Made by a program: the position numbers and the translations under genes
The notes under the pieces: generated by a model
Told to the model about the DNA's origin: nothing
Seen by the model: only the letters and a program-made list of their open reading frames with translations
The model's database searches: none
Part shown: positions 1 to 37,649 of the stretch, piece after piece
Position numbering within the stretch: position 1 is the stretch's first letter
Layout: the number at the start of each line of letters is the position of its first letter
Assembly (NCBI GenBank): GCA_900128395.1
Contig: LT649323.1
Location: forward strand, 1-37,649
Reading direction: 5' to 3'
Length of the DNA stretch: 37,649 nucleotides
Origin: Stramenopiles sp. TOSAG23-2
Taxonomy: Eukaryota

Positions 1-1
1 A

Positions 2-349
2 TCTTTCAATTAATAAATAAAGTCTTCTCGCTGGATGTGAAAGTATCAGCTCATTTATACTTCTTCTATCGTAAACCACTTGCAATGCTTCATCACGTAC
101 ACGTTCAAAATCATCACACCCGAATTCTTTTCTTAATTGTTGTATCAAAGATGATTCTTTCACGTTACATAATGATTTAATATCTAAAAATTGAAATATT
201 TTGGTCAAAAAACCACATGTTGATTCAACGCCAGCTGGTAAAACTAATATACCAATTCTAATCGTTCGTGTTGGTTTTTCTTGTAACGCTTCGATTGTCG
301 ACTGTTTCAGTCTCTTTCGTGGTGGTGGTTCAGTCATCAACGACGCCAT
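2..349 (-). CDS. 5' part of a gene running off the window edge; possible F-box-like protein
   Basis: Not in the ORF track because it has no stop in the window. Translated by hand from the ATG at 349: MASLMTEPPPRKRLKQSTIEALQEKPTRTIRIGILVLPAGVESTCGFLTKIFQFLDIKSLCNVKES..., open for 116 codons. PPPRKRLK looks like an NLS; LP...LTKIFQFLDIKSL resembles an F-box. Confidence 0.6.
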   Translation of the reverse strand, partial: MASLMTEPPPRKRLKQSTIEALQEKPTRTIRIGILVLPAGVESTCGFLTKIFQFLDIKSLCNVKESSLIQQLRKEFGCDDFERVRDEALQVVYDRRSINELILSHPARRLYLLIER

Positions 350-739
350 GTTTTTGTATTTCGTCTCTCTTTATACTTTCTTGATATTATGTGTGTATAT
401 ATTCTTACTTGTTTGTTTAATATTTATATTAATTCATTCTTATATATATATATTAATACCAGGTATAATAGTCATTCAAATATATTGAATTCACAGAATA
501 ATCATCTGCACAAAAAAATTTATAAATTAATACTACCATTTTCAATATTACATCACTACTCTCTCTCTCTCTACATACAGTTTCTATTTATACGTTTAAT
601 TATCCCTGTAAAGATACCAAAGAAGAAAACAAACTCAATCAAGTATTGTATATATTGTATTTTTTGCAACCGCAAGTAAGAATTATTTTTATTATATTAA
701 ATCTTTAAATATTAATATATTTCAATATTAAAAAATAAT

Positions 740-2941
740 ATGTCAGCAATTGCAAATAAATCATTATATGAAATACCACTTGAAACTGGTATTGTCAATT
801 TAATATGTGCCAAAGCGTTTGAAGGTTTAAGTGACACTGAGAAAAAATATGCAACGTTCATTGCCGGTGCTAGTTGGAAAGGTGCTTTGATATGTTTATT
901 TCAAACATCACCTGAATCCCCATATATATTTGCTATGTTACGGTATGCATTTAATTTTGCATATGAAGCAGAAAATTTTAGTCAATCTGATGATATAGAT
1001 TCTGTTGGTAAAGAATTTAAAACTTCCTTTTTAGCTGCTTCATCTAATGACACCAACGCTGAAGAATCATACAATCAAGTCATGATATACATTGCTAGCT
1101 TTTTTGCAAATTTAGGTAATTATAAATCTTTCGGGGATACAAAATTTGTACCTGCATGTTCAATGGATGATTTTCAAAAAATTATTGAAGCAGCAGCAAC
1201 ACGTTCAAATACACTGGAAAAAGTAAAAGCACTTTGGGAAAAAGTATCTTCACCAATGTTTGCTTTAGAACCTTCTCGTATTCGTTCCATTGGTTTTGGT
1301 CCAAAAGAAGGCTTATCAACGTATTTCTCTTCCAATTGTACAAAAGAAGATGCAGAAAAATGCCAACGATTTCTTGATCAAAACAAAATTAGTGCATATA
1401 ATACAAGACTTTTCAAAATTATGAATGATGATAATAAAACTACATTTCATATAAAGGTTGCTTCAGCGATGGCATCTACACGAGAACCAATTGAATTTGA
1501 AGGTGCTGAATTTGTTGTTATTACTGGAGACCATGCTGCTTTCATGCAAAAAGCTGTTGCGTTGCTACGTGAAGCTGCAAACGTAGGAGCAAATAAAATG
1601 CAAGAATCCATGCTTAACTTATATGCGGAATGTTTTGAAAAAGGTGATTTGCAAAAACACATTGAAGGGAGTAGATCTTGGATTAAAGATAAAGGACCAG
1701 CAGTGGAATCATACATTGGTTTTATTGAATCCTATCAAGATCCATTTGGCACACGTGGTGAGTGGGAAGGTTTTGTCGCCGTTGTCAATAGAGAAACCTC
1801 AGCAAAATTTCAAACACTTGTTGATGCAGCTGAATCCTTTTTACCACTTCTACCATGGCCTGAATCCTTTGAAAAAGATAAATTTCAAAGACCTGATTTT
1901 ACATCTTTGGAAGTTTTAGCATTTGGTAGTTCTGGAATACCTGCTGGAATCAATATACCAAACTATAATGAAGTTCGCCAAGTAGATGGATTTAAAAACG
2001 TTAGTCTAGGGAATGTTTTAGCATCAGCTTATAAACCGAAGAAAAGTGAAGCTGTTACATTTATTCAAGATGAAGATGTTGAATTATACCAAACACTAGT
2101 AACGGAAGCATTTGAAGTACAAGTTGGTCTTCATGAATTACTTGGTCATGGCAGTGGAAAAATGTTCATGGGTGATGATGCTGCTGAAATTGTTAGTAAC
2201 ATTGATAACCCGTTGAATAAGGAGAAGAAAGTTGCATTGTATTATAAAACGGGTGAAACGTATGATTCAAAATTTGGTTCAATGGGATCTAGTTATGAGG
2301 AATGTAGAGCTGAATGTGTTGGCATGTCATTATGTCCAAACAAGACCGTGTTGAAAATATTTGGGCATGAAGGCCAAAATGCGGATGATATTTGTTACAT
2401 CAATTGGTTGCATATGGCACGTGCCGGGATATTAGCATTATTGTTTTGGTCACCAGAAACGAAACGATGGGGGCAAGCACATATGCAAGCACGTTTTGCA
2501 ATTTTACAATGTATGTTGGAAGCTGGAAATGGTTTTGTGAGTGTTGAGAAGAATAACAAAAACGAAACGTATTTAAAAATGGATCGATCTAAAATTGAAT
2601 CTATTGGAAAGCCAGCAGTAGATCAATTTCTTTTACGTATACAAGTATACAAAGCAACTGCAAATTTTGAAGCAGCAAGTGAAATGTATAATAAATATAC
2701 AAATGTTAATGAAAGATTTCAAGAATTAAGAAATGAAGTCATTGCAAGACGTAAACCAAGGAAAATGTTTGTCCAGCCAAATTTATTATATTCCGAAGAA
2801 AAGAAAACAATAGTTTTGGAAGAATATGCTCCAACATCAATGGGCATCATACAATCTTTCATGGCACGATATCGTTTAGAAGAAATGGATGAAATATTAA
2901 AACAAGCAGATGCAGAGGCAAATCATCATCAATATTATTAA
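740..2941 (+). CDS. DPP3: Dipeptidyl peptidase III (peptidase family M49)
   Basis: 733-aa ORF with the M49 zinc motifs HELLGH and EECRAE, plus GNYKSFGDTKF, IGFIESY, GIPAGINIPNY and WGQAHMQAR. Confidence 0.97.
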   Translation: MSAIANKSLYEIPLETGIVNLICAKAFEGLSDTEKKYATFIAGASWKGALICLFQTSPESPYIFAMLRYAFNFAYEAENFSQSDDIDSVGKEFKTSFLAASSNDTNAEESYNQVMIYIASFFANLGNYKSFGDTKFVPACSMDDFQKIIEAAATRSNTLEKVKALWEKVSSPMFALEPSRIRSIGFGPKEGLSTYFSSNCTKEDAEKCQRFLDQNKISAYNTRLFKIMNDDNKTTFHIKVASAMASTREPIEFEGAEFVVITGDHAAFMQKAVALLREAANVGANKMQESMLNLYAECFEKGDLQKHIEGSRSWIKDKGPAVESYIGFIESYQDPFGTRGEWEGFVAVVNRETSAKFQTLVDAAESFLPLLPWPESFEKDKFQRPDFTSLEVLAFGSSGIPAGINIPNYNEVRQVDGFKNVSLGNVLASAYKPKKSEAVTFIQDEDVELYQTLVTEAFEVQVGLHELLGHGSGKMFMGDDAAEIVSNIDNPLNKEKKVALYYKTGETYDSKFGSMGSSYEECRAECVGMSLCPNKTVLKIFGHEGQNADDICYINWLHMARAGILALLFWSPETKRWGQAHMQARFAILQCMLEAGNGFVSVEKNNKNETYLKMDRSKIESIGKPAVDQFLLRIQVYKATANFEAASEMYNKYTNVNERFQELRNEVIARRKPRKMFVQPNLLYSEEKKTIVLEEYAPTSMGIIQSFMARYRLEEMDEILKQADAEANHHQYY

Positions 2942-3022
2942 AAAGGGATGTGTAGGTGGGTGTGAGTGGAGTGTTCTCGTAAAAAGATTTTTTGATAGAG
3001 TGCATATCATATACGAGTATAG

Positions 3023-3040
3023 TATACGAACGTTCGTATA
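3023..3040. repeat. Perfect 18-bp palindrome between two convergent 3' ends
   Basis: TATACGAAC|GTTCGTATA is its own reverse complement. Confidence 0.9.
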
Positions 3041-3063
3041 TATTTTAAAATTATTTAAATGTA

Positions 3064-3253
3064 CGCGTATATTTGAACTTTTACTTCCAATTCCTAGTTG
3101 TTGTCAAAAAATGTTCCGGTGTACCAAGATCAAATCTTTCCCCTTTCATAACTAATCCCGCGTATATTTGAACTTTTACTTCCAATTCCTAGTTGTTGTC
3201 AAAAAATGTTCCGGTGTACCAAGATCAAATCTTTCCCCTTTCATAACTAATCC
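3064..3253. repeat. Perfect 95-bp tandem duplication covering the stop codon of the kinase fusion gene
   Basis: 3064-3158 equals 3159-3253 (cgcgtatatttgaac...cataactaatcc). Confidence 0.95.
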
Positions 3254-5236
3254 TTTTGCACCAACTTCATTCATTACACTTCGTAAAACATCTGTAAAAC
3301 CAAATTGGCCATTGTTGCCACGTAAATTATTATCATGTTGTTTTTGTAAATGGTCAAAAATAATCGATGGTATTACATAATAACCAAAGACAGTTAAAAA
3401 GGAATTATCATCATATCCAGGTACTTTCAAATGTGCAGTTGCTTCCTCCACTGTAGGCTTTTCTTTTAATGTGCTAATTTTCAATGTTTCATTTCCACCA
3501 GATAGCCATGTACCAGTAGCAGCACCAAAGTGTGAAATCACATCTCCAGGTGATTTCTGTAAACCAATCAATGCACTACCATCGCTACAAATTTCCTTAT
3601 AACATTCTAATATTTGCTGAACGCATGGATGTTTGTTGTCATGTTTGGTTTTATATAAATGATCGCCTAATACTAATAAAAATGTATCTTTCCCAATAGC
3701 ATCTTTTGCACAAAGAACAGCATTGCCAAATCCTTCTTGTTTCAGCTGTACAACAAGTTCGATTTTTTCACCTAAACGCAATATATTTTTTGCCATTAAT
3801 TTTTGTTGCTGGTTTAAACGTGCATAATTTTGTGCAGGTAAAGGTTTTTTGAAAAAACCTTCATATGCAGGCAAATCATTAGGTTGTACGACTATGATGA
3901 CTTTTTCAATACCACCATCAATTAACTCTTGAACCACTATTAAAATTGCTGGTTTAGCAATACCATCTTCATCAACGATTGGAAATAAAGGCGGGCAAAT
4001 CGATTTTGTTGCTGGAAATAAACCAAGTCCAAATCCAGCAGCTGGTATCAATGCTTTTTTAATATTCGATGAGGCTTCAATAACTAATTTCATGACTTCA
4101 ACGGATAAATCTTGTTCTAAAATTTGCTTTACTTCCTCTTGTGCCTCTTCACTTTTACATATAAATTGTGCCGTTCCATCGCCACCAGCACCAACACCTT
4201 TCCCACCATATACTAAATTTTGGATTTTTGGATATTCTAAAATTTTATGCAATACAGGAGCGGTTAATTGTGATGGGCAAACACCTTGTCCAGCACGATC
4301 AAAATGTTCTTGCGCTTCATTCATTAATTTGCCTAGCACCTCCGCGTTGCCCTCGGAAAATGCTTTCGATGCCCTAGAGGTAATATCCAAATTAATTGGA
4401 CCAAGTACATTTTGAACATCTTCTTGTTCTTTTGTTTGTGCTTTTGGATATGCACTTTGTAAATCGCGTAAAATAACAACCGTATCTTTCTTTGCTTTTA
4501 AATCAACAATACAATAATACAATGGTTTTGGTACACGTATTTCCGATACATCAAGAAATTCACCATCATAGATCATTGACACTGGCCTTGAACCAAATGC
4601 ACATGCTTGGTCCATTCGACCACACATAGATGGTGTTAATATTTCACCTTGATATGCATATTCCATCTCGCCACGTGTAGTCATTTTTAAATCATATACA
4701 CGATTGATTGCACGTGCAGTTAAAACACATACAGCAGCAGAACTGGATAACCCTTTTTTTAATGGTAAATCAGTTTTATAATTATTAATCACGATGCCGC
4801 TAATACGATAATCAGTTAATAATTTATATGCAACTCCAGCTGCATAGGACCAAAAATCACCTTTTTGTGCAGCTTCTAATAATTTTTTCTTTTCCATCGG
4901 TATTTCATGTGGTCCATATGTTTTTCCACTCTCATCCGTTGAACGTAAAATTAAACTACTTGGATGTTTCCAACATTCAGCATGTAAGCCTTGATTTGTA
5001 CCAACAACTAATGTACATCCTGGTTGAATTTCATCATTAAATCTACGAAATCCACCAGCCCAGTCGGAATGTTCACCAAAAAGACAAACTCGTCCAGGAA
5101 CAAATAAATAATGTGCTTCCGCATTTTTTGTACTATTATTATTACCACCACTATTACGTCCACCTATTGAAGTTTTTAATGCAACTGTATGTTCTTGCCT
5201 TGGTGATTTTGGTGGAGAAATGGTTAACGATGCCAT
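3176..5236 (-). CDS. GHMP-family sugar kinase (galactokinase/glucuronokinase-like) fused to a C-terminal GalU-like nucleotidyltransferase domain
   Basis: GHMP motifs PGRVCLFGEHSD, LPLKKGLSSSAA, CGRMDQ and GGKGVGAGGDG. The C-terminal domain has KKALIPAAGFG..FPATK, QEGFGNAVL, LVLGD, LKEKP and RFDLGTP. Confidence 0.88.
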   Translation of the reverse strand: MASLTISPPKSPRQEHTVALKTSIGGRNSGGNNNSTKNAEAHYLFVPGRVCLFGEHSDWAGGFRRFNDEIQPGCTLVVGTNQGLHAECWKHPSSLILRSTDESGKTYGPHEIPMEKKKLLEAAQKGDFWSYAAGVAYKLLTDYRISGIVINNYKTDLPLKKGLSSSAAVCVLTARAINRVYDLKMTTRGEMEYAYQGEILTPSMCGRMDQACAFGSRPVSMIYDGEFLDVSEIRVPKPLYYCIVDLKAKKDTVVILRDLQSAYPKAQTKEQEDVQNVLGPINLDITSRASKAFSEGNAEVLGKLMNEAQEHFDRAGQGVCPSQLTAPVLHKILEYPKIQNLVYGGKGVGAGGDGTAQFICKSEEAQEEVKQILEQDLSVEVMKLVIEASSNIKKALIPAAGFGLGLFPATKSICPPLFPIVDEDGIAKPAILIVVQELIDGGIEKVIIVVQPNDLPAYEGFFKKPLPAQNYARLNQQQKLMAKNILRLGEKIELVVQLKQEGFGNAVLCAKDAIGKDTFLLVLGDHLYKTKHDNKHPCVQQILECYKEICSDGSALIGLQKSPGDVISHFGAATGTWLSGGNETLKISTLKEKPTVEEATAHLKVPGYDDNSFLTVFGYYVIPSIIFDHLQKQHDNNLRGNNGQFGFTDVLRSVMNEVGAKGLVMKGERFDLGTPEHFLTTTRNWK

Positions 5237-5420
5237 CTTTCAATTTTTTATATTATTGTTCTTCCGTGTGTGTGTGTATGTATGTATGTATGTATATTGA
5301 AGTTTTTAATGCAACTGTATGTTCTTGCCTTGGTGATTTTGGTGGAGAAATGGTTAACGATGCCATCTTTCAATTTTTTGTATTGTTCTTCCGTGTGTGT
5401 GTGTGTGTATGTATGTATAT
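5165..5420. repeat. ~130-bp tandem duplication covering the start codon of the kinase fusion gene
   Basis: 5165-5294 versus 5295-~5420. The coding 72 nt are identical, while the non-coding GT/GTAT microsatellite part differs. This creates a second ATG at 5366 and a 37-aa uORF (5253-5366, minus strand). Confidence 0.93.
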
Positions 5421-5935
5421 ATATTATAGTAATATATTATTATAGTTATTATACTAGATGTATATAATACAGTTTTAACATCATTCGGATACATATTATA
5501 TGTATATATGATAGCTCAAGATATATATATATATATTATATTTGCAACATTTTAATTTATTCAACTCTTCTTAGCACCTTATTATAAAAAAAAGTACGCA
5601 ACAACAAAAACTCATGGCAAAAACAACAACAAAACCTTAACCATCATCAGCAGCAGCAGGCCCATCAGCAGGCTGGCAGGCCTGGCAGGCCCGGCAGGCT
5701 ATCAAATAAAATCAAATCTATGATATCATTATATTAATAATACGTAACTTGATATGCGGCCATACTTGAAAGGGAAATTAGACTACTCTTTAAATATTAT
5801 TCTCTTTTTCTAAAATAATTATTGTGACTCATATATTTCTAAATCGAATTCGCTGTAATATTTACCTAGTAAATACAATGGAAATATCATCACCTGCAAT
5901 GGCTCATTTTTATTCACTTTTCACCATAATTCAAC

Positions 5936-5961
5936 TCTTTCCATCTATATAGATGGAAAGA
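5936..5961. repeat. Perfect 26-bp palindrome in a divergent intergenic region
   Basis: TCTTTCCATCTAT|ATAGATGGAAAGA. Confidence 0.92.
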
Positions 5962-6043
5962 CATTCATTGCAGAAACACGTTTTCAATTGCAATCACAAG
6001 TCAAACTATCAATTAAATACAAATTAGTTATTAAAAAAGATAC

Positions 6044-6245
6044 ATAAAAGAAAGATGAAAATCAATACTATATTATTCGCAATTATATGCATCAGTGTAT
6101 TATGTATTACATATACTAATGCATCATCACAACAATTATTAAAAATAAAAGAAAGATGAAAATCAATACTATATTATTCGCAATTATATGCATCAGTGTA
6201 TTATGTATTACATATACTAATGCATCATCACAACAATTATTAAAA
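6044..6245. repeat. Perfect 101-bp tandem duplication covering the start codon and signal peptide of the hydrolase
   Basis: 6044-6144 equals 6145-6245. The first copy gives a uORF at 6055-6159 (MKINTILFAIICISVLCITYTNASSQQLLKIKER*), whose TGA overlaps the main ATG (ATGA). Confidence 0.95.
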
Positions 6246-7784
6246 CCAATTAAACAAGGGACAAAACAAGTTGGTATTGTTTTTGTTCAAGGTGCACAAA
6301 TTGCACCAGAAGCATATTTACCACTTGCAAAGAAAATACAAAAGGAATCAGCGTTATCAATTTACATTGTCATACCAGCCTTTGCATTGAATACACCGGA
6401 GCCACTTGTTTTGAGCAGTGGTATTAAAAATGGTATTAAAGCTATGTATGATGCTGGTTTAGATAAAAATGCAGATTTAATTATGATGGGTCATAGTTTA
6501 GGCGGCGCTATGTTACAAGATTATGTTTTTAAATGTACTAATTGTAAAGCACAAGTATTAATGGGTGCCGGTTTATTACGTAAATATCGCAATGGTTCCA
6601 TGGCATCTGATTATCCAGTCAATACATTGACGATTGATGGTACATTAGATGGTTTGTATCGTGTAACACGACAAGCGGAAAATTATTATCATTACGTGTT
6701 ACATCCACAAAATGATAAACCATTAAATTTCCCTGTAGTTGTATATGAAGGTGTTAGTCATATGCAATTTGCATCTGGAACACCACCATTTTTAGTGAAA
6801 AAATCAGATTTAAAACCAACCGTAACGGAAGAAGTTGCGCATAATTTAACGGCAAGAACAATTGCATTGTATATGGATGTACAATTGCAAACGGTAAATG
6901 CAGGAAATGCTGCGAAAGCATTGCAAGCAGAAATGGATCAAACCGGCGTATTGGTTCAACCATTAATTAATGCATTGGAACAAGAAGGATTTAAACATTT
7001 CATTTCACCATGCAATACGGATTACAACATGCCAAGTCAATGTCCATTTTATCCCCGTTATCCAGGGAAACAACGTAGTGGTACAAATCCATCTAGTTGT
7101 TTGTGCGGGACGCCATGGACCACAAAAGTTGCAATGGAAGTTATGGGGGGATTAGGAGACAATAGCAAAGTAACATATGATGTTCTTGATGGCATACATG
7201 CCGTATCTGATATTAATCCAATTCATTTACCACACGTATGGTCACCAGTATGTCAAAATGAAAATGAAGGATGTACATTAAATTTAACAACTGTTACGGA
7301 AGCAATTTATTCAAAACTTGATAGTTTTGATACTGGATATTCCTACACAAGTGCATCTGAATTGCGTGTGAAAATGATGAGTCGTCAATCCGTTTGGATG
7401 AGTGTTGGTCGTAAAAATGTAAATTTCACGGAAACCGATGTTGTACCAAATACATGTGCAGATATTAATAAATTGGCATGGCAATATGCATTGAAAAATG
7501 CAGGTGAAACTGCATTAAATCGTTTTAATGCAATTGGGGAACCATTGGTCTTTGGTAAAGATCTTGGTCCATACAATGCAGGTCCATTGTGGATTTACAA
7601 TGGTTTGAAATATGAAGATGCAAAAGATAAAAGTGAAATGACGATTCAAAGTCCAATGATGCATACGGATGTTGATTATAAAATTAAAGCTGCTGCAGGA
7701 TTTCATTATTGTAAATTGTTAAGTCCAGCAAGAGCAATGGAATGGCTTTATATTGATGGTTTAAGAGCTAAAGGTGGTTTGTAA
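6156..7784 (+). CDS. Secreted alpha/beta-fold hydrolase with a Cys-rich C-terminal region
   Basis: Hydrophobic signal peptide; nucleophile elbow GHSLG; candidate catalytic Asp in GTLDGL and His in GVSHMQF. Confidence 0.85.
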   Translation: MKINTILFAIICISVLCITYTNASSQQLLKPIKQGTKQVGIVFVQGAQIAPEAYLPLAKKIQKESALSIYIVIPAFALNTPEPLVLSSGIKNGIKAMYDAGLDKNADLIMMGHSLGGAMLQDYVFKCTNCKAQVLMGAGLLRKYRNGSMASDYPVNTLTIDGTLDGLYRVTRQAENYYHYVLHPQNDKPLNFPVVVYEGVSHMQFASGTPPFLVKKSDLKPTVTEEVAHNLTARTIALYMDVQLQTVNAGNAAKALQAEMDQTGVLVQPLINALEQEGFKHFISPCNTDYNMPSQCPFYPRYPGKQRSGTNPSSCLCGTPWTTKVAMEVMGGLGDNSKVTYDVLDGIHAVSDINPIHLPHVWSPVCQNENEGCTLNLTTVTEAIYSKLDSFDTGYSYTSASELRVKMMSRQSVWMSVGRKNVNFTETDVVPNTCADINKLAWQYALKNAGETALNRFNAIGEPLVFGKDLGPYNAGPLWIYNGLKYEDAKDKSEMTIQSPMMHTDVDYKIKAAAGFHYCKLLSPARAMEWLYIDGLRAKGGL

Positions 7785-8463
7785 TTATTCGAACCAAGGG
7801 AGGAGCAGAGAGTGTATTCACACAATATGTGTGTGTGTGTGTGTACTCATAGATTTTATTCTTTTTTATCATATATAATATAATATGTTTTTATTGCGTG
7901 TATATATATATTGTTATAGATCCGCACTCTTTTTTCATCTTTTATTAAAAAATATGATGCACACATTCTTGACGACACGTGCACACACTATTTTTACATG
8001 AATGTGTACAAGAAACGATCTTATTTACTTTTTAAATAATAAATTTAAACGTACTTGCACTTTCGAGTCATATTACAATTATATATATATGACATACTCG
8101 CTTTTATAACATAATACGATGATGGTTTCTGTTTTCATTTGATCTTTCTACTATTTTGATATTATTCTATATACAACTATTGTGTATAATATATATATAA
8201 AAGTCTCGATATTATTTCATAATATATATATATATATCATGAAAAATATACGTTTAATTAATATTATACATATATCTACATTAGATACATATTCATCAAT
8301 TAATGACAATATATATATATATACGTGTATATATATATATATATAATACATATATTGCAAACAATATTTCTATATAATAATTTCATGTGATATATACATA
8401 ATATATTTCACTATAAATAGTTTATATTCAAAACATCAAAAATTAAAACAACAACAAATGCAT

Positions 8464-8580
8464 TTATTTTGCACGTTGTCTCATCTTTCTTCTTTTTCTT
8501 TGAAGACGACGAGTTCTCTTCTTCTTCCACTTCCAGCGCATTTTAGCGGTAGATTTCTTGTACGGACATCCATGACCCAT
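8464..8580 (-). CDS. RPL41: Ribosomal protein eL41 (eS32), form with an N-terminal extension
   Basis: Hand translation gives MGHGCPYKKSTAKMRWKWKKKRTRRLQRKRRKMRQRAK* (38 aa, below the ORF-track cutoff). The C-terminal 25 aa match the eL41 pattern MRxKWxKKRxRRLxRKRRKMRQRxK. Confidence 0.95.
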   Translation of the reverse strand: MGHGCPYKKSTAKMRWKWKKKRTRRLQRKRRKMRQRAK

Positions 8581-8587
8581 GATTAAT

Positions 8588-8664
8588 CTGAAATATACTT
8601 TTTTTGTTGTTGTTGTTCAATTAAAACTTGTATAACAATTCTTGTTCTCTTCCTCTCTTTCTAC
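8588..8664 (-). other. Probable 77-nt 5'-UTR intron of RPL41
   Basis: The minus strand reads CACAG|GTAGAA...ATATTTCAG|ATTAATC-ATG, a GT-AG pair ending 7 nt before the start codon. No transcript evidence is available. Confidence 0.5.
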
Positions 8665-9050
8665 CTGTGAAGGTAGTTCTACACAACCATTTTAATTCTT
8701 TTCTTTAAAAATTGTAAAATATATAATAATATTTTTCCTATAGTTATTAGTTATAATTTGTTGTTTCAAATAATTTGAAGAAACTCGATGCAATACTATT
8801 TCCATATTAGAGCTAGAAGGGTAGTTGATTGGGTGGTAGTATCCAAACAACATAGCTACAGCATTGGTTTTTTAACATACACACAGTACCAGTTTAAAAT
8901 GAACCCATGATAGTTTAAGACACATGACCTGTTTTGCCTATCAAAAGTGAAGAGTATATGATTTGAGTTGTACTTAACATTGAATGTTTTTTGACTATTT
9001 CTCCTATATCTCATAGTTGTTAGAATACCTCCAATGATAATATTCAACTG

Positions 9051-9496
9051 GCTATTTTTTATTTTTTCCAATAGTACTATGTTTTATTTTTTCTACATTG
9101 TACAGATGTTTGTATATTGCCTGGAGTGCTATTTTTATTTTTTCCAATAGTACAATGTTTTATTTTTTCTACATTGTACAAATGTTTGTATATTGCCTGG
9201 AGTGCTATTTTTATTTTTTCCAATAGTACAATGTTTTATTTTTTCTACATTGTACAAATGTTTGTATATTGCCTGGAGTGCTATTTTTATTTTTTCCAAT
9301 AGTACAATGTTTTATTTTTTCTACATTGTACAAATGTTTGTATATTGCCTGGAGTGCTATTTTTATTTTTTCCAATAGTACAATGTTTTATTTTTTCTAC
9401 AGTTGTTTGTATTGCCTGTTCTACAAATGTTTGTATTGCTGGATTGCTATTTTTTATTTTTTCCAATATAAATAGTACTATGTTTTATTTTTTCTA
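9051..9496. repeat. Minisatellite with a 76-bp unit; about 4.5 near-identical copies plus a degenerate copy
   Basis: Unit gctatttttattttttccaatagtacaatgttttattttttctacattgtacaaatgtttgtatattgcctggagt, starting at 9051, 9128, 9204, 9280 and 9356. Confidence 0.95.
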
Positions 9497-9664
9497 AGTT
9501 TTTGTATTCTATTTGATCATATTTCCTATCAATGGAAATCAATCGGGTCAGAGGAAAAACCCTCAATTCTACACCACAGAAACCAAAAAAGTGTGAAATC
9601 TAAAATAGCATTGAAATAGTATTAATATCGCAAAGTCAGCTTGATTTTCAACTCTTCAAATGTT

Positions 9665-9885
9665 TATATAGAATGCGAATGATTTCTCCCATTGTCCTAC
9701 GTGTTATTCCAGGATGTTTATCGAACGACCACAATGTTATGTATATATATAGAATGCGGATGATTTCTCCCATTGTCCTACGTGTTATTCCAGGATGTTT
9801 ATCGAACGACCACAATGTCCACTGCTGGCCTGAATTTTCATCCTTGTTTTAGCGAGTGATTCTCCCCATTGTCCTACGTGTTATT
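9665..9885. repeat. 81-bp tandem duplication plus a partial third copy
   Basis: gaatgcg(a/g)atgatttctcccattgtcctacgtgttattccaggatgtttatcgaacgaccacaatgt at 9671 and 9752; the core cccattgtcctacgtgttatt recurs at ~9865-9885. Confidence 0.92.
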
Positions 9886-10856
9886 TTTGTATATAATTCT
9901 TCATGGAATAAAGCACTGCTAAATTGGCTGGCCATTGGCTGGTCCACGGTGCACACAGGTCATCTTTCATGAATTAGTATACTAAGAAGTAGAATACTGA
10001 AGCGTCGATCAGGAAAGTTTCCAGTAATAATACTTATTTTTACCACTAATAAATCCATTTTATCCTCTATAAAAATATTCATTGTTACTTCCATTAACAT
10101 ATAAATAACAATAAAATATAAATGATTAAAATATCAATAATAGCATAGTATATAATATTAAATATCCGATTTAGGTCATTTTATTTGCAACACATATATC
10201 AGGAGAAAACGAGAATATATACATATATCAAGACGGAAGTGTACTTGTGAAGAGGTGTGTAGAGTAGATCTTTTAATACAAACGTAAAAGATTATACAAC
10301 GTCTGCAGTAGGTTTACTTAAGAACATTCTTTTTAAGTATTTTTCAATTCAAACGTTTATACAGTATAATCATTTCAATCTTTTCAAGGGAATAATTCAT
10401 TAATAGTAGATTCAATTATTCAAGACAAGATTTATATTCCATTTTTTCAGTAAATAAGTTTTTTTTTTTTTGTTATTCATTCAACTTTTTTCATAAGTAT
10501 AAAGTTAATAACAACAACAACAAACTTTTCAGTTTAATATATATATCGTTTATTATATAGTGTATATATATATCATATACAGTATATACATTTGTTGTCG
10601 ATATTTATAACGAAGCATATATATATATATATATTACATATTTGTTTCAGAAAAGAAAAAAGTTTTACGTCAAACTTTTTTTTTTTTTCTTAGCGTCCAG
10701 TAGAAATATATTTAAATATATATTTATACAACAGTATTTTTAAAACGCTATTTCTAGCATTTCGTACAATAAATTATATACATTTGGTATATATTGTACA
10801 TTTTTAGTAAATAATAATAATAATAATAATAATAATAGTAAAAACATATTTAAAAT

Positions 10857-13583
10857 ATGACAGACACGGCAAAACAAGCACAAAATTCAAAGGCGTCGAC
10901 AAAAAATAAAGGTAATAAACCAAAAAAGTTAAAAGGTGATGACTTAGTAAAAGCTGTACAAAAGCAAATTGAGTTTTATTTGTCAAGAGACAACTTGCAA
11001 AATGATGCATATTTGGTACAACAAATGGATGCATCTTTGTATGTACCAGTGAAAGTACTTGCTAACTTTCCAAAAATTGTATCGTTAACGAAAGAAATGA
11101 ATATCATTTTAAAAGCTATTAAAACCAGTAAAGTAGTTCAGATAAATGGTGACGATACGTTGGTCAAGCCTGATATTACTATGGAACGAAATACTATCAT
11201 TTTACGTGACGTATCTTCCGATGTGAAAAAAGAAGATATCATCGCATTATTCAAAGAGCATAACGCAAAAGCGCTTAATGTACGAAGTGACATCAATGAC
11301 GTTTGGTTTGTACAAATGGAAAGTGAAGATGCTGCTCGTGAGGTATTGTTAAAAATGATGTCCTCCGGTAAAAAGTTAAAAGGTAAACCAATACGTGGTG
11401 GTTTGAAAACGGAAAGTTTATTACGCTCTGTGACACCTAAAGGTGGTGCATCTCCAAAAAATGCGTTGTCAGATGGTAACTCCAACAATCCATCCAACAT
11501 GACTGGGCGCAATCCAGGAACGGGTGGAAGCAATATGTATTCGCAACCACCACCACAAAACATGGGAATGCCACAAATGTACCCACCAATGCAAAATGGT
11601 ATGCCACCAATGTATGGATACATGAATGGAATGCCTCAAATGCCACCAGCACCGTACATGAACAATGGTATGGGGTATCAACCGTACATGAATGCACCTC
11701 ATATGTACAGCCCGCGTTTCATACCAGGCCAAGGTCAAGGGCAGCAATCGAATCAAAAAGGCGGTAAAGGGAATCGTACGGCACGAGGTAACAATAACCA
11801 AAGTGGCTATCAGCAAGGTGGTTATCAACAAGCAAATGGTTATACTCGCAATTCAAATCGCAACAATCAAATGCATGCAGGTGGACGTGGTCCACGTGCG
11901 AACCAACATCGTTACAACAACAATCGCAATAATTATAACAATAATTACCATCAACAAAATAATGCTGTTGCTCATAATATGAATAATGCAAACCATCAAA
12001 ATAACCAACATAATAATAGTAACCATCAATCATCGAACAATAATTCACAACATCATAACAATAAAAATCATAAAGTAGACAACAACAACAACAATAGCAA
12101 AAACAATAAGAATAGCAACAATTCCAATAATGCAAGTGCAGAGGTGAATAATAATAGTAATAACAGCAATAACAACTCTGGTAACAGCAGTGGGAAAAGC
12201 CGCAAAAATAAGAAGAAAGGTTCCAAATCTGATACAAATGCTGATAATAATAACAATAGTGGAAACAATTCAAAATCATCAAAAGATAAAGATCAAAAAA
12301 GTTCGAAAGGTGAAAAATCGAAGAAGAGGCGTAATTCGAAAAATGACAAACAGAAAGATAGCAATGCAAATATTAATGTCAACAGTGCATCTGATTTCCC
12401 ATCACTTGGTGGTTCATCAAAACCAGTCAGCACAAAATGGGGCAAAGGCGATGCGAGTGCCATTAAACGTGCACCAGAGCAAGAAGCCAGCGATGCAAAG
12501 AAAGAAGCATTTGCACGTTTAAAAACCAATGTCAATGAGGGAAATGCAAAAAAAGTAGTAACAAACGTCATTGATAATGCTGTTGCACAATCAAATAATA
12601 AAAAAACAAGTGGAAACAACAACAGCAGTGGCAAAAATAATAAATCTAGCGGTAAAAATAAAGATAACAATAATAGTAACAAGAATCAACAAAGTAATAG
12701 CAGTGCTTCGGCTGCGAATAATGTTGAAAGCAAACAGCCAGTTGGCGATAATAAACAATTTTCATGGGCGGCTACCGTTGCAAAGACAGCGAATGTACCT
12801 GTAAAGCCTGTTGCAAGCAAATCCGCTGGTAAAAATAGTGATGGAGGTGATGGTAAGAAAAAGAAAAAGAATGATAAAAATGGAAGTGGTAAAAAGGGGG
12901 ATAAATCAGGATCCAAATCATTGAATAACAATGCAAAACAAGGAAACGCGTCAAAATCTCCTGGATCCAGTCCAAATCGCAATAATCAAACGGGTAATTC
13001 AGATAACAGCAATAATGGTAATAATAATACAGCACCCAATGATAGTTCAAATAAAGCGACTGCTACGAAAACCAGCGCGCCGGCACCTAGACGTGGATGG
13101 GAGCGCCCAGAATTAACAAAAGAAAGGGAGAAACTTTTAAAAGAAAAAGCCCAACGCGAGTCGGTCGATGTTGCCCAAACAGATGGTCAACAAAAAGACG
13201 GTGGCAAAAAAAGTAAAAAGAAAAGTGGAGACAGTGATAAAGGAAACAATAAAAAATCCAATAATAATAAAAACGAAGATAGTAAAGCTAATACAACATC
13301 ATCAGATAGTAAAGGTTCAAATATGAACACGGGAAATGTAGATGATGATCAAAGAGAACGTAGTAATAGTAACAATGGCAAACCAACGTTTGCTGAAATG
13401 CTTCGTAAAAAGCAACAAGCGCAACAAAATAAAGACAAGGCGAATTCTCCAGGGGAAAGAGGTATAAATCAAAATGTTAAAAATTCGAGAGCGCTTGCAT
13501 TTGCCGATGCAACTGGAGCTCAAAGTAGTTTTAATAATGCTGAAAAGCCAGAAAGAGAATTTGTTAGAAGTGATCTTCAATAA
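10857..13583 (+). CDS. La-related RNA-binding protein, LARP4-like (La motif + RRM + long low-complexity tail)
   Basis: La motif QIEFYLSRDNLQNDAYLVQQMD...VPVKVLANFPKI, followed by an RRM (TIILRDV...VRSDINDVWFV). Short conserved-looking DFPSLG, FSWA and TFAEML motifs sit in an N/K/S-rich tail. Confidence 0.88.
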   Translation: MTDTAKQAQNSKASTKNKGNKPKKLKGDDLVKAVQKQIEFYLSRDNLQNDAYLVQQMDASLYVPVKVLANFPKIVSLTKEMNIILKAIKTSKVVQINGDDTLVKPDITMERNTIILRDVSSDVKKEDIIALFKEHNAKALNVRSDINDVWFVQMESEDAAREVLLKMMSSGKKLKGKPIRGGLKTESLLRSVTPKGGASPKNALSDGNSNNPSNMTGRNPGTGGSNMYSQPPPQNMGMPQMYPPMQNGMPPMYGYMNGMPQMPPAPYMNNGMGYQPYMNAPHMYSPRFIPGQGQGQQSNQKGGKGNRTARGNNNQSGYQQGGYQQANGYTRNSNRNNQMHAGGRGPRANQHRYNNNRNNYNNNYHQQNNAVAHNMNNANHQNNQHNNSNHQSSNNNSQHHNNKNHKVDNNNNNSKNNKNSNNSNNASAEVNNNSNNSNNNSGNSSGKSRKNKKKGSKSDTNADNNNNSGNNSKSSKDKDQKSSKGEKSKKRRNSKNDKQKDSNANINVNSASDFPSLGGSSKPVSTKWGKGDASAIKRAPEQEASDAKKEAFARLKTNVNEGNAKKVVTNVIDNAVAQSNNKKTSGNNNSSGKNNKSSGKNKDNNNSNKNQQSNSSASAANNVESKQPVGDNKQFSWAATVAKTANVPVKPVASKSAGKNSDGGDGKKKKKNDKNGSGKKGDKSGSKSLNNNAKQGNASKSPGSSPNRNNQTGNSDNSNNGNNNTAPNDSSNKATATKTSAPAPRRGWERPELTKEREKLLKEKAQRESVDVAQTDGQQKDGGKKSKKKSGDSDKGNNKKSNNNKNEDSKANTTSSDSKGSNMNTGNVDDDQRERSNSNNGKPTFAEMLRKKQQAQQNKDKANSPGERGINQNVKNSRALAFADATGAQSSFNNAEKPEREFVRSDLQ

Positions 13584-14561
13584 ATTTTTCTTTTCCATCA
13601 TGTCAATTTACTAAAGTTGACTGAATAGAACATATGGTATATATATATACATACACGTGAATTTTTTGTATATGTACATATATAGGCACATTTTTGAATT
13701 TTTGATTTCGTCAATACATATCTCGTCGAACCTGTCTTGTTTAATAGTAATAATAATAGCAAATAATAATAATAATAAAAAAAAGAATAATATAAAAAAA
13801 AAAAGAAAGAAAAACAACTCATCATCATCATCAAAATATATATTTAAAATAATGAAAAAATATATATGATATACGAAATCGTTCGTATCACATATATATA
13901 GATAGATAGATACATGTTTATAAAATGCACTTTATGGAATTATATATAAATATATAATATATATACACACACATTCATTGATCCAAATCGTATGTTTAAG
14001 CGAAAACATCAATTTTTTATATAGATCAAAGGTATCAATTAATATATATATATATATACATGTATGTATATGTTGTGGATAACACAATTAGTAAAAATGT
14101 ATTTTTAAAAAGAAGCTATTGTATCAATATGCATAAAAGGAGATGGTTCATTCAGAATCAATTGCCTCCTCGAGTACGAATATTTTACATGATAATCGTC
14201 ACAAATAAAAAGCGTGGAAAAATATTTCCGTGCCGATGTATTATTTAAAAAAGAGTGTACAAAAATATTATTTAAAATATATTTTAAAATATAATACGTA
14301 AAAAAATACGAAGTAATATATATATTTTTCATTATTTATCACATCATATTAAGAAAAACTTTACGATCGAGTATTAATTTAACAAACACCACGCACAGCC
14401 ATTCACTCTCTTTCTACACTTGTCCTTTGAGATACTTGCAAAAACATAAAATTACGTGTGTTCTCGTAATAATTAGGAACGTATCATACAACACATGATT
14501 CAGATAGAATACGAAGTACGTATATATATACATAAAAAAAGAAGAAAATGTACTCTTTATT

Positions 14562-15035
14562 TTAATAATAGTTACTCGTTTCCGCTGGTAATTTTATTTC
14601 ACATCCATCCAATTCCACTTGATACTCTATCTGACAGGAAAGACGCGACGTATCTGTTAATCCCATTGCTAAATCTAACATATCCTCTTCCTCTTCCTCT
14701 GCTATAGGTAATTCATCAAAAACTTCTTCGGAAGTGAATATACAATGACACGTTGAACACATTGCTTCTCCATCACAAGCGCATTCCAGGTCAATGCCTG
14801 CATCTAACATAGCATCGTGCAGTTTATCTCCAGGCCACATGACAACATCAAATTTCTCTCCTTCGCCATCTTCAACTACGAGTTTAATCTCTTTCTTTTT
14901 GACATGACTGGTATGAAATGAATTCTTTTTTATTTGATTTTGTTTTACAAAAATACTAGAAGATGACTTCATATAATTATATTTCTTTAATGTTGGAAAA
15001 AAAATATTTTTATGTACCACACGTAATATATTCAT
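14562..15035 (-). CDS. Mitochondrial adrenodoxin-type [2Fe-2S] ferredoxin
   Basis: ECACDGEAMCSTCH, EEDMLDLA and SRLSCQI motifs; the basic, Ser-rich N-terminus is consistent with a mitochondrial presequence. Confidence 0.93.
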   Translation of the reverse strand: MNILRVVHKNIFFPTLKKYNYMKSSSSIFVKQNQIKKNSFHTSHVKKKEIKLVVEDGEGEKFDVVMWPGDKLHDAMLDAGIDLECACDGEAMCSTCHCIFTSEEVFDELPIAEEEEEDMLDLAMGLTDTSRLSCQIEYQVELDGCEIKLPAETSNYY

Positions 15036-15370
15036 TATTTTACACTTTTGAAATCTGTCTTTAAATTTTATTTAAATAATCGAAGGTAAAGGATATATAT
15101 ATATATATATATACGCACAAACAATATATATATATATATATATATATGATGTACACGCTTGACTCTTGTTATTATTTATATATATATTTGTGTTGTTGTT
15201 TGTTCGATTTGGAAATGATTTTTTCAATATATTATATTATACTAACAAGTATATATCTCTATATATAATATATTTTTAAAAAAATGATGAGAAGAAAAAA
15301 TTTATTGATGACAAAAATAAATTATAATATAATTTTAAAAATTTTTATTAATTTTTTTTTTAAATCAATA

Positions 15371-15898
15371 TCAATCGACATTCAACGATTTTCGTTTGAC
15401 ATCACGAAGTATAAAATTCGTATCTTTCCCCTCTTCTAGACGTTCTTTGCATTCCAATAATTTTCCAACAATACCGACGGTGAAACTTGTACTATACATG
15501 CCATCGAATTCTTTTAACATTTTGGTTGGAATGGTTACTTCGTTTGGTATACCATCTTCGGCTAACTTATTGATATTATTTAATGCTACGTCAAAATTAA
15601 TTATTGCATCAGTCAATTCATTAGTTAAAGTATCATGTGCATTAACATTTTGACTTGAGCTACTTGAACTAGATCTTTCCAGCTCTTTCTCTTTTTTTTC
15701 GATTGAAACATCTTGAATATTTGTATAAAACGTTTGTTTAAAGGTATCTAAAAGTGAAATGGATTTCATAATATTTTCTTGCAAATTTTTAATAGCAGTA
15801 GTGGACCCACCTGTTTCTAATTTATTTACATTATTATTATTATTATTTGTTCTTTTATTTGATCCACCATCTGCATCTTCTCTTTTTCTTTTCTTCAT
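15371..15898 (-). CDS. Small nuclear protein, possibly a divergent Mediator subunit Med10
   Basis: N-terminal MKKRKR NLS. LTDAIINFDVALNNINKLAE...EVTIPTKMLKEFDG resembles the Med10 pattern L..l..i...L..idk....i.vP.ev...iD.G. By-eye similarity only. Confidence 0.45.
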   Translation of the reverse strand: MKKRKREDADGGSNKRTNNNNNNVNKLETGGSTTAIKNLQENIMKSISLLDTFKQTFYTNIQDVSIEKKEKELERSSSSSSSQNVNAHDTLTNELTDAIINFDVALNNINKLAEDGIPNEVTIPTKMLKEFDGMYSTSFTVGIVGKLLECKERLEEGKDTNFILRDVKRKSLNVD

Positions 15899-16150
15899 TG
15901 TTATTTTTTTATGTTTCTGTTAGAGGGGTTATATGTGTAGATAGATGAATGTGTTTAGATATATTTGCATGTCTTTACATTTATATATTTGAATGATGAA
16001 GACTTGTGTATTATCTATATAGTTTATAGTTGTTTTTAAGTTATAGTTTTTGTTCAACAAAACAACACAGTCGTCTATATTATCGTCTACTTGGTAGTTA
16101 TGTGAAAATTTGCTAGTGTTATACTACCTATCATAATATATAAGTATGAT

Positions 16151-16174
16151 ACAGTGCATCTCACTTTGGAATCA
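16151..16174 (+). repeat. Left terminal inverted repeat
   Basis: ACAGTGCATCTCACTTTGGAATCA; 14 of the first 15 nt match the right TIR. Confidence 0.85.
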
Positions 16175-16346
16175 ATATTTTATTAAGGTAGAAATGGAAC
16201 CATTTGGAACACAGTATTATAATCACAGAATGAAATGGAATCATAAAGTACCTTAAATATTAAAAAAGTAAAAATTTAGACAATTATTTTTTCCTTGGTT
16301 CCTCTTGTTCCAGTTGATTCCGTTTTACTCCAATGCATTCCTGTTT

Positions 16347-18640
16347 CTATGCAAATTCGCCCATTCCTTTGAAAAATGGAACAAAATGCAAATATCCGAC
16401 ATTATTTGAAGGAATTTTTAAAAGTTTCAATCGACGCGATACACAAACATAGTTATTTTCCCATGTTCTAATGAAAATACAAGGGATAATTCCATCAACA
16501 TTTTTCATTCCTGGATTGGGAGGATTTGTTGCTGTTGGCGAATTAATAACTGGAAAATCTGGTCCCAAATTGAAGCTGTATTCTCTATTGTGTATTCTAA
16601 CAGGTACAATTTGCTTGAAACCATCATTGTCAAATTTTGCATAGAACTTCTGCTCTTCACAATGGAAAAATGCGGAAAGAAAACTGTCATCATCATTGTT
16701 TTTACAATATTGTTTACCGCCACCATAATGCAATCGTTTTTGTTTATCTTCTGCACTTTCATCATCAATATCATAGCTACTATCTAGCATATGTAGCGCT
16801 TGCATCATATGAAACTTGTCTGTAACATGCTTTGGCCAATCTTTTGATCCTGTATTGGCAGATTTTGCCCATACTTTTACCCTTCGTATAAAACCCTCAA
16901 AAACACGATCGTTTCCTTCAATGTATCGATAATCAAAAGCAGCTGCTATTAAATTTAACATGTTTGGACGTGCCATGACAAAGAACTTATAAAACTGTTT
17001 CCAACTACCATCTCGTTCCTTTAATAATACTTCAGTAATTTTTTGGCCTCCCCAATATCAAAGTTGTCCTGTCCCATTTTTTTTATTATTTCTTTATATC
17101 GTACAGAGCATATTGTATTACATGGTATTAATTCAGGATTATGCTTAATATTGGCACACCACCCTCTATATTTTGTTGTATTTGAACCCACCCCTGCCAC
17201 CCCAAAAAATTTATAAAAGGCCACACCGTCCATCATGCAAATTACTTCAATTAATTCATCTAAATTTGAAATTTGATGCAAAATATTTTTCAATGCAGAA
17301 TGAAAACCTTCATGATTTCTTGAATATCCTGTAGCTAACGAATAAAATTTTTGGTATGTATGGAATTCATGCATGGACTGTTCATCATCTCTATCAGGAT
17401 AGGGCACCAGGACCATTTGCATAATGCTATTCTTATCTTGCACATTTCCTTTTGCATAATCATCATACCAAAGCATTAAAACGATTTTATTATCCTTAAT
17501 ATCTTGTAATATTTTACATGTTATTTCATTTTCTTGTAGCTCCGTTTTTAAGGATGAACGTAAACGATTCCAAGTTGTCTTTGTTTGATTCCATTCGATT
17601 CTAGATTGTTCAGGCAATTCACTTGGCAATATTTTCCAAATGTCAATATCAATAAACGTTCCATTTGTTCCATTTGCTTCCATATTGGTCTGATGTGATT
17701 CCAAGATGGATTTTAACTTTTCCTCTGTTTCCTTAATCTGATCACGAATTGCTCTTAATGTTTCATTACTGTCAATAGCATTGTTTAAGGAACCGTTTAA
17801 TTCCAAATAATTTTTCATCTTCATCTTTATCTTAATATCACGTTTTGATAAATCCAATAACATTGAGTCTATGTTTAATACAGCTACACCATTCAACATA
17901 TTGCATTCTGGTATACCAATTTCATTTGGCAGTTTCAATACAATGATGCGATATATTTGTTCAGAAGTCAAAATCCCATGATATATATGGGATGTATTCA
18001 CTGTATGTTCTATGAAACTCTTTAATGTACTATGGCTTAGATGCTTTCTAAGAAAGGTAACAAACAAATAATGCAATGATAAAAACAAATCATGTTTGTG
18101 TGTGGCATTATAGTAGATGCTTGTGCCATTGATAGTTTTGGTTACAACATTATTAATTGCCTTATATAAACTTGGGTATATACGATGATACTTGCATTTG
18201 TTGTCATTTGTACATTTCCTGCATGGTGGTAAAGGTGGTGGACCATATATGGTTTGGGATGCAGTTGATATAACTGATGGAACGCCATTTTTATCACTAC
18301 TACTGCAATTATTATTATTATCATTGTTAGTGTTATCATCAAACATATTATCATTGTTAGTGTTATCATCAAACATATTGAAGTCATCATTATCGTTATT
18401 GGCACGGCGACGCTTATTATTTTGTTTTTTGTTTGCTTCATATCGATTGTGCTCACTTAATTTATAAATAGATATTTCATTTTTAAATGTTACTTTCAAT
18501 ATATTCTTGTTGCATTTAATGCATTTAATGAGTATTAGATCTGAATCATCTTGTTGATGTGCTGTATAATAATCATCCATCATTGTCAGATCTACATTAG
18601 GTGCAGACCCATCGTCTTTAAAAGCTTCACTGAGAAGCAT
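16347..18640 (-). pseudogene. Putative DDE transposase (CMC/Transib/RAG1-like) split by a single frameshift
   Basis: ORFs 17021-18640 and 16347-16976 join into ~764 aa if one A is added to the A6 run at 17039-17044 (...EAKK|ITEVLLKERDGSWKQFYKFFV|MARP...). Candidate catalytic residues are in LMLWYDD, CMMDG and ESAEDKQK. Candidate Zn ligands are in GWC and TDKFHMMQALH. The N-terminus has CxxC motifs (CIKC, CRKC...CKYH). Confidence 0.65.
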
Positions 18641-18666
18641 TTCTGTAAGTCGGTAAGTATATATCT

Positions 18667-18778
18667 ATATGGAACTATATATATTGTATATAAATATATG
18701 TGGAATGATGCGGAACAAACAATTATTCATATGGAACTATATATATTGTAATATAAATATATGTGGAATGATGCCGAA
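18667..18778. repeat. ~62-bp tandem duplication just upstream of the transposase start
   Basis: atatggaactatatatattgta(a)tataaatatatgtggaatgatgc(g/c)gaa at 18667 and 18729. Confidence 0.9.
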
Positions 18779-20785
18779 TAAAATATACTATTGTATAATA
18801 AATTCATACAATTTTTGATATAAATTAGGATTATATTCAACTTGACAAAACAATATTGAATGGAGCAGAGCAATGCGGAATCAAATGGCGATATATGGAA
18901 CTGATATATGTATGAATTTAAATTATATTAATTTGAATGTTTGTATATAGAGCTTGCAGAACTACTAAGAATATTATGGAATCGAACGGAACAGGATTGA
19001 AAAAATGTACAGAGTTATAAATCTATATTTTATATTATACAATAATTTTGTATTTATTGCTTCCGTATAATGCTATTTCATTCCATGTTGTTCCATGTTT
19101 AGAATTTTTCTTATCTTGTATGAATCTGTATCTATTTGATTCCATATGGTTCTATTTGTTTCATCGAGAAAATAAAAATTTTCACTAAGTTAAAAAAAAA
19201 AAGGGTCTTTTTATACTTTGTGTTTTTTTTTTTACTTTTAAAATCCATACAAATTACATTAAATAAAGACACTACAAATTATTGTATGGGAAAACTAATT
19301 TTCCCCCTAGATAGATAACAAAAGTTCTCATTGATGTTTTAAATTTCCAGAATGTTGTGCAACACAATAGACAACATCTTTTATCTTTTATACTTCGTAT
19401 ACAAATTAACACTAATAACAATGGGGAATTTAAATTAAATTGATTAAATGCACAATTACTTTTCCACCATCAATATTTTGAGTTTTATATTTTATATAGT
19501 ACTTTATCTCACAGTTAAAGTACAAAAACTCTCCTAAATGTCGATATAGTCATTCACAATGAGGTAATAACATAAGCACAGCATTACTTCCAAAAGACCA
19601 TTTTTTGTGTTCTGAAAAATCACGTTATTTGATTCCATGTGCTTCCAAATTTTTTCTAACCACTCAATGGCAAAATAGCATAGAATTAGCACTAGGTGCA
19701 GTCTGACTGTATCCAAAATCACGTTATTTGATTCCATTTGGTTCTACTTTTCTCCATGTTTTGACACTAACACTACAAACAAAGTACTTAATGACCCCTA
19801 TATTAATAAATTTAAATTTTCACGTTGAAGAAAAATTTTACCAATTTTTTGGAAATACACCCACTAATTACATACTATAAATACATATAAATAAAAAACA
19901 TATATATACATCAAAGATATAAATACACATAACTTTTGATCTAGAGCTCCCTAGAACTTCTAGATGTATAGATAGATTGATACTTACATTAGAAAATATA
20001 TATATATATATATATATAGATAGAATAGATAGATAGAATTAAATAGAAAAAATTAAAATTAAATAGAAAAAAGTAAGTATTCTCATTTTCTAAAATTAAA
20101 AATATTTTTTAAATATATTTTAGTTCCATTTGATTCTAATATGTTCTGTTATAACAATTCCAGATGGTTCCATTTAGTTCTAAAAATATCCAATTAATAT
20201 TTTATAAATTTATTGTTTAAGAATGAAATGGAACCATATAGAACCTTTCAAATAGAATCGACAGGAATCAAATGGAACAACACAAAAAGTTTTTGTTAAA
20301 ATTAAAATGAAAATGTTTTATTTTTTTTTTTATTTTTTTTTTATTTTATTTTTTTTTTTTTGGAATGAAATGGAAGAAAATGGAGACGTACTTTTTTCAA
20401 AAGATGAAAAATTAATAATATTAAGGTAAATTTTGAAACATCAATGTCATAGGTACATGTCGAATATTTAAGTACATCTTTAAAGTATATATCGAAAGAA
20501 GAAGTAAAGTTGTAAAAATTGCTTAAATTTTTCATGGAAAGGAAGTTGATAGGAAATTTTTGGTCGTATTGTTGAAATTATTCCGCGTAGCTTTATTCCT
20601 GTTGGTTCTGTCGGGTTCCATGAGTTGTTTTTAGTTTAAGGCTTGCATGGCAAGGAATACAAGTACTGGGCCTGGAATATATTGCGGTAACTACACAGCA
20701 TTACACAGGGAATATAGTATTTTTGGATTTTAACTAACTAAGAAACTATTCCAGTTGATTCATTGTGGTTCTGTATGATTCCAGA

Positions 20786-20809
20786 TAATTCAAGAGTGAG
20801 ATGTACTGT
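20786..20809 (-). repeat. Right terminal inverted repeat
   Basis: TAATTCAAGAGTGAGATGTACTGT on the + strand. Confidence 0.85.
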
Positions 20810-21002
20810 AGTATGATGGAAATAAAAATTACACGCTACACTCTCTCCTATTTTTTTACGTAGTACGAAGAACTATGTCACATATACTACACGTATATAT
20901 ATATATATATATATTCTTTGTACAAAGTACCATATTTTATCACATTATATATACATTAATTACATGTTCGTCTCTCTCTTCATATGTCTTAAAAATTGTC
21001 TC

Positions 21003-22760
21003 TCATATCTTAAAAATTGATTTATTGTTTTTATGATAAAAGTCTCCATACTTCAAAATATATTCAGGTATGTATTTCTCATATCGTTTCCATCTTCCTA
21101 TGAATTTACTAGTTAAACCTTGTTTTACTTGTAATGAGCTTACTGTATGGGTAAACTTTTTATTTAAGTAAAACTTTAACATGGATTCTTCAAATTCAAT
21201 TGTTTCATCATCATTATCATTTTGTTGTATATTTTGATGTACAAATAGCTTATCTAATGTCCGCCTTGGATCCTCTATTAGTTTCTCGTATGAAATATCA
21301 AGCATATGAATTCCAAGACGCTTCCAAGTAGACATTGTTTCAACGTATTGCTTGTAATATTCCTCAATATAATTTGATTTTAATGACCACACCATACCAT
21401 TACTGCGAAAATCATTTAAGAAAATACTTATAAATACATCACGAGGATCTCTCATTATATGAATAATCGTTGATTTTGGAAACATAGCAGTAATAAATGG
21501 GATGTAGCGAATGTTTTGTGGTGTTTTATCAGTTAAATATGATATCTTTATATCCTCGCAAATATTACCATCCTCTTTTAATGATGTCGCTTTGATGTAA
21601 TCTTGAAGTTTAACATTAAAATCATCATGCAATTTCGCCAAATGTGGTTTATCAACGAATGATGGTGTATAATTATTTTTCTTTGTCACTGCTATGGTTG
21701 GTGCTACTTCACTTATTAATCCACTTTCACCTAAACATTTTATTTTTGAATGTGAGCACAATATTTTTTCCAGTAAACTTGTACCAGAACGTGGCATTCC
21801 AATAATGAAAATCATTTTCTTATCTAAACATGGAGTATTGCTTTGATTGATTCCTGGAACTGGATTAAAATTGGTATAGTTGAATATATGTTTATTATTG
21901 TATATCACACGTACAGCTGATAAATAAAAAAAGATTTCCTTTAAAATAGATGGCGGGACAATTCCATCTTCATCCTCTAAATTAGAAATTTTACGTAAAG
22001 CATGTTTTGAATTTCCATTTCGTTTTTCTTTTTCGATAATTTGTAATAATTTCATTCTGTTTGCTTTGTCACTGAGATTAAATGCTATTTTTTCATTATC
22101 AATACGCATTGTAGCTTTGTCGTAATATTCTGCTAGATTATATAACACAAATGGTGATAGTTTAGTCGTAATGTTTTTTTTGGCATTTTGTTGTAATTCC
22201 ATTGAATCTTCTAATAATATTGAATTCATTTTATCATTACAAATTTCAATCTTTTGTTTATCATAAAACTTGGAGCAATATTCAGTCCAAATATCTTCGT
22301 ATGAAGGAATTGTGAATAATGTATAATTGTTTATATTATTTTCCATATATATATCTTGATTTTGTTCTATTTCTATTAATATTTTTAGTGCATCTTCATG
22401 CTTTCCTTGTTGATTCAAAATCCAAACATATGCAAATAGATATTTTTCTCGATTTATATTTATTGCTTTTAATATAAATTTTTCTGCTAATGAAGGATTT
22501 TTTTTTGAATAATTAAATGATATCACAGCTAATATATACAATGGATCGCTCATGAATGGACATACATTAATACAATTTTTCAAATCTATTTCAATTGATA
22601 ATATTGTATCTGGAGATGCATTCGGTGATTCTATGAATTTCAAACGCACATCATCAATCGTTTGTTTAACCAATATTTGACATTCATGATAAATATTCGC
22701 ATTTGTCAATAATAGTACATTACAAAGTAATAATATCATAATGATGGTCCGTATTATCAT
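21003..22760 (-). CDS. Secreted or membrane-anchored PAPS-dependent sulfotransferase with an N-terminal TPR-like region (Sulfotransfer_3-like)
   Basis: 5'-PSB loop IFIIGMPRSGTSLLEKIL, DKTPQN, 3'-PB IIHIMRDPRDVFIS, ISYEKLIEDP and TVSSLQVKQ...IGRWKRY. The first ATG is at 22760 (the track used a GTG at 22787) and is followed by a hydrophobic signal. Confidence 0.9.
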   Translation of the reverse strand: MIIRTIIMILLLCNVLLLTNANIYHECQILVKQTIDDVRLKFIESPNASPDTILSIEIDLKNCINVCPFMSDPLYILAVISFNYSKKNPSLAEKFILKAININREKYLFAYVWILNQQGKHEDALKILIEIEQNQDIYMENNINNYTLFTIPSYEDIWTEYCSKFYDKQKIEICNDKMNSILLEDSMELQQNAKKNITTKLSPFVLYNLAEYYDKATMRIDNEKIAFNLSDKANRMKLLQIIEKEKRNGNSKHALRKISNLEDEDGIVPPSILKEIFFYLSAVRVIYNNKHIFNYTNFNPVPGINQSNTPCLDKKMIFIIGMPRSGTSLLEKILCSHSKIKCLGESGLISEVAPTIAVTKKNNYTPSFVDKPHLAKLHDDFNVKLQDYIKATSLKEDGNICEDIKISYLTDKTPQNIRYIPFITAMFPKSTIIHIMRDPRDVFISIFLNDFRSNGMVWSLKSNYIEEYYKQYVETMSTWKRLGIHMLDISYEKLIEDPRRTLDKLFVHQNIQQNDNDDETIEFEESMLKFYLNKKFTHTVSSLQVKQGLTSKFIGRWKRYEKYIPEYILKYGDFYHKNNKSIFKI

Positions 22761-23489
22761 TTTTAGATACAGTATATATATATCCACACTAACACAGTCG
22801 CTGTGTATTATATTATCTACTATGATGAGGGGAAATTGAATAATAGCATTGCTTCTTTAATGTCCGTGTCGATTTACAATTGTATTTGTTTTCCACCTGT
22901 TAATTTCGTCATATATATTATATGAATTACATACAGTATTTTTTTTCTATATTTTTATAGATTATTAATTTGTTGTTTTGTTACAATAACTACATGACAC
23001 ATTATTATGAAAACCACTGCCAAGTTATTTGAAATACTAAAAATATCCGATTTTTTGGTGATATCCAATACCTCTCTATCAAATATACATAAATTAGTAT
23101 ACTAAATTAGTACTTAAATTAAACCCGGTTTTGAAATCCACTAATAATCCTTCTCATTTACAAGGTTACATTATAACATTATAAGGCTTTATAATATTCT
23201 CAAAAAATGTGTTTATACTTTTCTAGAAAGAATTACAGTACCTGTGTACCTGCTGTGTGTGAGGCAATAATTTTTTTTCTTCAATATCGAAATCGTCATT
23301 ATAGGTGCTTATTAGGCCCTATAACCAGCTAAACTGCTGCTGCTAAATATAAAAACTCCTTTATTATTATTTCTATTATTATAATTTATATAGATGTGAT
23401 GTACAAATGTGTACAAATATACATATCCAAATGGAAATAGAAAAGAACAAAACAATAAAACAATATATTTTCCCATTAAACTGTATATA

Positions 23490-23812
23490 AATACAATTCT
23501 ATCCCCCTGATGATTATTATCGACAATCAAACGGGTTGGGTTTAATGCTGCAGATAACGCAAGCAAAATTGCACTACTTCCAGAATTTACCATAACTGAA
23601 TAGTTTGAATGAATATATTGTGAAAATTCTTCTTGAAATTCTTTCACGACTGGTCCATATGTAATTCTACCACCATTAATTACATCAATCATTGCTTTTT
23701 TCTCCTCTTCCCCTATCCTATTATTAGAAACCATGGTATATTTCTTCGCACCATTGGAAGTATAATTATCATCATTCATTTCATATGCATTTTCAATTAC
23801 AATAGATGACAT
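23490..23812 (-). pseudogene. N-terminal fragment of a DegT/DnrJ/EryC1/StrS-family PLP enzyme (ColD/RfbH-like sugar 3-dehydratase or aminotransferase)
   Basis: EEEKKAMIDVINGGRITYGPVVKEFQEEFSQY...SVMVNSGSSAILLAL...GDRIV matches the start of the family. Similarity ends after ~107 aa, and I found no continuation between 22800 and 23490. Confidence 0.78.
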
Positions 23813-24392
23813 CTTTATATATATATATATATTGTCTTTCTCGTATTCTTAAAAATCAATCTAAGAAGACTATATACAGTGTAATATATGTCATACATAA
23901 CATACAAGCGATGGTACATATAATATATATTTTAGGGATATACCATACGCTGATGGTATGTCCATCGTAAAATTTTGGAATATCTCAACTTTTGGTACAG
24001 CTGATTTGATGGACGACAGCAGTGGTGTGACATGCTAATTTTATGTTTAATAAATACTGTACCATTATTATTTCATTTTACGATCTGTTATAATTCATCC
24101 CTTTTCAATACTGAATAGTGTTAATTTGGATGTGACCAAGGATCGTAGAAATTATTGATACACTCTGTATGGATACCATATATTTATAAACATTTCCCCT
24201 ACATTAGTTGTTACGTCACAAGGGTCCTCATTTTAAGGATTATTAACATAAAGTGGTTTAAATTGTTTCTAGTATAAATAGTAATACTGTTAAAGTATTA
24301 AACTTGACCTATCTATATGACTAGTGGAGGTAGAGAGAGACGTACTAATTGGGAGTCTGTAACTTTAATTCGGATATACCTTAATATTACAT

Positions 24393-24637
24393 GGACACAG
24401 CAGGGTCTACGAATTGGATATTTCGATTTCTCTCAGGTACACAGCAGGCGATATTTCTCCAAATTTTCCCAGGTACACAGCAGGCGATATTTCTCCGTTT
24501 TTTCCCAGGTACACAGCAGGCGATATTTCTGCGTTTTTTCCCTGGTACACAGCAGGCGATATTTCTCCGAATTTACCCAGGTACACAGCAGGTGTTATAT
24601 GTCACAAATCACCATAAAATAGTAGGTATACAGCAGG
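24393..24637. repeat. 36-bp tandem array with core CAGGTACACAGCAGGCGATATTTCT
   Basis: Units start at 24434, 24470, 24506, 24542 and 24578, with degenerate cores at ~24393 and ~24624. An inverted core lies at 23241-23258 (cctgtgtacctgctgtgt). Confidence 0.93.
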
Positions 24638-25032
24638 TCTTAAAATTGAAAAATGTCACATAGGGTGAAATGTTAAAACCAACAGTATAAAAAAGGAATT
24701 ATAGTACAACAATGGTAGCCTTCCGCTATTTACGATTTTAGCACTCATTTCTAAATATTAGTGAAATTTGTGCTAAGTTAAAGTATTTATTGACTTTACA
24801 AACATTGCCAGGATTTAGATTGCCAGATTGCTGCAAATATACAAAAAAAATCACCTCATCCTAACTCACACCCTTAAAAAACAAATGTAGGGCCCTCGCC
24901 GTACGGCATTTTTTTATGTATATATTCGTATATATATGTACATACTGTATTGAATGGAGGAGATAGGCTAATGTATTGGGGAATATATATATAAGAGTTA
25001 CATCAATTTATGAACTATATATTGTTATCAAT

Positions 25033-26241
25033 ATGATGAAAGATCAAGTTCAATGGCTATTGAGAATGTTCATATATTTTACTATTGTTTTTATAACAAT
25101 AATAATACATGGATCGTTTGCAATGGATAATAATAATAATAAAAAACAAGCTTTGAATTTTGAACATCCACAAGAAATCAATGCAAATTCCTGTATACAA
25201 ACAATTATATTTACAAAAGACAGAGCTGCACAGCTTCATTTATTATTTCGTGGAATGGATAAATATTACCCAGAATGGCAAGTAAATCAAGTAACGATAT
25301 TAGTTGCTGCTTCTACACCAGAATATAGAAATGGTTACATGTTATTACAACGAATGAGAAAGAATATAAATTTTTATTGGCAACAAGATGGAAATGCAGA
25401 TAAGGAATCGATACAAGTTTCATTAAAACGAATTATGCGTTCTAGTAGTTGCGAACTTTTGCATTTACAATGTGATGATTTCTTCTTTATAAATAGTGTC
25501 ACCAATGAAGAAATAATTGGCAGATTTGTAAAATATGGACATAAATTACAATCAATCGTTTTCAGTAGCCATCAAGATATCAAAGTTGGAATATACAACA
25601 TTCGTCATGATGCTCCAAAATCTGTTTATAATGAAGGTATTTGGGAATTGAGAAAGTCACCACATGAATGGGGATTTCATGGAGAAATGGCAAGTGCAAT
25701 ATGGAGAAGATTAGATGTATTGCAAATTATATCAAGCAGTAAATTCTCAACTCCAAATTGGTTTGAACAAGTACTTCATTATTATTCAGTAGCATATCGA
25801 AAACAGTTTGTAGATGTAAATCCAGAAAAAGAATTTAGAATATACAATGCAATTGTTAATCCTAACAGTGGTGAGAAAAATCCAATTGTCATACATACCG
25901 ATATGAATAGTGCAAAAGCAAATGATGGTGTTGATATTGATGCAACAGGTGAAGGTAATACATTTCGCAGTTTACATTATAATGAAAATATTTCCACACA
26001 TGCATTGAATTCTAATTTTATATATAATGGTATTGTACCAATATTAAATGTTGACAAATGTGATCTTCAATATTCCTTTTGTCATGGAAGTCATGCTATA
26101 TCGTTTGAAACATTAAATCCAAAAGAAAATGAGATACGATTAACTTTATTTCGATATCATGATACGGATGATTTCGATCATGAACATGAAACATATCGAC
26201 AAAATGTCTTTCGAGTTGAATATAAAAACAATGATGTGTAG
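25033..26241 (+). CDS. Signal-anchored glycosyltransferase-like protein (GT-A-like)
   Basis: The first ATG is at 25033 (the track used a TTG) and is followed by a hydrophobic anchor. IIFTKDRAAQLHLLF, CDDFFF (DxD-like), WGF...MAS.IWR and TPNWFE resemble bacterial and viral IIFSKDR.QL-type GT-like proteins. Confidence 0.65.
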   Translation: MMKDQVQWLLRMFIYFTIVFITIIIHGSFAMDNNNNKKQALNFEHPQEINANSCIQTIIFTKDRAAQLHLLFRGMDKYYPEWQVNQVTILVAASTPEYRNGYMLLQRMRKNINFYWQQDGNADKESIQVSLKRIMRSSSCELLHLQCDDFFFINSVTNEEIIGRFVKYGHKLQSIVFSSHQDIKVGIYNIRHDAPKSVYNEGIWELRKSPHEWGFHGEMASAIWRRLDVLQIISSSKFSTPNWFEQVLHYYSVAYRKQFVDVNPEKEFRIYNAIVNPNSGEKNPIVIHTDMNSAKANDGVDIDATGEGNTFRSLHYNENISTHALNSNFIYNGIVPILNVDKCDLQYSFCHGSHAISFETLNPKENEIRLTLFRYHDTDDFDHEHETYRQNVFRVEYKNNDV

Positions 26242-26452
26242 TGGGTGCTATTATATCTTACAAATATAATATTTGCATGTTTGGTGCATTTTTGGCTTGT
26301 GGGGCAGAGTTTGATGTCAGAATGTTGGAAAACATATATAAAAAAATCTGAAAATAATTGCACAATTTCAACAATTTCCAGATTTAAGTTTATTATTTTA
26401 AGGCTATTTTTAAATGTTTACGATTATTTTCCTATGATCGTACCAGGTATTA

Positions 26453-26529
26453 GTCCTGTGGCACTCTCTGTCTGATGTTGTCTGATACTGTATTGTACTA
26501 TTTATCAATACTCAATAATACTACTACTA
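26453..26529 (+). repeat. Dispersed direct repeat, copy 1 (partner at 28966-29049)
   Basis: gtcctgtggcactct(ct)gtctgatgttgtctgatactgtattg...tatcaatactcaata...ctactacta. Confidence 0.92.
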
Positions 26530-26584
26530 CTGTGTTCATGTATTTCTTATTTACATGGCCTTCCAAGGACCAAAGTACGTATGG

Positions 26585-28627
26585 TCATTCTTCTTTCTTG
26601 TTCTTGTTGTTTGCTGGTGTAAATAAAACATCTAAATATCCTTTTAAAATGTTGCCAACGACAGAACGATCAGGTACAATGGCAGCTTGTCTATAAATAC
26701 CTGGCATTAATGGTTTTATGTTTTTTTGGCTATCCCCACTAACGTATTTGTGGAAAATAGAATCGTTTAAATAGTAAACACATATACACAAAACAGCTGT
26801 TAGTGTCATGACCAATACCGGATGTACGACATTAAAGTGGATTACCAATATTTTTTGTATAGTTGCACCAAAATAAAACAACATTTTTGAGCTTTTAAAC
26901 ACCGCGTTGTTGTAGCTTCTTCCTATATTAGATAATAACAAGCTTTGAGATAAACAGAATATGAGGACACACAAAAATGGAGGATAGAACAATTCGAATA
27001 ATTGACTTTCACGAAAAATCCATGGAACCATGATCAAAGGAGTAAATGACAAATACCATACTAAGTTAGCAGTACATTGCACATTCACATTTTTCATTAC
27101 ATATCTACATATCCCACCAAGTATAAAATCAGTGTACAAAGCAAACCTTCGATGATGGCCAGCCATATCATCCCAACCACCCTCTTTACTATTTAACACG
27201 CTGTTACTAATTTGAGTTGCTCGCATTGCATAAAACATGGTGTATAATGTAATAAGAAATTGCAATTTCGCTCTTCTATTATCACCAGAGAAAATGTCGA
27301 CGATACACAGTAAAAAATAACAGAAAACATGATGTGGGATTGTCCAAAGCGACTCATTAATGGCATTGCCGGGATGAAATACATTTTCGATACTTGCTTT
27401 TGGTGGCAACAACGTAGTTGGCAGCAATGCAAACATTGCATGTTCAACAGATGATAATATGTACTGTAAAAAGCCACGCTGGAACGCTATATCGTCTCTA
27501 CACATGGCCCACCCACGTTCCGAGCAGGCCGCGATAGAAGCGACAACGGAGCACACAACAACTGCAAGGAAATACTGAGACAATAGACGATCACAACGCC
27601 GTGCACATGTTCGTAAGCTAGCACAACATGTATCCCAACGAAGGCCAACACGCTTCTTGTTACCAATCAAGATAGATGGTGTCGCACATAAGAATCCGCT
27701 GATACACATATGACAGGTTAAGCATATGTTCCCAAGACTATGAAACTCTTTCCGGTCCCCAAAGTGTTTTCTTACAGGTTCCATGTGAATTTGCCCAGTA
27801 AAAACAAACGAATGAGAAAATACCAAGAAAAGCGATGCTATCCATTTAATCTTATCTATGCAATAAAATAATGATTCCGCTTGCTGCATTTTTTGGCTTG
27901 TTTTTCTTTCCGCCATGGGAACCTCATCGTGTTCCTCGGATGATAGTAACAACGTATTGTAAAGTCCATGTTGTATTAGAGCAAACGCTGCACCACATAT
28001 AAGTATTTTAAAACTGAGCAAACGTTCTCCTAAAACTTTTTTATAATTTTTGATGTGCTGTGTAATCATTGTTTTACTTTTCTCAAAATTTATATCATTC
28101 AACCCATTTACACCCATAAATATTCTAATGTCTTGATCTGGATTATCTAGATTATCGATTGTAAAAATTTTGCCGGTTCCTGTTGGGTGCAATCGAATGA
28201 AACACCATGAAAAGTTAGAACGGATACTCCAGGATAAATATTCTAAAAAACCACGCATGGTGAAACATTGATGTTTCCGTGTTTCATGCTTCAACGCATG
28301 GTTCAGTTTATCTATAACATGATCAGAAATAATTTGTATACAATTTTTATCCCCGCTACATGTGGAAGACATTGCATTGTGGACATCGCTTACGTTAATC
28401 AACCCTCTATTTTGTTTATCCACTTTATGAAAATACATTTGACTAATGCTTTCCCCGCGGTAGATTTTATAGGAAATTCCAATACGCTGCACTTGACTAG
28501 TTTTGTTTGTGTACATTTTGTACACTTCCCCATTAGAAAGGTATGGTGAACATGGACCGCGTACATATGGAAGAAAAATGTACCCTAGAAAAAGGAAAAA
28601 CAAGAATGGGTATTTCTTAAAAAGCAT
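26585..28627 (-). CDS. Acyltransferase-3 (OafA/OatA-like) polytopic O-acyltransferase with an N-terminal EF-hand-like extension
   Basis: IDKIKWIASLFLVFSHSF, SLG...ISGFL, RRCDRLL and AINESLWTIP..VFCY correspond to Acyl_transf_3 motifs, and there are many hydrophobic segments. The N-terminal region has a signal sequence and an EF-hand-like loop FHKVDKQNRGLINVSDV. Confidence 0.78.
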   Translation of the reverse strand: MLFKKYPFLFFLFLGYIFLPYVRGPCSPYLSNGEVYKMYTNKTSQVQRIGISYKIYRGESISQMYFHKVDKQNRGLINVSDVHNAMSSTCSGDKNCIQIISDHVIDKLNHALKHETRKHQCFTMRGFLEYLSWSIRSNFSWCFIRLHPTGTGKIFTIDNLDNPDQDIRIFMGVNGLNDINFEKSKTMITQHIKNYKKVLGERLLSFKILICGAAFALIQHGLYNTLLLSSEEHDEVPMAERKTSQKMQQAESLFYCIDKIKWIASLFLVFSHSFVFTGQIHMEPVRKHFGDRKEFHSLGNICLTCHMCISGFLCATPSILIGNKKRVGLRWDTCCASLRTCARRCDRLLSQYFLAVVVCSVVASIAACSERGWAMCRDDIAFQRGFLQYILSSVEHAMFALLPTTLLPPKASIENVFHPGNAINESLWTIPHHVFCYFLLCIVDIFSGDNRRAKLQFLITLYTMFYAMRATQISNSVLNSKEGGWDDMAGHHRRFALYTDFILGGICRYVMKNVNVQCTANLVWYLSFTPLIMVPWIFRESQLFELFYPPFLCVLIFCLSQSLLLSNIGRSYNNAVFKSSKMLFYFGATIQKILVIHFNVVHPVLVMTLTAVLCICVYYLNDSIFHKYVSGDSQKNIKPLMPGIYRQAAIVPDRSVVGNILKGYLDVLFTPANNKNKKEE

Positions 28628-28965
28628 CGTTTCTTTGTTTTGAAAATGAATGCTAAATTATCTATAATACGAAGCACAACATGTTACTTTCAATTATAAT
28701 TTCAATTTTTAATTAAAACAAAATAATAATAATAATAATTAATTTCAATAAATCTTCTTTTAACTAATTTTATTATTCTAAAATTATACCGGTAAAATAT
28801 TATTATGGCAATTCGAAAACAACAACACGGACTGGGGAGCACCGGAGCACCTCACCAAAAATATTCGGCCTCTAACACATTCAATACATTTCATCAACAA
28901 AAACCCCAAATTCGAGATGATGCCGGATGCCGATGATCCGATCCGATGATGAGCCGCATGAGCAC

Positions 28966-29049
28966 GTCCTGTGGCACTCTGTCTGATGTTGTCTGATACT
29001 GTATTGGTATTATACTATTTATTATTATCAATACTCAATACTACTACTA
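28966..29049 (+). repeat. Dispersed direct repeat, copy 2 (partner at 26453-26529)
   Basis: Same 41-nt core as copy 1 except for a 2-nt indel, followed by a related AT-rich tail. Confidence 0.92.
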
Positions 29050-29283
29050 TTAACTTAAACTATACTATACTGTAAGACACAAAAACATATACCTGAATCC
29101 CGAATATCCAAAAATATCCTTTGCCATAAATTCATTTATAGCTATATGCAACATATTCATATATCAGAAATAATATATATCAATACCTTTCACATCCTGT
29201 CGAAGAAATCAACAACAGATTCATCACAACAACAAAAATAACATATATATATACATATACATACATAATTATATTAACTCATC

Positions 29284-30573
29284 ATGCCAATCTCTACAAA
29301 ATTAACAAAAGCATTAGGAATAAAAGCACCAATTATACAAGGTGGTATGCATTATGTTGGGTACGCCCCATTAGTAGCAGCGGTTGGTGAAGCTGGTGGT
29401 ATTGGTTGTGTAACAGCATTGACACAACCTAGTGCAGAAGCATTACAAAATGAAATACGTCTTGTGAAAAAAATGTCAACAAAACCATTTGGTGTAAATT
29501 TAACATTATTGCCAGCACTAGCACCACCAAATTATAATGAATTTGCTGATGTTGTCGAAGATGAAATGAAGTCTGGACAGTTACGTATGATTGAAACTGC
29601 GGGGCATTTTAAAGGGTTAGAACCATTTGTAAAGCAATTCAAAGATGCTGGTGCATTTGTAATACATAAATGTGTTGCTATACGACATGCAAAAAGTGCT
29701 GAACGATTAGGTGTAGATATGATATCAATGGATGGATTTGATTGTGCTGGACATCCTGGTGAAATGGATATTGGTAATTGGGTGTTATTTGCCAAGGCAG
29801 CACGTGAATTATCAATACCATTTGTAGCATCTGGTGGTTGTGCTGATGGGAAACAATTAGCAGCAGCAATAGCATTAGGTGCTGAAGGTATGAATATGGG
29901 TACACGCTTCATGGCAACAGTCGAAGCACCAATACATGATAATGTGAAACAAGCATTAGTTGATGCAGATGAATTATCAACTACACTTATCATGCGATCA
30001 ATGAGAAATACGGAACGTGTCTTTAACAATAAAGCTGCACAAGAAGTCTTGGAAATTGAAAAAGAAAATCCTGGGGAATTTGATAAAATTCATCATTTAG
30101 TACGTGGTGACAATTATAGAAAAGTGTTTCAAGAAACTGGAAATTTAGACGAAGGTGTTTGGAGTGCTGGTACTGTAATGGGTTTAATTGATAATGTAGT
30201 AACATGTGAAGAATTGATTAACAATATCGTTGATGAAGCGGAAACCATTATTAAAAATCGATTAAATGATAGTGTTATAATTGATAAAGATGGTCCAATT
30301 GTCGCTACACCACGATGGTTATTGGAATATAATTATGTGGAAGATGTTGAAACTGCACGTGAACCACATCGTATGAATCATATATCACTTGTACGTGATA
30401 TGAAAGCAGATGGAAAAATTATTATGGGTGGTGCACACAAGGATATGAAAGGTGCACATATAATATTTAACGATGAAACAAGTTTAGATGAATTTGTGAA
30501 ACAAGATCCATATGTATTAGAAGGTGTTGTTACATCCTTTGAGAAAAAAGAATGGACCGTAGTGGTAGATTAA
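29284..30573 (+). CDS. FMN TIM-barrel oxidoreductase of the nitronate monooxygenase family (PA1024-type NADH:quinone reductase) fused to a C-terminal YciI domain
   Basis: PIIQGGM, ALTQPS, PFGVNLTLLP, IETAG, IHKC, DGFDCAGHPG, ASGG.ADG and MGTRF motifs. From aa ~345 it reads WLLEY...REPHRMNH...GGA...DPYV..GVV...EW, the YciI pattern. Confidence 0.9.
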   Translation: MPISTKLTKALGIKAPIIQGGMHYVGYAPLVAAVGEAGGIGCVTALTQPSAEALQNEIRLVKKMSTKPFGVNLTLLPALAPPNYNEFADVVEDEMKSGQLRMIETAGHFKGLEPFVKQFKDAGAFVIHKCVAIRHAKSAERLGVDMISMDGFDCAGHPGEMDIGNWVLFAKAARELSIPFVASGGCADGKQLAAAIALGAEGMNMGTRFMATVEAPIHDNVKQALVDADELSTTLIMRSMRNTERVFNNKAAQEVLEIEKENPGEFDKIHHLVRGDNYRKVFQETGNLDEGVWSAGTVMGLIDNVVTCEELINNIVDEAETIIKNRLNDSVIIDKDGPIVATPRWLLEYNYVEDVETAREPHRMNHISLVRDMKADGKIIMGGAHKDMKGAHIIFNDETSLDEFVKQDPYVLEGVVTSFEKKEWTVVVD

Positions 30574-30708
30574 AAAAATTATTGATATATCAATATATAA
30601 TATTTTATGATAAAAATTAAAAAATATTACGGAAGAAGTATATCTCTCCCCCCAATTTTTACAAAAATTTGTCTCCACACACACACTGAAAATCTCTTTT
30701 TTATCACA

Positions 30709-32187
30709 CTACCAATCACTATCCGAACTATCACTACTATAATTATGTTGATATCCTCCCAATGTTACATTGTCCTCCTCGCTATCATCAATATCTTCCA
30801 GATCATGTTTGATCATATTGTTATTTGCAATAGATTTTCTTCTATCTCTTCTTTTAAATTTCTTTTCTGATAAGGATACAATCGATCTACGTCTTAATTT
30901 TTCATTTTTCTTCCTATTTTTTTTAATATCTAACGTTGATTTTGCTAAAGCTTTAAACGTATTATTTCCTTCTTCTTCTCCATCGTTGTCTTCGTTGTCT
31001 TCTTTTTTGATATTCTTAAACGTATTTGTTGTTGATGATGATGACGATGAAGTAGATGTTGAACTTAATGATGATGATGATGATTGTGGTGTAATTACTG
31101 CATTCATTTTATTTTTTGTTTCATCATATGGTGTAGTAAATGTTGTTTCTTCTTTTTCGTTATTATTACTATGATTATTTTGTGTAGTATTGGTATTGCT
31201 ATTATTATGAATTAATTCCATTTGCTTTTCCATATTGGCTTTCAATGCTATACATTGTTCTTCATACTTATCCATCGCATCTTTTATTACTTTCCAACAA
31301 TCTTTTTCTGCATCTTCCAAAGAGGCATGATATTCATCTTTCACTGATTGTATTAATTTTTGATCTAACAATGATAATGTAGTAGTATTTTTTTGATTGT
31401 CGTTTTTTTTATTATTATTATTTTCAATAGAAACATCATTGACATTAGATTTTGGCATTGGTGTCTTAAGTAATTCTTCTTCTTTTTCCTCTTGCTCTTT
31501 CTCCTTTTTTTCTAATGCTTTTGCTGCCTTAATAGTTTTTCTATCAGCAAAAATGTATTGGTTATATCTTTTATAAAATTCCGTATGAGTTATTACTTTA
31601 TTGGAAGTTTTATCATGATAAACATAATCTCCTTCATCATCAGTTGTCCAATACGTAGATGTTATATTTCGTATATTGTCATCATCTTTTTTTCTACCAT
31701 TTATCATAATTTGTAAATCGCCTTGAATTTCCATAATTATCTTTTTACGTTGTGCTAAACGTTGTTTTTTATTCATTTTCACTGGTTTGTCGCTTACGAT
31801 AAAAATCTTTGATAAAGGAAATTTACCAATATTACCGTGTATTTGTATTTGCTTACAAACTTGTTGAAATTCTTTTTCATATTTTATTTTATCATTACTA
31901 TTATAATTTTTCAATTGTACATATTTTCGTAACATCATTGTTAATGATAGTTGTTGTTCTTCTGTTACTTTCGTTTTTATATTAGTTGTTTTATTGGTGA
32001 TATTATTGTTATTGGTGTTGCTACTACGTTTGTTTTTTAATTGATGTATTTTCTTCACAACAGCAACACGTTGATTATTATTTTTTGGTGTGAAAAAATA
32101 TGCATTTGTTAAATCTTGTCCAAATCGTTTTTGTGGTGCAGGAGGCTCAATATTATTTCCATTTGCTTTTTTTACTTTCTTCATCAT
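30709..32187 (-). CDS. Hypothetical low-complexity, coiled-coil protein
   Basis: 492-aa open frame rich in K/N/E/S, with a basic C-terminus (RRRSI, RRKSI). No family recognised. Confidence 0.75.
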   Translation of the reverse strand: MMKKVKKANGNNIEPPAPQKRFGQDLTNAYFFTPKNNNQRVAVVKKIHQLKNKRSSNTNNNNITNKTTNIKTKVTEEQQLSLTMMLRKYVQLKNYNSNDKIKYEKEFQQVCKQIQIHGNIGKFPLSKIFIVSDKPVKMNKKQRLAQRKKIIMEIQGDLQIMINGRKKDDDNIRNITSTYWTTDDEGDYVYHDKTSNKVITHTEFYKRYNQYIFADRKTIKAAKALEKKEKEQEEKEEELLKTPMPKSNVNDVSIENNNNKKNDNQKNTTTLSLLDQKLIQSVKDEYHASLEDAEKDCWKVIKDAMDKYEEQCIALKANMEKQMELIHNNSNTNTTQNNHSNNNEKEETTFTTPYDETKNKMNAVITPQSSSSSLSSTSTSSSSSSTTNTFKNIKKEDNEDNDGEEEGNNTFKALAKSTLDIKKNRKKNEKLRRRSIVSLSEKKFKRRDRRKSIANNNMIKHDLEDIDDSEEDNVTLGGYQHNYSSDSSDSDW

Positions 32188-32528
32188 TTCAATATAAAAG
32201 TATATATACGTTATTTATTTATTATATATATATATATATATATCTTTTATTTACTAATGATTCTATGATATAATATCAAATCATCTGTAAAAGGAAAATG
32301 ATATTGACTTGTATGTATTTTGTATTTTCCTATTTCTTATATTATATTCTTATATTTTCGAACTTTTTATATTATTTTTTAACTGTCACAAGCACTCAAC
32401 GTTTCCCACGCACTACCCATGGTATCCTAGTATAATGTTTAGTGCTATGATCATGCTAATTATAAAAAATGATGTCCATATTCGTACAATATAGCTTATT
32501 AGTTTTTTACACTCTCGATTATTATATA

Positions 32529-35500
32529 TTAGGAACTCTCGGATCTTACTCGATTCCTTGTTGATTCTGTTGAGGAATTATTTTTTTTGGAATTGCTTGT
32601 TTTTCGTTTTTTCCAATGTGTCCTTCGTTGAGATTCTCTAATAACTGCTTCAATTGCTTTTAACCAACCTAGTTGATCTGCTCGATTTCGTGGAATTAAA
32701 ATCATCGGCAAAAGACCAACTTTTGCATTGTAGCCTCGTACTTCAATATCATATTTTCGATTGCCATTGGATGCAAGTGGCGCAACAATTGCATTTGCTG
32801 GTAGATATAATTCTCCACGAGGCGCTAAACCCGCATGTGCTTGTTGTTTTGTTAACCACCATTGTAATGAACAAGTATCGCCTCTTAATACAAAGTATCG
32901 TAAATTTATCTTTGCAATTGTACGCCCGAACGCACTTCTACCTGGTGTCTTTAAAAATCCTTCACGTTTTGCATGTAAATTGATCATTCGTGTCATGTTT
33001 CCAGGAGTTTGATAACGCCCTGATTGACCTGGTGTTTTACCACTTTTGTAAATTCGTTTTAATTCTGCATCGGTTGGTATCGTACTAAGCATATGCCTTA
33101 GTCGTTTCAACATGGTACCTTCCTTACGAAATTTCTCCGTAACTAGAACTAAACCATTAAATAATATGACATATCTGGATGGAATTAAAATGCACATTAG
33201 CGTGGCAAACGCAAATAAATACAGAATAATGCGAGATTTTTCAGGATGCACCCATAATAAAACATTTTTCATTCGTTCGTATCTATCAGCCATATGTCCC
33301 ATTTTGTTTTGAATGGAAAATGCAGCTTCCCTCAATTTTCTGTATTGAGCAATTAAATTATAATTGCTTACTAATTGATTTGCTGTGCCGCTTTTTTGTG
33401 ACGATGGACCATTTACAGTGGTACCATCAGAAGCATTGTCGTGCTTGTTACCATTGTTATTTTCATTTCTAGAATTTTCATCATCTTCTTCCGGTAATAT
33501 TAATTGCAAACGTAAATGTATTTTCCCAATAGATCCACGCTTTCTATTTTCTTTTTCTAAATGCCTCGACCACACTCGTTTTGTGGAATGCAATGGTGAC
33601 AATTCATACCACCTATCGATGATAATTTCACCATCATTTGCACTTTTCGTAGAAACGCTACTTTTATTGGACACCGTACTATTTCCTCGACTGCTTCTAC
33701 CATTACCATTTTCATCATCATTTTCATCATGTATTAAATCTTGCATTGGTATCTTCACTTCGCCCATGAAATCATGTGTAGTATTTCCATATGATATTGG
33801 ATTTTCATCATAGACCTCGAATACCAATTCTTGATCTGTAAATATTTCTTCTACTTTTAAAAATGTAACGAAACTCGTATCATGCTCGTCCCATTTTTCA
33901 ATCACCGTTGATTTCCCAGGAATATGTAATCGGCTTCGTCCTGCAGACTTTTCATTCATACCCCATTTTGGATTTAAAGTTAAATATTCCGTATTCGTTC
34001 GTCCGATATGTATGGAATCTTTTTCATATCCTTTTCCAAGATTAATCACAATATACGGATCACTAGTCAAATCATTTGGATTTAATGCATTTTGGTTCAT
34101 TGGCGTCATATTCGAACCTTCCAAACATGCTATTTTCAATTTTGCTTTTTTTCGCAATTCATCATGATGCCATATTTCTGCAAATGACCCATCAAGACGA
34201 TGGCGATACCTGTATATCAAAAATGCAACGAAGAAACCAGGGAAAATGATTAAAAATCTATCAAATGCATATAAACATAGCGGAATGAACAATGTAGTCA
34301 ATAATCCAGTTAAAACAGGATCTTTCCAATCCAAAAACTCGCGGTATGTCCTCCAACAATCATCGTATATATCTATAAGTGCATTTCCACGAGCAACATT
34401 TTCACGAAAGGTTGCCAATTCGAATGGTTTCGACAACGGTTGGACAATGCGAGGGGAAAATATCTTCCAAATATCTTGAACAAACATGACATTTATTGTA
34501 AGAGAACCGACAAATGAATTATCATTGTATTCTGAAGATAATTGTAAACAACATTCTGGCATTAACGGCTTTCCTTGACCAATTGAACCCCCAAGATTAT
34601 TTGTACCATTCTTCTTTTGTTTTTGATCATTCGATACAAAAAATTCCAACGTTTCCACCTCTAATATTTCCATCAATGATATTTGGGCTTTACCAAGCAA
34701 TGCTTTACGATCGCCAGTATATTGAAATATTTCAAATACGACAATATCACTTGGATTTACTACAGGCAAACTTAAAATATTATTTGTATCTCTCTTTTCC
34801 ACTTGTTCTTCTTTTTGATTGTTGTTATTATTTAAATTTTCATCATTTTCTTCGGATGCTTCGGAAATTCCTTTATTATTCATAACACCACCACCACCAT
34901 ACGTATTAGCATTTTTTATTTTATCTTCTACCTGATTTATAGATAAAAATGATTCTTCCTCTTCTTGCATCTGTTCCCAACCAATAAATGATACTTTCCC
35001 ATCCTCAGCCATTTCTTTATTAGGTTCAAATGGTATTGTTTGTGCACTTACATCTTCTAATCTAACTTGACATACAATTTGCGCACCCCAAACATGATCA
35101 TGAACCACCATATTTGGCAGGCCTACAAATAGATTTCCATATGTATCATCACCCCAATTACCAGCAGAAGAAACTCCATCTACCGAGTCGCTGCTTAAAT
35201 TTCTTGCTCGATTGTTTGGAGATGATGGATCTATTTTAAATTCAATAAATTTAAAGGTCAATAATAAGCGACCGGCTGGATCTCCATTTCCCGTTCTTAA
35301 ACCGACCCAACGTTTTTCTGTAGTGCTAGGATTATCAATAAAAGTACTTAATTCCACGTCATTTTCCCCAATCAATGTATCCTTAATAGCGCTGGAAGCC
35401 CATGCTTCGATATGCAAACTAGAATCATAGTTAGAGACAGGAAATGTAAAGCGATTGGAATCATTTATGGACCAACGTGGATTACATCCACCATGTTTGC

Positions 35501-37010
35501 AAAAATTTGTCGCAACTGCTTTTCTAGAACCAGAAGCTTGCAATTTTACATATGGATCTTGCTTTTTAAACTGTGTCACTTTTCGTAGATTGGTACCTTT
35601 TAAGACAATTACGATAATTTTACCATGTACAGGACGATTTGATTTCTCTGATTCACTTGTAAATGAACGACGAATAGATAAATTACTATTTGAATCAACA
35701 AGGTTATTATTATTATGGGAGTTCCGATTATTTCCATCCTTATCTCGTCTTGCTGCATCTTTGGAACTACGTCGTTTTTGTTTCATTTCTGCGATTAAAT
35801 CATTAGTGAATTCTTCGACACGAGGTCGAAGTTCAGTCAATACATTTTCACGCCCAGATTTAAATGCTGTGTATTTTTTCAAATACACTTTCTCCAAGTA
35901 TAGTATACGTTGCATATCTTTATCACTTACTGTGGATACTTTTAATATTTTACAAACGTGTTGAACAAATAAAGGATGAAATACATGATCAATACTACTT
36001 TTTTCCGTTGATAATGTTTGCATTTGACGCAAATAATTTACACATAGACGATCAGATGCTTTCGACATATCAAATCCATCTGTAGAACCGCGCCTTGCTG
36101 CCTCTGTGAAACGTTTTGATGTCATATTTACAAGACTGCCAACAAAAGATACGCGTGGCTTTTTAACATTATTAGATTGTGTGGTTTTATTTGAATGTTG
36201 TATTTGCATTTTGTATTTTGAAGCTCTACCAGATAGTCCACTCTTATCATTTACATTGCTTCTATCGTTGTTATTTGAATACATTTTGTCGCTTTTCGAA
36301 TCAAGATTTGATTTACGACGGGCATGTAAAACATTTACATTATTATGATTCGATGTATTTGATAAACTACGTGCACGAGTTTTAAAGTTCATTTTACTAT
36401 TACTATCACCTTCATCAAACGTATCCGCATCTATTTCCACGTCACTTCTATCCATATCATTACCACTATCAATATCTTCAGAATGTTCATTCTTTAAATA
36501 TTTAATACCTTTATTGATTCCTATTATCCAAGATTCTCTATCTTCTTCTGAAAATAAATATATTCGTAATGCTTTACCTCGTGCTTCAATTTCATCAATG
36601 CTTTCCTTCTTGCCACTGGCAGTTTTTCTAGATTGTTGATATATGGTCAAAGGGTATAATGAACCAGCATCTCCTTGTGGCACATTTGGTGCAGTCGCAT
36701 GTTTATCTACTTTTTCTGCAAAACTATTTGGTGTAAGTTCAAATAAACCTCTGGGTTGTTTATCACCTGCTTGTAAATAATAATATAGACGTAATATTTT
36801 CGTCACTAGGATACCTTTAGGTCTAGGTAAAATGAAAAATCGTTTTTTCCAATTTCGTTTACCAAATAAACCAGTACCAGAACCAAGTTTAAATCCATAC
36901 CCCGATACTAACACATTGCCGTAACTATTAAATCGTTTTATCGGTCTTCTTATATTATTATCATCATTATTTTGTTGATCCTTTTTGTTTTCTCGTAAGT
37001 CCAATGACAT
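32529..37010 (-). CDS. MCTP-like multi-C2 transmembrane protein with N- and C-terminal PH domains
   Basis: PH (SGYGFKLG...RNWKKRFFIL...DRESWI); C2 (IVLKGTNL...QDPYVKL); a degenerate C2; a TM hairpin after WKDP; C2 (LKIACLEG...SDPYIVI...FEVYD...DFMG); a PRT_C-like segment (IQNKMGHMADRYERMKNVLLW.HP); and PH (REGFLK...RYFVL...WLKAI). Confidence 0.85.
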   Translation of the reverse strand: MSLDLRENKKDQQNNDDNNIRRPIKRFNSYGNVLVSGYGFKLGSGTGLFGKRNWKKRFFILPRPKGILVTKILRLYYYLQAGDKQPRGLFELTPNSFAEKVDKHATAPNVPQGDAGSLYPLTIYQQSRKTASGKKESIDEIEARGKALRIYLFSEEDRESWIIGINKGIKYLKNEHSEDIDSGNDMDRSDVEIDADTFDEGDSNSKMNFKTRARSLSNTSNHNNVNVLHARRKSNLDSKSDKMYSNNNDRSNVNDKSGLSGRASKYKMQIQHSNKTTQSNNVKKPRVSFVGSLVNMTSKRFTEAARRGSTDGFDMSKASDRLCVNYLRQMQTLSTEKSSIDHVFHPLFVQHVCKILKVSTVSDKDMQRILYLEKVYLKKYTAFKSGRENVLTELRPRVEEFTNDLIAEMKQKRRSSKDAARRDKDGNNRNSHNNNNLVDSNSNLSIRRSFTSESEKSNRPVHGKIIVIVLKGTNLRKVTQFKKQDPYVKLQASGSRKAVATNFCKHGGCNPRWSINDSNRFTFPVSNYDSSLHIEAWASSAIKDTLIGENDVELSTFIDNPSTTEKRWVGLRTGNGDPAGRLLLTFKFIEFKIDPSSPNNRARNLSSDSVDGVSSAGNWGDDTYGNLFVGLPNMVVHDHVWGAQIVCQVRLEDVSAQTIPFEPNKEMAEDGKVSFIGWEQMQEEEESFLSINQVEDKIKNANTYGGGGVMNNKGISEASEENDENLNNNNNQKEEQVEKRDTNNILSLPVVNPSDIVVFEIFQYTGDRKALLGKAQISLMEILEVETLEFFVSNDQKQKKNGTNNLGGSIGQGKPLMPECCLQLSSEYNDNSFVGSLTINVMFVQDIWKIFSPRIVQPLSKPFELATFRENVARGNALIDIYDDCWRTYREFLDWKDPVLTGLLTTLFIPLCLYAFDRFLIIFPGFFVAFLIYRYRHRLDGSFAEIWHHDELRKKAKLKIACLEGSNMTPMNQNALNPNDLTSDPYIVINLGKGYEKDSIHIGRTNTEYLTLNPKWGMNEKSAGRSRLHIPGKSTVIEKWDEHDTSFVTFLKVEEIFTDQELVFEVYDENPISYGNTTHDFMGEVKIPMQDLIHDENDDENGNGRSSRGNSTVSNKSSVSTKSANDGEIIIDRWYELSPLHSTKRVWSRHLEKENRKRGSIGKIHLRLQLILPEEDDENSRNENNNGNKHDNASDGTTVNGPSSQKSGTANQLVSNYNLIAQYRKLREAAFSIQNKMGHMADRYERMKNVLLWVHPEKSRIILYLFAFATLMCILIPSRYVILFNGLVLVTEKFRKEGTMLKRLRHMLSTIPTDAELKRIYKSGKTPGQSGRYQTPGNMTRMINLHAKREGFLKTPGRSAFGRTIAKINLRYFVLRGDTCSLQWWLTKQQAHAGLAPRGELYLPANAIVAPLASNGNRKYDIEVRGYNAKVGLLPMILIPRNRADQLGWLKAIEAVIRESQRRTHWKKRKTSNSKKNNSSTESTRNRVRSESS

Positions 37011-37649
37011 TATTGTAGTTGTAAATCTTATTAAATATATATATATATATTAATATAATATGACTGACTTTATGAATAATAATAATCTATCTATCAACAA
37101 AATTTTAATTTATTTTTTCTTATATTCTATTATAATATATATATAAATGTATATATTATACTGTATAATAAAATAGAAGGAAGGAAGAAACAATTCTCAA
37201 TCTCGCCAGATGTGTAATATATATATATATTATTTTCCCAATGGTGGTTGAAAATATCAATCTCTCTCTCTCTCTCTCTCTACATTTACTTCACTAACTT
37301 AATATATTACTGTAATAATATATTATCTTACCAGCTTTCTAAGGCTTGCACGCTTCTTTCCATCAATTGTGCGCAATTATTATTATTATTTTTTCCGCAG
37401 AGATTTTCTCTATGATATTTTTCAGTATAGTCTGCGTCGTTTTCGCAAAATAAACCTTACCTGGATTACCAGGCTTATATTAATACTATCTACCTGTCCC
37501 GCTGGCTTACCAGCTTACCCATCACAGGATTGATTATTTTGACCTTAATGTTAGTTTAACCAGAAGTGCCACAGTGCCACAAAGTTGTTGTTGCCAGAGG
37601 CTGGAAAAGTGGAATCGTATTTTAGGTATTATTTGTCTACTAATTAGTA

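Follow-up and report, generated by a model that had tools for sequence, protein, structure and literature searches.

The stretch between positions 16143 and 20817 of the window (the whole 37,649-nt piece of DNA that was analysed) raises the question of whether the matching repeats at its two sides delimit a mobile element and, if so, of which kind. The first-pass annotation had described a transposon with both ends intact, and the 24-nt ends, the flanking repeat and copies found elsewhere confirm that description: positions 16152-20808 (4,657 nt) are a cut-and-paste DNA transposon copy, which retains both ends and is internally deleted. The explanation that we consider best, and to which we give slightly better than even chances as a whole, is that this copy is a non-autonomous derivative of an element of roughly 5.6 kb in its intact form, from a rare and undescribed transposon family hosted by an AT-rich marine microbial eukaryote.

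Positions 16151-16174, the left end, have the sequence ACAGTGCATCTCACTTTGGAATCA, and the right end (20786-20809), in reverse complement, is ACAGTACATCTCACTCTTGAATTA; 20 of 24 positions are identical, as had been claimed. The outermost pair, A at 16151 with T at 20809, includes a base (16151) that is not common to a near-identical copy elsewhere; the terminal inverted repeats proper are placed at 16152-16174 (plus strand, starting CAGTG) and 20786-20808 (minus strand, ending TACTG). Across the 37,649 nt of the window, perfect matches to the 15-nt end pattern are confined to the two element ends, and the overall count of three matches, against 0.16 expected, was reached in none of 100 shuffles. 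The third of these, with two mismatches, lies inside an open reading frame at 12382.

Both arms are crowded with short oriented repeats. The left subterminal region (16152-16451, plus strand) holds six TGGAAY repeats in 300 nt (20 per kb), while the long non-coding 5' arm between the transposase gene and the right end (18665-20808, minus strand) holds 11 per kb at 18665-19462 and 14 per kb at 20109-20808. The terminal 300-700 nt thus carry 14-20 repeats per kb, compared with 1.4 per kb in the flanks, and these repeats are presumed to be transposase-binding sites. Subfamilies L002 and L003 have TGGCAT repeats in their place. The 5' arm also includes an imperfect 74-nt palindrome at 20123-20278, and 19463-20808 has no counterpart in the metagenome copy L001.

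Elsewhere L001, a 99%-identical copy, follows the window closely: 17029-19462 aligns to L001 3205-776 (94.4% identity) and 16149-17028 to L001 5058-4179 (99.9% identity), with a dN/dS of 0.43 over 536 codons. In L001 the same element end adjoins other DNA, with a gene for a DEAD-box helicase about 1 kb away, which argues for mobility. Among the 32 contig pieces listed, of a total with 530 more, at least three have 16152 or 20808 as their exact end point, beyond which they carry unlike sequence. X4 record 11 ends at 16152 with 38 unlike letters (99.8% identical, one other letter in 542), and X3 record 7 and X4 record 13 end at 20808, carrying 19 and 114 unlike letters, respectively. Sharing between copies, among the matches listed, is limited to 16152-20808, from CAGTG to CACTG. 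The comparison of ends across copies that had been proposed beforehand favours a boundary at 16152/20808 and a duplication of 2 bp. A sister element (L003:8252-12411, 42% amino acid identity) has an inverted repeat of 23 nt, identical at 22 of 23 positions, with CAGTG…CACTG tips like those of the window element.

These observations bear directly on another explanation, that of a non-mobile host gene lying between chance inverted and direct repeats. That Pfam recognised no transposase family speaks for such a gene; against it stand L001, where these ends and this gene adjoin unrelated DNA, the sister element's own inverted repeats with identical 5-nt tips, the oriented repeats in both arms, the shuffle result for the end pattern and several forms altered by deletion or rearrangement, among them the window copy, P0011 and, less surely, the X3 joint 16420>20102. 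We regard the host-gene explanation as very improbable and close to refuted.

The window copy presents two minus-strand open reading frames (17021-18664 and 16347-17057), which the annotation had joined by assuming a frameshift. Alignment with L001 and base-by-base reading revealed instead a 973-nt internal deletion between them, L001 3206-4178 being absent at the junction 17028/17029. In intact relatives a single intron-less gene encodes a transposase of 1,087 aa (intact protein P0009); the frame in L001 stays open for 1,087 codons, counted from the ATG. Compared with this protein, the 5' part of the window gene (17029-18640, minus strand, start ATG at 18638-18640) corresponds to residues 1-536, with 497 of 537 aligned columns identical, and encodes a pair of small Cys/His motifs as well as WYDD (17459-17470) and MMDG (17225-17236). 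The 3' part (16350-17027, minus strand, stop codon at 16347-16349) corresponds to residues 862-1087, identical at 226 of 226 positions. Through the deletion the protein loses roughly residues 537-861 and the reading frame is shifted, and the 764-aa "frameshift-corrected" protein of the annotation is a truncated version of the transposase. With about 325 residues gone, most invariant motifs included, the window copy is therefore non-autonomous.

The full-length transposase would comprise three parts: an N-terminal region in which the two small Cys/His motifs putatively bind DNA, a presumed catalytic region and a C-terminal region. The catalytic region would include the Asp motifs WYDD (D392/D393) and MMDG (D470), followed by an invariant C-x-C cluster, MH (H642), AIFQxDE (D701/E702) and FDH (D775/H776). 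WYDD and MMDG, already singled out by the annotation, are conserved in every relative covering them and lie 77-78 residues apart. Its remaining choices found no support: the C..C motif (PCNTIC) reads PCNSRH, TCNSKH or PCNARR in relatives, the second H of HxxxxxH is missing from the two other relatives reaching it, and the third acidic residue is more plausibly sought in the invariant AIFQxDE (D701/E702), inside the deleted segment. In the Cys cluster, C506 and both residues of C539-x-C541 are invariant, and two of four sequences also have C537. H642-x5-H648 is present in three of four (L002 has G), and the C-terminal H-x5-H (KHVTDKFH) in two of the three sequences reaching it. The 232 residues from the second Asp to the candidate Glu are predicted to be mainly helical.

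AlphaFold2 models from a 7-row alignment were too poor to use, with a mean pLDDT of 35.5 (718 aa) and 42.3 (371 aa). Both low-confidence models predict the succession strand-strand-strand-helix-strand, and WYDD and MMDG fall where strands end, in an arrangement that fits the first pair of acidic positions in an RNase-H-type transposase. Foldseek returned nothing at E<=0.001. Of the structural check suggested by the annotation, the secondary-structure order alone fits; with models of this quality the RNase H fold and its acidic triad are putative, as is the DDE chemistry.

Sequence searches returned five matches at E<=0.001 among 1,835,955,588 representative proteins, all of the same family, and a family-profile search found four proteins among 5.8 billion clusters. 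There was no match in 185,579 prokaryote species genomes or IMG/VR, no Pfam-A family by hmmscan at E<=10 for three whole proteins and eight pieces, and no transposase chain in the PDB by sequence or profile. These results, together with signature motifs that depart from the definition of the CACTA/EnSpm-Mirage-Chapaev-Transib-Plavaka (CMCT) group, would suit a separate superfamily-level eukaryotic cut-and-paste lineage without specific tie to CMCT, hAT or other named groups, whose CA..TG ends, two Asp motifs and Cys cluster would be generic resemblances. We consider such a separate origin unlikely. In each of two queries, the language-model neighbours that belong to a named family were Transposase_21, Plavaka, DUF1258 and RAG1 (scores 0.83-0.90, all below 0.9 and by the tool's rating a lead only), the ends and the probable 2-bp duplication fall inside the CMCT range, and lack of a match is weak evidence. 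The annotation's view that the motif layout is not that of Tc1/mariner gains from the neighbours' leaning toward Transposase_21, Plavaka and RAG1, but as a weak lead.

The target duplication had been read in three ways, with 8, 6 or 2 bp, each literally possible in the window copy. The 8-mer AGTATGAT stands at 16143-16150 and again at 20810-20817; read as 2 bp, the duplication is TA at 16150-16151 and 20809-20810. AGTATGAT occurs exactly twice in the window, and at least two copies were also present in 69 of 100 shuffles; its position beside the element ends is the unusual feature, and its copy number is not. When 2,000,000 pairs of flanks were drawn at random from elsewhere in the window, an 8-mer was shared at equal distance from both junctions with a frequency of 5.5e-4, and at any offset of 0-4 with 1.65e-3. 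The 8 nt directly abutting CAGTG…CACTG differ (GTATGATA versus TAGTATGA), the identical 8-mers lying one base further out.

A duplication of 2 bp, TA in the window, is probable, since the copies share only 16152-20808 and L003 has CA on either side of its CAGTG…CACTG ends. Both complete elements thereby have matching 2-bp flanks (chance 0.08 per element); those of L003 are weak evidence because it is a metagenome contig, possibly chimeric across copies. Against the 2-bp model, AGTATGAT one base from each CAGTG/CACTG end is left unexplained (chance about 5e-4 to 1.7e-3), and L001 retains an additional T adjoining CACTG. A duplication of 8 bp is unlikely but keeps some weight, because flank pairs drawn at random yield such a repeat about 0.05–0.17% of the time.

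The fuller form of the 8-bp model, in which the ends are ACAGTG…CACTGT and the element belongs to or works like hAT, Zisupton/KDZ or another such group, is in our view improbable. The perfect repeat does abut ACAGTG…CACTGT in the window, L001 likewise reads …CACTGT ahead of its flank, and the left end of L003 reads A-CAGTG. The tip CAGTG is compatible with the hAT end rule, YARNG, and the mainly helical gap before the candidate Glu would suit a hAT-like insertion domain. However, no register gives an 8-bp repeat in L003, whose right end reads CACTG-C, while the X4 record 11 match ends at 16152 rather than 16151 and two pieces end at 20808 rather than 20809. Pfam at E<=10 gave no hAT dimerisation domain, KDZ or other family, hAT and KDZ are missing from the language-model neighbours, and Hermes appeared in Foldseek only at E ~1.2 (TM 0.13-0.17) with an unusable model. 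For the empty allele, the 8-bp model predicts ATATAAGTATGATGGAAAT and the 2-bp model AAGTATGATAGTATGATGG; an empty site GTATGATAGTATGATG would be incompatible with 8 bp.

Mechanistically, the transposase would bind the TGGAAY repeats packed within both arms, pair the CAGTG…CACTG ends, and then excise and reinsert the element, most likely duplicating 2 bp of target (here TA). The window copy would be mobile only with enzyme supplied by a full-length copy such as L001, because the 973 nt lost cover the cluster of cysteines and what is probably the third catalytic residue.

The mobile DNA of marine protists is poorly sampled. This family was missed by every curated profile tried and is nearly absent from protein databases, yet pieces of the element and its flanks occur in 20 sequencing runs from 11 studies, mostly marine or seawater metagenomes. 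L001, with its intact 1,087-aa enzyme, and the naturally deleted window element form a ready autonomous/non-autonomous pair for activity tests; in annotation, the window copy is to be masked as a defective transposon rather than called as two genes. Should a sensitive comparison group the enzyme with EnSpm, Plavaka, Transib and RAG1, the find would broaden the known diversity of the group behind the V(D)J recombinase and reveal variation of end sequences and duplication length within it. Should it not, the family would be a new superfamily.

Among known systems, Tc1/mariner elements have a strict TA target, DD34-41E/D spacing and a protein of about 340-360 aa. This assignment was rejected on the CA flanks of L003, the spacing of the Asp motifs and the protein length, and on other copies without A or T adjoining the ends (among the matches listed).

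The likeness to hAT lies in the CAGTG tips, with G as third base, and in the 8-bp repeat of one copy, that of the window. The Ac/Ds elements of hAT also resemble the element here in their short subterminal repeats and in having non-autonomous copies with internal deletions. In hAT, a C/DxxH motif reportedly follows the second Asp; none was seen on reading the alignment of relatives. A constant G at the third base of hAT ends is given in the Figure S7 legend of PMC1131882. The differences are that one base separates the 8-bp repeat from CAGTG…CACTG on each side, and that neither the C-terminal 255 aa nor the whole protein matched the hAT dimerisation domain in Pfam at E<=10. In KDZ elements, to go by their Pfam family names, Cys-rich clusters accompany the transposase domain, a likeness to our element; the absence of any Pfam family at E<=10 (KDZ models included, if in the library) and of KDZ among the language-model neighbours sets it apart. 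According to PMC12730594, Zisupton makes 8-bp duplications, in favour of the 8-bp model, whereas those of Kyakuja measure 7 bp and its ends are CA..TG.

The enzyme is most likely, at about even confidence, a very distant relative of the CMCT group. In that source (Kojima 2025, PMC12730594), CMCT lineages mostly have 5'-CA..TG-3' ends and 2-5-bp duplications (PlavakaA 2 bp, PlavakaB 2-3 bp, ESTA TA). The window element (CAGTG…CACTG, with TACTG on the right arm) and L003 both have 5'-CA…TG-3' ends, the probable 2-bp duplication lies within that range even if the window also has the 8-bp repeat one base out, and two Asp motifs precede a Cys cluster and His residues ahead of a late acidic residue. 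The element differs in having C-x-C(-x-C), with no C-x-x-C conserved, where CMCT enzymes have C(2)C between the second Asp and Glu, and H-x5-H in place of H(3-4)H before the catalytic Glu. Its ends are CAG… instead of CAC…, its protein is long, its 8-bp flanking repeat is left unexplained, and hmmscan against Pfam-A at E<=10 gave no HMM-level similarity to EnSpm, Plavaka, Transib or RAG1 transposase domains.

The annotation went further and proposed a RAG1/Transib-related lineage. The protein is tied to neither by sequence, profile or fold evidence, and the likeness to the RAG heptamer depends on the bases TA, which other copies show to be flank. Kapitonov & Jurka (2005, PMC1131882) give positions 1-3 (CAC) as conserved in all Transib ends and RSS, with 5-bp duplications and heptamer-spacer-nonamer ends for Transib. 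In contrast, the third base here is G, the 5 nt beside either boundary reading do not match, and RAG1 domains were not matched in Pfam or PDB. The likeness to Transib and RAG1 lies in the general layout, in which two Asp residues and a third, late acidic one are set apart by a long, mostly helical stretch, and RAG1 fragments stand at rank 30 among the language-model neighbours (score 0.83). A rather doubtful reading would be an undescribed superfamily-level cut-and-paste lineage confined to marine protists, with a 1,087-aa transposase of WYDD / MMDG / C-x-C / MH / FQxDE / FDH signature, combining hAT-like CAG tips, CMCT-like enzyme features and a short (2-bp) duplication, which could lie near the root of the group that yielded Transib and RAG1.

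The element occupies positions 16152 to 20808 of the window, in an AT-rich (about 25–40% G+C) eukaryotic region with few introns, between a 182-codon open reading frame (ORF; 15371–15919, minus strand) and a sulfotransferase gene (21003–22856, minus strand). Its terminal inverted repeats are identical at 20 of 24 positions, and their 15-nt core occurs without mismatch only at the two element ends within the window; with up to two mismatches the core is matched three times in the window against 0.16 expected, a count that none of 100 shuffles reached. The sequence AGTATGAT lies on both flanks (16143–16150 and 20810–20817), with no third occurrence in the window, while the motif TGGAAY is packed into the arms, with 20 per kb across the initial 300 nt and 14 per kb across the final 700 nt of the element versus 1.4 per kb in 33 kb of flanks, mostly in opposed orientation between left and right arms. 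Inverted repeats, the paired AGTATGAT and TGGAAY-rich arms together confirm the first-pass annotation in its central observation, a transposon with both ends intact, and the element is a real transposon of a rare, undescribed family. The 5' arm also holds a 74-nt imperfect palindrome made of subterminal repeats (20123–20278; 70% complementary, 8-nt loop).

Two further genes of the window have fused domains. A 687-codon ORF (3176–5239, minus strand) combines N-terminal galactokinase/GHMP-kinase signatures with a C-terminal nucleotidyl-transferase domain, possibly a fused sugar-1-kinase/pyrophosphorylase, and a single ORF at 29278–30573 (plus strand) joins a nitronate monooxygenase domain to a C-terminal YCII-related domain. 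Rfam families and tRNAs were searched for in the window, and none was found.

The 8-bp repeat of the window directly abuts ACAGTG…CACTGT, an arrangement that a target duplication of 8 bp would explain; among 2,000,000 flank pairs drawn at random from the window, such a repeat arose with a frequency of 5.5e-4 at equal offsets and 1.65e-3 at any offset from 0 to 4. Other copies were followed in contig pieces from four marine metagenomes (32 listed, 530 more). Among the matches listed, at least three pieces reach the element edge from inside and then pass into unlike sequence: one from run X4 stops at 16152, after 542 nt with a single differing letter, and carries 38 unlike letters beyond that point, and one each from runs X3 and X4 stop at 20808, with 19 and 114 unlike letters beyond (X4 record 11, X3 record 7 and X4 record 13, respectively). 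Had these copies ended in the same A or T, the match would have extended to include it, so 16151 and 20809 must be flank in at least one other copy. On a JGI metagenome contig (L003), a complete sister element of 4,160 nt (8252–12411; 42% amino-acid identity) has 23-nt inverted repeats (22/23) starting with the same CAGTG; its flanks, …GCATCA/CAGTG and CACTG/CAACGT… (the slash marking the element edge), have CA alone in common, and no 8-bp flank repeat appears in any register. The related locus L001 shows one end, …CACTG/TATGTACCC, compatible with duplications of either 2 or 8 bp. No empty-site joint was present among the two joints listed for the four metagenome runs, nor a piece bridging either junction among the matches listed, and these contigs say nothing about absence.

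By a rough weighing of our own, rather than a computation, we favour with reasonable confidence a duplication of 2 bp, which would be TA in the window and CA in L003. This reading explains both the stops of the metagenome pieces and the L003 flanks, but leaves the 8-bp repeat of the window as a coincidence or as a short tandem repeat that pre-existed at the target. A duplication of 8 bp is less likely and would require L003 to be chimeric or recombinant and near-identical copies to differ at both outermost bases; we give still less credence to a duplication of some other kind.

The window element contains two minus-strand ORFs overlapping near 17021–17057, and its product had been taken for a frameshifted transposase. 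A family alignment scanned against JGI metagenome contigs (241 million metagenome records) picked out three loci. One of them, L001 (8,322 nt), is 99% identical over the query region and carries a single open frame, translated from its ATG into a protein of 1,087 aa (P0009, whose residue numbering is used throughout). BLASTN aligned the window to L001 in two blocks, 17029–19462 with L001 3205–776 (94.4%) and 16149–17028 with L001 5058–4179 (99.9%). The break lies exactly between 17028 and 17029, and the 973 nt of L001 left unmatched by both blocks (3206–4178) have no counterpart in the window. Inspected base by base, the junction is that of a clean deletion, with microhomology of one base. The frameshift thus gives way to a 973-nt internal deletion relative to the L001 open frame. 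What the window copy still encodes are residues 1–536 (497 of 537 aligned columns identical to P0009) and 862–1087 (226/226 identical), with about 325 residues missing in between. Three fragments of relatives (P0003, P0004 and P0006) have a conserved Cys motif at the exact place where the window ORF breaks, and a contig from metagenome run X5 passes from 17029 into L001-type sequence. An X5 joint between 16961 and 17029, with 26 letters in between, was rejected as a real variant; the best reading is a full-length-type copy that enters the 973-nt segment, after which a short stretch (side of 30) matches spuriously.

Without the Cys cluster and the MH, AIFQxDE and FDH motifs, but with both arms kept, the window copy would be, judging from its sequence, a non-autonomous partner of full-length copies. 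The first-pass annotation had also seen termini, target duplication and transposase in conflict. The ends and the flank repeat are real; the conflict largely dissolves once CAGTG…CACTG is taken as the true boundary and the internal deletion is recognised.

Compared with L001, the window copy has a dN/dS of 0.43 over 536 codons. Between window 17029–18640 and L001 1597–3205, the amino-acid differences fall almost entirely in residues 21–366; elsewhere in the gene, and in the 3' arm, identity is 99.9%. This clustering marks both copies as mosaics of lineages whose divergence took place with some constraint at work, and is suggestive of exchange between subfamilies, by recombination or conversion. 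Nothing in L001 corresponds to the outer 1.35 kb of the window 5' arm (19463–20808), and the first 775 nt of L001 are unrelated to the window and hold no further inverted repeat. L001 may be truncated or chimeric at this end; otherwise the family would have alternative 5' arms.

Several relatives are damaged or rearranged. P0003 is a broken version of the gene at the third JGI locus, L002, and the L003 element, with TGGCAT-type subterminal repeats, looks degraded too, its ORF having 632 codons. In P0011 (581 aa), the first 23 residues come from the plus strand of the window 5' arm (19352–19422) and the remainder from the minus-strand gene from the Cys motif, in the middle of the gene, onward, which makes this copy a derivative that arose by inversion or rearrangement. 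A joint from 16420 to 20102 in an X3 contig, skipping 3,681 nt, is a possible miniature non-autonomous derivative, too weak to claim with a shorter side of 22 letters. The Asn/Asp-rich linker of the transposase contains a perfect 30-nt tandem duplication (18316–18375), and word depth over 18227–18482 rises to 557–762 in three of the four metagenome runs (12 in X4); this spike was rejected as copy number, being a low-complexity artefact on that duplication.

The family is scarce in every collection searched. Five proteins were found at E<=0.001 among 1,835,955,588 representatives, and the family profile matched four proteins in 5.8 billion clusters, including one from a eukaryote proteome collection (P0012, 37–42% identity). 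The 540-aa ORF, used as query in a word-indexed protein search, had no hit, Asn/Asp low-complexity words having probably swamped the search; limited to residues 370–540, the search returned P0003 alone. P0002 gave no significant alignment to the P0003 C-terminus. Neither IMG/VR nor the GTDB contigs (185,579 prokaryote species genomes) held a relative by protein pattern; the end sequence of either family was unmatched in the former, and the end sequence likewise in the latter. Parts of the 7.7-kb stretch of element and flanks are present in 20 runs from 11 studies, mostly marine or seawater metagenomes, and two small runs may be the source itself. Literature searched by named superfamilies, not by this sequence, yielded no description of the family.

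Four sequences span the transposase core (L001, L002, L003/P0010 and P0012), and all four share D470 (MMDG), C506, C539-x-C541, D543, H642 (MH), Q699, D701 and E702 (AIFQxDE), and D775 and H776 (FDH); WYDD (D392/D393) is identical in the three that reach that far. Searches for a superfamily with three whole proteins and eight pieces gave nothing relevant in Pfam-A at E<=10, low-complexity or chance matches below cut-off aside, and phmmer and two family profiles found no relative among PDB sequences, only chance matches that were set aside (ABCB1, through a GxGKS-like stretch, mL48 and a hypothetical protein). With AlphaFold2 and an input alignment of seven rows, the mean pLDDT was 35.5 over the 718-aa core, and 42.3 when only the first 371 core residues were modelled. 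Foldseek returned no match to the 371-residue model at E<=0.001, and a Hermes hit (E about 1.2, TM 0.13–0.17) is meaningless on a model of such low pLDDT. The fold is consequently not established, and the proposed structural check for RAG1 likeness returned nothing in its favour. Both models place a strand ending in WYDD, two strands, a helix, a strand ending in MMDG and then helices, with a helix beginning at D701/E702; this predicted order is the one expected of an RNase-H-type catalytic core, though at such pLDDT it amounts to no more than a hint.

The only superfamily signal came from a protein-language-model atlas, in which scores under 0.9 count as leads and one third of shuffled proteins receive a top ten all of one clan. 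The window ORF has as named-family neighbours Transposase_21 at ranks 1 and 3 (0.88–0.89), Plavaka at rank 5 (0.88) and RAG1 fragments at rank 30 (0.83); for the intact-protein core, the three nearest clusters are unnamed (0.89–0.90), followed by Transposase_21, Plavaka and DUF1258 clusters (0.87–0.89).

Mechanistically, the anatomy of the element and general knowledge of DDE transposons lead to the following proposal. The N-terminal region of the transposase, with two small Cys/His motifs (CxxC…H and CxxC…C..H), would recognise the TGGAAY repeats; subfamilies L002 and L003 have TGGCAT repeats instead, the pattern that co-evolution of a binding domain with its sites would produce. The catalytic core would in turn cut at the CAGTG tips, and the excised element would be reinserted with a short stagger. 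The window copy, having both arms and a deleted gene, would be mobilised as partner of full-length copies.

Regarding known superfamilies, three features rule out Tc1/mariner, in agreement with the first-pass annotation: L003 is flanked by CA, and neither the spacing of the Asp residues nor the size of the protein fits. Its proposed RAG1/Transib link fared less well. According to Kapitonov & Jurka 2005 (PMC1131882), Transib has 5-bp duplications and CAC is invariant at positions 1–3 of Transib ends and RSS, whereas the tips here are CAG; two bases (TA) of the left end TACAGTG, likened to the RAG heptamer, belong to the flank, and the link is unsupported beyond a weak lead. A hAT affinity is a live rival: the same paper gives G as the constant third base of hAT ends, as in the CAG tips, and the window has its 8-bp repeat, but no hAT domain was detected. 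The CACTA/EnSpm-Mirage-Chapaev-Transib-Plavaka (CMCT) lineages, according to Kojima 2025 (PMC12730594), have mostly 5'-CA..TG-3' ends, 2–5-bp duplications (PlavakaA 2 bp, PlavakaB 2–3 bp, ESTA TA) and, in the interval from the second Asp to the Glu, the motifs C(2)C and H(3-4)H. The present family shares the CA..TG ends and, if the favoured 2-bp reading holds, would have a duplication within that range, but its Cys/His motifs are C-x-C and H-x5-H (3/4). Since these differ in form and no profile similarity turned up, we do not file the family as a CMCT member; its transposase probably works like one, and we put the chances of a distant CMCT relationship at about even.

What the first reader, a model, noticed from the sequence alone, without database searches (positions are those of the whole stretch)
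16168..20792. GAA/TTC motif arrays in exact 10-bp phase, arranged as inverted pairs across the transposon
Seen: short (G)GAA(T/C) or (A/G)TTC(C) motifs recur every 10 bp with variable spacers. GAA runs: 16197/16207 and 16228/16238; 18959/69/79/89/99; 20221/31/41 and 20255/65/75. TTC runs: 16308/18/(28)/38; ~20124/34/44 and 20158/68/78; ~20596/606/616; 20749/59/69/79/89, the last running into the right TIR. Runs occur as opposite-strand pairs spanning ~145 bp (16197-16341) and ~156 bp (20123-20278). I did not see the pattern in the flanking host DNA. Inference: one site per helical turn suggests a protein polymerising along one face of the DNA (transposase binding sites), or a nucleosome-length positioning or bending signal carried by the element.
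Basis: partly seen in the sequence, partly recalled or inferred. Interest (0 to 1): 0.82.

Follow-up and report, generated by a model that had tools for sequence, protein, structure and literature searches.

The report
Phased binding-site arrays in a transposon
The evenly spaced GGAA motifs are real and mark a 4.7-kb cut-and-paste transposon of a marine protist; related elements carry similar arrays built on a slightly different motif, so they are most likely docking sites for the element's own transposase.

Summary
In the element (window 16151-20809), same-strand GAAY/RTTC pairs lie exactly 10 bp apart 27 times, against 1.0 +/- 1.0 in 300 shuffles. In the flanks there are 2, against 6.1 expected. 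17 of the 19 in-phase runs in the window lie in the element.

The element has 14-bp terminal inverted repeats. Its gene is a deleted copy of a 1087-aa transposase-like ORF that is intact in a metagenome copy at another insertion site.

Two distant relatives (about 40% protein identity) lack GAAY arrays. They carry arrays of a motif one base different: TGGCAT at exactly 11 bp (25 pairs) and TGGCATA at about 12 bp. All three lineages share three features:
- a first site 15 bp from the CAGT tip;
- arrays that read inward at both ends;
- an array just upstream of the ORF.

Best reading: multivalent binding platforms for the element's own transposase, working like En/Spm, Ac/Hermes or IS607 subterminal repeats. 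Binding itself is untested. The nucleosome idea is not supported, because the spans of the inverted pairs are not conserved.

The transposase matches no Pfam or PDB family and only weakly resembles the CACTA/Transib group. The kind of feature is known. The strict phasing, the shift in period and the unclassified family are new details.

The parts
16143..16150 (.). Left copy of the flanking direct repeat AGTATGAT (candidate 8-bp target-site duplication). Alternatively, only the TA at 16150-16151 is duplicated.
   Evidence: Read. The right copy is at 20810-20817. L003 shows no 8-bp repeat but has CA/CA next to its CAGT tips, so the length is unresolved.
16151..16173 (+). Left terminal inverted repeat ACAGTGCATCTCAC plus the first site TGGAAT (16167-16172), 15 bp from the CAGT tip.
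   Evidence: (I15). Copies at other insertion sites begin to match at 16149-16152.
16197..16241 (+). Left subterminal arrays reading inward: GAAY at 16197/16207 and 16228/16238.
16299..16341 (-). Opposed array: RTTC at 16307/16317/(16327 degenerate)/16337. It lies just past the stop codon of the ORF and forms the first inverted pair.
   Evidence: Same layout at the gene-3' end of L003 (8159-8220 against 8310-8431).
16347..18640 (-). Transposase-like gene, defective in this copy. P0001 (539 aa) is 17021-18640; a second frame runs 16347-17057. About 973 bp are missing at 17028/17029 relative to the intact 1087-aa ORF of L001, and the missing part includes the putative catalytic D701/E702.
17588..17611 (-). 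In-phase triple (RTTC at 17588/98/608) inside the coding sequence. It encodes EQSRIEWNQ in a segment that the L002 protein lacks.
18662..18782 (+). Array block directly upstream of the ORF's ATG (18640, minus strand): two 62-63-bp tandem units, each with TATGGAAC and GTGGAATGATGC[G/C]GAAY.
   Evidence: (D13, D16). In L001 this stretch has diverged but keeps GGAA cores 10 bp apart.
18858..19002 (+). GAAY at 18858/78/98 (20-bp steps) and at 18959/69/79/89, plus GAAA at 18999.
19080..19152 (-). RTTC dyads at 19080/90 and 19139/49.
19616..19751 (-). Two copies of a 37-nt repeat, 99 bp apart. Each carries TGATTCCAT[G/T]TG[C/G]TTC (RTTC at 19632 and 19731/41).
   Evidence: (D1).
20123..20278 (.). 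Internal foldback: RTTC at 20123/33/43 and 20157/67/77 facing GAAY at 20221/31/41 and 20255/65/75. The right arm resembles the left subterminal region (16183-16210, 82%).
   Evidence: (I1, D17).
20363..20386 (+). Degenerate in-phase triple GGAATGAAATGGAAGAAAATGGAG.
   Evidence: D5.
20595..20618 (-). RTTC at 20595/605/615.
20748..20791 (-). Right subterminal array of five units (20748/58/68/78/88) reading inward from the right tip. The outermost unit (TTGAAT on the minus strand) is 15 bp from the tip.
20796..20809 (-). Right terminal inverted repeat ACAGTACATCTCAC.
   Evidence: A metagenome contig stops matching at 20808 (record 24).
20810..20817 (.). Right copy of the flanking direct repeat AGTATGAT.

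Best explanation
The motifs are arrays of short recognition sites (core TGGAAY, one per 10 bp) belonging to a 4.66-kb TIR 'cut-and-paste' DNA transposon of an AT-rich marine unicellular eukaryote.

Inferred mechanism: the N-terminal, zinc-finger-like DNA-binding part of the element's own multimeric transposase docks on these sites side by side, several protomers per array.
- The arrays next to the two tips read inward, with a first site at a fixed 15 bp from the tip. They mark the ends and help pair them for cleavage, as subterminal repeats do in En/Spm, Ac, Hermes and IS607-family elements.
- The arrays directly upstream of the transposase ORF, and the internal foldback, probably act as an operator or enhancer-like platform for autoregulation or synapsis.

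The copy in the window has lost about 973 bp of the gene. It is therefore a non-autonomous derivative that keeps all its cis sites.

Shown: the periodicity, its confinement to the element, the inward orientation, mobility, and the co-variation of motif and period among relatives.

Inferred: who binds, and what binding does.
For: 1. Periodicity far beyond chance and confined to the element.

2. A real mobile element.
- It has 14-bp TIRs: 2 exact matches in the window, against 0.35 expected for matches with up to 2 mismatches.
- It has a flanking direct repeat.
- A copy with 99.9% and 94% nucleotide identity over its two aligned blocks (93% protein identity) sits at another insertion site beside an eIF4A-like gene.
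- Contigs from other cells and from marine metagenomes break off at the same tips.

3. Symmetry. GAAY reads inward from both tips, and the first site is 15 bp from the CAGT tip at both ends.

4. Comparative evidence.
- L002 (protein 41% identical over the core) has 47 TGCCA/TGGCA motifs in 5816 bp of element and 0 in 779 bp of flank. It has 25 pairs at d=11, 18 at d=22 and 11 at d=33.
- L003 has 36 motifs in the 4161-bp element (8.65 per kb) against 1.9-2.0 per kb in its flanks, with 7 pairs at d=12.
- Neither relative has GAAY arrays: only 1 and 3 dyads, and no run of 3.
- The first site is also at offset 15: TGGCAT in L002, TGGCAG at both L003 ends.
- An array lies just upstream of the ORF in all three lineages: window 18662-18782, L002 3991-4207, L003 5792-5944.

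5. Information content. It is high in the core and at the two positions beside it (T 28 of 43, G 25 of 43; C 21 of 43, A 32 of 43). It is 0.1-0.5 bit in the spacers (L002 and L003).

6. Protein divergence. The N-terminal 147 residues, with CxxC...H, do not align between the two lineages by BLASTP. The core is 41% identical. This fits a changed DNA specificity.

7. Precedents.
- Hermes BED domains bind AAG(T/C) subterminal repeats whose phasing matters (PMC10368747, passages).
- IS1535 TnpA forms a filament on four helically phased 9-bp motifs (PMC6188088, passages).
- CACTA subterminal repeats differ between elements while the tips stay the same (PMC2613891, passages).
Against: - No binding or transposition data exist.
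- The DNA-binding domain is only guessed. The AlphaFold model failed (mean pLDDT 38), and no Pfam or PDB family matches.
- Many arrays lie far from the ends, up to about 2 kb inside. Classical subterminal repeats do not.
- Some in-phase runs lie inside the coding sequence.
- Between the window and L001, core positions are not significantly better conserved than the rest: 4 of 25 changed against 45 of 131 in the diverged stretch, Fisher p = 0.10; over the whole 5' region p = 0.39.
- The period differs among lineages (10, 11, 12 bp) and is irregular in L003, so strict same-face binding cannot be general.
- Only three lineages were found. L002 is cut by its contig end, and L003 has a truncated ORF.
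Confidence: 0.65

Rival explanations
1. Only the arrays next to the tips are functional sites. The internal arrays (18662-19744, 20123-20386) are relics: internal duplications or rearranged 'pseudo-ends' of the same element, such as a right-end/left-end junction without TIRs at 20123-20278. They are carried along without a role of their own.
For: - The right arm of the foldback resembles the left subterminal region (16183-16210 against 20217-20244, 82%, D17).
- The 5' region holds tandem duplications of array-bearing units (62-63 bp at 18662-18782; 99 bp at 19616-19751).
- Copies differ by large indels in this region.
Against: - No internal TIR copy exists: only the two tips match with up to 2 mismatches, plus one match outside the element at 12382.
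- An array directly upstream of the ORF recurs in three lineages with different motifs. That argues for a maintained position.
Confidence: 0.2
2. The arrays are neutral products of replication slippage: short decayed 10-mer minisatellites inside a transposon, with no protein partner.
For: - The unit has a weak consensus beyond the core, A-A-A-T-G-G-A-A-Y-C.
- AT-rich genomes are rich in tandem repeats.
- Conservation of cores against spacers between two copies is not significant.
Against: - There are 17 separate short runs of 2-5 units in both orientations, not one block.
- The placement is symmetrical at both tips.
- Relatives have the same architecture with another core and another period.
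- The flanks have none.
Confidence: 0.08
3. The arrays are a signal read by the host: a nucleosome-positioning or intrinsic-bending element, or sites for a host GGAA-binding factor that the element exploits for chromatin state or expression.
For: - The 10-bp phase with an A-rich spacer (AAAT each turn) could bend DNA.
- The pairs span 145 and 156 bp in this copy.
Against: - Arrays are only 20-50 bp long.
- Pair spans are not conserved in relatives: about 115, 615 and 270 bp.
- The core changes to TGGCAT and the period to 11-12 bp in relatives living in similar marine samples. That is hard to reconcile with a single host factor or with a structural signal tied to 10.5 bp.
- No such arrays occur in 33 kb of flanking host DNA.
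Confidence: 0.07

Closest known systems
Subterminal repetitive regions of CACTA (En/Spm, Tam1, Tgm) transposons, bound by TNPA-type proteins
   Same: A short motif is reiterated in direct and inverted orientation inside both ends. The motif differs between related elements while the tips stay conserved. The 5' block overlaps the promoter region, which allows autoregulation (PMC2613891, passages read). The tips begin CA and end TG.
   Different: - The cores are shorter: 5-6 bp here, against 12 bp in En-1.
- Here they are set head to tail at an exact 10 bp (11 bp in L002).
- They extend over the whole 2.2-kb 5' non-coding part.
- No separate TNPA-like ORF was seen in the window element.
- The transposase does not match Transposase_21.
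- The TSD is 8 or 2 bp, not 3.
Subterminal repeats of hAT elements (Hermes AAG[T/C] sites bound by BED domains; Ac AAACGG hexamers, the latter recalled)
   Same: There are many copies of a 4-6-bp core within the ends. A zinc-finger N-terminal domain of a multimeric transposase reads them. The ends are asymmetric, and phasing matters for activity (PMC10368747, passages read).
   Different: - hAT repeats lie at variable spacings and orientations (PMC6188088 discussion, passage read). Here they form regular tandem arrays.
- No hAT dimerisation domain was found.
IS607-family ends (IS1535), bound by a TnpA serine transposase
   Same: Directly repeated motifs are helically phased near the end. They nucleate a cooperative protein filament that captures the second end (PMC6188088, passages read). 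This is the clearest precedent for 'one site per turn'.
   Different: That system is prokaryotic, uses a serine recombinase, and has no TIRs and no TSD. It has four 9-bp motifs on one end only. Here the element is eukaryotic with a DDE-like protein, and arrays sit at both ends and internally.
Foldback-type elements and Galileo (tandem repeats with extra THAP-binding sites inside long TIRs)
   Same: Tandemly repeated binding sites occur inside the ends, with internal foldback structure (PMC4079207, passage read).
   Different: The TIRs here are only 14-23 bp. The arrays are not part of long, perfect inverted termini.

Membership tests
Subterminal binding-site repeats of TIR DNA transposons (kind of feature) | A short motif reiterated in both orientations within a few hundred bp of both termini of an element with TIRs, and absent from the flanks | tested here: met
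Subterminal binding-site repeats of TIR DNA transposons (kind of feature) | The motif is lineage-specific while the terminal nucleotides are conserved among related elements | tested here: met
   The tips are (A)CAGTR in the window, L001, L002 and L003. The cores are TGGAAY, TGGCAT and TGGCATA.
Subterminal binding-site repeats of TIR DNA transposons (kind of feature) | Bound by an element-encoded protein and required in cis for transposition | not testable with these tools
   No DNA-protein tool was available. The structure model was too poor to use.
[quoted passage not shown] | 5'-CA..TG-3' termini | tested here: met
   CAGT...ACTG in the window and L003; CAGT in L001 and L002.
[quoted passage not shown] | 2-5-bp target-site duplication | tested here: inconclusive
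   The window fits either an 8-bp AGTATGAT (tips ACAGT) or a 2-bp TA (tips CAGT). L003 has CA/CA and no 8-bp repeat. No empty site was seen.
[quoted passage not shown] | [quoted passage not shown] | tested here: not met
   Between the candidate D470 and D701/E702 the family has CxCxC (CxC in L003 and P0003). It has H(5)H in 2 of 3 lineages, and L002 lacks the second H. The place and the type of residues are similar, but the spacing is not.
[quoted passage not shown] | Sequence match to Transposase_21, Plavaka or RAG1 models | tested here: not met
   No such Pfam hit at E up to 1-10 for 5 family members. There is only language-model likeness: Plavaka 0.94, Transposase_21 0.92, RAG1 0.92, with 139-165 shared features, below the 170 typical of true members.
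hAT superfamily | 8-bp TSD and a C-terminal hAT dimerisation domain | tested here: not met
   The TSD is ambiguous (see above). No Dimer_Tnp_hAT hit and no other hAT model hit.
KDZ (Kyakuja-Dileera-Zisupton) | 7-8-bp TSD (PMC12730594) and a KDZ transposase domain | tested here: not met
   No Pfam KDZ hit. The TSD is ambiguous.
Nucleosome-positioning or bending element | 10-bp periodic signal sustained over about 147 bp, with the span conserved among relatives | tested here: not met
   Arrays are 20-50 bp long. Pair spans are 145 and 156 bp here, and about 115, 615 and 270 bp in relatives. The period is 11-12 bp in relatives.

The most novel reading that the evidence does not exclude
These elements form a so far undescribed, superfamily-level lineage of eukaryotic DDE transposons in marine protists, distantly CACTA/Transib-like. 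They were seen in only 5 representatives among 1.84 billion proteins and in 3 metagenome loci.

In this reading the transposase assembles as a head-to-tail filament on tandem 10-12-bp units. The recognition core (TGGAAY to TGGCAT) and the repeat period (10, 11, 12 bp) have co-evolved with the N-terminal domain.

That would give a natural series for studying how a transposase changes both its DNA word and its polymer pitch. The promoter-proximal and internal arrays would act as operator or enhancer for synapsis.
Probability: 0.3. Interest if true: 0.65.

Novelty: new variant of a known kind. Interest (0 to 1): 0.45.

Why it matters
Reiterated subterminal sites are a textbook feature of several transposon superfamilies, so the principle is not new.

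Three things are useful here.

1. Three related lineages keep the same layout but differ by one base in the core and by 1-2 bp in the period. The shared layout is a tip, 15 bp, a first site, inward-reading tandem arrays, and an array in front of the gene. This is a compact natural experiment on the co-evolution of a transposase with its sites, and on whether strict helical phasing is needed.

2. The transposase has no Pfam or PDB relative and is nearly absent from protein databases. The family therefore adds to the sparse catalogue of mobile elements in uncultured marine protists.

3. A defective copy with a full set of sites, together with an intact ORF from a metagenome, gives the donor and helper pair needed for a transposition assay.

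Tried and rejected
- Whole genome: none is held for this window, so copy number, empty sites and genome-wide periodicity could not be computed.
- Protein searches:
  - The search for homologous proteins with P0001 (residues 120-539) and with alignment A4 gave no hit.
  - A viral-contig scan gave no relative.
  - Pfam gave no credible hit for 5 family members.
  - PDB searches by sequence and by profile gave nothing relevant.
- Structure: the AlphaFold2 model of the 1087-aa protein, built on a 5-row alignment, had mean pLDDT 38. No fold search was run on it. Its secondary-structure order around D392/D470/E702 looks RNase-H-like, but that is weak.
- Nested copies: a search for nested MITE copies as the source of the internal arrays found no internal TIR.
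- Hairpin reading of the inverted pairs: it holds for 20115-20285 (z = -7.3) but not for 16190-16345 (z = 0.05), so it is not general.
- Core against spacer conservation between the window and L001: the trend is not significant.
- Joints 16420>20102 and 16710>20407 in read laying might be MITE-like deletion derivatives. They rest on only 21-22 letters on one side and were not used.
- RNA runs listed hold 0.07-0.12 of the sampled words.
- L001 1-776 does not match the window's 19463-20809 and holds no arrays. It is probably another insertion or a rearrangement, and it was left unexplained.
- Extra ORFs of L002 (308 aa and 158 aa) gave no Pfam family.


Full report
**1. The observation**

The window is AT-rich (about 25-40% GC) and carries densely packed, mostly intron-free eukaryotic genes. 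These include a peptidase M49, a GHMP-kinase/nucleotidyl-transferase fusion, and La, ferredoxin, sulfotransferase and C2/PH proteins.

Between 16151 and 20809 lies an insertion. It is bounded by the inverted repeat ACAGT[G/A]CATCTCAC and flanked by the direct repeat AGTATGAT (16143-16150 and 20810-20817).

Six more were found.

The spacing statistics are as follows.
- Same-strand GAAY/RTTC pairs at exactly 10 bp: 27, against 1.0 +/- 1.0 in 300 dinucleotide shuffles (z = 26). At 20 bp: 16.
- With the motif number held and positions random: mean 1.46, maximum 7 of 5000.
- In the non-coding 2.4 kb of the element, the counts at d = 7 to 13 are 0, 0, 1, 25, 0, 0, 1. This controls for local motif density.
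- In the 33 kb of flanks there are 2 pairs at d=10, against 6.1 expected.
- 17 of the 19 in-phase runs in the window lie in the element.
- A block periodogram peaks at 10-10.5 bp, above all 17 outside windows.

**2. What the unit is**

I aligned the 43 units that belong to runs. This gives A-A-A-T-[G/A]-G-A-A-[C/T]-[C/A]-A. GAAY is fixed by the selection itself. The unselected neighbours are biased: T in 28 of 43, G in 25 of 43, C in 21 of 43 and A in 32 of 43. The remaining spacer positions carry only 0.1-0.3 bit.

The runs are short (2-5 units), lie on both strands and occupy many places. That is not the picture of one decayed satellite block.

**3. The element**

The minus strand carries an ORF of 539 aa (17021-18640, P0001). 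It is followed, after a frame break, by a second frame (16347-17057).

A metagenome contig, L001, holds a nearly identical copy. It is 99.9% identical over 879 bp and 94% over 2446 bp, and it carries an uninterrupted 1087-aa ORF (P0007). The window copy lacks about 973 bp at 17028/17029. The window copy is therefore a defective deletion derivative.

In L001 the left tip abuts quite different DNA, next to an eIF4A-like gene. Contigs of another cell of the same coded organism, of a second coded organism, and of marine metagenomes match the element and break off at 16149-16152 and at 20808. One shows another internal deletion, 16749>17123.

The element is thus mobile, multi-copy and prone to internal deletions, like Ac/Ds.

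**4. The protein**

The searches gave little.
- No Pfam family matched.
- No PDB relative was found by sequence or by profile.
- The 5.8-billion word-indexed collection gave no hit.
- An exhaustive HMMER search of 1.84 billion representatives gave only 5 hits: one 677-aa protein at 41% identity and four fragments. All come from marine metagenome sources.

The alignment of three lineages shows these conserved blocks:
- WYDDYA
- MMDG[IV]AFYKFFG
- CxCxCxD[FW]
- GxMHxxLxGxGKxGIL
- AIFQxDE
- FDHGxK

I read this as a D (392/393) - D (470) - E (702) triad with a 230-aa insertion that holds Cys/His motifs. This is an inference.

The AlphaFold model was too poor to test it (mean pLDDT 38). Its strand-strand-strand-helix-strand order around the two Asp residues is RNase-H-like, but this is low confidence.

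The language-model atlas puts the core nearest to Plavaka (0.94), Transposase_21 (0.92) and RAG1 (0.92). The shared-feature counts are below those typical of true members, so this is a lead only.

PMC12730594 (passages read) defines the CMCT clade by three features. Here they fare as follows.
- CA..TG tips: present here.
- 2-5-bp TSDs: ambiguous here.

I therefore do not file the family under any superfamily.

The TSD remains open. The window fits an 8-bp duplication with ACAGT tips. It equally fits a TA duplication with CAGT tips. L003 has CA on both sides of its CAGT tips and no 8-bp repeat. Five of six ends have A, and five of six have T before that, next to CAGT.

**5. The decisive comparison**

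Two distant relatives were fetched.
- L002: ORF 41% identical over the core; its 3' part is cut by the contig end.
- L003: a complete 4160-bp element with a 21-bp TIR matching at 20 of 21 positions. Its ORF is truncated.

Neither has GAAY arrays: 1 and 3 dyads, and no triple.

An unbiased k-mer scan showed that each has its own phased word.

In L002, [A]TGCCA/TGGCA[T] recurs at exactly 11 bp. There are 25 pairs at d=11, 18 at d=22 and 11 at d=33. The element part holds 47 motifs and the 779-bp flank holds none. Shuffles give 0.02 per distance. Runs have up to 6 units, lie in both orientations, and include a convergent pair at 3991-4106.

In L003, TGGCATA recurs at 12 bp (7 pairs), with further steps of 10, 11 and 18-23 bp. 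Its density is 8.65 per kb in the element against 1.9-2.0 per kb in both flanks.

The layout is shared.
- The first site starts 15 bp from the tip C in every end that can be read: TGGAAT and TTGAAT in the window, TGGCAT in L002, and TGGCAG at both ends of L003.
- The arrays read inward from both tips.
- At the gene-3' end an inward array is followed by an opposed one (window 16197-16337; L003 8431-8159).
- An array block lies directly upstream of the ORF (window 18662-18782; L002 3991-4207; L003 5792-5944).

The cores differ by one base (TGG-A-AY against TGG-C-AT).

The N-terminal 147 residues of the two full proteins no longer align, while the core is 41% identical.

Within the window lineage, the only diverged stretch between the two copies (18655-18810) keeps GGAA cores 10 bp apart in both. 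L001 has a triple where the window has a dyad. The statistical contrast of core against spacer is not significant (p = 0.10).

**6. Interpretation**

These features fit arrays of binding sites for an element-encoded protein. They parallel:
- En/Spm subterminal repeats with TNPA (PMC2613891);
- Hermes and Ac subterminal repeats with BED domains (PMC10368747);
- for the phasing, the IS1535 end, where four helically phased motifs nucleate a transposase filament (PMC6188088).

The only substantial ORF in the window element is the transposase. No other ORF of 70 aa or more lies in the 2.2-kb 5' region. Its N-terminus has a CxxC...H beta-beta-alpha-like segment. I therefore propose the transposase itself as the binder. 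This step is inferred.

The promoter-proximal block and the internal foldback may serve autoregulation or synapsis. Alternatively they may be duplicated pseudo-ends (rival 1).

The period of 10, 11 or 12 bp says that rough, not exact, helical register is what is kept.

The nucleosome reading fails on array length and on the non-conserved pair spans.

**7. Novelty**

The kind of feature is known. Earlier notes of this scan describe similar phased end arrays in rotifer CACTA-like and Mutator-like elements (unchecked by me).

What I did not find described is the following:
- the strict tandem phasing;
- the one-base core switch with a change of period;
- the fixed 15-bp offset of the first site;
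- the spread of arrays across the whole non-coding part;
- a transposase family without database relatives.

They were not aimed at this family by name, since it has none.

**8. Limits**

- There is one window copy and one near-identical copy.
- Only three lineages were found, two of them incomplete.
- No genome was available for genome-wide controls.
- No fold, no binding data and no expression data were obtained.
- Paper supplements were closed.

Noticed in passing
window 17028-17029 (L001 3206-4178): The window copy of the transposase gene lacks about 973 bp that are present in the intact 1087-aa ORF of L001. The loss shifts the frame and removes the putative catalytic D701/E702 region. A contig of another coded organism shows a different internal deletion (16749>17123).
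   Followed up: yes
window 18316-18375: A perfect 30-bp tandem duplication inside the ORF encodes NMFDDNTNND twice. It is also present in L001's protein, and it attracts very high contig depth in metagenomes because it is low-complexity.
   Followed up: partly
window 17588-17611 and 17658-17683; L001 4082-4105: In-phase GGAAY runs lie inside the coding sequence, encoding EQSRIEWNQ, MEANGTNGT and RGIDWNHEEQ. They fall in segments that the L002 and L003 proteins lack. Either array DNA was recruited into lineage-specific protein insertions, or binding sites are embedded in the gene.
   Followed up: partly
window 19186-19206; L002 2838-2860, 3050-3070, 3152-3172; L003 about 5316-5330: A short block, ACTAAGTTAAAAAAAA (AGCAAGTTAAAAAA in L003), recurs in the 5' non-coding region of all three lineages. 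In L002 it heads three roughly 110-bp tandem repeats. It may be a conserved cis element (promoter or terminator).
   Followed up: no
L002 1575-2501 (-) and 3394-3870 (+): The L002 element carries two further ORFs (308 aa, Cys-rich C-terminus; 158 aa) between its array blocks. Neither matches a Pfam family, and the window element has no counterpart.
   Followed up: partly
window 19449-19551; L001 1-776: Copies diverge abruptly here. One contig has 578 other letters between 19449 and 19551, and L001 continues with unrelated DNA that holds no arrays. This is a hotspot of rearrangement or nested insertion in the 5' region.
   Followed up: partly
window 3176-5239 (-): The host gene fuses a GHMP-kinase N-terminal domain with a nucleotidyl-transferase domain (a sugar-1-kinase/pyrophosphorylase type fusion). 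It is unrelated to the finding.
   Followed up: no
window 19944-19966: A near-palindrome, CTAGAGCTCCCTAGAACTTCTAGATG, contains GAAC/TTC in inverted orientation with a 1-nt gap. It stands apart from the phased arrays.
   Followed up: no
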